Positions 1 through 64,000 of a stretch of 64,000 bases of DNA are shown here, piece after piece (within the stretch, counting starts at the first letter, position 1; each line of letters opens with the position of its first letter). The notes under the pieces were generated by a model. It was not told where the DNA came from, searched no databases, and saw nothing but the letters and a program-made list of their open reading frames with translations. The stretch comes from Eledone cirrhosa (Eukaryota). The stretch is from NCBI GenBank assembly GCA_964016885.1, contig OZ024741.1, positions 357,120,001 to 357,184,000 of the forward strand, written 5' to 3'. The translations under genes were made by a program, and so were the position numbers.

Positions 1-31
1 TATATATATATATTATATATATAAATATATT

Positions 32-62
<31 letters not shown>

Positions 63-608
63 TATACATATAATATATATATATATATATTATTTATATA
101 TATATATTAATATATATATATTATATATAAATATATATATATATTATATATACGTTATTCCGGGTTGAAATGGAGGTAACCACAGTAAGTAAGGTACTCA
201 ATATACTTATTTATATATATATTAATATATATATATATTAATATATATATATATTTATATATATATATTATTTATATATATATATTATTTATATATATAT
301 TAATATATATATATATTATTTATATATATATTAATATATATATATATATATTATTTATATATATATTAATATATATATATATATATTATTTATATATATA
401 TTAATATATATATATATTATTTATATATATATATTATTTATATATATATATATAATATTTATATATATACATTAATATATATATATTATTTATATATATA
501 TGTATATATATATATATTATATATACGTTATTCCGGGTTGAATCGGAGGTAACCACAGTAAGTAAGGTACTCAATACATTGCAGAGTATAAAAGTTTTAA
601 TATACATG

Positions 609-659
609 AGATTCTACAGGACTAGAACTGTTTCATTCTTTAGAAATCATCAGGAATCT
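609..659 (-). ncRNA. Type I hammerhead ribozyme
   Basis: Minus strand reads agattc-CTGATGA-tttct aa agaat-GAAA-cag ttctagtc ctg-TA-gaatct: 6-bp stem I, intact core, short stem II, 3-bp stem III, GUA cleavage triplet; ATTAAA about 10 nt downstream. Confidence 0.8.
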
Positions 660-970
660 ATGTATATATTATATTAATATATATATATAATATATATATA
701 TTAATATATATATATATATATTACATATATATATATATATTACATATATATATATATTACATATATATATATATATTACATATATATATATATATTACAT
801 ATATATATATATATTACATATATATATATATATTACATATATATATATTACATATATATATATATATTACATATATATATATATATATTACATATATATA
901 TATATATTACATATATATATATATATATTACATATATATATATATATATTACATATATATATATATATAT

Positions 971-1009
<39 letters not shown>

Positions 1010-1654
1010 CATATATATATATATATATTACATATATATATATATATATTACATATATATATATATATTACATATATATATATTACATTACATATATATA
1101 TATTACATAGATATATATATATTACATATATATATATTCCATATATATATATATATTACATATATATATATATTACATATATATATATTAAATATATATA
1201 TATTATATATATATTCCATATATATATTATATATATATTCCATATATATATATATATTCCATATATATATATTACATATATATATTACATATATATATTA
1301 CATATATATATATTACATATATATATATTACATATATATATATTACATATATATATATTACATATATATATATTACATATATATATATTACACATATATA
1401 TATATATTTATTATATATATATATATTTATTATATATATATATATTTATTATATAGATACATATTTATTATATATATATATATATATTATATATATATAT
1501 ATTTATTATATAGATACATATTTATTATATATATATATATTTATTATATATATATATATTTATTATATATTTATTATATATATATATATATATTTATTAT
1601 ATATATATATTACATATATATATATATTATATATATTATATATATTATATATAT

Positions 1655-1686
<32 letters not shown>

Positions 1687-1688
1687 TA

Positions 1689-1726
<38 letters not shown>

Positions 1727-1904
1727 CATATATATATATATTACATATATATATATTACATATATATATATTACATATATATATTACATATATATATATT
1801 ACATATATATATATTACATATTACATATATATATATTATATATATATATTACATATATATATATATATTATATATATATATATATTACATATATATATAT
1901 ATAT

Positions 1905-1939
<35 letters not shown>

Positions 1940-2477
1940 CATATATATATATATATTACATATATATATATATATTATATATATATATATATATTATATA
2001 TATATATATATTATATATATATATATTATATATATATATATTACATATATATATATTATATATATGTTACATATATATATATATTACATATATATATATT
2101 ACATATATATATATTACATATATATATATTATATATATATGTTATATATATATATTACATATACATATATATATATTACATATATATATATATTATATAT
2201 TACATATATATATATTATATATTACATATAATATATATATATCCCCTCTCTCAAAAGCGTGAACCTAATAAACTCATGTTTGTACTGCCTCTCTGTTTTT
2301 GCTCCTGTCTAAGATTTAACTATATAATATATCTATATATATATAGTATAATATATACATATATAATATAATATATATATAATATAATATATATATATAT
2401 ATATATAATATAATATATATATTATATTATATACAATGATATTAAATAAATGGAAACTATATTTATAAAACCATATT

Positions 2478-2540
2478 TATTTTATTATATATATTTCAAG
2501 GGTACCAAAACACATTGGTACGCTTTCCTCAGATAAAATA
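2478..2540 (-). ncRNA. Type I hammerhead ribozyme
   Basis: tattttat-CTGAGGA-aagcgtacca atgtgttt tggtaccctt-GAAA-tatata-TA-ataaaata: perfect 8-bp stem I, stem II of 9 bp with one mismatch, palindromic stem III, AUA triplet. Confidence 0.85.
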
Positions 2541-2639
2541 CAAAATTTGTTTTATAAATAGAGACATACCCATGAAAACCATACCTTATCAGTTGGATAT
2601 TCTCTGGATAGTCAGAGAATATCCAACCGATAAGGTACG

Positions 2640-2702
2640 ATTTGTATCTGAGGAAAATGTACCAATGTGTTTTGGTACCCTTGAAATATATATAATAAAA
2701 TA
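2640..2702 (+). ncRNA. Type I hammerhead ribozyme (inverted partner of 2478-2540)
   Basis: atttgtat-CTGAGGA-aaatgtacca atgtgttt tggtaccctt-GAAA-tatata-TA-ataaaata; core intact, extra mismatches in stems I and II. Confidence 0.75.
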
Positions 2703-3867
2703 AATATGGTTTTATAAATATAGTTTCCATTTATTTAATATCATTGAATATTTACTCCAGTAAACTGTTGAGTGCTCTAAATCAGTTATAAACATTTATA
2801 TTTATCGGACTTCCAACAAATTAAATACCCCTACTACTTATAATATATATATATATATAATATAATATACATATAATATATATATATATATAATATAATA
2901 TACATATAATATATATATATAATATAATATATATATATAATATAATATACATATAATATATATATATAATATAATATAATATTCATATAATATATATATA
3001 TAATATAATATAATATTCATATAATATATATATATAATATAATATATATATATATATATAATATAATATAATATATATATATAATATAATATATATATAT
3101 ATATAATATAATATATATATATATATAATATAATATATATATATATATAATATAATATATATATATATATAATATAATATATATATATATATAATATAAT
3201 ATAATATAATATATATATATAATATATATATATATATATAATATAATATATATATATATATATATAACATATATATATATATATAATATTATATATATAT
3301 ATATATAATATTATATATATATATTATATATATATATATATATAATATTATATATATATATAATATATATACATAATATAATATATATATATAATATAAT
3401 ATATATAATATTATACAATATTATATACAAATATATATATATTATACAATATTATATGCATATATATTATATACATATATATTATATATATATAATATTT
3501 ATATATATATAATTTTGATAGGTTCTGGCCAGTATTGGCACAGGCCAGTATCGGCGCAGGCCATGTCTAACTTAAAAGCACCATATATATATATATAATA
3601 TTTATCATCATCATCATTTTACGTCCGCTTTTCCCTGCTTGCAAGGGTGGGACATATATAATATATATATATTATATAAATATATATATATATTATATAA
3701 ATATATATATATATTATATAAATATATATAATATATATATTATATAATATATATAATATTTATATATTATATATATATATATTATATCTATATAATAATA
3801 TATATTATATCTATATAATAATATACTATATATAATATATATTATATATCTATCTATATTATATATA

Positions 3868-3969
3868 CAGGGTGCCCCCAAAAATGTGTACACACTGTTA
3901 TTACCTGTACAGGCAATATTTATTAGAATGTTGTTGATGTGTGTGTAAATGTTTTTTGAGACACCCGTG
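3868..3969. mobile_element. Tc1/mariner-type MITE
   Basis: TA-CAGGGTGCCCCCAAAAATGTGTACACAC matches, as an imperfect TIR, GTGTGTAAATGTTTTTTGAGACACCCGTG-TA. Confidence 0.65.
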
Positions 3970-6900
3970 TATATATGAAACAAGTATATTGTACATACAT
4001 ATACATATCATGAATGAAATTTTAAAGAAAGAAAAACAACAATTTTACAGAATGTTTCACTTTTGACAACTATTCGTTGATTATGACCCTCTTTCACTTT
4101 TCAGAGCATTGATTAATCAAATAATTAATTAATTCGTCAGAAAAGTCATGAAAGCACCTAGAAATACATTCTAAGGATTCAAATGAAAAATAATACTCTG
4201 TTTGGTGTGATGTTTGTTTGTTATTTTTTCTTGTGTTTTATTTTGTTTGTTTACTCAGTACATAAATAATTCTGTGTGGTTATCTTCTTTTTACTCAAGT
4301 GAAGAATTTGAGGGAGATAGAGACAATGAAAAGATAATACATTCTAATTTAGGCACAATGCCAGCAATTTGCGGGTAAGGGAAAGTGGATTAAATCAACC
4401 TCCAGTACTTGACCAGTACTTTATTAATGATAAATAATTATTTCTAATTTAGGCACAAAGCCAGCAATTTGCAGGAAGGGCAGAGTCGATATATCGACCT
4501 TAGTACTTTACTGGTATCCTATTATTAATAACATTAATAATAATTGATACATAAGTGTAGAAGGATATTGCCATAATTTCCGGAAATAGTGTGGAAGAAC
4601 AAATAGAAAGGCAAAGATGGTTGACAAAATATACACTTATTTAACAGACTAAACAATGTTTTGTTTTAGTTTTTGTTTGTTTTTATAGACTTCGTAAAGT
4701 ACACCTTCTTACATTGTCAATGTATATTAATTAAATTAATCATTATTATCATTTCTCTAAACTGTTCTGCTGTCTTGTGAAAGGGAGAGCGATTCCTGCT
4801 GCTCTTGTGAATGAATGTATGGTGAAAGGGAAATAAAGTCACAGGAAAAAAGTCCAAATTTCATTTAAATACCATAGAAAATAATTTTAAATTAATCAAA
4901 CAAATAATACGTTAAAGTAATTAAATAAATAATATTTTAAGTAGCTTATTAAAGTGACAATACACGACTCGTAAACAATGACAACATAAATTTATATAAT
5001 AATAGCATTACACGTATACGAAGAAAAAAATCACGTTTTATTCAATATCTTAAATAAAACAATGAAACAAAATAGAAAAAATATATAACATTAAATCAAT
5101 CATTTTATTGAGGGTTTTCCTGTGACTTTTTTCCTGGATTCGAATGTATGAATCACAAAAAAACACAAACTTTTATGATAAATCTGGAAACAGCAATTAA
5201 TTGTTCTGAGGCTGTCAACGACTTAAAAATTCTGAACACGAAAAAAAAAAAAAAAAAAGAGGAATGAGGGACAGCAATAATTCTTACACACCTAAAAGAC
5301 GAGCAATTTTCACCATCCACCCTCTTTTTTTTTTTATTTTATTTATTTTTTTTTTTTTTATTGCTGTCTCTCAAGAGACATGAGAAAAATAGTGTAAAAC
5401 TACAGGCTTTTCTTAACAAAAAAATAAAATAAACAAAGGATATTGTTATAGCTATCATACTTGAAAATAAATGGCAATAGCATTTACTACTAGTTAAGTC
5501 ATTTATTTTATAATGCATTTGAATGTTCATACTCTACGGAGGAATGAGTTTTTTGCACAGAAATAAACGCCTTCAGCATGTTTCCATTTATTTAGTTGGA
5601 AACGTAGAGACTTAAGAATAATAGGGTTAGAAGCTAGGTGCTATTACAAAAATTTGTGGGGTAAATGTTGTAATTGCTATTTCTGAGCTTTTATCTTAAA
5701 TTGCAACATTCAATACCAAATAACGTAAGATCAGCAAGTAAATGCACCAAATTCTCCCCATTAGATTGATCTTTTTGTGTCCATTCCCATTCATTATATT
5801 GAATCATATTATATATACATTGATATAAAAGACAAAAAATAATAGCTGAGATCATTTCCAGGTTATATATAGCTTAAAATATTTTAAAGGTATTTATTCT
5901 CTACCTAAAATGATTGATCATTCATTTGACAACAGAACTACAACTAAATGTGTTTAAACAATGAAGTTTTCGAAATCTGATCAGGTTAAAAAAACATCAA
6001 CAACAACTAAACAATGAATAATTAAAAGTAAAATAAACAAATAATTGTGTTAACAATTTCTATGGAAGCCATCAAACTATGTGGATAGTTGAGCCAGCCG
6101 AGTGCCTTGCTATCAAGTCTGTGAAGAGTTCTTTCCCTAGAACCACGGTAGCCATTTTGCAAATTATCTTAACACAGTGACTAACAAGCCACATAGACTA
6201 GCTCTTAATAAACTCTTTTAAACATTTGGAAGGCCTTACAGTTTAATTTATTTATCCTTAATGTCCTAGTTCATTGTATGTGAATTTTGAGAATACATAT
6301 TAAATTATTTTAAACATTTGTCCTAAAAGTAATTTTGTTTAGTCATAAAAAAGCCATTAACACGAAGACACCAGTCCTATGGACTTTGAATGAGTCACTA
6401 TAGAGAGGTTTTCCCCAAAAATAAATCAACGCAAAAAATAATGCTTCCATAGCCAATTCTGACTAGTAGACATTTTAACTATATATTTCAAGCTTACACC
6501 TCGATATTTTATATTCTCTTTAAAAAATTAGAAACGTCCTACTGAAAATATAGGTACATGATAAAAATAAATGGCATTATCTTTATTTGATTGCTTTCCT
6601 TCTGTAATGCTGGATTTCTATAGATTAAAGAATACAGTTACGGGAATACATAAACAAACACATGCAATCGATGCTGAATGATAGAAAGGTGAGTGAATAA
6701 GTTGTAGACAGATAAGATGGGGTAGGAGAGAGATCAAAAGACTAGGCCTATTTTTGACTTATCACAGTTTGAGAAATTCTTTTTTTTATTTTTTTTTTTT
6801 TTTTATTGTAATTCGTTTTTTCTTTTATGCTGTTTTTTTTTAGTTATTATTAAATAGATGATTCTAAAAGGGAAAAAATAACGATTTGCTGTTTGTTCGG

Positions 6901-8319
6901 TAATCTAAGTCAGAACCCCCCCCCCCCCCCCCACCCCACCAATATAATACTTGAGATGATGTTCTTTGGTGGAGCTGCAATGTTTTGTAATGGGGGAGGG
7001 TCATGAAGAATGTCTGTCAATGGATATGGGGAAAGCTTTAAATGTGTTGTTTTCGTTAGCTGATATGTATCTATACAATAATCTCTACTGATACTTGTAT
7101 GTCTGTTAATAAAATAGACATATATTATTGCCAAATTGTACGTTTATTACATGTTAAGTTGTTTAGCCCATGTCAACTCTGATCAAACACAACGATCAAA
7201 ATACTTTACAGCTGTGGCCATAATTTTAGCTAGTATCTAGGACCACATTATCAAATGTATCCTTTCCTATTCTTTAAGACGAGTTGCAATTTGAAAGAGA
7301 TTTGGCTGCTATATCTAGAAGATCGAACAATGACGTTGCTCTGCATGCAAAGTCAGTTGGTGGTGAGTTCCACGTTCCATAGGAATTTCCTAACGTATAT
7401 GCTTGTGGTTGGTTATAATTAACCATGTAATTACAAGAGTCTTTACGTAGTAGTTCGATTTTGTAGAAATAGCAGCCAAATCTAACTTCAAGTCACATCC
7501 TCCCATACCATATTTTAAAAATGGAAGGGTTTTAGTCCTAGATATACAGTCTGAATAAAAGACAGGATGGCCGTGACTGAGAATGGCGGACCTAGTTTAA
7601 CAACAATCGCTGCTCCCTCTGTAAGGACAACTAACGTAATGTTTGTACCAAACATTGGAACATGTTTATTCATTGTTGCTTATATATGTGTGTAAAGTCT
7701 GTCACTATGGGAATGTTTATGGTCTGGGGTTGTTTGTTGGTAGACATGTGTTGCTACGGAACAGTTCTATACGTATGTTGTTTGTCGGTGGACATATGTT
7801 GCTATGGGCACTCTTGTTGATGCTATTAATGGAGTGGGTGGGTGTGACAAACACACTCACACACATACACACGCTTATAGCGACAATTTGTTTAATCTTT
7901 AAAATAGCTTATATATAAATAATATCAAACATGGAAGCAATTATATGTTTTAGAAAGAGAATTCTTTATTTTAACCTATTATTATCTTCTTCCATTATGA
8001 AGCGATTTTTCGTAAGAGGTATAATTTGAACTTATCTATAAAAAAAAATCGGTTCTATTTTTAGAGTAAGCTTTGAAAGGTAAATGTATATTGATGATGT
8101 CATTGGAGTTTATATTATTTTATGGGTAGGAAATAAACTTAAAGTGCCTAAATCTTAAATAATTTTCTCCAAGTATGAGCCCTGATGAATAGCTGAAAAT
8201 AAACCTGTATCTTAGAGAGAGTCTAAAACTTAGATGTGGACGGTTCGATAAAAAATGTCTTTTACGTCAGTTTTGTGAATGCAAGTGAAGTATTTAATAA
8301 ATAGTGAGAATATATGAGA

Positions 8320-8960
8320 ATAATATATATATATATGTAAACACACACATATGTATGTGTGTATTATGTATAAATGCAAACATGTGTGTGTGTGTATATA
8401 TATATATATATACATACACACACACACGTGTATATATATATTTACACACGTGTATATATATGTGTAAATCATATATATATACGTTTATAAATGTATATAC
8501 ACATACACACATATGTATGTATAATGTTTATAAATGTACATATACATACATATGTAAATAGATATATAGCCAAACACATTTGTGTGTTTAAGTATATATA
8601 TATATATGCATATATTTACATATATATATATATGCATATAATATATATATATATATTTATATATGCATATAATATATATATATTTATATATGCATATAAT
8701 ATATATATTTATATATATATAATATATATATATATATTTATATATATATAATATATATATATATAATATATATACATATAATATATATACATATAATATA
8801 TATACATATATTTATATTTATATATATATGATATTTATATATACATAATATACATATATATATATATATTATATACATGTATATATATATATATGATATA
8901 CATGTGTATATATATTTATTTATATATATATTTATATATATATATATATATTCATCTATA
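8320..8960. repeat. (TA)n/(CA)n/(TG)n microsatellite block downstream of the DYRK stop codon
   Basis: Direct inspection. Confidence 0.95.
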
Positions 8961-9313
8961 TAAATAAAATGAACTAAGAAAACTTAAAACATCACATAAA
9001 TAATTGAAAAAAGGTACATTAAAATTATTTATAAATAAATACATTTTGTTGCTTTTTAAATCACCGAAAAATAATCTTATTTACTGAAGGGGGTTAAACT
9101 AATTAAGGTTATTCCAAAATGAATAAAAATAGGATTGATTAATCAACAAATTTAAATTAATCAAATTTTGTTTTCTGGTCATTTTGACTTTTTTTGGTGT
9201 TTGTGTGGTTACTCTTTCTGTAAAAGTCAACAAAAAAAAAAGAAAAAACTATAATTTAAAAAAAATATTAATAACATACGCACTCACATACAAGCATTCA
9301 AGAAAACTGTCTG

Positions 9314-12300
9314 TTATAAAGTGGATCCTATTTGGGGCAGTTTTGTCCGCGAATTGAACTGGGACGATGTGTTGACCACATCGTCAGGAATGATTTGCCT
9401 AGATTTATTCCCTGAAGTGGAGCCGTTAGCAAGTTTCGGCACGGCACCGTTTCTATTGTTTCCCGTAGAATTTCTACGATTCATAGTACCAATATTTACA
9501 TTGGTACTGTTACCAATCGTTGCTATAGTAGTAGTCATGGTGTTTGTATCTCTGTTTTCATTCGGTGGTGGCTTTGGTAATCTCCTTCGTAGCCAAGCAT
9601 GCCGAAGAGCCTGGCTGGGAGTCATCCGAGAATTCGGATCCCAATCCAAGCACCGTCGCATAAAGTCTAAAAATAGAGGATCATCACAACCATTTAAAGC
9701 AGCCATGATCTTCTTGCTTCCTGGAGAACCTCGATATTTACCACGTCGCGACCTGCCAGCGTTGATCACACTTGACCCGTCCGGAAGAGTACTTACTGTA
9801 CAATATCTTGGAAATCCTTTGGAGCTAATAAAATTACGTGCTCTTTTAGAATGGTCTAACAGTTTTTGTGGGGGCATCCCCAACATTTCTATGATACATG
9901 CTAGCTGGTCCCCTTCATCTTCACCTGGAAATAATGGGTAGCCCGTAAGAAGCTCGGCCAGGATACACCCGAGGCTCCACATATCAATAGGCATACCGTA
10001 CTTACCACCAAGGATGACCTCAGGAGCCCGATAGAAGCGAGACTGGATATATGTATAGATCCTCTGATGTTCATAACAACTAGAACCAAAGTCTATAACT
10101 TTGATACCACTGCGACCTTGTTGTTTCAGCAAAATATTTTCAGGCTTCAGGTCACAGTGGATAATATTGTTGTTATGAAGAGAGTCTAAACACTGTAAGA
10201 TTGAATGCGCGAACTTGCGAACAAGCTGTAATGTAAATCCTTGGAATTTGTTTTTCTTGATCAACTCGTATAAATTCATACTAAGTAATTCGAATGTAAT
10301 ACATATGTGGTTCCGAAACGTGAAATGTTCTAGCATGTGAACAATATTCATGCTGTTCTCTCGATCCTGTTTTTTCAAATGTTCTAATATTCGAATTTCT
10401 TCTTGAGCCTGTCGGTGGAACCTTTTTTCGTTACGTACCATTTTCAAAGCAACATGTTGTTGTGCTTTGTGGTCATAGGCTTTCACTACCTGTCCAAAGC
10501 TTCCTTTGCCAATTATTTTCAAAACTTCATAGCGGTAAGCTATATGATCGTGAGGTACGTGCAAATACGATCCATTTTCATCATCGTAACCGTTGTTGTT
10601 ACTTCCACCAACTATACCCTGTCTTTTCTTAGCAGTGGGTCCAACAAAATATACTTGTGGGTAATTGAAAATCTCGTGATGCTCAAATGCACTGAGCTTG
10701 TTCATATAATGCTTCATAGCCGACTCAGGAGATAAAGCATTGTTGTTGTTGGTGCCCACACAACCAGAAAACCGTCGGTTATTCGAGGATGTTATCGACG
10801 GACTGTGTTGTTGTTGTTGATGGTGGTGATGGTGGTGGTGGTGGTGGTGGTGGTGGTTATTCGACGACAACACCGACTGTATAGTATTTATGTTGTTAGT
10901 TATGGCTGAAGTATTACGAGGCGTGTCATGAGCGGAGATCACTTCATCGATGTTATCACATTCTATATTAGAGACATCAGCAGCGCTATCAAGTACATTA
11001 ATGCTGTTGATTTGGCTGGCTGCAGTATTTGTATGAGGGACTTTCGGATTAAAATTAGAAATAGCAGTAGTACCAGTAGTAGAGCCGGTAGCAGTAGTAG
11101 CAGCAGCGACGAGGGCTGCTGTAATGGTATTAGCACTACCCGCTCCTTTACTTTTACCTGTTAAATTTGCAGCATTAGCAGTATTATTGTTATTGTTGTT
11201 CACTATGGCACCGCCACGAACACTGGGCAATGTCGATTTAGGTTGATGGTGAGAATGAGCACGACAGCAAGTCTGGTGTGCTAAATGAGGAGCAGAATGT
11301 TGTTGATGTAATCGATGAGGTGGAAGCTGGTGAATGTGATGTTGATGGTGATAAAAATGTTGTTGGTGTGGAACATGCAGATGATGGTGATGTATAGGAC
11401 CGGTCAAATCGACATGATTGATGGTGTTTGTTGTAGTAGTCGTAGTTGTAACGTCTGTGAAAGTGGTACTACTGGCAGCGATGGTGGTGTTGGAAGCAAG
11501 TGGTGATGGTGACGAAGATGACGACAAAAAATGCAAAGGAAAACCTTCGGAAGGGTTGTTACACTGATGGCCGGCCGTGGTGATATTTGTGCTAATGGAA
11601 ACGGCTCCGGTTCCAGTTGGAATGGTAGTGCTGACCACTGGACGTACAGATGAAATTGGGATAGTGGCTGTAATATTTTCCGATTGTGTAGTTGTTGAAG
11701 CTGGCAGTAGTGTATTAACAGTTGCAGCAGTTCCGCAGCTGCTAGTTGTATTATTCCTTCGGCAATAGCTGACAGCACCAACGTTAACAAAATGATAGGT
11801 TCGTCCGTCTCTTTCGTAAGCAATTCCTTCTTCAAAGCCGTCTTCCTTGGTGCCTTCCTCCCTGCTGTGGCAAAGTTTGTAGTAGGGTTGTCGTTGTTGT
11901 TTACAGTTATTATAGAGTTCCTGCGATTGTTTGTGGGGAAAAGTAAAATGACGGATTTGTTGCTGATTATAGCGTTGACGGAAGAGGTTGAGGTGTTGGT
12001 CGTTAACGTCGCCGACACCTCCTCGGTCGCCATTTTGTGGATCGGGCGGCGCAGAAGTACGCCGTTGATCGGCTGCAATGGCCGGGCTGTGATGCCGTTG
12101 TTGGATACTTTGAGGCGAGTTGTTCTGTTTGGTTCCGCTACAGTTAAAACACAATTCTTCAGTACTGGACTCACCCCTCACTAGAAGCTGCTGCTCGTAT
12201 ACTGAAGTAGAAACGAATGTCTTTAATGGCAGTGGAGGAGACGGTAGATGAAACCGTGACGGGAAATTGTGATGGTGGTTGTGCTGCTGCCGGTGATGTT

Positions 12301-13672
12301 GGCGATATTTGTGGCTATGGTTGTTAGGGAATAACTGCAATTCAGATAGTTCTCTATCCTGCTGCCTGGGGGGAAACTCCTCAGGCAGTTGTACAATCTT
12401 CACGGTAAGCTGTGGTGATCCCACAATACTACTACTATTATTAGTACAACTACAGTGTTGATGATTCCGAGGAGTTGTCAATTTACGTCTAGTAGTAGTT
12501 GCTGTAGAAATACCCTGTTTTTCAGGTTGTTGGTGTGGCTGAAGAGGACAGGGGATAGTAATTCTGTGAGAACTGTGTGGAGGAGGAGGCGGCGGCGGAT
12601 GGTGGTAATTGACTTGCGGGCTGTTACTACTATTACTACTACCGTAGCTACTGCTGTTACTACAGCTACTACTACTACTGCTACTACTACTACTTAGTTC
12701 GTCACTAAGGTAACTAATAATGTTGTGCTTGGTGATGGTATTTCCACGATTATTACTGTTACTGCTGCTACTACTGCATCGATTGAGCCTCAAATTTGTG
12801 TTGGAGTGACAATAGTAGTTATAGCGTGTATCATTAGAGTTAGTGGCGCAACCGGGATCAGACGAAGGGGACTCTCTTTCACGTCTTCCACTTCCTATTA
12901 ATGTCTTTCTTCTAACACTGCTGCTGCTACTCTCCTTTCTTCGACTTCCTGCCCAGCTGCTGCTGCTGTTAGCTCTATTAATGATCACGTTGCTAGAATT
13001 AATATCCTCCAGTCTTCTGCTTATAGTCGTTTTCTTTAATTCTCTTCTTACTGGATCGCATATAGTTTTCTTCTCTGGTAGGCTACTATTAGTTGTGTCG
13101 TTGTTTAAATCGGTTTTGTCACCACCATTCCTGCACAACCCGACAGCAAAAGATGAACAACGCTTGTTTACTTCTTGTGTCGCCAATTCTAAATTTGGTC
13201 CCATTGATGTCGAAGACACGGATGGCAATATTAATACGGCTGTATTCCTGTCTGCTGGAATCGACAAAGAACTCATACAAACACCACTGTCACAACTTTT
13301 GCTACATTTAACCTCTTTACCAATACTAATTTCACTGTTACTTCCAGTTGTTCTGCCGCTGCTGCGACTGTTGTGACAACTGATCGTCGTTGGGAATGTA
13401 GTAGTCTCTCCAATTGAATTTCCGGAGACGGTTGTTTTATTGGAACTGATAATGTGACTAATGCTTCTGGTATCTGAAGATACATCTTCTGTACACATGA
13501 GAGATGTCGGCTTCTGCTCGTCGTAGTTACTGTTGTGTGCTGCATTCGAGAGATTTGTGCCGACTGTGCTACTTTTTTTGTTTTCAGAGGCTACAGTTAA
13601 TAGTAAAGGACGCCGAGGGTGAGGACCCAATGCGTCGCAGCCCCAGAAACCTCTTCTTTCTTTTAGTGCCAT
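9314..13672 (-). CDS. DYRK2: Dual-specificity tyrosine-phosphorylation-regulated kinase, class II (DYRK2/DYRK3-like), with long low-complexity N-terminal extension
   Basis: 1452-codon uninterrupted ORF, start context AAAATGG-like (A at -3, G at +4). NAPA-like [21 protein letters not shown] box [57 protein letters not shown], activation loop [13 protein letters not shown]. The true start codon is less certain than the kinase call. Confidence 0.95.
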
Positions 13673-16600
13673 TTAAAGTGTAGTTCTAGTTTTGTTTGTG
13701 TCACTTTTTTTAGGCAACTACACAACAGCATAAACCTGCATCTTCGCACAGCTAATGATTTCGTCATTTCTGTTTCACATCTCTTTGCGTCTCTCTCTTC
13801 TTTTTTTTTCCAACATTCTCTCCTTTCTAAATACATTCTCTTTTCGTCTCCTCCTTGCTTCAAAATACCTCCTCCTCCTCTATTCCTTCCACTCCTGCTT
13901 TATTATGTTCCTCACTTCTCCGTCGCTTTCCTGCTTTTCTTCCATATTTCATGTTTTTATTGTTTTCCCTTCACTTTCTCTTTCTCTTCCATCCTTTTTC
14001 TCTTGCCCTTCCTTTCTCATAGTCTCTCATATTCCTTATTATTTTTATCATAGTCACTCCTTATTTATCTTTTATCCCTTTTCCATTTAACCTACTGCCT
14101 GTCTTCTGACTGATTATTCTAACTGGCCATTTCTCCTTCGATTTCCCTTAAACTGGATTTTAGAAAAGCATCGATCCCTTGAAATTTTTCTGTGGTCTTG
14201 TTCACTTCCCTTAGATCCAATATTGGATTTTATTTGAGAGAAGGATGTGTTTTCATTCTTGTTCCTTAATCACATATCTCAGCATAATGTTTTGGTAAAG
14301 ATAAAATAAATAAGAAGGCAGACTAGATATTTTTTAAAAGGCAGAAATATGTAGAATTGTTCCTGCATTATTTTAATTTACAGTCACTGACCTGTTGTGA
14401 AATTTAATATTTATCTCAGTAAGGTTTACTTGTACATTACGATTTATCAGTAGATTAAATTATATAGAAAGATTATGTTGTTGATGTTTAATTGCAAACT
14501 AACCTGGGGATGGTTAATATTCCCAGATATTCTGCAGTTGGTTAAAATTTTATAAAGTTGTCCTATTATTTTTTTACCATTAACATCTCCACCTGGCGTT
14601 GGGGTGACTTTATAGCATTCAGGGTAGGCCTCCAGTTTAAGGAAAACATGGACTGTATTGACCCATCATGGAGCCCTTAAGCTTTCAGTTATTTCAGGCC
14701 CCTCTGGCACTTCAATCTTTCACCCCGTAAGGACAACAACAAAAATAACAATTATAATAATAATAATGAATTGATAGTCCTCTGTTTCAAACTAGTCAAC
14801 CTTATGAATAATAGGACCATGAACATATCTTTCCCCTTCACAGCACCTTGGAGGTTCTGAAAGGGTCTTGGACACTGCCTTTCCCTCCCTGATTAAACAA
14901 AAAAAGAGGTTTTGTTTATGTTTGTATCCATTTTTCAACATAGTATAGGGTAAAGGTATAGTTCCATATTTTTCATGGTACTTGTAGACTAGGAGTAGAA
15001 ATAACTGGCTGATATTAATAGGGTTAATATGTATGTGTGTATGGACCTATAACTCCTGATATAGCATCTCTTGGGCATTTTAAACCTGGTGGAGCCCATC
15101 CCCTTCTACCATGTCTGAACACAGATTATTTCTTCCAGAGAAAGAGATATAGAGGAAGAAACAACTCCATACTAGACTAGTGCTTTATATTATCAACTTT
15201 GAAAGGATGAAAGGCAAAGTTGACCGTGGCAGGATTTGAACTCGGCATAGAAAGCCAAATTGAATATTACAAACCATTCTATCCAATGTTCTAACAACTC
15301 TGCCAATTCGCCGCCTTAATATGGTTAATGTTCAGTTTGAATTATAGGTTAGAGGTTGAAGGGAAAACTTGGCTTACTTTAAAGATTTGGAAAATATTTA
15401 CTATTAGGTTTGGTGCATTGAATGGGTTTTAGTGAATATGGATGGTATTGAATCAGGAATTCCACAGAAGCTATTGAAATAGCAATTGAAGAGACAGAGG
15501 AGGACATCATCATTTTACATTCACTTTTCAATACCGACATGTGTTGGATGGATTGTTACAGACTTAGTCAATAGTTAATTGGAGCTACTATCCTCCTAGG
15601 CAAGCTAGAAATCATGTCTTGTTTAAATATGTTCCAGTTTTTACTTGGTTTCTACAGCTGGATGCCCTTTTCAACATCAACCATTTTACAGAGTGTACTG
15701 AGTGTATTTTATTGTGGAACAGGTACAAGACAGGTAATATCCTTGATGAGGCTGAAGAATCCTTTCTACACTTTGGCATAGTTTATACAGCTGGATGCCC
15801 TTAATATCAACCATTTTACAAAATGTACTGGGTGGATATCATGGCACCAGCTACTAGAGAGGTTGTCATATTGATGTGACTGAAGAGTCCTCTCAACCCT
15901 TTATTTGGCAAAGAGAGAGCCATGCATAGAATTCATATCATCATCATTGATTAACATCTATTGTCCATGCTTGCACAGTTTAGATGGTCATATTACGAGG
16001 CTAGACAGGTCAGGTAATCAAATCTTACTCATATGCTCCGTTTTGGGGTTTGATTTTTCTATGGATGGATGCTCTTCATAATGCCAACCATATTACAGTG
16101 TGTACTGGAAGCTTTTTCCATGACATTAGCACTACCACCTAACAGGATGGACTAGGTTCCTTTTGTCATAGCACCAGTATGACCAGCTTTCATTGATAAT
16201 AAAGAGGTAGCAACAGAAAACAATAGATTAGTTAGAAAACTTGATTATAAAAAGTACTACAACAAATATTAAGAAACATGGCAGTTATCTTGTCAAGTTA
16301 AGACACATGTTCTTAGATATGCAGGAATAAAAGCTGTTTGATGGCACAAGTACAATGTGACAAGAAAGCTGTGATTAGGTCTTTGATGGACCATGTTTTA
16401 AGATATGAGACATTCACGATAGAAGCTAGAGGTGTTGATGGGCATCTAGCAGGAAGGCTGTGTTGGCATTCATGGACAACCTCACCATGATAGTCTGAAA
16501 CCCCATAAAAATGAAAATGGTCAGCACTGCACTGAAGCAATTGAATGATAACAAAAGCATGCATTACAAAGACAATTCAGTGTGCTTGTAATTGATTATC

Positions 16601-18379
16601 TGGAAAGTTCTATGCTAGGCTGTGTAATGGGTAGCTGGACTGACAGTCATGTTAAAACGCTGGTTCAGATAACATATTTGGTAAGGAGGGAGGCATAGGA
16701 ACTGGGGTGAGGTTATGAGCAAGGTGACAGTCTTAGCCAGAAATTGGCTGAAAGGAAGCCATATCAGAAAGGTCAGGCATAAGTACTAAATTGTGTCTGT
16801 TATTTATTATCACTTGACTATAATGACTAGTGATTCTAATTATCCTCTGACCAGATTGGATTATGTTTGTTTTTGCTTGCCAGCTACCCAACCCATCCAC
16901 CCTTGCAAACTTCTTCTTTGCCCACTTATTCTTGAGAGGGTCGTGGGAGCAGAGTCCTCAAGTATGACATCTAGTAGGTACTGTCAGAAGCAACTGTCTC
17001 CACTTGATCTGGCTGGATCCCCAAGCAAGACCAGCAGAGAACATGGATGTTATCAAACCATCTTACTCAAGGTCTACTCCTTGGCCTCCTTCCAGTTGGT
17101 TTTGCCTGTAAAATCTGTCCAGCAATTCTTTCCTGGGACGTTTATGACCACATGGAAAAACAGACATAAACATAATAATGAAATATATATTCATTCTACA
17201 TATTGCAGCTATTTTAACCTTTTTGATACCAAACCATCTGGATCTACAACAAAAAAACTAGTTCTTTACCTAAAAACCTTCCATCGTAATTTGTTAAATT
17301 ATGCTCCAAAGCCAGCTTGATAATGAAAAGTTTGTTGTATTACTAAATCCCTTCAAATTCTTGATTTGAAAATGATTTGAAAATTATAAGCAATAGATTT
17401 CCTTAGGAATATGATAATAAAAGAATTAATTCTAATAAATAACTTCTGCCTGTACTATGTCTAAGTCATTGACATTTCAGTATCACTTCTCTTGAATTCT
17501 TTAACTTGCAAATAGTCAAGACAAGATAAGAGAAAATTCAACATTTGCTTATTTATTGTCATTTTAATTCACCTTTGGAGTTGATTAATTGAGGCAAGTA
17601 TAAACCCTTTCATTACTATATTTCTAATGAAAGACACTGTCTATGATTTTAAAATAATTGTAAAAATATATAGATTTTGTCGAGACACAATAATATAATT
17701 TCCTCATTATTAAGCTGCTATTTGGAACATAACTTAACAAAGGTTCTTACAGAAAATTATGATAGAAAGTTTTTAGATAAATATAAACACTTAAAAACAA
17801 AAGCTTTGTATTATAAAAGCAGGGGCAATTTCAAACAGATTGGTTAAAGATAGTTTTATTTTAGAACATCTGGGTTGGCAATCTAATTTGCAATAACTTT
17901 AGGGCGGAGTTTCAGAGTAAGCATATCACTGTAAATCTGAGGGTGCATCATTGAAAAGTAGGGAGGCAGTGGCATCCAGTACCCCAACCACCTTGGCAAC
18001 GGGACAGGGAGTGTTCTTTTCTCTTTCTTTTTTTTTATACCCATCTTCTTAAGCAATCAACTTCCTTATCCTTCTAACTGAAAATTTATTCCAGCATCGA
18101 TATTCACTGGGTTAGTCAATTTTTTTTTATTCATCTATTTTTTTAATAAGACTCTTAATATAACTTTGTATTAACATCATATTAAATGACTTGTAATATC
18201 AGAAATTCTTCAACAACAGAAGTCTCTTTTATTTGATGTGCTTTCTTTCTCTGTTCAAAAACGTTGCTAAATGAGCTCACATCTGATTATTTATTCCTTT
18301 ATTATTGTTATTATAAAAGAAATTATTATTTCCTCCTTCATTGCCATTGCAGTATTTCTTCCAAGTCTTTACACTTAAA

Positions 18380-18813
18380 TCCCACCAAGGTCGACTTTGC
18401 CTTTCCTCCTTCCAGGGTCGATAAAATAAAGTAACCAGCTCCAAATTTGCTGCTTATGTGCCTGAATTAGGAATCGTTATTTCCCCCTTTTCATTCTTCG
18501 ATGCAACCCCCACTTTGTGTTGTTTTTCATCCTTATGTTGCTCCCAATGTTTTGGACCCTTGTGACCAATAAAAGAAATAATGTCAGAATCAGTAGAATG
18601 CTGGACAACATGCTTTGCAGCATACTGTTATGTCTCTTCACATTCTGAGTTCCAATCCCACCAGGGTTAGCTTTGCCTTTCATCCTTATAAAGCACCAGT
18701 AATGAACTGGGGTCGATTTAATCAACTTTCCCCCACCCCTTCAAATTGCTGGCCTTGTGCCTATAGTAGAAACCCTTATTATTATTATTAGTAGTAGTAA
18801 CAGCAGCAGCAGC

Positions 18814-18863
<50 letters not shown>

Positions 18864-19089
18864 AATGACATTGGATTGGCAGTATCAGTAATGTGTCAAA
18901 CAGAATATTTTGCAGCATTTAGTCATGGCTCTTTACATTCTCAGTTCAAATCTTGCTGAGGTAAGCTTTGCCTTTCATCCTTACGGGGCTCAGTAAAATA
19001 AAGCACCAGTAATGCACTGGGGTCAATTTAATCAACTTCCCCTCTCCCCAACTTGCTGGGATTGTGCCAATAGTAGAAATCATTATTGT

Positions 19090-19126
<37 letters not shown>

Positions 19127-20020
19127 GGTGGTGGTGATGGTGTTGCTGTTGTTTTTATTAAAATTATTGGAAGACAACACAAATTAATGCATTCCATTTC
19201 ATTCCAAAATTTAACCGAATTTTTGTTGTTTTATTGTTATTCTTTTTTTTTCCATTTGTTCCCTTCCCCCCTCCCGCACTACCATCCCCACCACATGCTG
19301 TGTATTCTACATGGAACTTGGGGAACCTCTGCATTCCTGTTACACTTCGTCATTCTTTGCAGCAACAGCAGCAGCAGCAAGGTTATTCTACAGCTGGTGA
19401 CAACTGCGGTTACTGCTGCTGCTGTTATTACGTCTGTCTTCATGGCAAAACATCAAATTAATAATAAGATAAAAGTAGTAATAATGGTTTCTAATTTACA
19501 CACAAGACCAGTAATTAGGAAGGAGGAGTCAATTAAATTGACCCATGCAGGATAAAAGGAAAAGTTGACCTTGGTGTGATTTGAAATCAGAAGAAATACT
19601 GCAAAACGTTTTGTCTGACTCTTTAAAGATGCTGCCAACCCTCTGTTTTTAATGACTTCTAATTTAGGGACAAGGCCAGCAATTTTTATGGAGAAAGGAA
19701 AGTCAATTAAAATAACCCCAGTATTTGATTGCTACTTTATATTATCAACTCCGAAAGGATGAAAGAAAAAGAAACATTAGCAATATTTGAACTCAGATTA
19801 TTAAGAACTGAAACTAAATAACACAAAGCATTATCTCAGTTGCTCTACTGATTCTGCCAATCCACTATCCTCAACTCAAATAATAATGGCTTTTAATTTA
19901 AAAACTAGGCCAGAAATTTTTGTGGAATTGGGAGAGTTAATAATATTAAATCTGGAAGGATGAAATGCAAAGTTAACTTCAGAGATTTGAACTCAAAACA
20001 TAAAGGACTGGAACAGATAC
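18380..20020. mobile_element. Cluster of tRNA-derived SINE copies in both orientations, separated by (AGT)/(AAT) tracts
   Basis: Recurrent GAGTTCAAATCC B-box followed by CTTTGCCTTTCATCCTT..GGGGTCGATAAAATAAAGTACCAG central domain and TTGCTGGCCTTGTGCC tail. Confidence 0.8.
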
Positions 20021-20119
20021 CACTTGGTCTATAATCCTAAGTAATATAAATAATAATAATAATAATTAAATGAATAAACATTGTTGTCTCTGATTGAGAT
20101 GAAATGAGAATGAATTTGA

Positions 20120-20293
20120 ATTCATATAAAAAAGAGAAAACTCATCGCTAGAACAGCCATTAAAACAGCCAAATGCTGTCAAAGATAGTGATGGGCATTT
20201 TCCTCTGAGGCATTTTTACCCATCACTGTCTTTGACAGCATTTGGCTGTTTTAATGGCTGTTCTAGCGATGAGTTTTCTCATTTTTATATGAA
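20120..20293. repeat. Near-perfect palindrome (about 75-bp arms, 22-nt spacer)
   Basis: ATTCATATAAAAAAGAGAAAACTCATCGCTAGAACAGCC...GATGGG is mirrored by CCCATC...GGCTGTTCTAGCGATGAGTTTTCTCATTTTTATATGAAT. Confidence 0.92.
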
Positions 20294-23200
20294 TATTAAT
20301 AATAGCAAGCATGTTTATTTAGAAGACAACAGCAAGAGATATTTGAAAATTGAATTAGAAGCTATCAATAACACCAATCTGCCAATAAAAAGTGCCTCTT
20401 GTTGGTTATGAAGCAAAAGAGAGAAGATAAGCTAAAATACAGGAGCAGAAGGTGGGCAATGATTTGGTCACCATTGCTGACCCACTGATCAGAGTATGTT
20501 ACAGTTAAGAGTTGAAATATCTAATGAAGATTGGACACTATCTTATGACATCATCTCCACTTGACCAATGTTATATTCACTGAGGGTGAATGAATGTGAA
20601 GCATCTTCTTTAAGATGTAATATTCCATCCTTACATACATAAATATAACTGGCAGAGTTGTTAGAACATCAGAAAGACTACTTTGTAGTATTTATTCCTG
20701 CACTCTGAGTTCAAATCCTGTCACGGTCAACTTTGCCTTTGATCCTTCTGAAGTGGATAAAAAAAGTACTAGTCCAGTACTATGGTCAATTCTTTTTCTA
20801 TAGCTCTTTCTCTTGTGTGTATTCTGGCCTAGAGAGGGGATTAGTTTTCAAAAATGCTCATTTTTTTTCAGTAATCATGACATTGTTGTGATGTTGGGAT
20901 GTTTTTACCATGAAATTGCTTGTTCTTACATTTTTGCATATTTCATCAAGTCTTTAAAGGTACAGAATTAAGTGTTAAAGATAAATCCCTCAATTTAATG
21001 CTCAAATTATAATATATAAACATATTTCTCTATATAAAATAATAGAGCTTATGCTAATCTCTTATCAATTTCTTTTTCTTGTTGAAACATGTAAGACAAA
21101 TAAATTGTCTTAGATTTCTTCATTTTACTTGTCTAGCCATTATAAATGTGTTTGTATAAGGGAGAAGAGAAATAGACGATACATATAGATAGATAGAAAG
21201 ATAATAAAGTTAGTTGAGAAAGATTATATTCAGGGTTCAAGTCCAGTGAGTTGACTTAGATTTTCTTTCTTCTGGGAATGATAAAATAAATACTAAGTCA
21301 TATATTCATATTTATTCAGTTGCTTCCTCTAGTCCGATGTAAGAAATCATATTATCATCATTTTATGTCTGCTTTTCATGTTAGCATGGGTTGAATGGAT
21401 TGTAGAACCTTCTTTCACTCATATATTCTATTTTTGTCATAGTTTCTACAGTTGGATGCTCTTTCTAATACCAAACACTTTGCAGGGTATACTGGATGTA
21501 TTTTATCGTGATACCAACTCTACCACTTAACTGAGTTTACTGGATGCATTTTATCATGGCACCAGTACAATCACTTTACAGGGTCTAGTAGATGCATTTT
21601 ATTATGGCACCAGCACTAATGTGTATGTATATATGTGTGTCATCATCATCATCATCATCATCATCGTTTAATGTCCATGTTCCACGCTTGCATATGTATA
21701 CATCTATGTGTATTTATGTATATATGTATGTGTATTATGTATATATGTATATGTATTTATGTATATATGCATGTGTATGTATATATGTATGTGTATTTAT
21801 GTATATATGCATGTGTATTTATGTATCTCTACCTGTATGCATGCATGAATGGTTGAGTCTTACCCATGTGTGTGTGTGTGTGCATATGTGTGTTAACAAA
21901 TATCAGCATTTACTTTGATACAATATCTATACAATATATATACATATTTGTTAACTAATAACTGGAAAACGTATCATTTTGACATGTAAAATTGAAACTA
22001 ACAATCAACTTCCTAGCCAGTCGACTATGTGCTTTCTTACGTAAGCTGTTTCTGCTAAAGTGCACTTGCGTGCAACACTTAACTGCTGCACAACTGATTG
22101 AACGGCAGCATTGTTTACTGTGCTTCTAAATCGCTACAACCCCCCTTGCTGCTGCTGTTGTTTGTTGCTAGGCAGTCTGTATTTCGTCACTTTAAAATGA
22201 TGAGAAGGTGGAGAAGGATGCTGATGATGTTGATGACGACATCACCAACCTCCTCAATGATGACTGCTAATCTGATATTCAGTAAATCGACAATGATGAT
22301 CCTGTAAAAAGTGTTTCATTGTTGTGGGGGTAGGCTTGGCTCCTGAAGTCTACAGTCCTACTTGGTAGAACAGAATTTTGACAATACTATAAAGCAGCAA
22401 CACTATTATTACAAACGATGACGTTATCACTGTATTCCTCGAAGGTTTTTTTTTGTTTTTGTTGTTGCTTTGTTTTTAGATTTTGTTTTTGTCCCATCCC
22501 TCTTTCCCTTTGCTGTGGAATTTACCATGCTTTTCTCAAGGAGATGTGTCCATTTCTCATAAATACTTTCTATCAAAGAATTGGAATTTGTTGAATATTT
22601 GACTCAATGAATTTTTAAATAATTTTCAAAGATTTTGATTTTACTTTGTTCTTCTATTAAAGAAATATTAGTGAGACAAATAGTACGGCAGAAATGTTAC
22701 TGAAAAAAACCCCAACAAATATATGGATGTGTGTGTGTGTGTTTGTTTGTGTGAGTGTGTGTGCGTACGTGTTTGTGTGAGTGTGTGTGTGTACATATAT
22801 ATTTGTCTTCTAGTATACTGGTTTTGATTATAATGGAAAATCTTATAATACTTTCAAAATTTATCCAAAATCTCAATTACAACTTACAATATTTTAATTT
22901 TTGTAAGGTAGGTAAGGAAGCAGTAATCAGTTTTTCATAAGCCATTTTGCTTCTAGAAAATAAATGGAAATGGACCCTTTTTATAGGATTTTGAGTAGAA
23001 TTCATAAAACATTTTTCAATCTCAACCCATTTTGAAAATAATCAAGAAGTTGGATAGATTTAGTAAAATACCAAACTTTCTCAATATTTAACTGGTGTTT
23101 GGAATAGAACTTAACAAAGGTTCTTACATAAAATTGTTATATATTTATAAACACTTTAACCTTTTTGACACTAAACTGCCTGAAATGACTCATTTTGAAA

Positions 23201-24078
23201 ATAATCAAGAAATTGAATGGATTTAGTAATATAACTAACTTTATCACTTTTAAGCTGGTGTTTGGAACATAACAGTCCTTATATAATATTATGACGAAAA
23301 ATATAAACATTTTAGAATAAACAACATTGTATTATTGAACCAGGGGTGGCTTCAAGCAATTTGATATCAAACATGTTAATTTTTATTTTTAAAATATTCA
23401 ATACTAGCATGTTATTGTGGCTTTGCATTTTGATCAGGGGTTTTTTGTTGTTGTTTTTTCAATGTATGATCCAATTCTAAAATAGATTTTTCAGTAACAT
23501 TTTAACCTGTAATGATTTATAAAAACATAAAACATAACTTCTAAAAACATAAGATTGAAATTGAGATTTCGAAAAAATGTTAAGACAAGCTTTTGCCAAG
23601 TCTGTCATTTAACTCTTTAGATATTAAATTTACTTGTTCAACTCATGACAGCACGGAAAATGAAAGCTTCCTTGTGAAAATCAGACAACTATAAACACAT
23701 CTATCTCCATAATGAGCAGGAAAATACTGGGATAGTTATAACTAGTTTAATTTCTTGTTGGAAATCTATTAGAGACTATGATCATTGTTCCACTGCAGTG
23801 GCAGATGGCCACAATGCTACTCCTTTTATTGAAGTTTTCATAAATAAGTTATGGTCTTATGCTCAAGTGATTAGCTCTAGCCTTGCATTGCCTGGCCATT
23901 GGTGGGATTTGAAACCTTCAGAGGAATTTGAACTCAGAAAAGATACCACAAAGCAATTTCATCCAAACAATCTACCAATCCCATCAATCCACTGGTTTAC
24001 TATGCCTTTTTTTTGTTTGGGAATAATGGAACAAAATATCAGTAATATGCTGTAATTGTATCTGTTTACTTACTATTC

Positions 24079-24244
24079 CAGCGGTTGCCAACCATGGACC
24101 ACTGGTTGTCTGAGAGAAAATGTTGCTGTTCCACAGAAAAATGTTAATGTATTTATCTTTTTAAAAAAATTCATATTAGTGGTCCATGTGATTTAAAATT
24201 ATGAATTTAGTGGTTTGTGAGGTCTGAAAGGTTGGCGACTGCTG
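24079..24244. mobile_element. hAT-type MITE
   Basis: TIRs CAGCGGTTGCCAACC / GGTTGGCGACTGCTG with 8-bp TSD TACTATTC / TTCTATTC (7 of 8 match). Confidence 0.8.
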
Positions 24245-25009
24245 TTCTATTCTATGCAGTGTCTATACACTATGCTGAACTCATACCACTTCTACTGAGG
24301 CACTCCCAAATAATACATCTCTTGTCATGTTATCACTCATCTTTTTGTGTCCAATCACCTATGATCTGTACCAACTGCTATGCCTATTTCGGCCCAGAAC
24401 GTTAGCTATTTAGAATTCCCTCTCTGCTCACATCTTTCCCAAAAGAGTGGGAATTTAAACAGAACATCAGTGACATTTATCTCTCCAGTTTCAGATAGGC
24501 TGTGAAGGACATCTTTACATCTGGTATCAAATAAACAAATAAAGAAAAACTTGTGTAGCTGCTGGTACTTCAGATTCAGTCATACGCATGGGTTTTCTCT
24601 TCTCATAAATCTTTGCTTATGATATTAATCCAAGATTTTTTTACTATAATCCTAATGACACAAGCATGACTGAAGAGTTAAAATGATTGCTTCACAATCA
24701 TAAGGTCCGGAGTTCAATCCCACTGCATAGTATCTTCAGCAAGTGTTGCTTGCCATATCTGTGGGTTGTCTGAAGCTCTATAAGGGGAATTGGGTAGACA
24801 GAAACTGTTTGGAAGCCTGTCAGATTGACTGCACTTTTAATTCAAAAGTGTGATCTTATCACATATTATGTCATGCTGATTCTATTTGAGAATTGTGTTG
24901 TTAAGGATATGTATATATATATATATATGAAATTCTCAACCATTTACATGTTAGTTTAGAAGTTGGACAGCATTCTAATCAAAGTGTGTATATATTTTGG
25001 GGGGACACA

Positions 25010-25072
<63 letters not shown>

Positions 25073-26360
25073 CGTGCGTGTACATGTGTGTGTTCATGTG
25101 TGTGTATGTGTGCATGTGTTTACATTTACTGTTTGCGTATGTCCCAGATCGATAACAAATGATAGATAAAACAAGTGCCAGACTTGAAAAAAGTTAATAG
25201 GGTCAATATTATCAATTAAATCCCTTCAAGGCATTGCTCTAGCATGGCCTCAGTCTAATTACTGAAACCAATAAAAGACATATAACACAACCTCTCGTGA
25301 AGTTGTAAAATTTTGTAATTGTTTTAAAACTATCAGTTTAGTTGAAACATGGTGTATACATGAACCCATAGACTCCTGATGGTGGAGTTACAGGTACTAT
25401 CAGGACATACATAGAGATGTGTCTTGGACATTTTAAACCTGGTGGAGTCTATCCCCTTCTCCATGTCGGAATACAGCTGATTTCTTCCAGAGAAAGATAG
25501 GAAGAATGATAGAGAGGAAGTGAGAAACTAATACAGATAGAGAATCAATCCCAGTATCGAACTGGTACTTTCTTTATTGACCTCGAATGGATGAATGACT
25601 AAGTTGACCTTGGCAGAATTTGAACTCAGCGAGCATAGAAAGCTAGAAAAAATACTGTACGACATTCTATCTCACATTCTAATGACTGTCAATTCATCAT
25701 CTTTGAAACATGATGACAAAGGACTAACCTGAGATATTCCATCTAATCTAAAATGTGTGGTGAGCTTTTATCATTCTGTATTACCATTTTCATTACCCTA
25801 TTTCTAATAAAAGTCCCCACCTATGATTTTCAAATAATTTTGAAAATATAATCAAGAATTTAGAGGGATTTAGTGATAACTAATTTTCTCACTACTTGTC
25901 TAGTGTTTGGAATATAATTTAACAAAGTTTCTTACATAAATTTATAATTGTTTCTACTTGCACAAGGCCAGCAATTACCCAGTGCATTACTAGTACTTTA
26001 TTTTATCGACCCCGTAAGGATGAAAGGCAAAGTCAACCTCGACGGGATTTGAACTCAGATCGTAAAGGGACGTAACTATGCTGGAAAGCATGGCGTCCGA
26101 CGCTCTACCGATACTAAACACTTCAACCCTTTTGATACCAGGCTACCTGAAACCACCCTGTATGTTTTAATTCTTTCATTACCATGTGTCTACTGAAAGA
26201 TGCTGCCTATTTCAAATAATTTCGAATATAATTAAGAATGTGGATGGATTTAGTAATATAACTAACTTTCTCATTATTAAGTTGTTATTTTTAATATAAT
26301 TTAACAAAGGTTCTTACATAAAATTACAATGGAATATTTTTAGATAAATACAAACATCTT

Positions 26361-26586
26361 AACACTTTAGTATTTAAACAAGCCATATCTGGCCAGAATT
26401 CTCTCACCTCTTTCTGTTCAAACTGGCTGTAACCAGCCGCTCATACTTATGTTAAGTTATTGTTCTCAAAATAAGTAATATTAAAATCTTGTAGATTTGA
26501 TATTATGTGAGATAATTATGATAGATAAAGCCTTTACATGAAAATATAATAATAAATATAGAGTAATGTAAATGCAAAAGGGTTAA
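26361..26586. mobile_element. TTAA-flanked piggyBac-like MITE (about 225 bp)
   Basis: TTAA-CACTTTAGTATTT ... AAATGCAAAAGGG-TTAA; homologous copies near 43534-43758, 43890-44100, 50037-50262 and 59805-60030. Confidence 0.7.
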
Positions 26587-26870
26587 AACAGTCTTGCATT
26601 GGCAGTATCGGTATAGGGTCGGACGCCATGCTTTGGATCTGAGTTCAAATCCTACTGAGGTTAACTTTGCCTTTCATCATTACAGGGTGCCAATTATAAA
26701 ACCAGGGCTAGTTTCAGGCAGTTTGGTATCAAAATGTTAATCTGTTATTGGCCTATTCATTAATTAATATTGATAAGGTGAAGTAATAATTTTAGATTTC
26801 CTTTTCCTTTTTCTTTATGAAAAAGAATATTAAAAAATCTAAAAATCATTAAAAGTAACATATATATTAC

Positions 26871-27130
26871 TATTGTTATACTTTGGGAGGGGCATGCTGT
26901 CAATAAAAACACACGCACCTGTTGGTTTTCACTTCAATTTATTACAGATTTCTGGTTGGCTGGTTGGTTCAATAATTGGATGATTGTTTATTGTCAAAGC
27001 TCTTTTGACACACATTCTATGACCTCCTCAGTGACTGTTATTTTGTGTCTCTCCTTTGTTCTGTCCTACACCATCTTATTTTTGTGTGTTGTGTGTTTAT
27101 ATATTACTATTGATTATGTAAATTTCTTCT
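26871..27130 (-). mobile_element. pLTR-like island with decayed HHR (26993-27035)
   Basis: Homologous to 34916-35050. Minus strand gtca-CTGAGGA-ggtcatagaatgtgtgtc-AAAA-gagc-TT-tgac followed directly by AATAAA; GAAA has become AAAA at a CpG. Confidence 0.5.
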
Positions 27131-27334
27131 TTTATTTTCCCCCCAAAGAAAACAGTGTCTGCCAATAGCTTCCAAAAGCCATATAAAAACAAGACGGAGG
27201 AGGTGGAGTTGTAAATAAAGACGTAAAATTGATATCTCTCTTGAACTGTTGAGGATTTGGAATTGGTGAGCTAGAACAGAGTAATTCGGTTTTAGTTAGA
27301 AAGAATTTATGTATAATGTTTGGTGCATGGACAT

Positions 27335-27350
27335 GATGTATATATGTGTG

Positions 27351-27382
<32 letters not shown>

Positions 27383-27989
27383 TGTATGTATGTATGTATG
27401 TATGTATGTGTGAGTGTATGTATGTTTGTCTGTGTATATGTATGTGTGTGTATGTATGTTTGTATGTATGTATGTGTGAGTGTATGTATATATGTATGTA
27501 TGTGTGTATGTATGTTTGTATGTATGTGTGAGTGTACGTATGTTTGTATATATGTATGTGTGTGTATGTATGTTTGTATGTATGTATGTGTGAGTACGTA
27601 TGTTTGTCTGTATATATGTATGTGTGTGTATGTATGTTTGTATGTATGTGTGAGTGTACGAATGTTTGTATATATGTATGTATATGTGTATATTTATGTG
27701 TATACCTATGTATGTATCAATGTATCTATGTATGTTTGTGTATATGTGTGTATATATGTACGTATGTATGTGTGTGTATATATGTATTTATGTGTGTGTT
27801 AGTGTGTGTAAATGTATGTTCATATGTATGAATGATGTAGAGAAATGAAAAAGAGAAAGTTGAGAAAGACTAGAGAAGAAGAGAGGGAGAGAGAGAGAGA
27901 AAGTCTAGAAAGACTAGAGAAGAAGAGAGAGGGGGAGAGAAAGTTGAGAAAGACTAGAGAAGAAGAGAGTGAGAGTGAGAGAGATAAAG

Positions 27990-28045
<56 letters not shown>
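27335..28045. repeat. (TATG)n/(TG)n compound microsatellite followed by (GA)n
   Basis: Direct inspection. Confidence 0.95.
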
Positions 28046-28046
<1 letters not shown>

Positions 28047-28110
28047 AGCGAGATAGATTAAAGCTAGGATAAGAAAAGAGTTGAGATATTGATTTCTTAT
28101 ATAAGCACAT

Positions 28111-28308
28111 GAAAATATCATTGCATGGTGTACATGTGGTGAAATGAAAATATCATTGCATGGTGCACATGTGGTGAAATGAAAATATAATTGCATGGTG
28201 TACATGTGGGGAAATGGAAATATCATTGTATGGTGTACATGTGGTAGAATGGAAACATTTTATTGTGTACGAGTGGTAAAATGGAAAAATTATTGTATGG
28301 TATACATA
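28111..28308. repeat. 35-bp minisatellite, about 5.5 copies
   Basis: Unit GAAAATATCATTGCATGGTGTACATGTGGTGAAAT, decaying toward the right. Confidence 0.9.
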
Positions 28309-28409
28309 CTGAATTTTGGGGGGTGGGGTGGGGGGTCATGAGTGTTAGTAATGTAGATGAAGTAAATTAGCTACATCATCAACACCCTCACAACCACCAC
28401 CACCACCAC

Positions 28410-28440
<31 letters not shown>

Positions 28441-28746
28441 CCCTCACAACCACCACCACTACCACCATCACCACATCATCATCATCATCATCATCGTCAT
28501 TATTATCGTCATTATTATCATCAACCATCCATCCATTTATCATGCTGGTATAGTTGATATGGATTGTCACAATCTGAGGCAGTTTTTTATCTGGAATTAC
28601 TGCCCTCCTAGACAGGTTGAGAACTACATCACAGCCATATGTTAAACCCCCCCCCCCCCACACACACACACACAACTACATACCATAAGACCTTTTTCTT
28701 TGGGAGTAAAATTTGGTAAATGGAATTTGTGTAGAAGCCCATTATA

Positions 28747-30197
28747 CACAGTTGATCAGTTCTTTCATGACACATTTTTACTAGTTCTAAATTTTTTCTA
28801 ACTTATTCTGATTATCATTTCTTATCATATAATATGATGGCAGACATCAAGCTAACTCAGCAAATGGAAAGGCACGCTGTAATCATTGCCTTAAAGGCAG
28901 AGCATAGTGATTTAGAAATTGCTCGCTTCCTGAAAGCAACCCAGTTGATTGTTGTCAAAGTTTGCAAAGAGCTGGAAGCCACTGATGGGGATTCTACAAC
29001 AGTAGCCAAATGTAAAACACCTACTAAGGGTCCTAATACCATCAGAACACCTAAATTCATATGAAAGGTTTAGAAAATTATCAATAAGAATGCCAAAAAG
29101 TCCATTAGCAACATTGCTAAGGAGTGCATGGTTTCAAAGCAGAATTGTTATGAAAACCTTTGCTACAAGTTATATGTGATGCAGAGAGACCAAATCATGT
29201 CTGCAAAGACAAAGATAACTGTCTGATCTATGTAAAGCACTTGTTGAGCAAGTTGAAACATCCAGAGCCTGGAATGCTTTGATTTTTCTGTGTTGAGAAA
29301 AACTTTGATCAAGAAGAAAAAGTCAATTGTAGGAATGACAGTTGGTTATGCAGAGACCTTAAAAACATTCCAACAGTCATGCACACAAAGTTTCCGGCAA
29401 CTGTGATGGTTCTGGGTGTTGTGAGCAACGAGGGAGATGTTATGCTTCCCCACTTCTTTCCTCAGGGCTTAAATGTCCATGCTGCTGACTATAAGGGGTT
29501 GGAGAGGGTTGTGAGGACTCGGATAGAGAGCATGAGCAAAAAAAGACATACACCAACCAGCAAGTCTCTGCACCATTTCATAAGGTCAAGACAACCCAAG
29601 AATGGCTGAGATACAATCTCTACACTCATGTAACCCCAAACATATGGCCTCCTAGCTCTCCAGACCTGAATCTGTTGGATTTCTATATATGGGTGTAGTT
29701 GAAAGGAAACTCAATCAACACCCCCTGCAACACTGTAAAATCTCTGACATCCACCAAAACTATCACAATATCCCAAATAAATAAAGATCATCTGATTCGA
29801 GCATATAAATGTTTTAGACATTATTTTGAAGCATTATTAAGGCGGTGGATTGGCAGTATCGGTAGAGGGTCGGACGCCATGCTTTGAAGCATAGAGTTAC
29901 CTCCCTGTATGATCTGAGTTCAAATCCCGCCGAGGTTAACTTTGCCTTTCATCCTTACGGGGTCGCTAAAATAAAGTACCAGTAATGCACTGGGTAATTG
30001 CTGGCCTTGTGCCAAAAGTAGAAACAATTATTTTGAAGCAGTCATCAATGCTAGCAGTGGATTCATTAAGTAGATGTGTCAAAAACAGTCTCAAGATTAT
30101 TCATGCCATATTTTTTAAAAATAAAGCTCTCCTTTCATGACCTATGCATCTTATACTAAATTCATGCAAATGTCCTCAAAGGACAGAGCAGCCCTGT
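28747..30197 (+). mobile_element. Decayed Tc1/mariner transposon, probably DD37D (maT)-type, transposase pseudogene
   Basis: Frameshifted peptides ERHAVIIALKAEHSDLEIARFLK, EKNFDQEEKVNCRND, MHTKFPATVMVLGVVSNEGDVMLPHFF and WPPSSPDLN; right end CCCTG-TA. Confidence 0.85.
29834..30026 (+). mobile_element. Young tRNA-derived SINE inserted in the transposase pseudogene
   Basis: Perfect 14-bp TSD ATTATTTTGAAGCA (29820-29833 / 30027-30040); A-box TGGCAGTATCGG, B-box GAGTTCAAATCC; near-identical minus-strand copies at about 25945-26112, 35283-35464 and 42926-43107. Confidence 0.92.
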
Positions 30198-31762
30198 ATA
30201 CATGTGTGTGTGCATCTATCTATCTCTGTGTTTGACCTTGTCTGTATTTGTTTATGTGCCGTAACCTAGCAGTTCAACAAAAGAAGACGTGCCAGGCTTG
30301 AAAAACTATAAATACTTGGAGTGGTCAATATAATTGACACTATCCCTTCAAGATTGGACTTCAGTATGACGTCTGTCTAATGACTGAAACCAGTAAAAGA
30401 GAAAAAAGAATAAAAGAATATGTTAGAACTGAATAGCTTAATCAATTTAAAAAAATCAATTCAAAAGAATCAATATATTGAGTATTGAGAAAATTAGTAG
30501 TAATCAAATTTAATAGTTAATTCTATGTAGAAAAATTGGAAAATGTCCAACAATTAGAATATCTGTTTTTCCTTGCTTTGCATAGGTTGGATGAAACCTG
30601 AAAACTATCCTTGTTGCATGGGTGTTCAGCAACTGAGAGTACAAAGTTTATTACATGAATGTAAAATGGAAAGTTTTTAGATAAGTATAAACATTTTAAC
30701 CCTTTTGCCTGAAACCATCCCTGGTTCTAAAATACAAAACTGTATATTTTAATCCTTTCACCACTATATTTCTAATGATTATAACACTGGTTATAATTTT
30801 CAAATCCCTTTGAAAATATAATCAAGAATTTGGATGGATTTAGTCATATAACTAATTTTCTCATTATTAAGTTGTTGTTTGGAACATAACTTAACAAAGA
30901 TTCTTATATAAAATTATGATGGAAGGTTTTTATAATGCCACTCTGTCACAATGCTAAGCTTCACTGCCACTGGTATTCATTTTCAACTAAGTGAATTATT
31001 GGAATAACATGATGTAAAATTATTTACTTAAGAATACAACACGTCACCTAGTCTAGGAATTGAAACCACAACCTTACGATAGTGAACCCAATACTCTAAA
31101 TAATAGACACTCTGCCTTTACATCAGTTCAATACAAAGGAGATATACCAACATACCATGTTGCGTAGAAATATCTAGCATTTGTGATAAAGTTTGTTTAT
31201 CTCTTAATTACCTGATAAAAGTAACTGAAACACTTTATGTTATTCTGTTATTGTATATGGTTGTGTATATGTGTGTTTATAGAAAAGTGCCTTGCTCAAG
31301 CAAGAACACAACACATCACCAAGTCCAGGAATCCAACCCATAGTCTCTGAGAAATGCGCTTTCACTCTGAGGGCAATATTGGCCGTCAAAAAACTGTTAT
31401 ATTAGCAATTTAAAATTTAAAAAATAGTGTTATATTAGCCACCAAGAAAGAATATGCAACACACTGTTATATAAACCACTTAAAAACATTTACTGGTGTG
31501 TCAATCACCTAAGCCACGCTGCTCCTGACGAGATGGCTATTTCACAGCAAGTAGTTGTATCACCAGTCTGGAACTAACTGTCAAAATGGCAAGAGCTTAG
31601 AAGTTGGACACCAACTCTTTAATGTAGCCACACTCTACTATCCCAAGTATATTTATCATCATCATCACTGAGCATAAGAGGAATCAAATGCATTTTTCCA
31701 CAATAGTATGGGTTGGACGTATATATATATATATATATATGTGTGTATGTGTGTAGATGTAT

Positions 31763-32820
31763 ATATATATATATATACACACACAAGAGATGTAGTGGGA
31801 TCTCAGGAAACTTAGTTAAGAATATAGGCTTTACATGTAGCAGCTGCACCAGAACAGTAAGCAACAAACAGCCACAAGAAACAAGCACTACCAAACTCTG
31901 GAAGGGCTCTGTAGAAACAGTAGACAGCTTCTGCTACCTAGGTGACTGAATTAGCAGCAGAGGTGGGTGTTCAGAAAGTACAGTAACCAGGGTAAGAACG
32001 GGATGGAAGAAGTCCAGGGAGATACTACCACTACTAGCTGCAAAAGGCTTTTTCCTCAAAATGAAAGGCAGACTATATGATGCGTGTATACGAACAGCAA
32101 TGTTACATGGTAATGAGACCTGGGCACTGTATGTAGAAGACTTGCGTATATTAGAAAGAAACAAAGCCTGCATGCTCCAATGGATGTGTAATAGTAATAT
32201 ACGCGATTGGCAAAGCATAAATGAATTAAGAGAGAGACTGAGCATAAGAGGAATCAAATGCTGTGTGCGGGAGAGGAGGTTGCATTGGTATGGACATGTG
32301 ATGCTTATGAAGGATGACAGCTGCATAAAAAGGTACAGAGCACTAAAAGTTGATGGAAGCCTTGGAGTGGGGAGACCCAAGAAGACCCGGGATGAGGTGA
32401 TAAAAGCCAACCTTACACAATTGCACCTCTCAAAGACGATGATACAGGACCGAGACCTCTGGCTTCACACAGTAATACAGAAGACCTGACTTCCCACGGA
32501 TACAAGCCGAAGCTGAAGCATATAGACAATATGCCCCCACCCCTCCCACTGTAAAGTGGTTGTGGAGGTGTCACGACAAAAAAAAAGCACCCAGCCCACA
32601 CTGTAAAGTGGTCATGTAGGCGTCACAGTAAAAAAGCACCCAGTACTCACTGTAAATGAGGTTGGTGTTAGGAAGGGCATCCAGCTGTAGAAATCAAGCC
32701 AAAATCAATTCCTGTATGAGCAAGATAAGGTCACCCGACCTGGCATTGGCCACAACTGGAAAACCCGTCTAACCCATGCTAGTGTGGAAGAATGGATGTA
32801 AAATGGTGATGATGATGATG
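31763..32820 (+). mobile_element. 5'-truncated RTE-clade LINE with (GAT)n tail
   Basis: VDSFCYLGD, KGRLYDACIRTAMLHGNETW, ERRLHWYGHV and GRPKKT motifs; in-frame stop; modular 3' UTR. Confidence 0.92.
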
Positions 32821-32837
32821 ATATATATATATATATA

Positions 32838-33620
32838 CGTAGGTAAGTAAAAAATTATCTGCACTACATTCAGTGTTGGCGTGCTTGTGGTAATAATGGA
32901 GGTTTGACCTTGATTGATCCTTTTTTGTTTCTTATGTTATCGAGTAAACATGTCCACTCCACTGGCTGCAGGCACCTAGAACAGTGATCAATGATTCAAT
33001 TTCTTTTGACTGAAATTGATTGCAGGCTTTCAGTACAATACAACATGAAAAAGTGTGTAGGAGTGGATCAAGAAGTTTTAAAATGGCCTGACAAGCATGA
33101 AGCACGAAGAGAGAGCAGGATGCATATCAACCTCTACCACTGACATGAAGATTTAACAAGTCCAAGAGATGGTTCTGGCAAACTGATGAGCAGCCATCAA
33201 TGAGGTGGCATTATCTCTGCAAATTAGTTATGATTCTGCATATGAAATCATCAATGACAAACTTCGCTTCCATAAATGCAAGATGGGTGCCAAGAGAGCT
33301 TACCGAAATGCATAAGTGCAATCATGTGGAGATTTGTCAACGCTTACTCAACCAATACAAGAATGAAGGTGAACTTGTTTTGGAGAGAAAAGTCACAGGA
33401 GATGAGACCTGGGTCCATTACTTTGAACCAGCATCATCAAGGCAGAGTATGGAGCGAAAGTATTCAGGATCGCCAGCGAAAAAGACATTCAAGACTGAAC
33501 CTTCTGCAGAAGTGCATTGAAAAACAAGGAGACTGCTGAAAAATGATGTAATTGTTCAAACCCTGCTTTTGTTTAAATAAATTACAGAAACATGAGTGCA
33601 TATAACTTTTGACTTCCACT
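32838..33620 (+). mobile_element. Internally deleted mariner element
   Basis: WVPRELT, VTGDETWVHYFEP and C-terminal KCIEKQGD; imperfect TIRs GTAAAAAATTATCTGCACT / AGTGCATATAACTTTTGAC in TA context. Confidence 0.88.
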
Positions 33621-33948
33621 TATATATCATCATTTCATTTTACGTCCACTTTTTCCCTGCTTGCAAGGGTGGGACGGGAACTGATGCTGGCTTGATTTCT
33701 ACAGCTGGATGCCCTTCCTAACACCAACCTCATTTACAGTGAGTGCTGGGTGCTTTTTTGCCGTGGCACCTCCACGACCACTTTGCAGTGGAATGATAGG
33801 GACCCCAGTCCCTATCATCTCATTTCTACAGCTGAGTAAACTGGAGCAATGTGAAATAAAGTGTCTTGCTCAAGGAAACAACACATCACCTGGTCTGAGA
33901 ATTGAACTCACAACCTTTCGATTGCAAGGCAAGCCATGTGCCTCCATG

Positions 33949-33980
<32 letters not shown>

Positions 33981-33985
<5 letters not shown>

Positions 33986-34897
33986 AGTAGCTAGAGTCAG
34001 AACTGGTTGGAAAAAGTTCAGAGAGCTTATACCACTATTAGCTGCTAAAGGGTTCTCCCTAAAAATGAAAGGCAGGTTGTACGATGCCTGCATACGAACA
34101 GCAATGTTGCATGGCAGTGAGACCTGGGCATTGTGTGCAGAGGATATACGCAGACTAGAGAGGAACGAAGCTTGCATGCTCCGCTGGATGTGTAACAGTA
34201 ATATACGTGAACGGCAAAGCATAAACGAACTAAGGAAAAAATTAGAAATAAGAGGGATCAGATGTTGTTTACTCGAGAGAAGGCTACGTTGGTATGGACA
34301 CGTGATGCGCATGAAAGTCGATAGCTGTATAACAAAGTGCAGGGCAATAAAGATAGACGGTAGCCACGGAATAGGCAGACCTAGAAAAACCTGGGACGAG
34401 CTGATAAACTCCGACCTCACACACTTACACCTCTCCAAGACAATGTCACTGGACCGAGACCTTTGGCGGTACTCAGTAACAGAGAAGACCCGCCTTACCT
34501 AAATGGATAGTAAAACCTACTACAGCCAGTAGGCATCTAACAAAATACACCCCCCCCGTCCCACCACCCCCAACCCATCCACGCCACCCCGTTCTATGTA
34601 AAGTTATGTTGGTGCCACACCATCCAGGCCGAAACAAATGAGACCGTGTAGGTGTCACGACAAAAAAATACACAGTCCACGCTGTAATGTGGCCGTGTAG
34701 GCAACACGGTAAAAACCTCCCAGACCCACACTGTAAATGTGGTTGGTGTTAGGAAGGGCATCCAACTGTAGAAAACCTGCCAGACAGTCCTATGCGAGCA
34801 AGACAATCACTCTTGCCTCAAGTGGGACTACCCCCGTCCAAACCCATGCAAGCGTGGAACACGGACGTTAAACGGTGATGATGATGATGATGATGAT
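33981..34897 (+). mobile_element. 5'-truncated RTE LINE between (TA)n tracts
   Basis: Open frame STVARVRTGWKKFREL...RRLRWYGHV...GRPRKTW, 3' UTR and (GAT)n tail. Confidence 0.93.
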
Positions 34898-34915
34898 ATA
34901 TATATATATATATAT

Positions 34916-35258
34916 ATTGTTATACTTTGGGAGGGTCATGTTGCCAATAAGAAACACACGCACCAGTTGCTTTCACTTCAATTTATTATAAATTAAATTT
35001 ATAAATTTCCGGTTGGTTGGTTGGTTAGTTCCACAACCGGATGGTTGTTCATATATTGTTCATATATTGTGGAACCAACCAACTAACCGGAAATTTATAA
35101 ATTCTTAAATTTATAAATTTAATTTATAATAAATTGGAGTGAAAGCAACTGGTGTGTGTGTTTCTTATTGGCAACAAGACCCACCCAAAGTATAACAATA
35201 TCGGTTTCAACACATGTTTTCAGATAAAGAATCTTGCTAAACAAATTCAGAAACGAAA
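34916..35258. mobile_element. Inverted-repeat pLTR-like island with about 57-nt unique tail
   Basis: 34916-35035 mirrored at about 35067-35200, tail to 35258, (TA)n on both sides; same family as 26871-27130. Confidence 0.65.
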
Positions 35259-35481
35259 TATATATATATATATATATATATAATTATTTCTACATTTGGC
35301 ACAAGGCCAGCAATTACCCACTACACTACATTACTGGTACTTTACTTTATCAACCCCGTAAGGATGAAAGGCAAAGTTAACCTCGGCAGGATTTGAACTC
35401 AGACTGTAAAGGGACGTAACTATGCTAGAAAGCATGGCGTCCAACCCTCTACCGATACTGCCAATATATATATATATATAT

Positions 35482-35795
35482 ATAATACAAAAAAACAAGG
35501 ATGTTTCGTTTACATATAAAAGATATTTATTGTGTATCGAACTGTTATGCGTGTTTCGCAGAGGATTGGCTCAAGGTAACCCAAAGGAATTATGGACCCG
35601 ACTCCACTATCGATCTGCTCCTCAGATATTTTTTTGTCACATCACCAGTCTGAGGAGCATATCAATAGTGAAGTCAGGTCCATAACTCCTATGGGTTACC
35701 TTGAGCCAATCCTCTTCAAAACATGCATAACAGGTCGATACCCAATAAATATATTTTATATGTAAACAAAACTTTCTCGTTTTTTTCTATTATAT
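35482..35795. mobile_element. Inverted-repeat island carrying two decayed HHR copies (35541-35626 minus, 35644-35735 plus)
   Basis: Minus arm CTGAGGA-gcaga..long loop..tctgc-GAAA-cacgca-TA; plus arm accagt-CTGAGGA-..-AAAA-catgca-TA-acaggt; AATAAA about 12 nt after the cleavage site. Confidence 0.7.
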
Positions 35796-36450
35796 ACACT
35801 CTGCATGTGCATAGAGTGCTTGAATTGGTACCAGCACCAGTAATTCACTGTACTACCTACACTATATATATATAGTGATACTATATACATATATATATAT
35901 ATAGTATCACTGATTGGTATGCAGCCACAGTGCAACTAAAGTGCACTCAGGCCATGAGATTATTGCCTTATCAAGAGACCTCCTGTGTGTATATATGATT
36001 ATGTATATATATATATTATATGTGTGTGTTTGTAAATATATACATATATATATATATAGTAAGTTTGTTTTGAAACAGCAAGCAAGTTTGAAAATAGAAA
36101 TAGAAGCTTTCGCCATATTTTTTTTACTAAAGAAATTTTAGTCTGATAGTGGGGTTTAGAACCCTCTAAGAAATGGAAGAAGATGAGTATTGATGTACAT
36201 GAGAGTCGAATCCACATCTTTGGTTAACCAGACCATTGTGCTACCATTACACCAACGCATCACCAGGTGATGCATTGGTGTAATGGTAGCATTTAGTCAA
36301 AAATACGGTGAAAGCTTCTATTTCTATTCTTATATATATGCATACATATGTACAATAACACTAATCTTAACCATAACTTTAACTCTTTGATATCAACATG
36401 CCTGAACCCATCACCCTGCTTTTAGGATGTAAATTTATTTATTTTAATTA

Positions 36451-36613
36451 CTGTATTTCCCGGCATTGAAGACGCTACTTTTTTCCTAAAATAAGTCTCA
36501 AAAATCTACCATGCGTCCTGGAGGCCAAAGGTTGTTTTTTTTTTCAAATTTGTGGTTGTCAAAATTAGGGTGCGTCCTCGAGGACGAAGCGTCTTCAATG
36601 CCGGGCAATATGG
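36451..36613. mobile_element. Tc2/pogo-like MITE
   Basis: TA-CTGTATTTCCCGGCATTGAAGACGC ... GCGTCTTCAATGCCGGGCAATATGG-TA, about 25-bp TIR with TA TSD. Confidence 0.85.
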
Positions 36614-38588
36614 TATTTACATTTATCTAAATGACAGTAAAATGGCGTTAGGGTGTTGGATTAAAAATGCCTCAGTATTTGTTCTGGCTCATTGCATTCT
36701 GATTTCAAATCCAGTTAAAGTCAACTTTGCCTTTCATCGCTTCGAAGTTGATAAATAAAGTACCAGTTCAGCACTGAGGTTGACTCTCTCTCTCAATCTG
36801 AAAGAAATTAGCAGTGTTCTCAGTTGTTGAGGGATGGGCTACACCAGGTTTAATATACCCAAGACATACCTGTATCAGAATTTTGACCCCATGACTTTAT
36901 CAAGGGTTAAGGGCCCTTTACCTTTTCCTACATTTATCTAAAAACCTTCCATTGTAATTCTATGTAAAAACCCTTCATCAACTATTTTCCAAACATCAAC
37001 TAAATAATGAGGAAGTTAGTTATATTACTAAACCTTTCAAAATTATTTGAATATTATAGACTGTGCATTTCATTAGAAATCTGTTAACAAACGGGTTAAA
37101 GTACACATAAGCATTCATAAGTGGCTTTCCACTTAGGAATTTATCAAAAATATGAAGTATACCTAAGCATTGGTCTTGTGTTGCTCCTAAACCAAGAATG
37201 TTAATCTGATTATCTTAGTCAAGCTTTCATAAAAATAAATATCCCTCTAATACTGCTCCTTTCATTTAAAGTGGTTGATTGTAGGAAGGTCATCATATAT
37301 TATAAATCACGCCTTGATAATAGAATAAGGTTTATCTGCTCCTTCACTGAAAAGTGTAATATAAAGTGGAGGGAATGACAAATAGAACAAATCTATGCAT
37401 ATGTGTATGTATTTTTTATTGTTGTTGATATGTTTTGTTTCTTTTTTTTTCTTATCAAAATTTGTATTTGTGGACACAACATGGCTAAATGGTTAAGACA
37501 TTTGCTGCACAGTAATAAGGTTTCAGGTTCATTTCCACTTGCCTGTTTATTTTATGAGCAGGCTGTTCTGCTGCTTGAAGAGCTGGAACACTGATCGTTG
37601 GAACCAACAGAAATCCATTCCACTTTTTTTTCTGTTTGTTTTTTCTGTTTTGTTTTGCTGTTGACCAGCCAGTTTGTCTATCTGACCAGCTATTCATTCA
37701 GCCATCCAATGATCCATCCATTCAATCCAACCATCTACCCATCCACCCAGCCATCTACCCCACCCACCATCTACCCTATCTATCTGTTCAACCATTCATC
37801 TAACCATCAATTCAACCAACCATCCATCCATCCATCCATCTATCCATCTAACGCTTCTTCTATTCAGCCAGCCAGCCATCCAACCAGCCAGCCACCCATC
37901 TATCCATTGCTCTATCCAATTATCTGTCTGTTACCCTACCTTTCTGTCAATACAGGCATGGCCGAGTGGCTAAGAAATTCATTTCACAATAATGAGGTCT
38001 CAAGTTTAATCCCACTGTCAGGCATCTTGGGAATGTGTCATCACTGTAACCTCCAATTAACCCAAACCTTGTGAGTGAAACTGGGTCTTTTTGGAAACCT
38101 GTAGAAGGGATTCTACCTGTAATTTAAAGCCTTATCATATATTGGGTCACATTGAATCAACTTGAGAATTATGTTAAGGATATACATTTCTGTAGAATAT
38201 TCATCCACTTATATGTTAATTCGAGAGTTGGATGCTCAGCTGATTGAACAACTAAAAAAGGGAAATTTACTGCCCACAGCTATGCAGATTTAGCTGGCCT
38301 CTTACATAGTTACATCTCTTAGGAGATTTCTCAAGTGTTTTAATGATAGGGTTCCTAGCCCTATTATACAAACATGCATGTTTATGTTACAGCTCTCACC
38401 TATGTAGCTTTAGCTGACCTCCTACAAGGTTGCATCTTATAGGTTTCTCGAGTATTTAATGTTAAGTTTCCTGGTCCTATCATTAAAATCAGTGTGAAAC
38501 AGAGCATCTTCCTCAAGAACACAACACATTGCCCGGTCCAGGAATCAAACCTAGAATATCATGATTCCATCAAAAGTGACATAGGAGG

Positions 38589-39251
38589 GAGCTATCATCA
38601 CCACTGTGATTATCTGATCTGAGAAGCTGTCATCACTCCTATGATTATCTGACCAGAGGAACTGTCATCACCTCTGTCATTATCTGATAAGAGGAGCTAT
38701 AATCACCTGAGTGATTATCTGATCAGAGGAGCTGTCATCACCTGAGTGATTATCTGATAAGAGAAGCTGTCATCACCACTGTGATTATGTGACCTGAGAA
38801 GCTGTCATCACATGAGTGATTATCTAACCTGAGAAGCTGTCATCACCTGAGTGATTATCTGATCAGGGGAGCTGACATCACCTGAGTGATTATCTGATCA
38901 GGGGAGCTGACATCACCTGAGTGATTATCTGATCAGAAGAGCTGTAATTACCTGTGGGATTATCTGACTTGAGAAGCTGTCATCACCTGAGTGATTATCT
39001 GATAAGAGAAGCTGTCATCACCACTGTGATTATGTGACCTGAGAAGCTGTCATCACATAAGTGATTATCTGACCTGAGAAGCTGTCATCACCTGAGTGAT
39101 TATCTGATCAGGGGAGCTGTCATCACCTCTGTTATTATCTAATCAGAGGAGCTGTCATCACCTGTATGATTATCTGATCTGAGAAGCTGTCATCGCCTTT
39201 GTGATTATCTGACCAGAGAAACTGTCATCACCTTTGTGATTATCTGGTCAG
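38589..39251. repeat. 35-bp minisatellite, about 19 copies, with higher-order duplication
   Basis: Unit GCTGTCATCACCTGAGTGATTATCTGATCAGAGGA; the variant block 38731-38875 recurs 245 bp later. Confidence 0.95.
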
Positions 39252-39972
39252 GCAATGGCACAGGGTGATAGTATGACTGCCATTGAGCTGGTATTTATGT
39301 CATAGTATGATTATATGATTCTCATTGATATTTATGAGTTTGATATGTCTATCATGGAACTGGTATTTTAATGACATGGTATGATGTAATTAATGACTGT
39401 CATTGGTCATTGAGCTGATATTTATGAAGCTGAATCTGATAGTCTGATAAAAACAGCCTTGGAAAGTAAAAAGACTACAAAAGAGATCAGTAAATAAACC
39501 AAGGTAAACAAATACAAGGAAAATATCGATGAAATATATGAAAGAACTAATCTATGCAATAGCAATCAATATGGAAGAAATAGTCGTTCTACATTGATTA
39601 CTGAGCTGAAAAGAAACAGCACTGAATTAATGTGAAAACTAAGAACAGATAAATTGAGCCATAGTTAATACAGCTAACTTATAAGAGGGAGTGGGTAGAT
39701 GGAGAGCGATGAGAAAGAGAGTAGGAAATAAATAGAGAGTGTGGGCAAGAGAGCAATATAGTTATAGATAGACAGGTAGACAGAGAAAAACAGAGAGATG
39801 GTTAATCAGTTTAATTAGTCCTTCCCCCCTTGTAAGAGCAAAAAACAAAACAAAACAAAAAGACAATGTTTAGTTTCAGTGAAATATTATTAGAAAAGAC
39901 CTTGAAACTCACAAGGAGATAGACGAGACATCTATGTATTAAATATACAACATACATGAGTATGTGTATGTA

Positions 39973-40013
<41 letters not shown>

Positions 40014-40062
40014 GTATGTGCTTGTGTGTATATGTATATATGCGCATACACATACTGTTTAT

Positions 40063-40093
<31 letters not shown>

Positions 40094-40096
40094 CAT

Positions 40097-40565
40097 TTAA
40101 ATTTGGTGGTTTACCACAGGGTAGAATTGATCATTCTGCAATGTTAACCAGACGTAATATGAAAAAAGCACCCAACGTTATGCAACTCATCCATCTTCAA
40201 TGTTGAATTATGCTGGTGGTGAGGAAACGGAGTAAATGTATTATAAAGTGAAATGACAGGAGGCCAAATATGTTGAATTTCCTTAATTTTTTTAATTACT
40301 GTAAACACTATGCCCATTTCAGTGGCCAGGTTGCGTAAGAATCCGGTGACCTCATCAGGTGTAAATAGCATAATAGGTGTATACCAACGGAATGATGGTA
40401 AGCTTTAAGGAAACAAACAGAGGTGGGCGAGCAGTGTGGTAATATACTGCTACGTCCGTCAAAAGCATAGCACACACTTTTTTCTCTTTGTTTTCTTTGC
40501 TTGTTTCCTTAAAGCTTACCATCATTCTGTTGGTATACATCTATTATGCTATTTACACCTGATGA
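40097..40565 (-). mobile_element. pLTR-like island with HHR and partial inverted copy
   Basis: 40352-40416 mirrored at 40501-40565; (TA)n on the left. Confidence 0.65.
40305..40362 (-). ncRNA. Type I hammerhead ribozyme
   Basis: acac-CTGATGA-ggtcaccggattcttacgcaacctggccact-GAAA-tgggca-TA-gtgt; ATTAAA about 10 nt downstream; stem II register ambiguous. Confidence 0.7.
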
Positions 40566-40839
40566 ATATATACACACATTTACATAAAGATACTTAGATT
40601 AAGTATGTAAATGCTTGTTACCAGAGCACATTACTCATATAATACATAGTTCTGTAATGATTAAAATGTATTGTAACATCTACACCACATATACTACAAA
40701 GAAAATATGTATTACATATACAATATTTCACATATATTAAATCCATGTTGAACATATTATATTGAAGTTACATGAGTTAACACTAGAACCCAGAGTTAAG
40801 CTAAGATATACAATTCTTCAATACAGAATTTCACATAAC

Positions 40840-41234
40840 ATAAAAAGGTACAGTGCACTAGAAGTCGATGGAAACCGCAGAGTGGGAAGACGCAAGAAGA
40901 CCTGGGATGAGGTGATAAAAGCCGACCTTACCCAATTACACCTCTCAAAGGCGATGACATACGACCATGACCTCTGATGTCACGCAGTAATACAGAAGAC
41001 CCGACCCCCCACGGGTACAAGCCGAAGCTGAAGCATATAGACAATATGCCCCCACGTGGACGTGTAGGCGCCAAGGAAAAAAGCACCCAGCACTCACTGT
41101 AAATGAGGTTGGTGTTAGCCAGAATCAGTTCCCATATGAGCAAAGTATGGTCAGCTGACTGGACACTGCCCACAACAGGACAACCTGTCTAACCCATGCT
41201 AGCGTGGAAGAACAGACGTAAAATGGTGATGATG

Positions 41235-41236
<2 letters not shown>
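40840..41236 (+). mobile_element. RTE LINE 3' fragment
   Basis: IKRYSALEVDG..GRRKKTWDEVIKADL plus 3' UTR and (GAT)n; same subfamily as 31763-32820. Confidence 0.88.
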
Positions 41237-41265
<29 letters not shown>

Positions 41266-41266
<1 letters not shown>

Positions 41267-42339
41267 CATCATCATCATCATCATCGTTTAACGTCCATCT
41301 TCCATGCTTGCATGGGTTTGGACGGGAGGTTTCCCACTTGAGGCAAGATTTGTTGTCCTGCTCATATAGGACTGTCTGGCGGGTTTTCTACGGCTGGATG
41401 CCCTTCCTAACACCAACCACGTTTACAGTGTGGACTGGGAAGTTTTTACCGTGTTACCTACACGGCCACATTACAGCGTGGACTGTGTGTTTTTTTGTCG
41501 TGACACCTACACGACCTCATTTGTTTCGGACTGGATGTTGTAGTACCAACATAACTTCACATTTAAGGGGGTGGTGTGGATGGGGTGGGGGTAGTGGGAC
41601 GGGGGGGGGGGGTATTTTGTTAGAGGTGCCTACTGACTGTAGGTTTCGCTTTGTACTTACGCAAGGCGGCTCTTCTGTATGACTGTGTAGCGGCAAAGAT
41701 ATCGGTCCAATGACATTGTCTTGGAGAGGTGTAAATGTGTGAGGTCGGAATTTATCAAGTCGTCCCAGGTTTTTCTGGGTCTGCCTACTCTGTGGCTACC
41801 GTCTATTTTTATCGCCCTGCACTTTTTTATACAGCTGTCGTCTTTCATGCGCATCACGTGACCGTACCAACGTAGTCTTCTCTCGAGTAAACAACATCTG
41901 ATCCCTCTTATTTCTAATTTCTCCCTTAGTTCGTTTATGCTTTGCCGTTCACGTATATTACTATTACACATCCAGCGGAGCATGCTAGCTTCGTTTCTCT
42001 CCAGTCTGCGTATATCCTCTGCACACAATACCCAGGTCTCACTGCCATGTAACATTGCTGTTTGTATGCAGGCATCATACAGCCTGCCTTTCATTTTTAG
42101 AGAGAACCCTTTAGCGGCCAATAGTGGTATAAGCTCTCTGAATTTTTTCCATCCCGTTCTGACTCTAGCTACTGTACTTTCAGAGCACCCTCCCCCACTA
42201 CTGATTTTGTCACCCAGGTAACGGAAGGTGTCCACTATTTTTATAGTATCATCTGTGCAATGGAATGAGCTAGTATTCTGTGGGCACTTGCTGCTACTTG
42301 TTGCACCAGAGCACCGGCCACATATAAAATCTATATTCT
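41266..42339 (-). mobile_element. 5'-truncated RTE LINE
   Basis: Open frame KNIDFICGRC...VDTFRYLGD...RRLRWYGHV...GRPRKTW; (ATC)n on the plus strand at 41266. Confidence 0.93.
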
Positions 42340-42351
42340 TATATATATATA

Positions 42352-42833
42352 TAAATTCAAAGGGTATATTAGACATAGTCACAGATACATATATGAGTTT
42401 GGCAACCATTCACGGTGTGGCTCAATGAAGAATTAATTAAGCAAATAATTATTAATCAGAGCTATATATAAAAATGTAAGTCCAAAGAACCATTAGATAA
42501 AATATATACAGTATTTCCTCTCCTAATCAGCATAAATCAACCACATAAGAAATCATTTAAACGAGGCTATAAGTTTAAATTGTACTTATGAAGAAATAAT
42601 AGACAAATGATACAGATTATTTTCCGCGATGTACAGCCATATGACACTTACCTAATTATTTCTTTTAGCCTGTCAAATAATTAACTACACGGAATTAGGT
42701 ACAATTATTTCTTCATAAGTACATTTTAAACTTATAGCCTCGTTTAAATGATTTCTTATGTGGTTGATTTATGCTGATTAGGAGAGGAAATACTGTATAT
42801 ATTTTATCTAATGGTTCTTTGGACTTACATTTA
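42352..42833. mobile_element. TA-flanked inverted-repeat island with unique tail (pLTR-like architecture, no HHR found)
   Basis: About 42472-42600 mirrored at 42704-42833; tail 42352-42460. Confidence 0.55.
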
Positions 42834-43182
42834 TATATATATATATATATAAACAAAATTAAAATTTGATTTTTCACTCTAACATATCAGATTACATAAA
42901 TGTAAATATGTGTTATATCGAATAATAATTGTTTCTATTTTAGGCACAGGGCCAGCAATTACCCAGTGTATTACTGGTACTTTATTTTATCGACCCCGTA
43001 AGGATGAAAGGCAAAGTTAACCTCGGCGGGATTTGAACTCAGATCATAAAGGGACGTAACTCTATGCATCAAAGCATTGTGTCCGACCCTCTACCGATAC
43101 TGCCAATCTACCTATATCGAATAATAATAATATTCAATTTGGTTGCAAGCAAATGGCCACACTATGCTTGCAAACAGCGGCC

Positions 43183-43533
43183 ATTTATCACCTCATCCCA
43201 GGTCTTCCTGGGTCTTCCTATTCCATAGCTTCCGTCATCTTTGATTACCCTGCACCTTTTTATACAGCTGTTATCCTTCATATGCATCTCATGACCATAC
43301 CAATGCAATCTCCTCTCTAGCACACTGGATCTGATCCCTCTTACGCCCAATTTCTCTCTCAGATCATTTATGCTTTTCCGTTCATGCATTACTATTACAC
43401 ATCCATCGGAGCATGCAGGCTTTTTTTACATTTATTTACAGTCTTCACAGGTCTTCTGCAACACACTGCCCAGGTCTCACTACCATACAACATTGCTGTT
43501 TGTATACATGTATCATATAATCTGCCCTCCATT
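43183..43533 (-). mobile_element. Decayed RTE fragment
   Basis: ERRLHWYGHE..GRPRKTWDEVI; abuts a TTAA MITE. Confidence 0.85.
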
Positions 43534-44697
43534 TTAACCCTTTAGCATTTAAACTGGCCATATCTGGCCAGAATTCTCTCTTTCGGTTCAAACTGATCAT
43601 AACTGGCTGCTCATACTTATGTTAAGGTATTGTTCTCAAAATAAATAATATAAAAATCTCATAGATTCGATATTATGTGAGATAATTATGTGAGGTAGTG
43701 TTTACCATGAAAATACAATAGTATATATATAGAGAGTAATGTAAATGTTAAAGGGTTAAATGTTCATATTTAAATTAAAACTTTCCATCATAATTTTGTA
43801 TAAGAACCTTTTTGTGTGTTTCCAGTTTAGAACAGGAACACCATATCTTTGCATGTCATTATAGGCAACTAAAAGAATTGGTACTAGGAAGGGCATCCAT
43901 TACATTACTCTATATTTACTATTGTATTTTCATAGTAAACATTTTATCTCACATAATATCGAATCTACGAGATTATGATATTATTTATTTTCAGAACAAT
44001 ACCTTACCATAAGTTTGAGCAGCCGTTAATGGCTGATTTTAACAGAAAGAGGTGAGAGAATACTGGCTGGATATGGCCAGTTTAAATGCTAAAGGGTTAA
44101 TTTTAGAAGTTTTATATCACTAGGGTCAGTTCCTGTTGGTTTGGTATAAAAAAGGATAATATATCATGTGAAGCAGAAACATCTAGCACTAGATTCGTGG
44201 AGTTGGTAGAGCATCAGATTGGATAAAGGCATAGCAGTACTTTTCATCCAGCATTTGTATAGCAGCTAAATAACAAAATAGCTTAGGGATGTCTTCATGT
44301 GGTCTATTGACCTCCTGGAAATAACAGCAAGATTTCCTTTAAATCCCACTACCATCTTTGAAAAATGGTTTCATTGGATAATAGAGACATAACTACACAA
44401 TGCTCAGAGAAAAATAGATAATCATGGCTGGAGAATCTTAGGCCAGCTTCAATCAGAGTTCACCTAATGTTTAACAAGTTGCTTCATGTTGTGTTCCATT
44501 GTGTTTCTAAATAGAACTTTTCATTAAAACACTGGCACAATCTACCTTGGAAAATATGTCAATAAAGATTGGTGAACCGCAGATACAACTGTTGTCATGT
44601 AAAGTTAAATCATAATAGACTATAATTTTCAATTGACTGAACACATTGAATAAATGTTCATTTTACATTTATGTATGTATGTATGTGTGTGTATTTT

Positions 44698-44777
<80 letters not shown>

Positions 44778-46434
44778 TATATGTGTGTGTGTGTGCGTGT
44801 GTGTGTGTGCGTATATCTATGTATATGTGTATATATCTATGTGTGTGTGTATCTATATATGTGTGCTGTGTTTGAGAGAGAGAGATCAGTAACATAGATA
44901 CCACACATTTATTGATTATTTGAATGATACATAATAAAGTCATAGCAAGTACATTTGAAAGTCTTTTCCAAGAATGACGTTAGACTGGCTTCAGCAGGAT
45001 ATACAACTCGTGACTCTAGTATCTGCTGTTATATAACTCATGACTCTAGTATCTGCTGTGATATAAATATATATTCAGTCATTTCAAATTCCCTGTGTCA
45101 AACATATATCAATGTATTATTAAAGGCAACAAATTGGCAGAGTTATTAGGGCATTGAGTTGAAAGTGCCTTGGTATTTGATCCAGCTCACTGCACTTTGA
45201 GTTCAAATCCCACTGAGATCGAGTTTGTTTTTCATTCTTTCAAGGTCAATAAATAAATCACTAGTCCAGGACTGGAGTCCATTCTCTCACATTCTGGAAA
45301 AAATTGATTGTGTTCTGACCTTGAGAGAGATGGGCTCTGCCAGGTTTTAAATACCCAAGACACATTGTGTATGAGGTCAATGCTCCCATGGCTCCACTAG
45401 AAGTTAAGGGCTCTTTACCTACCTAATGTATCAATTACATCACATGTCATCATCATCATTTTTACATAAACCTTACCAAGCTTGCATGAGTTAGATGAGT
45501 CTTCTCTAGCACAGCTTTCCTGCACTTGTCTTCTTCCTTCCTCATCTCCTCTGTAAGGTCCTGAGATCAGCTCTCACAACTTCTGCCCATGTTTTTTTTT
45601 CAGTCTTCCTCTTCTGCTTTTTCTTTCCACTTGTAACTGTCGGCACTTCTTTACCCAACAATCATCAACCATTTGTGATTCAATATATGTGTATGTGTGT
45701 TTCTATGTTAGAAAAAAAATTTAGATAGATAGATCATCATCATCATCATTATCATCAATCATCATCGTCATTATCGTCATCATTTTATATCTTTTTCCAT
45801 GATGGAATAGGTTTGTTGGGTCGTGGCAGTTGAAATCAGTTCATTTTTAGAGTTACTACTCTTCTAGCTAAGTTGAAGGACTATATCTCACCCGTATATT
45901 CCAATTTTCGGGATGGTCTCTATAGCTTGATGCCCTTCCTAACGAGCTATTTTACTTGGTGTGTTTTATCATGGCATCAGAACAAGAGAATTTGCTGAGA
46001 TCTTGACATGACTAAAGAGTCCCTTTTACTCTATGTTATCTCCATTCATTTGTCAACTACTTTATAGACTATAACAGGGGCATTTATTGTGGCACACACA
46101 CACTGGAAAGGTTGCCTTATCCACTGCAAAAGCAACAAAATTCCTTCACACTATGCAGTCTCTATTATTTCAAAGTAAATGTGACTGAGAGGATGATTAA
46201 ATGAGAAGTGATGGCCTAAATTTGGAATGGAAGATCAGGGAGTATGATTTGAGTGTGAAGGAGGAAACAGAGTAATAGGATAGTAAGAACGAGAGAGAGT
46301 GACAGTGGTAGCTTTAGGACTATTTAATAGTAGATGAGAGTAAGTGATGGATATTACAAAGAGGTACCAGTAATAGATATCAGGTAAGCATCTCATGTTG
46401 GAGAGAGAATCATGTTTAACAGTAGATATTGTAT

Positions 46435-47094
46435 ATATGTATGACAACTGATAAAAACAATGCCAATCTCCAACTCACAATCTACAACCAGCAAATTGCT
46501 CAAGTTACGGAGTTTGTATATCTCGGTCACAAACTATCATCAAACAACAATGGAATGTTTGCTGTGCAGTATCGCATCACCCTAGGTTGGGCAGCTTTCA
46601 ACAAGAACAAGGAAGTACTAACATCAAAACGAGTTTCCTATCATTTGAAGGCTAAGATTTTTGACACTTACATCTTACCAGTTGTGTTATATGGTTTTGA
46701 CTGTGCTAATTGGATGATAAGGTCACTTCAGAAGCTCTCTACATTGCAGAACCACACCATGAGACTTATGACTGCCAAGTGATTCAGTGACCGAATCTGT
46801 ATCAGTGAGCTACTCAACATTACCAAACTTAGACCAATTACATCAATTGTCAAGTCAAGAGTACTCAAACTATACGGCCATATAAAAAGATCAACTTGTG
46901 GTGTGAGTAGGTTATGCTTGGAAGGAAGGTTGGCTGGTAAGAGAACCAGAGGCTGGCAGCCAAAACGATGGCTTGACAATGTCAACTTATGGACTGGACT
47001 TGATCTTTGCTCTTTGAAATCTGCTGCTGGTGATCGAACTTTGTGGAGAGAGATATCACATGTTGATGTGCAGTCTGCAACTGGTGGAGTTTAG
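46435..47094 (+). mobile_element. Decayed LINE 3' fragment of a second RTE-like family
   Basis: QVTEFVYLG, GWAAF, ILPVVLYG and GKRTRGWQPKRWLD motifs, with stops. Confidence 0.85.
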
Positions 47095-47689
47095 CATCAC
47101 AAGAATTGTATATAGACACAAATCATAAATATCAAATATGTGGGATGGTAAGTAGGAGTGGTAAATGTCAGCAAGGTGTCTCATCGGAGAGAGAGAGTGA
47201 GGGGGAGAGTGAAAGAAGGGAGTGTGGGAGAGAGAGAATGATGAGAATATGGTCAGATGTGAGAGAGCAATAGAGTATTAATGTCAATGGAAGTGATAAA
47301 CATTAATGATAATGATTTCTACCATAGGCACAAAGCCCACAATCTGGGGGAGAGGAAAGTCGATCTCAGTGCATTACTGGTACTTTATTTTATCAACCCC
47401 ATAATGACGAAAGGCAAGGTTAACCTCGGCAGGATTTGAATTCAGAACATAAAGAGCCGTAACTCCATGCCGCAAAGTATATTGTCTGATGCTCTACCAA
47501 TACTGCGAATCCACTATCCTGATAATGATAGTGTGTTTCATGATGATCATAATTTTTATGTTGACTTTTCCATGCTGTCATGGGCTGGACAAGACTCTTT
47601 AAGGCAATGTTTTACACCCAGATGCCCTTCATGGCACTAACCCTTTTAGTAACTTTTGACAACATGCAAGGATGTACTTTTTTAAACCA

Positions 47690-48690
47690 GATAGGAAATG
47701 CATAAACTTCAATCAACTAAGTCTATTTTCAGAATTTCATGACCAAAAACCTCTTTGGGAATGTTCAAAACGTAAGAAGAAAGAGAATTCAGTCTTAGCT
47801 AATCTAAACCTTTTCAAACATTTTTTGACAATGCATTGAAAGTGAACCTTGTCATTGTGTTAACTTTGGACAACCTGGAGGAGGAAGATATGGATGCTGA
47901 AAGAACTCTGTTAGTCAGATTCAGAAAATTTCTAGTTGATATATAACAGAAAGGATGAGGACAGAGAGACTTATACCATAGAGAACAACTGGAAGTTTCT
48001 ATGAGATCTGTTGAAGACTACAGACCAAATCTGTGGCTGGTACAAAGTTCCAGCCAACCAGAGAGAAGGTGTCATGGTGTTAGAATAGTACTGTAGATAG
48101 AACAATAACATTTAAAAGTCATGAATGGAAAATCTGGAAGAAAAGGGACAGCAGAAATCAGTATCAAGTAGCCACAAGGGAAGTCAGATGTCAAATATAC
48201 CTAACAAGGGTATATGCAGAAAGAAAGAGGTTTGCTGATGTTCTGCAGCATGAGGATCAGAAGCATGAAATGCTTCAGATTGCAAGGCAGTATATAACAG
48301 AGAATTAGAATGTAGTTGGATAGACTTATGTACAAAATGATAACAGCACATTTGATCTAACTGACATTGAAAAGAAAGAGGCATGGAAGTTCTACTATGA
48401 AAGATTGTTTAATGTGAAGAATGCATGGAAGAGAAGAAAGATAGAGAGGAGTAGGGACAGTCTCCCATACATTGTTCCAACAGAGTGACTAGTCATCAAA
48501 GTTGACAGTGGTATAGTTGCCAGCACACTTAAGAACATGAAGTCTGGGTAGGTAGCTGAAATGCATCAACTATCTGAAGTAGTGTATGTGCTAGTCACTC
48601 GAATAGTCAATAAGATAATGCAGGAGTGTGCCATATCCAATGACAGGCACACCAGTGCCATTGCTAACTGTTACCAGGTCAAAGTAGATG

Positions 48691-48725
<35 letters not shown>

Positions 48726-49050
48726 AGCATCAAATTGTTGTACAAGGTTATAAAGTTATGGAAAGAATTATTGCACAATTGATTAGACACTGGGAGAGAA
48801 GCAGTTTGGTTTTGTGCCAGGAAGAGGTGCCATCGATTCCATATTTCTAGTAAGACAGCTGCAAAACAAGGATGCAAAAGTACTTCGCTAGAAGTAAGCC
48901 CCTATACTTAGTATGAGTTGACCTGGAGAGAGCTTTGACAAGGGTTCATGCTATATGATCTGGTAGGTGCTAACAAAGCTAAGGTTAGATGAATGGCTTG
49001 TGAGGGCTGTACAAATATGTAGTCAGCAAGTTGAGAATCAGAAATGAATT
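47690..49050 (+). mobile_element. Old, heavily decayed RTE ORF segment (RT N-terminal motifs)
   Basis: QFGFVPGR, VDLERA and DEWLVRAVQ remnants near 48800-49020; left boundary uncertain. Confidence 0.65.
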
Positions 49051-50019
49051 AAGTATGGGTCTACTCAACAACAATAACAACAAGATCTACACATATGGCT
49101 CAATGTAACATATGCTGCACACACATATAATTGATTTTTGTTATAACATACATTTGTTACAAATATTGATTCCATACATAACATCTATCCATCTCTCTCT
49201 TTTGTGCCCCTGTAGCTAATAAAGAAATATATATCTCTCTCTCTTAGAAGTGTATCTGGTTTTAGATGTAACTTGCTTATAATATCATGGTATTTTTGGA
49301 AAAGCTAAGCTATACCAGAGTCATTTCCCATTGTCTTCTTTGAGCAGGAATGAATCTCAATTGTCCAAAGATATATGAAAGAGTAATTACAATGCTCTAT
49401 TTCCTAATGACCTAATTGAGTTTAGTGAGATAAAACATTTACAGCCGAAAATTAAATTTGGGTCATAAAAGCAGCTCACAAGGATCTCACCTCTGCTCTA
49501 TGCCACTTACCTATAATACAACTGATAGTATGAGATAACAAAGGCTCCTCTACATGATCACTTGGTATACTAGAAATAGCAACTAAATCTTCTTCAAATC
49601 ACACCCAACCATCTTTAAAAAATAAAGGAAGGACACATTGGAAAATGTAGTCCACTGCCAGGCAGTAGACAGGGATGATTATATGTGGAATGGCTTTAAT
49701 CACATGCCTATTCAATCAGGAAATAGCTTTGATCATATATCTGTTTAATAGGGCTTTTACAGAGATAAATAACAACTATCATGGAGGGGTGCAGAAAAAT
49801 CCTAATATTAATCTGCTTTCCACCACCCTTGTGTGTGTGTATATATCATCATCATTCATCATCATCATTTCATTTTACGTCCGCTTTTCCCTGCTTGCAA
49901 GGGTGGGACGGGAACTGATACTGGCTTGATTTCTACAGCTGGATGCCCTTCCTAACACCAACCTCATTTACAGTGAGTGCTGGGTGCTTTTTTGCCGTGG
50001 CACCTACACGACCACTTTG

Positions 50020-50500
50020 CAGATACATATATACCCTTGACACTTTAGCATTTAAACCAGCTGTATGAGGCTAGAATTATTTCACCTTTTTGAAACCAGC
50101 TGTAACCAGCAGCTCACACGGACATTAAGATATCTTTCTTAAAATAAACAATAATCATCAAAATCTCGTAGACTTGAGATTATGTGAAATAATTATGTGA
50201 GATAAAGCCTTTACCATGAATATACAATAGTAAATATAGAGTAATGTAAATGCTAAAGGCTAATGTAATTTCCAATGACACAATGAGTAAGAAAGCTAGC
50301 CCTTTGAATTACAGGTACACTCAATCTGATAGTCTTCGAAACAGTTTCCATCATTACAATTTCACTTACATGGTTTAAAGATCATGTAAATGAAATTTGC
50401 CCAAGATGCTACACAGTGGGATCAAACCAGAGACCTTATGAGTGTAAAGCAAACTTCTTAACTATTTAGTCATGCTTGTACAAGCTAATGGAGCCCTCAC

Positions 50501-50502
<2 letters not shown>
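50020..50502. repeat. About 480-bp inverted duplication of 59565-60048 (old SINE with nested TTAA MITE)
   Basis: Near-identical reverse complement over the whole length, including the SINE/MITE junctions and unique flank. Confidence 0.92.
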
Positions 50503-50560
<58 letters not shown>

Positions 50561-50563
<3 letters not shown>

Positions 50564-51806
50564 AAAGTTCTAGTTTGTAGGAAAGAAAATAAGGCGCCGG
50601 TCCCTTCCGGGAAATGGCCATGCTCAGTGTGTAGGAAAGGCGTAGGTAGAAACTCCATTTTATGTCCCAAATGTAAAGTATGGGTGCATAAAAGATGTAG
50701 TGGGATCACAGGTAAGCTAACTAAGAACATAGATTTTACATGTGGCCGGTGCTCTGGTGTAATAAGTAGCAGCAAGTGCCCACAGAATACTAGCTCTTTC
50801 AATTGCGCAGAGGGTTCTATAGAAATAGTGGACAGCTTCCGTTACCTGGGTCACAAAATCAGCAGTGGGGGAGGGTGCTCTGAAAGTACAGTAGCTAGAG
50901 TCAGAACTGGATGGAAAAAGTTCAGAGAGCTTATACCACTATTAGCCGCTAAAGGGTTCTCCCTAAAAATGAAAGGCAGGTTGTATGATGCCTGCATACG
51001 AACAGCAATGTTGCATGGCAGTGAGACCTGGGCATTGTGTGCAGAGGATATACGCAGACTAGAGAGAAACGAAGCTTGCATGCTCCACTGGATGTGTAAT
51101 AGTAATATACGTGAATGGCAAAGCATAAACGAACTAAGGAAAAAATTAGAAATAAGAGGGATCAGATGTTGTTTACTCAAGAGAAGGCTACGTTGGTATG
51201 GTCATGTGATGCGCATGAAAGACGACAGCTGTATAACAAAGTGCAGGGCAATAAAGATAGACGGTAGCCACGGAGTAGGCAGACCCAGAAAAACCTGGGA
51301 CGAGCTGATAAATTCCAACCTCACACACTTACACCTCTCCAAGACAATGTCACTTGACCGAGACCTTTGGCGGTACTCAGTAATAGAGAAGACCCGCCTT
51401 ACCTAAATACAAAGTAAAACCTACTACAGTCAGTAGGCATCTCTAACAAAATACACCCCCGTCCCACCACCCCCACCCCATCCACACCGCCCCTTTCAAT
51501 GTAAAGTTATGTTGGTGCCACAACATCCAGGCCGAAACAAATGAGATCGTGTAGGTGTCACGACAAAAAAACACACAGTCCATGCTGTAATGTGGCCGTG
51601 TAGGCAACACAGTAAAAACCTCCCAGCCCCACACTGTAAATGTGGTTGGTGTTAGGAAGGGCATCCAGCTGTAGAAAACCCGCCAGACAGTCCTATGCGA
51701 GCAATGACAACCACTCTTGCCTCAAGTGGGAAAACTCCCGTCCAAACCCATGCAAGCGTGGAACATGGACGTTAAACGACGATGATGATGATGATGATGA
51801 TGATGA
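50561..51806 (+). mobile_element. 5'-truncated RTE LINE, longest young copy, including a C4HC3 finger
   Basis: Open frame 50561-51406: SKVLVC..WPCSVC..CPKC..HKRC..CGRC..IVDSFRYLG..GRPRKTW; (GAT)n tail; (TA)n on both sides. Confidence 0.95.
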
Positions 51807-51850
51807 TATATATATATATATATTCATTTTTTCCATTTATATATATATAT

Positions 51851-52328
51851 AAATGGAAAAAATGAAATTTCATTTCTCATTCTTAGTACGGCTGATACTT
51901 AAATATAAGTATGTATACGTACATAGATATATGTATACAGACGTACAGTAGTATGTATATATATATACATACAGGCACACATATATATATGTATGTATGG
52001 GTTTACCGAACGTTTATTATAATGCTCGGTTTGTTTGTAAACAAACACCCCGAATTATTAGCCGTACAGTGTTCGGCAACCATCGTTGCCATTTTGTTCA
52101 ACACTGACAAAGGAACGATAAACTAGTTTCTAGCTTATTAGCTGTCATCAGCACCGTATACCTTCCTCTCAGTTGATTGAACGTTTGAAAGTATATACTT
52201 TCCTTAAGAGTGAGAAATGAAATTTCATTTTTTCCATTTATCGTTTTCGGTACGCCCAGCCGACTAACTCACTCGATATGTAAATTAGGCTGTTCAGCCG
52301 TTAATATGCATAAGAAAAGTATATACTT
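51851..52328 (-). mobile_element. HHR-bearing non-coding retroelement (retrozyme/pLTR-like), copy 1 with inverted junction segment
   Basis: 51851-52204 is colinear with 61585-61910; 52205-52328 is an inverted piece that joins the unit's end to its start. Confidence 0.75.
52115..52157 (-). ncRNA. Type I minimal hammerhead ribozyme
   Basis: acggtg-CTGATGA-cagct aata agcta-GAAA-ctag-TT-tatcgt; palindromic ACTAGT stem III. Confidence 0.8.
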
Positions 52329-52416
52329 TACAGTGTAGGCTGGGTGCTTTTTTGCCGTGGCACCTCCATGACCACTTTGCAGTAGGAGGGTGTGGGGTCA
52401 TATTGCCTATATATAC

Positions 52417-52494
<78 letters not shown>

Positions 52495-52496
52495 TT

Positions 52497-52679
52497 TGGG
52501 AGCCCCTACATGGACACACTAGAAGAGGAAGACCAAGGTTAACGTATGTTGATGCCCTAAGGACAGACACTGGTCTGTTGGAGATGCAGGACATGGCAGC
52601 GATAATGAGGGACAGAGACCGCTGGAGAGAACTCGTCCATGGATCTCGGGAATTTTACCCGCCTTAGATAGATAGATAG

Positions 52680-52680
<1 letters not shown>
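52497..52680 (+). mobile_element. Extreme 3' fragment of a third RTE-like LINE with (TAGA)n tail
   Basis: WEPLHGHTRRGRPRLTYVDAL...MRDRDRWR, stop directly followed by TAGA repeats; inside (TA)n. Confidence 0.8.
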
Positions 52681-52740
<60 letters not shown>

Positions 52741-52892
52741 AGTAAGATGTATGGTAGGACGTATGTGAATCGCGATGATCACGTCTGACTTACCAAATAT
52801 GTGACGGTAGCTAGTTAAGCTCTATGCGTATACGCAGAGCAGAAATATTAGTGAAAAAGAACAAAGGAACTATTATGACATTATAACAAGTT

Positions 52893-52947
52893 TATTGCCG
52901 ACAGCCGTTTCGTCCGACCCCATGGTGGGACTTATCAAGGCATATAA
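52893..52947 (-). ncRNA. Type I hammerhead ribozyme, U3-A8 core variant, in the Penelope-like 3' pLTR
   Basis: ttatatgcc-TTGATAA-gtcc c acc atgg ggt c ggac-GAAA-c ggct g-TC-ggcaataa; GUC triplet, stems I and II well paired. Confidence 0.82.
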
Positions 52948-53864
52948 CATGTGATTGCAAGATCATTGTTTACATCAACGTATCACTCAAGGCTAGCAGT
53001 TTGAAATTGTTGTATACATCAGCAACTCCGCTTTAAGGGGGGGGGGGGGGCCTCTTTTATATTAGTTGTCGGGGTCAGGGATTGAAGTTTAAAAATTAGA
53101 CAAAAATATATAATTCACGCATCAACATTAAACCAAGAGACTTGGGGTCCCGTAGAAGCACCTCAGAAAATCCCTCAATGAGTGCATAAAGCTTACAGGC
53201 TCCAATACACCTATTAGTCTAGAAGAAAATTAAGAGGCTAATAAAATAAGAAAATAAAAATATAAAGTTTCCCTAAAAAATATATAGAGTTCCTATGAAA
53301 TTTCTTCTAGAGAAAAAAAATTTTTTCGAAAGAAAAAAACCTTCTTCCCCCGAGATCACGTTTACAAAATTCAGAAAACTGAATTGAAAACTAGGTTGAA
53401 AGAAACTAATCAATTAGAGGTTAATTCAGAGAGCCTTCCATAAATCTCTCAGAAAAGGCCCCTTTACTATTTCCAATAGGAACTTCTTCCGAGAGACCCT
53501 TCGAAGAATTAAAATTTTAGAGAGCCTTTGAGGATAAATATAAAAACGAATTGAGGAAAATTATACATTAAAAGTTAAAAATTAAAAATTACGGTATTTG
53601 GGATATCCGAGGAATTTTCAAAGGGCTGCTTCAACAGATACAACTTAGGCATAATAGGTACAATAATCTAAGCAACTTAAGCAATTTAATTAGGGAGCAA
53701 TTCAAGGAGTTTATCAAGTTGGGCAAGATTAAAGAAAGTGGTAACTAAGAAAATACATAAGCAAAAAGACAATAATCATAAAATGTATCCTTAAGAAGGT
53801 ACAAGGTAGCTTCAGTGATCTAACCCTGTATTATCACAAAAAAACATTCCAAAATTATTGATAC

Positions 53865-54022
53865 AGGATTAAAATTATTACAAAATCATTACAAAATTAC
53901 CACAAAATCATTACAAAATTATCAAATCATCACAAAATTACCACAAAATCATTACAAAATTATCAAATTATCATAAAATTATCGCAAAATTATTACAAAA
54001 TTATCATAAAATTATTGCAAAA
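53865..54022. repeat. About 12-bp tandem repeat (CAAAATTATTA-like) in the PLE 3' region
   Basis: Repeated (c/t)aaaat(t/c)a(t/c)(t/c)a units. Confidence 0.85.
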
Positions 54023-55895
54023 ATATAACAGGATGAACATTACTGGTGACCGTGTGGGCGCGATATCCATTCTGCCTATGCAGTCCCCTGCACAGCTCCA
54101 GGCATGATATCCACTAGGCGTAAGCAGTCATCTGCATAGCTCCAGGCGCAGCTGGTCTTGTTTAAACGTTCATAGATCACCTGGGGTTCACTATTATCTG
54201 CGTGGACTCTCTGGGAGATGTACCTGTGGATCTAATAGCCAGTGGTTGCCGGATGTGGTCCGTTCGATCCTTTAGTTTCAGGGGTTGAACGCTTTCGCGA
54301 TAGACGAGCCTGCTGGTTCTAAGTCCAAGGTTTCGCCACGCATGATGTATTGGTCCACATGCTATATCGTTAAAAAACCAGTGTGGATTTGACTGGGGTG
54401 GTATATTACGAACTCCAAGTCCACACGCGACTGGTCAAAAGCGAAGGGCTGTCCTCTCTTTGTTTGCTGTATGGGTCGTTCTCAGCCTAGATGGTGGTCA
54501 TGTTATCCATATTCCGTCAGCCCTGTATATTCAAGACAGATCAGGGTATGTATTTGCGGGTATGGTCCTGCGTCTACGTTATCCAGAGGGTCTCGCTTGT
54601 GGTATTTTCAAGTTCGCATGTCATCTCCCGGTCAAGACTGCGCATGCTTCGGTGAATCTCAAGCATGGAATCTTAGGGTATCATATTACACGGGGTGACC
54701 AGCAGAAAATATACATTCTATGCTATCGCGCACGCGCTGGCCTGTGGCTACGACCGTGTCCAGTCTCGGGTAGTAGCAGACAGCAGGTAGACCAGCTATA
54801 CACACCCCTGATCAAGGGGCACAACCCCTAACTTATCGAGTGGTCAGACTTCAAGGGAGTCAACTCTCCAAGCCCATTATGTCGACCGTGGTGAAATACA
54901 AAAAAAAATTCCTATTAGTAAAGAACTAATCACTGATAATAAAGAACCAGCTCAAAAGAATGGGGGGGGGGGCATCTATTTGGGCGGGGGTTTACTAGGG
55001 GAGGGGTGGGGGTGAGTTGCTATAGGCAGGGAGCGGCCGCCATATTGGGTGTTTTGTTACTGTTTCCCTAGGCAGTTCTCGAGTTTGTTGACATACATCT
55101 CCGACGGCACCCTCTCAGATTAGTCAACGTGGTTCCAGGCCCTCACGATGTCCTGCATCGCAGGCATCAGCTGCCCCCAGGTTGCCCAGCAACAGTGTTG
55201 CCACCAATCCCAGGTTGGCAATTGGGACACAGGGTCGTCTGTTCCTCACCAGAGTCCCCATCCCCAATCGGGGAGCCGAGGCATCCATGCGGCCGGGGTT
55301 ACCACAGAGCACCCTGTACGCCAGCGGGGCCGCCACGTGCAGGACTGGGTGGTGTCATGGCTATGTGTCCGGTCTGAAGAAAAAGAAAGAGCTAAGTATG
55401 GTATGGGGGCAGGACGAGAAGATTTCTGATCTCCTGTTGAGCAAGTTGAGCCCTGAGAATACTATGGCATGAGATTCAGATAGGCACAGGCTACAACACC
55501 TGCTCAACGAGCTATATGGAGGAGCCTTAGTAAGGCATCTCCAGCTGAGTGTGTAGGGGGTTTTTGTTTGTTTTAAGCTATGTATATGCCCCGCTAACGA
55601 CGTGGTATTTTTAAGCTTCTCATATCGGAAGCTATACTGGTGGGCGTTGAACCTCGTCTTGAACTCATTAGCGGTTGATCCTACGTACGTCTTAGTATAC
55701 GTGCCTGTGGTTACGTTACAAGCATATACCACGTTCCTGATAAGGCAGTGTCCAGCTAGTGGGCATTTGTCCTTCTTTCTGCAATTACACTCTTTAGTAG
55801 GGACATGTCCCTCAATCAGGGGTGCATGTCCCTCCAAGCGGCCGCGGGGCTGCCTAGTGGGACCGGTTCTATTGCCTAATATCCCCCTGGGTCTT

Positions 55896-57796
<1,901 letters not shown>

Positions 57797-57974
57797 GTGT
57801 GTGTATTAGAAAGAGTAGGGGCCTAAGCTTTTGCCTTTTTAACACTTAATTCCAGACTCAGTCGAAACAGCAAGAGCTCAGCTGTCAAGTCCCGACTCTT
57901 TCTAATATAGTCACACTCTACTATTCCAAGTATTGAGTACTTTGTTGAATAATGGTCTTACTAGTTTAGTACTG

Positions 57975-58290
57975 TGAAAGTGTATGGCTTAGTGGTTAGA
58001 GCATTGGGCTTGCAATTGGAAGGTTGTGAGTTTGATTCTTGAACCAGGCCTTACATTGTATCCTTGAGCAAGACACTTTATTTCATGCTGCTCCAGTTTA
58101 CTTCACTGGTGTCAAACTGTATCAGCCATTGCCTTTCCCTTGGACATCATCGGTGGCGAGGAGAGGGGAAGATAGGATGCATGGACGACTGCTGGTCTTC
58201 CACAAACAACCTTGCCCAGACTTCTGCCTCAGAGGGAATCTTTCTAGGTGCAAATTCCATGGTCATTCATGATCAAAGGGGGTCTTTACT
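57975..58290 (+). mobile_element. tRNA-derived SINE (second family)
   Basis: TGGCTTAGTGG A-box, GAGTTTGATTC B-box, GTATCCTTGAGCAAGACACTTTA body shared with 60868-61150. Confidence 0.75.
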
Positions 58291-58412
58291 GGTTTAATCA
58301 TCACACACACATATATATAAGGGGTTGCTGAAAATGAAATTTGGAAATGGGTCAATCTAAAACTTTTTACCACCCCTCATATTACCACCACTACCAACAC
58401 CAACTCCACCAT

Positions 58413-58490
<78 letters not shown>

Positions 58491-58919
58491 TGGAGTATTC
58501 ACTTGTTTTCTAGTAGCCAGTAAAGAAATTTGAACCTGCAAGTTCATGAAACACTTGTAAATTATACAGTGCTCCTGCTGCTTTATAGGTAGCTAGTAAA
58601 AAATTATCTGAACTGAATCATCAAGAATTAACTATACAATACTGTCTGGAATACAATATAATGTTTGTTGGTGACTGGACATAGACTGTCAGCTTTTTAA
58701 CTGGTATTTAAATGGGACTTGACTGACTCAGCTAACTGTTATTCTCTTGTAACACACACACACATACATACATGGGTGCACAAGCACACATACACTTTTA
58801 TACACAGGTGCACATATACACATGTGCATGGGGGGGGGGGTGCACTGCACATACATGTACACATACACACACCTGCACGCACATACACACACAGAAACAC
58901 ACATACATTGGGTGGCTGT

Positions 58920-59017
58920 GGAGGAAGAGGAGGAGAAGAAGGAGGAGGAGAAGGAGAAGGAGAAGAAGAAGAAGAAGAAGAAGAAGAAGAAGAAGAAGAA
59001 GAAGAAGAAGAAGAAGG
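58920..59017. repeat. (GAA)n/(GGA)n trinucleotide repeat
   Basis: Direct inspection. Confidence 0.95.
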
Positions 59018-60780
59018 ATACACTTCACTACATTACACAATAAACTTCAGTGGAATATCATTTTAGTGGGCGTTAATTTGTGGAGTCATTAGAGCATAGT
59101 ACAAAATGCCTTCACAGTATTTGTTCTGTGCTCTGAGTTCACATCCTGCTGAAATCAGCTATGCCTTTCATCCTTTCTGAGTTAGTGGTGGATTAGCAGG
59201 ATTATTAGAGTGTTGGGTGAAATGCTTTTGTGATATTTGTCCTGTGTCTTTGCATTCTGAGTTCTTGGCTAGTAGAATTAATATGTTGCCCAGTTTAATA
59301 TGAGGACATGGTCTTTGATGCCTTTAGTTGAGTTCATTCTGTCACAAATATTAATCTCTGGTTTCAGAATAATTACCTCATACCAGTACTGAAGGCCCTA
59401 AAACAATAAAGGATCATGTGCGTTGCCCATCCTTTCCTGACTAATTCATAACCAACATCTTTCAATGAAATGTCCCCATTCATTTAACTCTATCAGGTGT
59501 AAATAGGTAACATGGTGAGGTCTGTAGTTCAACACTGTACAATTAACACAAGAAGTTTATTTAAAGGTGAGGGTTCCATTAGCTTGTACAAGCATGACTA
59601 AATAGTTAAGAAGTTTGCTTCACACTCATAAGGTCTCTGGTTTGATCCCACTGTGTAGCATCTTGGGCAAATTTCATTTACATGATCTTTAAACCATGTA
59701 AGTGAAATTGTAATGATGGAAACTGTTTCGAAGACTATCAGATAGAGTGTACCTGTAATTCAAAGGGCTAGCTTTATTACTCATTGTGTCATTGAAAATT
59801 ACATTAGCCCTTTAGCATTTACATTACTCTATATTTACTATTATATATTCATGGTAAAGGCTTTATCTCACATAATTATCTCACATAATCTCAAGTCTAC
59901 GAGATTTTGATGATTATTGTTTATTTTAAGAACGATATCTTAATGTCCGTGTGAGCTGCTGGTTACAGCTGGTTTCAAAAAGGTGAAATAATTCTAGCCA
60001 GATACAGCTGGTTTAAATGCTAGAGGGTCAAGGGTATATATGTATCTGTGGAATGCTCAGCTACTTTCATGTTAATTTCATGCACTGATTGCACTGTTGA
60101 TCAAACAACTGGATCAATTATCATTGAGACCAACAGTGGTCCATTCCATTCCAACACTTAAAGGATGAAGGAAACAGAGAACTACTTAAGTGTATCATAC
60201 CTTAAAATCATACGTCATCATAATCATCATCATTTAACTCAAGTGTACAGTACCTTAAATGATTGTCATCATCATCATCATTATCATTTAGTGTCTTTTT
60301 TCCTGCTAGGAATGATTACATTAGTCATCACAGACCAAATCAGTGGCCAGTCAGAACCACTGACCTCTCAAATAGGCCAAGGAGTGAATCTCATTTACAT
60401 ATGTTCTCAGATTAAACAGGACACATTTTATTGTGGCACCCACACTAGAGACATTTATGTCTTTGAAACAACTGAAGAGTCCTCTCAATCTGTTTTCTTT
60501 TTGACAAATGGATATGTAATCATTAGGGCTGTCCTGATGTCTTAACAGGTTATGAAGGTTATGGAGGTTGTGATAGAGGTGGTAGAGGTGATAATCATCA
60601 TCATCATAAACATGGAAATGATACTCGATATATTTTATAGTACCAGTATGAATGCCCTTCAGTATTTAGTTTTATCCTTCAATGTTCTGATTTCAAACCA
60701 GTTGGAACTACTTTTGCCTTTCACCTCACTAAGGTCGATAAATTAAGTTATGTACAGACTTCTATTCAATTGAGTCTACC

Positions 60781-60851
60781 ACCCCAGTGGTTCAGTGATA
60801 GAATGCTTGTCTGCCACTTGAGTGACCTGGGTTCAATTCCCAGCTGATGCA
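60781..60851 (+). pseudogene. tRNA-Gly(GCC) pseudogene
   Basis: ACCCCAGTGGTTCAGTGATAGAATGCTTGTCTGCCACTTGAGTGACCTGGGTTCAATTCCCAGCTGATGCA aligns by eye to metazoan tRNA-Gly-GCC; acceptor stem broken, CpG-type substitutions, T-rich run afterwards. Confidence 0.75.
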
Positions 60852-60867
60852 TCTTTATTTTATGTGA

Positions 60868-61150
60868 GAGCGCATGGCCTAGTAGTAAGGGTGTTGGACT
60901 TATGATCATAATGTTGTGGGTTCAATTCCTGGGCTGGGTTGTGTCTTGTGTTCTTGAGCAAAACACTTTATTTCACATTGCTCCAGTATACTCAGCTGAA
61001 AATGAGTACCAGCAATAGCTGGGAGTTTAACCCTGCAATGGAATAGCATCCTGTTCAAGAGGCAATCTTGTATTTATGGTCACTTCACACCATAAAATTG
61101 GGAAAAGCACCGACCTGACAAACCTCTTGGCTTGAGACAGACTTTAGACT
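60868..61150 (+). mobile_element. tRNA-derived SINE with CTCAGCTGAAAATGAGTACC central motif (Deu/Nin-like, from recall)
   Basis: TGGCCTAGTAG A-box, GGTTCAATTCC B-box, (ACTTAG)-type tail. Confidence 0.7.
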
Positions 61151-61584
61151 TAGACTCTGCTCTACAAATTTGTAACTTTGTGTCAATGTAAAGAATCAAT
61201 AGTTGGTTAGCCTAATTGCATTGTCAGACTAGAATGTTATTACCTAACTTAACTGCTCAAACTACTTTTTAATTAGGTATTTTAATTTTCATGTATTACC
61301 CCGTCAACATGGATTAATAACAAAAATTAAATTTAACCTGCTAGCAATTTGGATTAATTTACAATGCTTTATTCCTTCAACAAGATATACAGTATAGATG
61401 ATGTGATGAAACTGAAACTTCAAAGTCACTGCCACATTTCTAATGAGAAAATAACTCTCCACACTCTACCTACAAGTATTGAGTTCTATTTCAGTTAATG
61501 TTTGAATATTTTAAATACCATGATATTTTGAACATATGTGTGCATTTGTGTGTTGGTAAATGTTTATACGTGTGTATAAGTATA

Positions 61585-61975
61585 ACGGAAAAAATGAAAC
61601 AAAATTTCATTTCTCACTCTTAGTACGGCTGTTACTTAAATATAAGTATTCTCTATCGTACAGTATATATATATACATACATGCACACATATATATATGT
61701 ACGTATGGATTCACCGAACATTTATTATAATGCTCAGTGTGTTTGTAAACAAACATCCCGAATTAAGCCGTACAGTGTCTAGCAACCATCGTTGCTCATT
61801 TGTTCAACACTGACAAAGGAACGCTGTACTAGTTTCAAGCTTATTAGCTATCGTCAGCAACGTATACCTTCCTGCCAGATGATTGAACATCTGAAAGTAT
61901 ATACTTTCCTTATGCATATTAACGGCTGAGCAGCCTAATTTGCATATCGAATGAGTTAATCGGCCGGGGTACCGT
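61585..61975 (-). mobile_element. HHR-bearing non-coding retroelement (retrozyme/pLTR-like), copy 2, about 390-nt monomer
   Basis: Colinear homolog of the 51851-52328 island; flanked by TA/TG microsatellite. Confidence 0.75.
61821..61863 (-). ncRNA. Type I minimal hammerhead ribozyme
   Basis: acgttg-CTGACGA-tagct aata agctt-GAAA-ctag-TA-cagcgt; 6-bp stem I, GUA triplet. Confidence 0.85.
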
Positions 61976-62002
61976 ATACATATATGTATGTATGTATACA
62001 TA

Positions 62003-62061
<59 letters not shown>

Positions 62062-62149
62062 ATATGCAAATCAGGCCGATCAGTCACTATATATTTAAAA
62101 AAATATCATATATTTTCACTAGCTCTGACAGTTGGCAGGTAAGCAGTAT

Positions 62150-62193
62150 ACTGTACTGAAGGGTAATCACTCGGAAACATTAGTGTCTGCAGT
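62150..62193 (+). ncRNA. Hammerhead-like motif with altered core
   Basis: actgta-CTGAAGG-gtaatcactcg-GAAA-cattagtg-TC-tgcagt; stems I and III and GUC are present, the A9/stem II junction is non-canonical. Confidence 0.55.
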
Positions 62194-62327
62194 TCTGTTT
62201 ACATGCCAATACAAAAGCAAGAATGACGGGGTCTTTCTACTGAAATGGCTTAAAAAGAGGCTGTTTGCATAATTGCAAACAAATCGAATATTATTATTGA
62301 TATTCGAAAAACTCAGATTACATATAT

Positions 62328-62660
62328 ATCATCATCATCATCATCATCTTCGTTTAACGTCTGTTTTCCACGCTAGCATGGGTTAGACGGGAGTTGTCCC
62401 ACTTGAGGCAAGGCTGGTCGAGTGACCGTGTCTCGCTCATATAGGACTATCTGGCAGGTTTTCTACGGCTGGATGCCCTTCCTAACACCAACTACATTTA
62501 CAGTGTGGAACTGGGAACTTTTTACCCTGTTACCTACACGACCACATTACAGCGTCGACTGTGTGTTTTTTGTCGTGACACCTACACAAACTCGATCTCA
62601 TTTTCTCGTGCTGTTGGTGGGAGTGGGAGGATAGGGTAGGGGTAGTAGATTGGGGTGTAT
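62328..62660 (-). mobile_element. RTE 3' UTR fragment
   Basis: Matches the 3' UTR at 41266-41530, including the (ATC)n tail. Confidence 0.85.
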
Positions 62661-63897
62661 ATATATATATATATATATATATCATCATCATCACTTATGG
62701 GCCCATAACTCCTGGAGTTATAGGGGTACCCACTTCTTGACCATTTTAAAGCTGGCAAAGCCCATCCTTCTCCAAGTCAGAACACATTCAACTTCTTCCA
62801 GAGAAGGAAACAAAGTAATAGAGAAGTGAGAAAGAAGTGAGATTGGAATATAGAGGAAGAACCGACCACAGTACTGAGCTGATACTCTTTTACTGACCTT
62901 GAAAGGATGAAAGGCAAAGCTGACCATGGCAGAATTTCAACTCAGAGTGCCTCTGCACTGGAATGAATGTCGCAAAGCATCCTACCCAACATTCTAACAA
63001 CTCATTCTCTGAGTAGTGTGTGTGTGTGCAAATGTGTATGTGTGTGTGTGTGCATGTGAGTGGGGGGGGGCATGTGTGTGTGTGAGAGTGTGTGTGTGTG
63101 GTGCATGTGTGTGTGTGTGTGTGTGAGTGCATTTAGTGGGGTTACAAAAGAGTTTGTTTATCTGTTTAGTTCATTTGTAGTGATGTAGTAGGTGTTGCAA
63201 CAATGAAGTTGATGAAGTAGTTGAATGAATGGTTTCTTATTGAGAATTGTTGCTGTGAAGTCATGCTATGGTCAAGGAAACCAATAGTTGTATTCACTTG
63301 TGGTGGTGATGTGATATTGCCATGGAGAAACAATTTTCTCCATCAGATGGATATAAAATACAAATGAGCAAGTCACTGTTAATTCTTATATGTTTTTATT
63401 ATTTACATGATTTACTTTAAAATCATCTGCAGTAATAATGAACAATGGAAAAGGTACATGTATAATTGTAGAGTTTTAATAGTGTTGTGAATGTAGAATC
63501 TCAAAGTAATTAATTTACTAACCTTTGTGTTAATGTTGGTAGCCAGCTCTGCCTGCGCTGAGCCAGCGGAGCTAGCTAACCTGTGTGTGTGGCTACATGA
63601 CAAACTGTGCATGACTGACAGTCTGTGACAGACCTAAAAAACAGACTGAGCTAACCAGAGTCAAAACCTTATTTATAAGGATTGGGTGTCCAGAAAACAT
63701 TAAACACATGACCCTTGGTAATTTCCTTTTAAACCATGGCAGTTAATCTAAATGGCAACATTGTTAGCTAAAACAAAGGAATCGGTATCTCAGTTAGTTT
63801 GTCTGAGGTTAAAGGTCAGTGTGAGCCAATAATGTGATCACCCGAAAACATGGGAACAATCTCCAGTTTCGTTATATATATATATATAGTAGAGCAC

Positions 63898-63965
63898 TTA
63901 TTCAGAACTGATGAAATGAGAGGGTCAATCCTAGTCTTCCTAGTGAAACAGGTGTATTCAGATAA
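63898..63965 (+). ncRNA. Type I hammerhead ribozyme
   Basis: ttattcagaa-CTGATGA-aatgagagg..cttcctagt-GAAA-caggtg-TA-ttcagataa; follows (TA)n; AATAAA at 63995-64000; stem II partly decayed. Confidence 0.7.
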
Positions 63966-64000
63966 AGTATAATATATTGTTGATGTAATGATGTAATAAA

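Follow-up and report, generated by a model that had tools for sequence, protein, structure and literature searches.

A hammerhead motif with a U3-A8 core near the 3' end of a putative Hydra-clade Penelope-like element in Eledone cirrhosa

Described U3-A8 hammerheads and Hydra-clade elements

Hammerheads in which positions 3 and 8 are U and A have been described in Schistosoma mansoni, where Cervera and de la Pena (2014) tied approximately 1,300 of them to the Cercyon Penelope-like elements (PLEs; PMC4209133). The 56 rows of their Fig. S3 include the cores UUGAUAAA and UUGAAAAA, the second of which is tied to a full element, plus one U3-G8 core. These hammerheads resemble the one at our locus in being of type I, in belonging to the 3' repeat of a PLE, in having U3-A8 with the same two heptamers and in being missed by a CUGANGA descriptor. 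They differ from it in PLE clade and host phylum, and also in structure, since at our locus helix III contains a palindromic insert of 4 nt and A9 is followed directly by G10.1, with no additional base. The original prediction implied that a compensatory core of this kind was new to PLE hammerheads. The U3-A8 covariation, both heptamers included, had already been published in PMC4209133, and by that standard the motif is an ordinary one. The change from C3-G8 to U3-A8 is also described for several natural ribozymes by Perreault et al. (2011), with no PLE link stated in the passage concerned (PMC3088659).

The element that carries the motif is most similar to the Hydra clade (e.g., Hydra-1_Obim; Craig et al., 2021, PMC8557442), with which it shares DKT, a CxCX5C linker, a C-terminal GIY-YIG domain without CCHH, the CxxC and CxH motifs, a (TA)n target and a hammerhead with palindromic helix III at about 100–200 nt from the 3' end. 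It differs from the clade as described there in its 2.6-kb 3' region, in approximately 100 residues inserted behind the RT thumb and in its U3-A8 core, all 26 rows (25 families) for this clade in File S2 having ctga..ga cores, although these rows were collected with a canonical-core descriptor. A third comparison is PAc Poseidon (Frangieh et al., 2024, PMC11167929), another PLE with a hammerhead and one in which, as we propose here, uncut RNA is copied from a start downstream of the ribozyme. Single changes at positions 3 and 8 of that ribozyme were dead and a double swap was partly rescued, but its natural pair is C3-G8, the swap was to G3-C8, and the element belongs to another clade and has its ribozyme overlapping the ORF start.

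What is new at our locus is, therefore, a Hydra-clade family with a U3-A8 hammerhead, the variant itself being known. No such family was found in the literature, in a search that covered sources outside subscription papers, Repbase and Dfam. Variants of this type may reportedly already be covered by Lunse et al. (2017). With this finding, the PLEs known to have U3-A8 hammerheads come to include a Hydra-clade family, which is little beyond annotation, and it is confirmed that PLE ribozymes are undercounted when CUGANGA descriptors or Rfam thresholds are used.

The motif and its host element

The window, i.e., the whole 64,000-nt stretch of DNA that was analyzed, contains the motif on its minus strand, reading from 52942 to 52896 (the reverse complement within 52893–52947), with three helices around a core and open at helix I. 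Its parts are as follows:

52896..52942, minus strand: type I hammerhead motif, dimer-type (short palindromic helix III), with U3-A8 core, assigned from sequence, numbering, folds and Rfam
52939..52942 and 52896..52899, minus strand: stem I, UGCC (52942–52939) pairing with GGCA (52899–52896)
52932..52938, minus strand: core box UUGAUAA, in which U3 is 52938, N7 is 52934 and A8 is 52933
52912..52931, minus strand: stem II, of 4 bp, a C.C mismatch, 3 bp and a 4-nt loop
52901..52908, minus strand: helix III, ACGGCUGU, with 2 bp in the monomer and 8 bp (two of them G.U) between two copies, −9.7 kcal/mol
52899..52900, minus strand: predicted cleavage site, after C17 of GUC, from its place in the fold
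52891..52896, minus strand: AAUAAA, whose first A is also the last base of stem I'

Stem II is formed by GUCC (52931–52928) and GGAC (52915–52912), with G10.1-C11.1 retained, followed by the C.C mismatch, the pairs ACC/GGU and the loop AUGG. G12, A13, A14 and A15.1 occupy 52911–52908 and are followed by C15.2-GGCU-G16.2, U16.1 (52901) and C17 (52900). The conserved core is complete (U4 G5 A6, A9, G12 A13 A14, A15.1-U16.1, H17 and G10.1-C11.1), and positions 3 and 8 form a Watson-Crick pair, U3-A8, the consensus letters C3-G8 being absent. The predicted layout, consisting of the core UUGAUAA, the stems, GAAA, the GUC site and AAUAAA on stem I', was therefore found in full on the minus strand, and pairing between positions 3 and 8 is retained with U-A in place of C-G. 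The statement that the stems are intact is correct for stems I and II; stem III in the monomer has just 2 bp and a 4-nt loop. A short helix I and a short palindromic helix III, on the coding strand and near the 3' end of a PLE, are the marks of a dimer-type PLE hammerhead, and all were found here.

The host element lies on the same strand:

52665..52740, no strand: (TA)n target tract, 3' side
52741..52890, minus strand: element end past the hammerhead; some other copies seem to end near 52845
52943..55360, minus strand: long non-coding 3' region, with an 11-nt minisatellite at about 53850–54050; all 30 bins covered by contigs of runs X1 and X3
55361..55981, minus strand: open frame with CxCX5C linker and GIY-YIG endonuclease (VVY...YVG, CxxC, NRRSE, CxH)
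55896..57696, minus strand: 5'-truncated RT frame (DKT, TLKDHK, YRDD)
57697..57797, no strand: (TA)n target tract, 5' side

The presence of RT and GIY-YIG domains bears out the assignment to the PLEs. Although the RT frame went unrecognized by Pfam profiles, it had 496 relatives at E ≤ 0.001 among 7,101 candidates, two Argonauta proteins included, the best at 44% identity. The Pfam GIY-YIG match (E 0.0088) was under its cut-off, and the aligned relatives bear the same motifs. By eye we identified VPSDKTRN (DKT for DKG), the linker CNCRKKDKC, VVY...YVG, CSLC and CPH, in an endonuclease without CCHH. Based on these traits, matched by eye, we regard the element as a putative Hydra-clade PLE. Two other candidates were dropped: a Naiad identity, since the endonuclease is C-terminal, and a UGA read-through or selenoprotein, since the frames are not the same and there is a further stop after the first. 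A non-LTR retrozyme, which would have tandem non-coding units of about 170–600 nt with one hammerhead each, was also rejected, there being a single hammerhead and no tandem unit here.

The copy itself, which is single and broken, is probably inert. Its N-terminal RWK region has been lost by 5' truncation (RW is present in four of seven aligned relatives, the other three of which begin later), and an 8-nt deletion at 55914/55915 puts the RT out of frame with the endonuclease. Contigs of runs X1 and X4 carry eight extra letters at 55914 that bring RT and endonuclease into one frame, and thus the frameshift is peculiar to this copy, in which the single ORF typical of the Hydra clade is broken while being present in others. 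"Coding PLE", as the original prediction had it, is accordingly an apt description of the family but not of this copy. The (TA)n tracts on both flanks indicate insertion into (TA)n, and the hammerhead is near the element's 3' end, as predicted, but about 155 nt short of it rather than terminal. Contig cover is unbroken over the element and rises stepwise towards the hammerhead end, as expected from 5' truncation, although no contig spans from ORF to hammerhead and summed contig depth does not equate to copy number. The 3' region, at 2,616 nt, is unusually long for the Hydra clade. A second hammerhead or a 5' repeat (pseudo-LTR or tandem partner) was not found in this 5'-truncated copy; truncated PLEs with the 3' hammerhead alone are common in Table S1 of PMC4209133.

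Several minor features of the element were also noted. Five X1 contigs join (TA)n from opposite sides, four at 52845 and one at 52848, which suggests a second element end about 100 nt inside the present one, like a PLE "tail"; this tail would be of about 100 nt, compared with the 30–40 bp described for PLEs. The low-complexity insert of about 100 residues (approximately 56190–56500, minus strand) lies between the RT thumb and the motif RNRRR..FNPPF, and the Argonauta protein P0005 has a shorter insert at the same place. The 11-nt minisatellite of the 3' region is common to other copies.

Detection of the motif and conservation of the U3-A8 pair

The motif was matched by a strict descriptor, drawn up after the motif had been seen, that had no match in any of 60 block-shuffled windows. 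A loose descriptor gave 0.22 matches per shuffled window compared with three in the real one. Rfam Hammerhead_1, whose consensus has C3-G8 and a 6-bp helix I, aligned over its full 45 positions to 52943–52894 with 19 bits, compared with a gathering score of 34 (E 0.019, 121 bases searched). Hammerhead_1 was absent at E ≤ 1 from an Rfam search of 15 kb, in which the sole matches were to miRNA models and were driven by microsatellites. Since the motif scores under the cut-off and is unlisted in the 15-kb search, standard annotation overlooks it, and so the expectation that it would evade CUGANGA searches can be extended to the Rfam threshold.

To follow the pair across copies of the family, contigs of four runs from three organisms (284, 24, 13 and 9 contigs, respectively) were aligned to 52760–53200 at a likeness of at least 80%, and differences were listed from 3%. 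No change was listed at U3 (52938) or A8 (52933) in any of the four runs, and no contig class with C3 or G8 was found at 3% or more, with the proviso that C3-G8 sister families could be missed because of the 80% limit and the loss of rare variants from contigs. Within 52896–52942 only five positions varied: N7, two loop II bases and the C.C mismatch (52921, 52920 and 52916), and A9. The A9 change, the sole one among the constrained positions, was in a single contig of depth 4; otherwise the catalytic positions and the GUC site had no listed change. N7 (52934) had another letter in 85% of the summed X1 contig depth, so that the family majority is UUGAAAA while this copy has UUGAUAA. Changes thus fell at four of seven free positions versus one of 40 constrained positions (Fisher p 0.0009), although the family is young and these variants may, therefore, represent few independent events. 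Based on this pattern of variants, we regard U3-A8 as a trait of the family, rather than decay in this copy, and the hammerhead fold as constrained. The suggestion of selection is in this way supported as regards the fold.

Folding did not single out the monomer. Its hammerhead fold has −12.2 kcal/mol, the lowest-energy fold (−15.6 kcal/mol) is not a hammerhead, and its folding energy is unremarkable relative to shuffles (z −0.81). The eight bases of helix III are self-complementary, and an unconstrained cofold of two copies gave, at −42.5 kcal/mol, a double hammerhead in which stems I are exchanged between the copies and helix III is of 8 bp. The energy gained on dimerizing is not special (58 of 300 shuffles reach the same gain), and we consider the predicted topology, not the gain, to be the informative part of the dimer model; it is the dimer form known for animal PLE hammerheads (PMC4209133; reviewed in PMC6765202). 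The tail behind the motif (52899–52741) has a folding z of 0.01 from one sequence, and a conserved hairpin behind the ribozyme is thus unsupported.

Cleavage, copying and alternative readings

We consider it likely that the motif represents the 3' hammerhead belonging to a Hydra-clade PLE, in the known U3-A8 form, and that it cuts slowly after C17 and only as a dimer joined through helix III. Cleavage is inferred from published precedent: PLE hammerheads are weak in vitro and act as dimers (PMC4209133), natural U3-A8 cores are described as active in vitro (PMC3088659, with reference to Przybilski and Hammann, 2007), and the ribozyme of the anole PLE requires its 3-8 pair and cut solely when the protein of the element was present (PMC11167929). 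If tandem copies were read through into one transcript, two hammerheads would be able to form the double hammerhead, probably aided by the element's protein, and its cleavage would release unit-length RNA, as has been proposed for the trimming of tandem PLE transcripts (PMC4209133). The tandem transcript is assumed, because this copy has no second hammerhead or 5' repeat. The RNA copied for the present insertion would have had its ribozyme site uncut or re-ligated, as the DNA has both the intact motif and 155 nt past it. Reverse transcription would begin downstream of the ribozyme, primed at the (TA)n target, and in this case may have halted early, giving the 5' truncation. This copy agrees with the findings on the anole PLE, in which uncut RNA is the main template and reverse transcription begins downstream of the ribozyme (PMC11167929). 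Counting against the proposed role of cleavage, insertion did not need it in the sole PLE tested in vitro (PMC11167929).

An alternative, which we regard as unlikely, is that the fold is kept as a structural or protein-binding RNA end with little or no cutting in vivo, U3-A8 having drifted once catalysis was dispensable. The derivation of the present insertion from uncut RNA is consistent with this, as are the weak in vitro cutting of PLE hammerheads (PMC4209133) and the anole PLE, in which core mutants left insertion unaffected and RNA reads ending at the site were absent (PMC11167929). Against it, the catalytic positions and GUC site are held across the aligned contigs, a compensated 3-8 pair is expected only where the active fold matters, and U3-A8 ribozymes are among those stated to be active (PMC3088659).

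It is quite doubtful that the hammerhead tail constitutes a non-autonomous unit of its own, similar to a retrozyme or SINE, that adjoins or was captured by the coding element. Such a unit could be indicated by the summed depth, which at the hammerhead end far exceeds that over the ORF, and by the length of the 3' region (2.6 kb) in a clade whose elements are generally under 3 kb in all (PMC8557442). However, the ORF and hammerhead are on the same strand and are not separated by a (TA)n tract or tandem unit, all 30 bins are covered with a stepwise rise like that from 5' truncation, and the distance from the hammerhead to the end fits that in published Hydra families (PMC8557442).

Similarly improbable, in our estimation, is that the hammerhead and AAUAAA form one switch, in which helix I would mask a poly(A) signal and yield an uncut or circular template, while the open form would be polyadenylated and translated; the weaker U3-A8 pair, on this account arisen independently in the Hydra clade, would tune the balance. 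AAUAAA occurs once in the 2,616-nt 3' region, compared with about 1.0 expected from composition, and the copy extends about 145 nt beyond it into (TA)n without poly(A). As read from its sequence, AAUAAA is at most a candidate poly(A) signal, and the template of this copy, which retains the motif intact together with 155 nt behind it, would not have been polyadenylated there. The arrangement does recur, since AAUAAA is on or just after stem I' in nine of the 56 rows of Fig. S3, counted by eye (PMC4209133); no discussion of the overlap was met in the portions of that paper examined. If masking of the poly(A) signal were true, it would assign a role to the PLE hammerheads, described as being of unclear function (PMC8557442), and the present family could serve to test it.

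Finally, that a canonical CUGANGA decayed in a dead copy by two chance transitions, or that the motif is a chance match, is very improbable and has been largely refuted: despite the truncated and frameshifted state of the copy and the sub-threshold Rfam score, C3 and G8 classes are lacking from the contigs of all four runs at the 3% level, neither position is in a CpG, and strict matches were absent from the shuffles.

Two other regions of the window have hammerhead-like motifs. At 2429–2751 there is a 323-nt inverted repeat with arms 81% alike, amid TA-rich sequence, whose minus-strand arm has a canonical-core motif at 2532 (CUGAGGA, 8-bp stem I) with a palindromic UAUAUA helix III and AAUAAA directly behind. 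It looks like head-to-head PLE stubs of another family and is probably the "HHR island", a term not met among the papers listed in a literature search, that the original prediction tied to the present element. The tie is apparent in architecture but not in sequence, no kinship with the hammerhead tail being found (the best match was of 14 nt, E 0.81). A weak canonical-core candidate (CUGAUGA, imperfect stem II, 4-bp stem I) at 40305–40358 on the minus strand is close to what the loose descriptor finds by chance. Plus-strand fragments at 46426–47094, 50489–51406 and 52500–52667 resemble LINE retrotransposon ORFs; the second has a PHD finger (Pfam E 9e-7) and the third adjoins the (TA)n tract that received the PLE.
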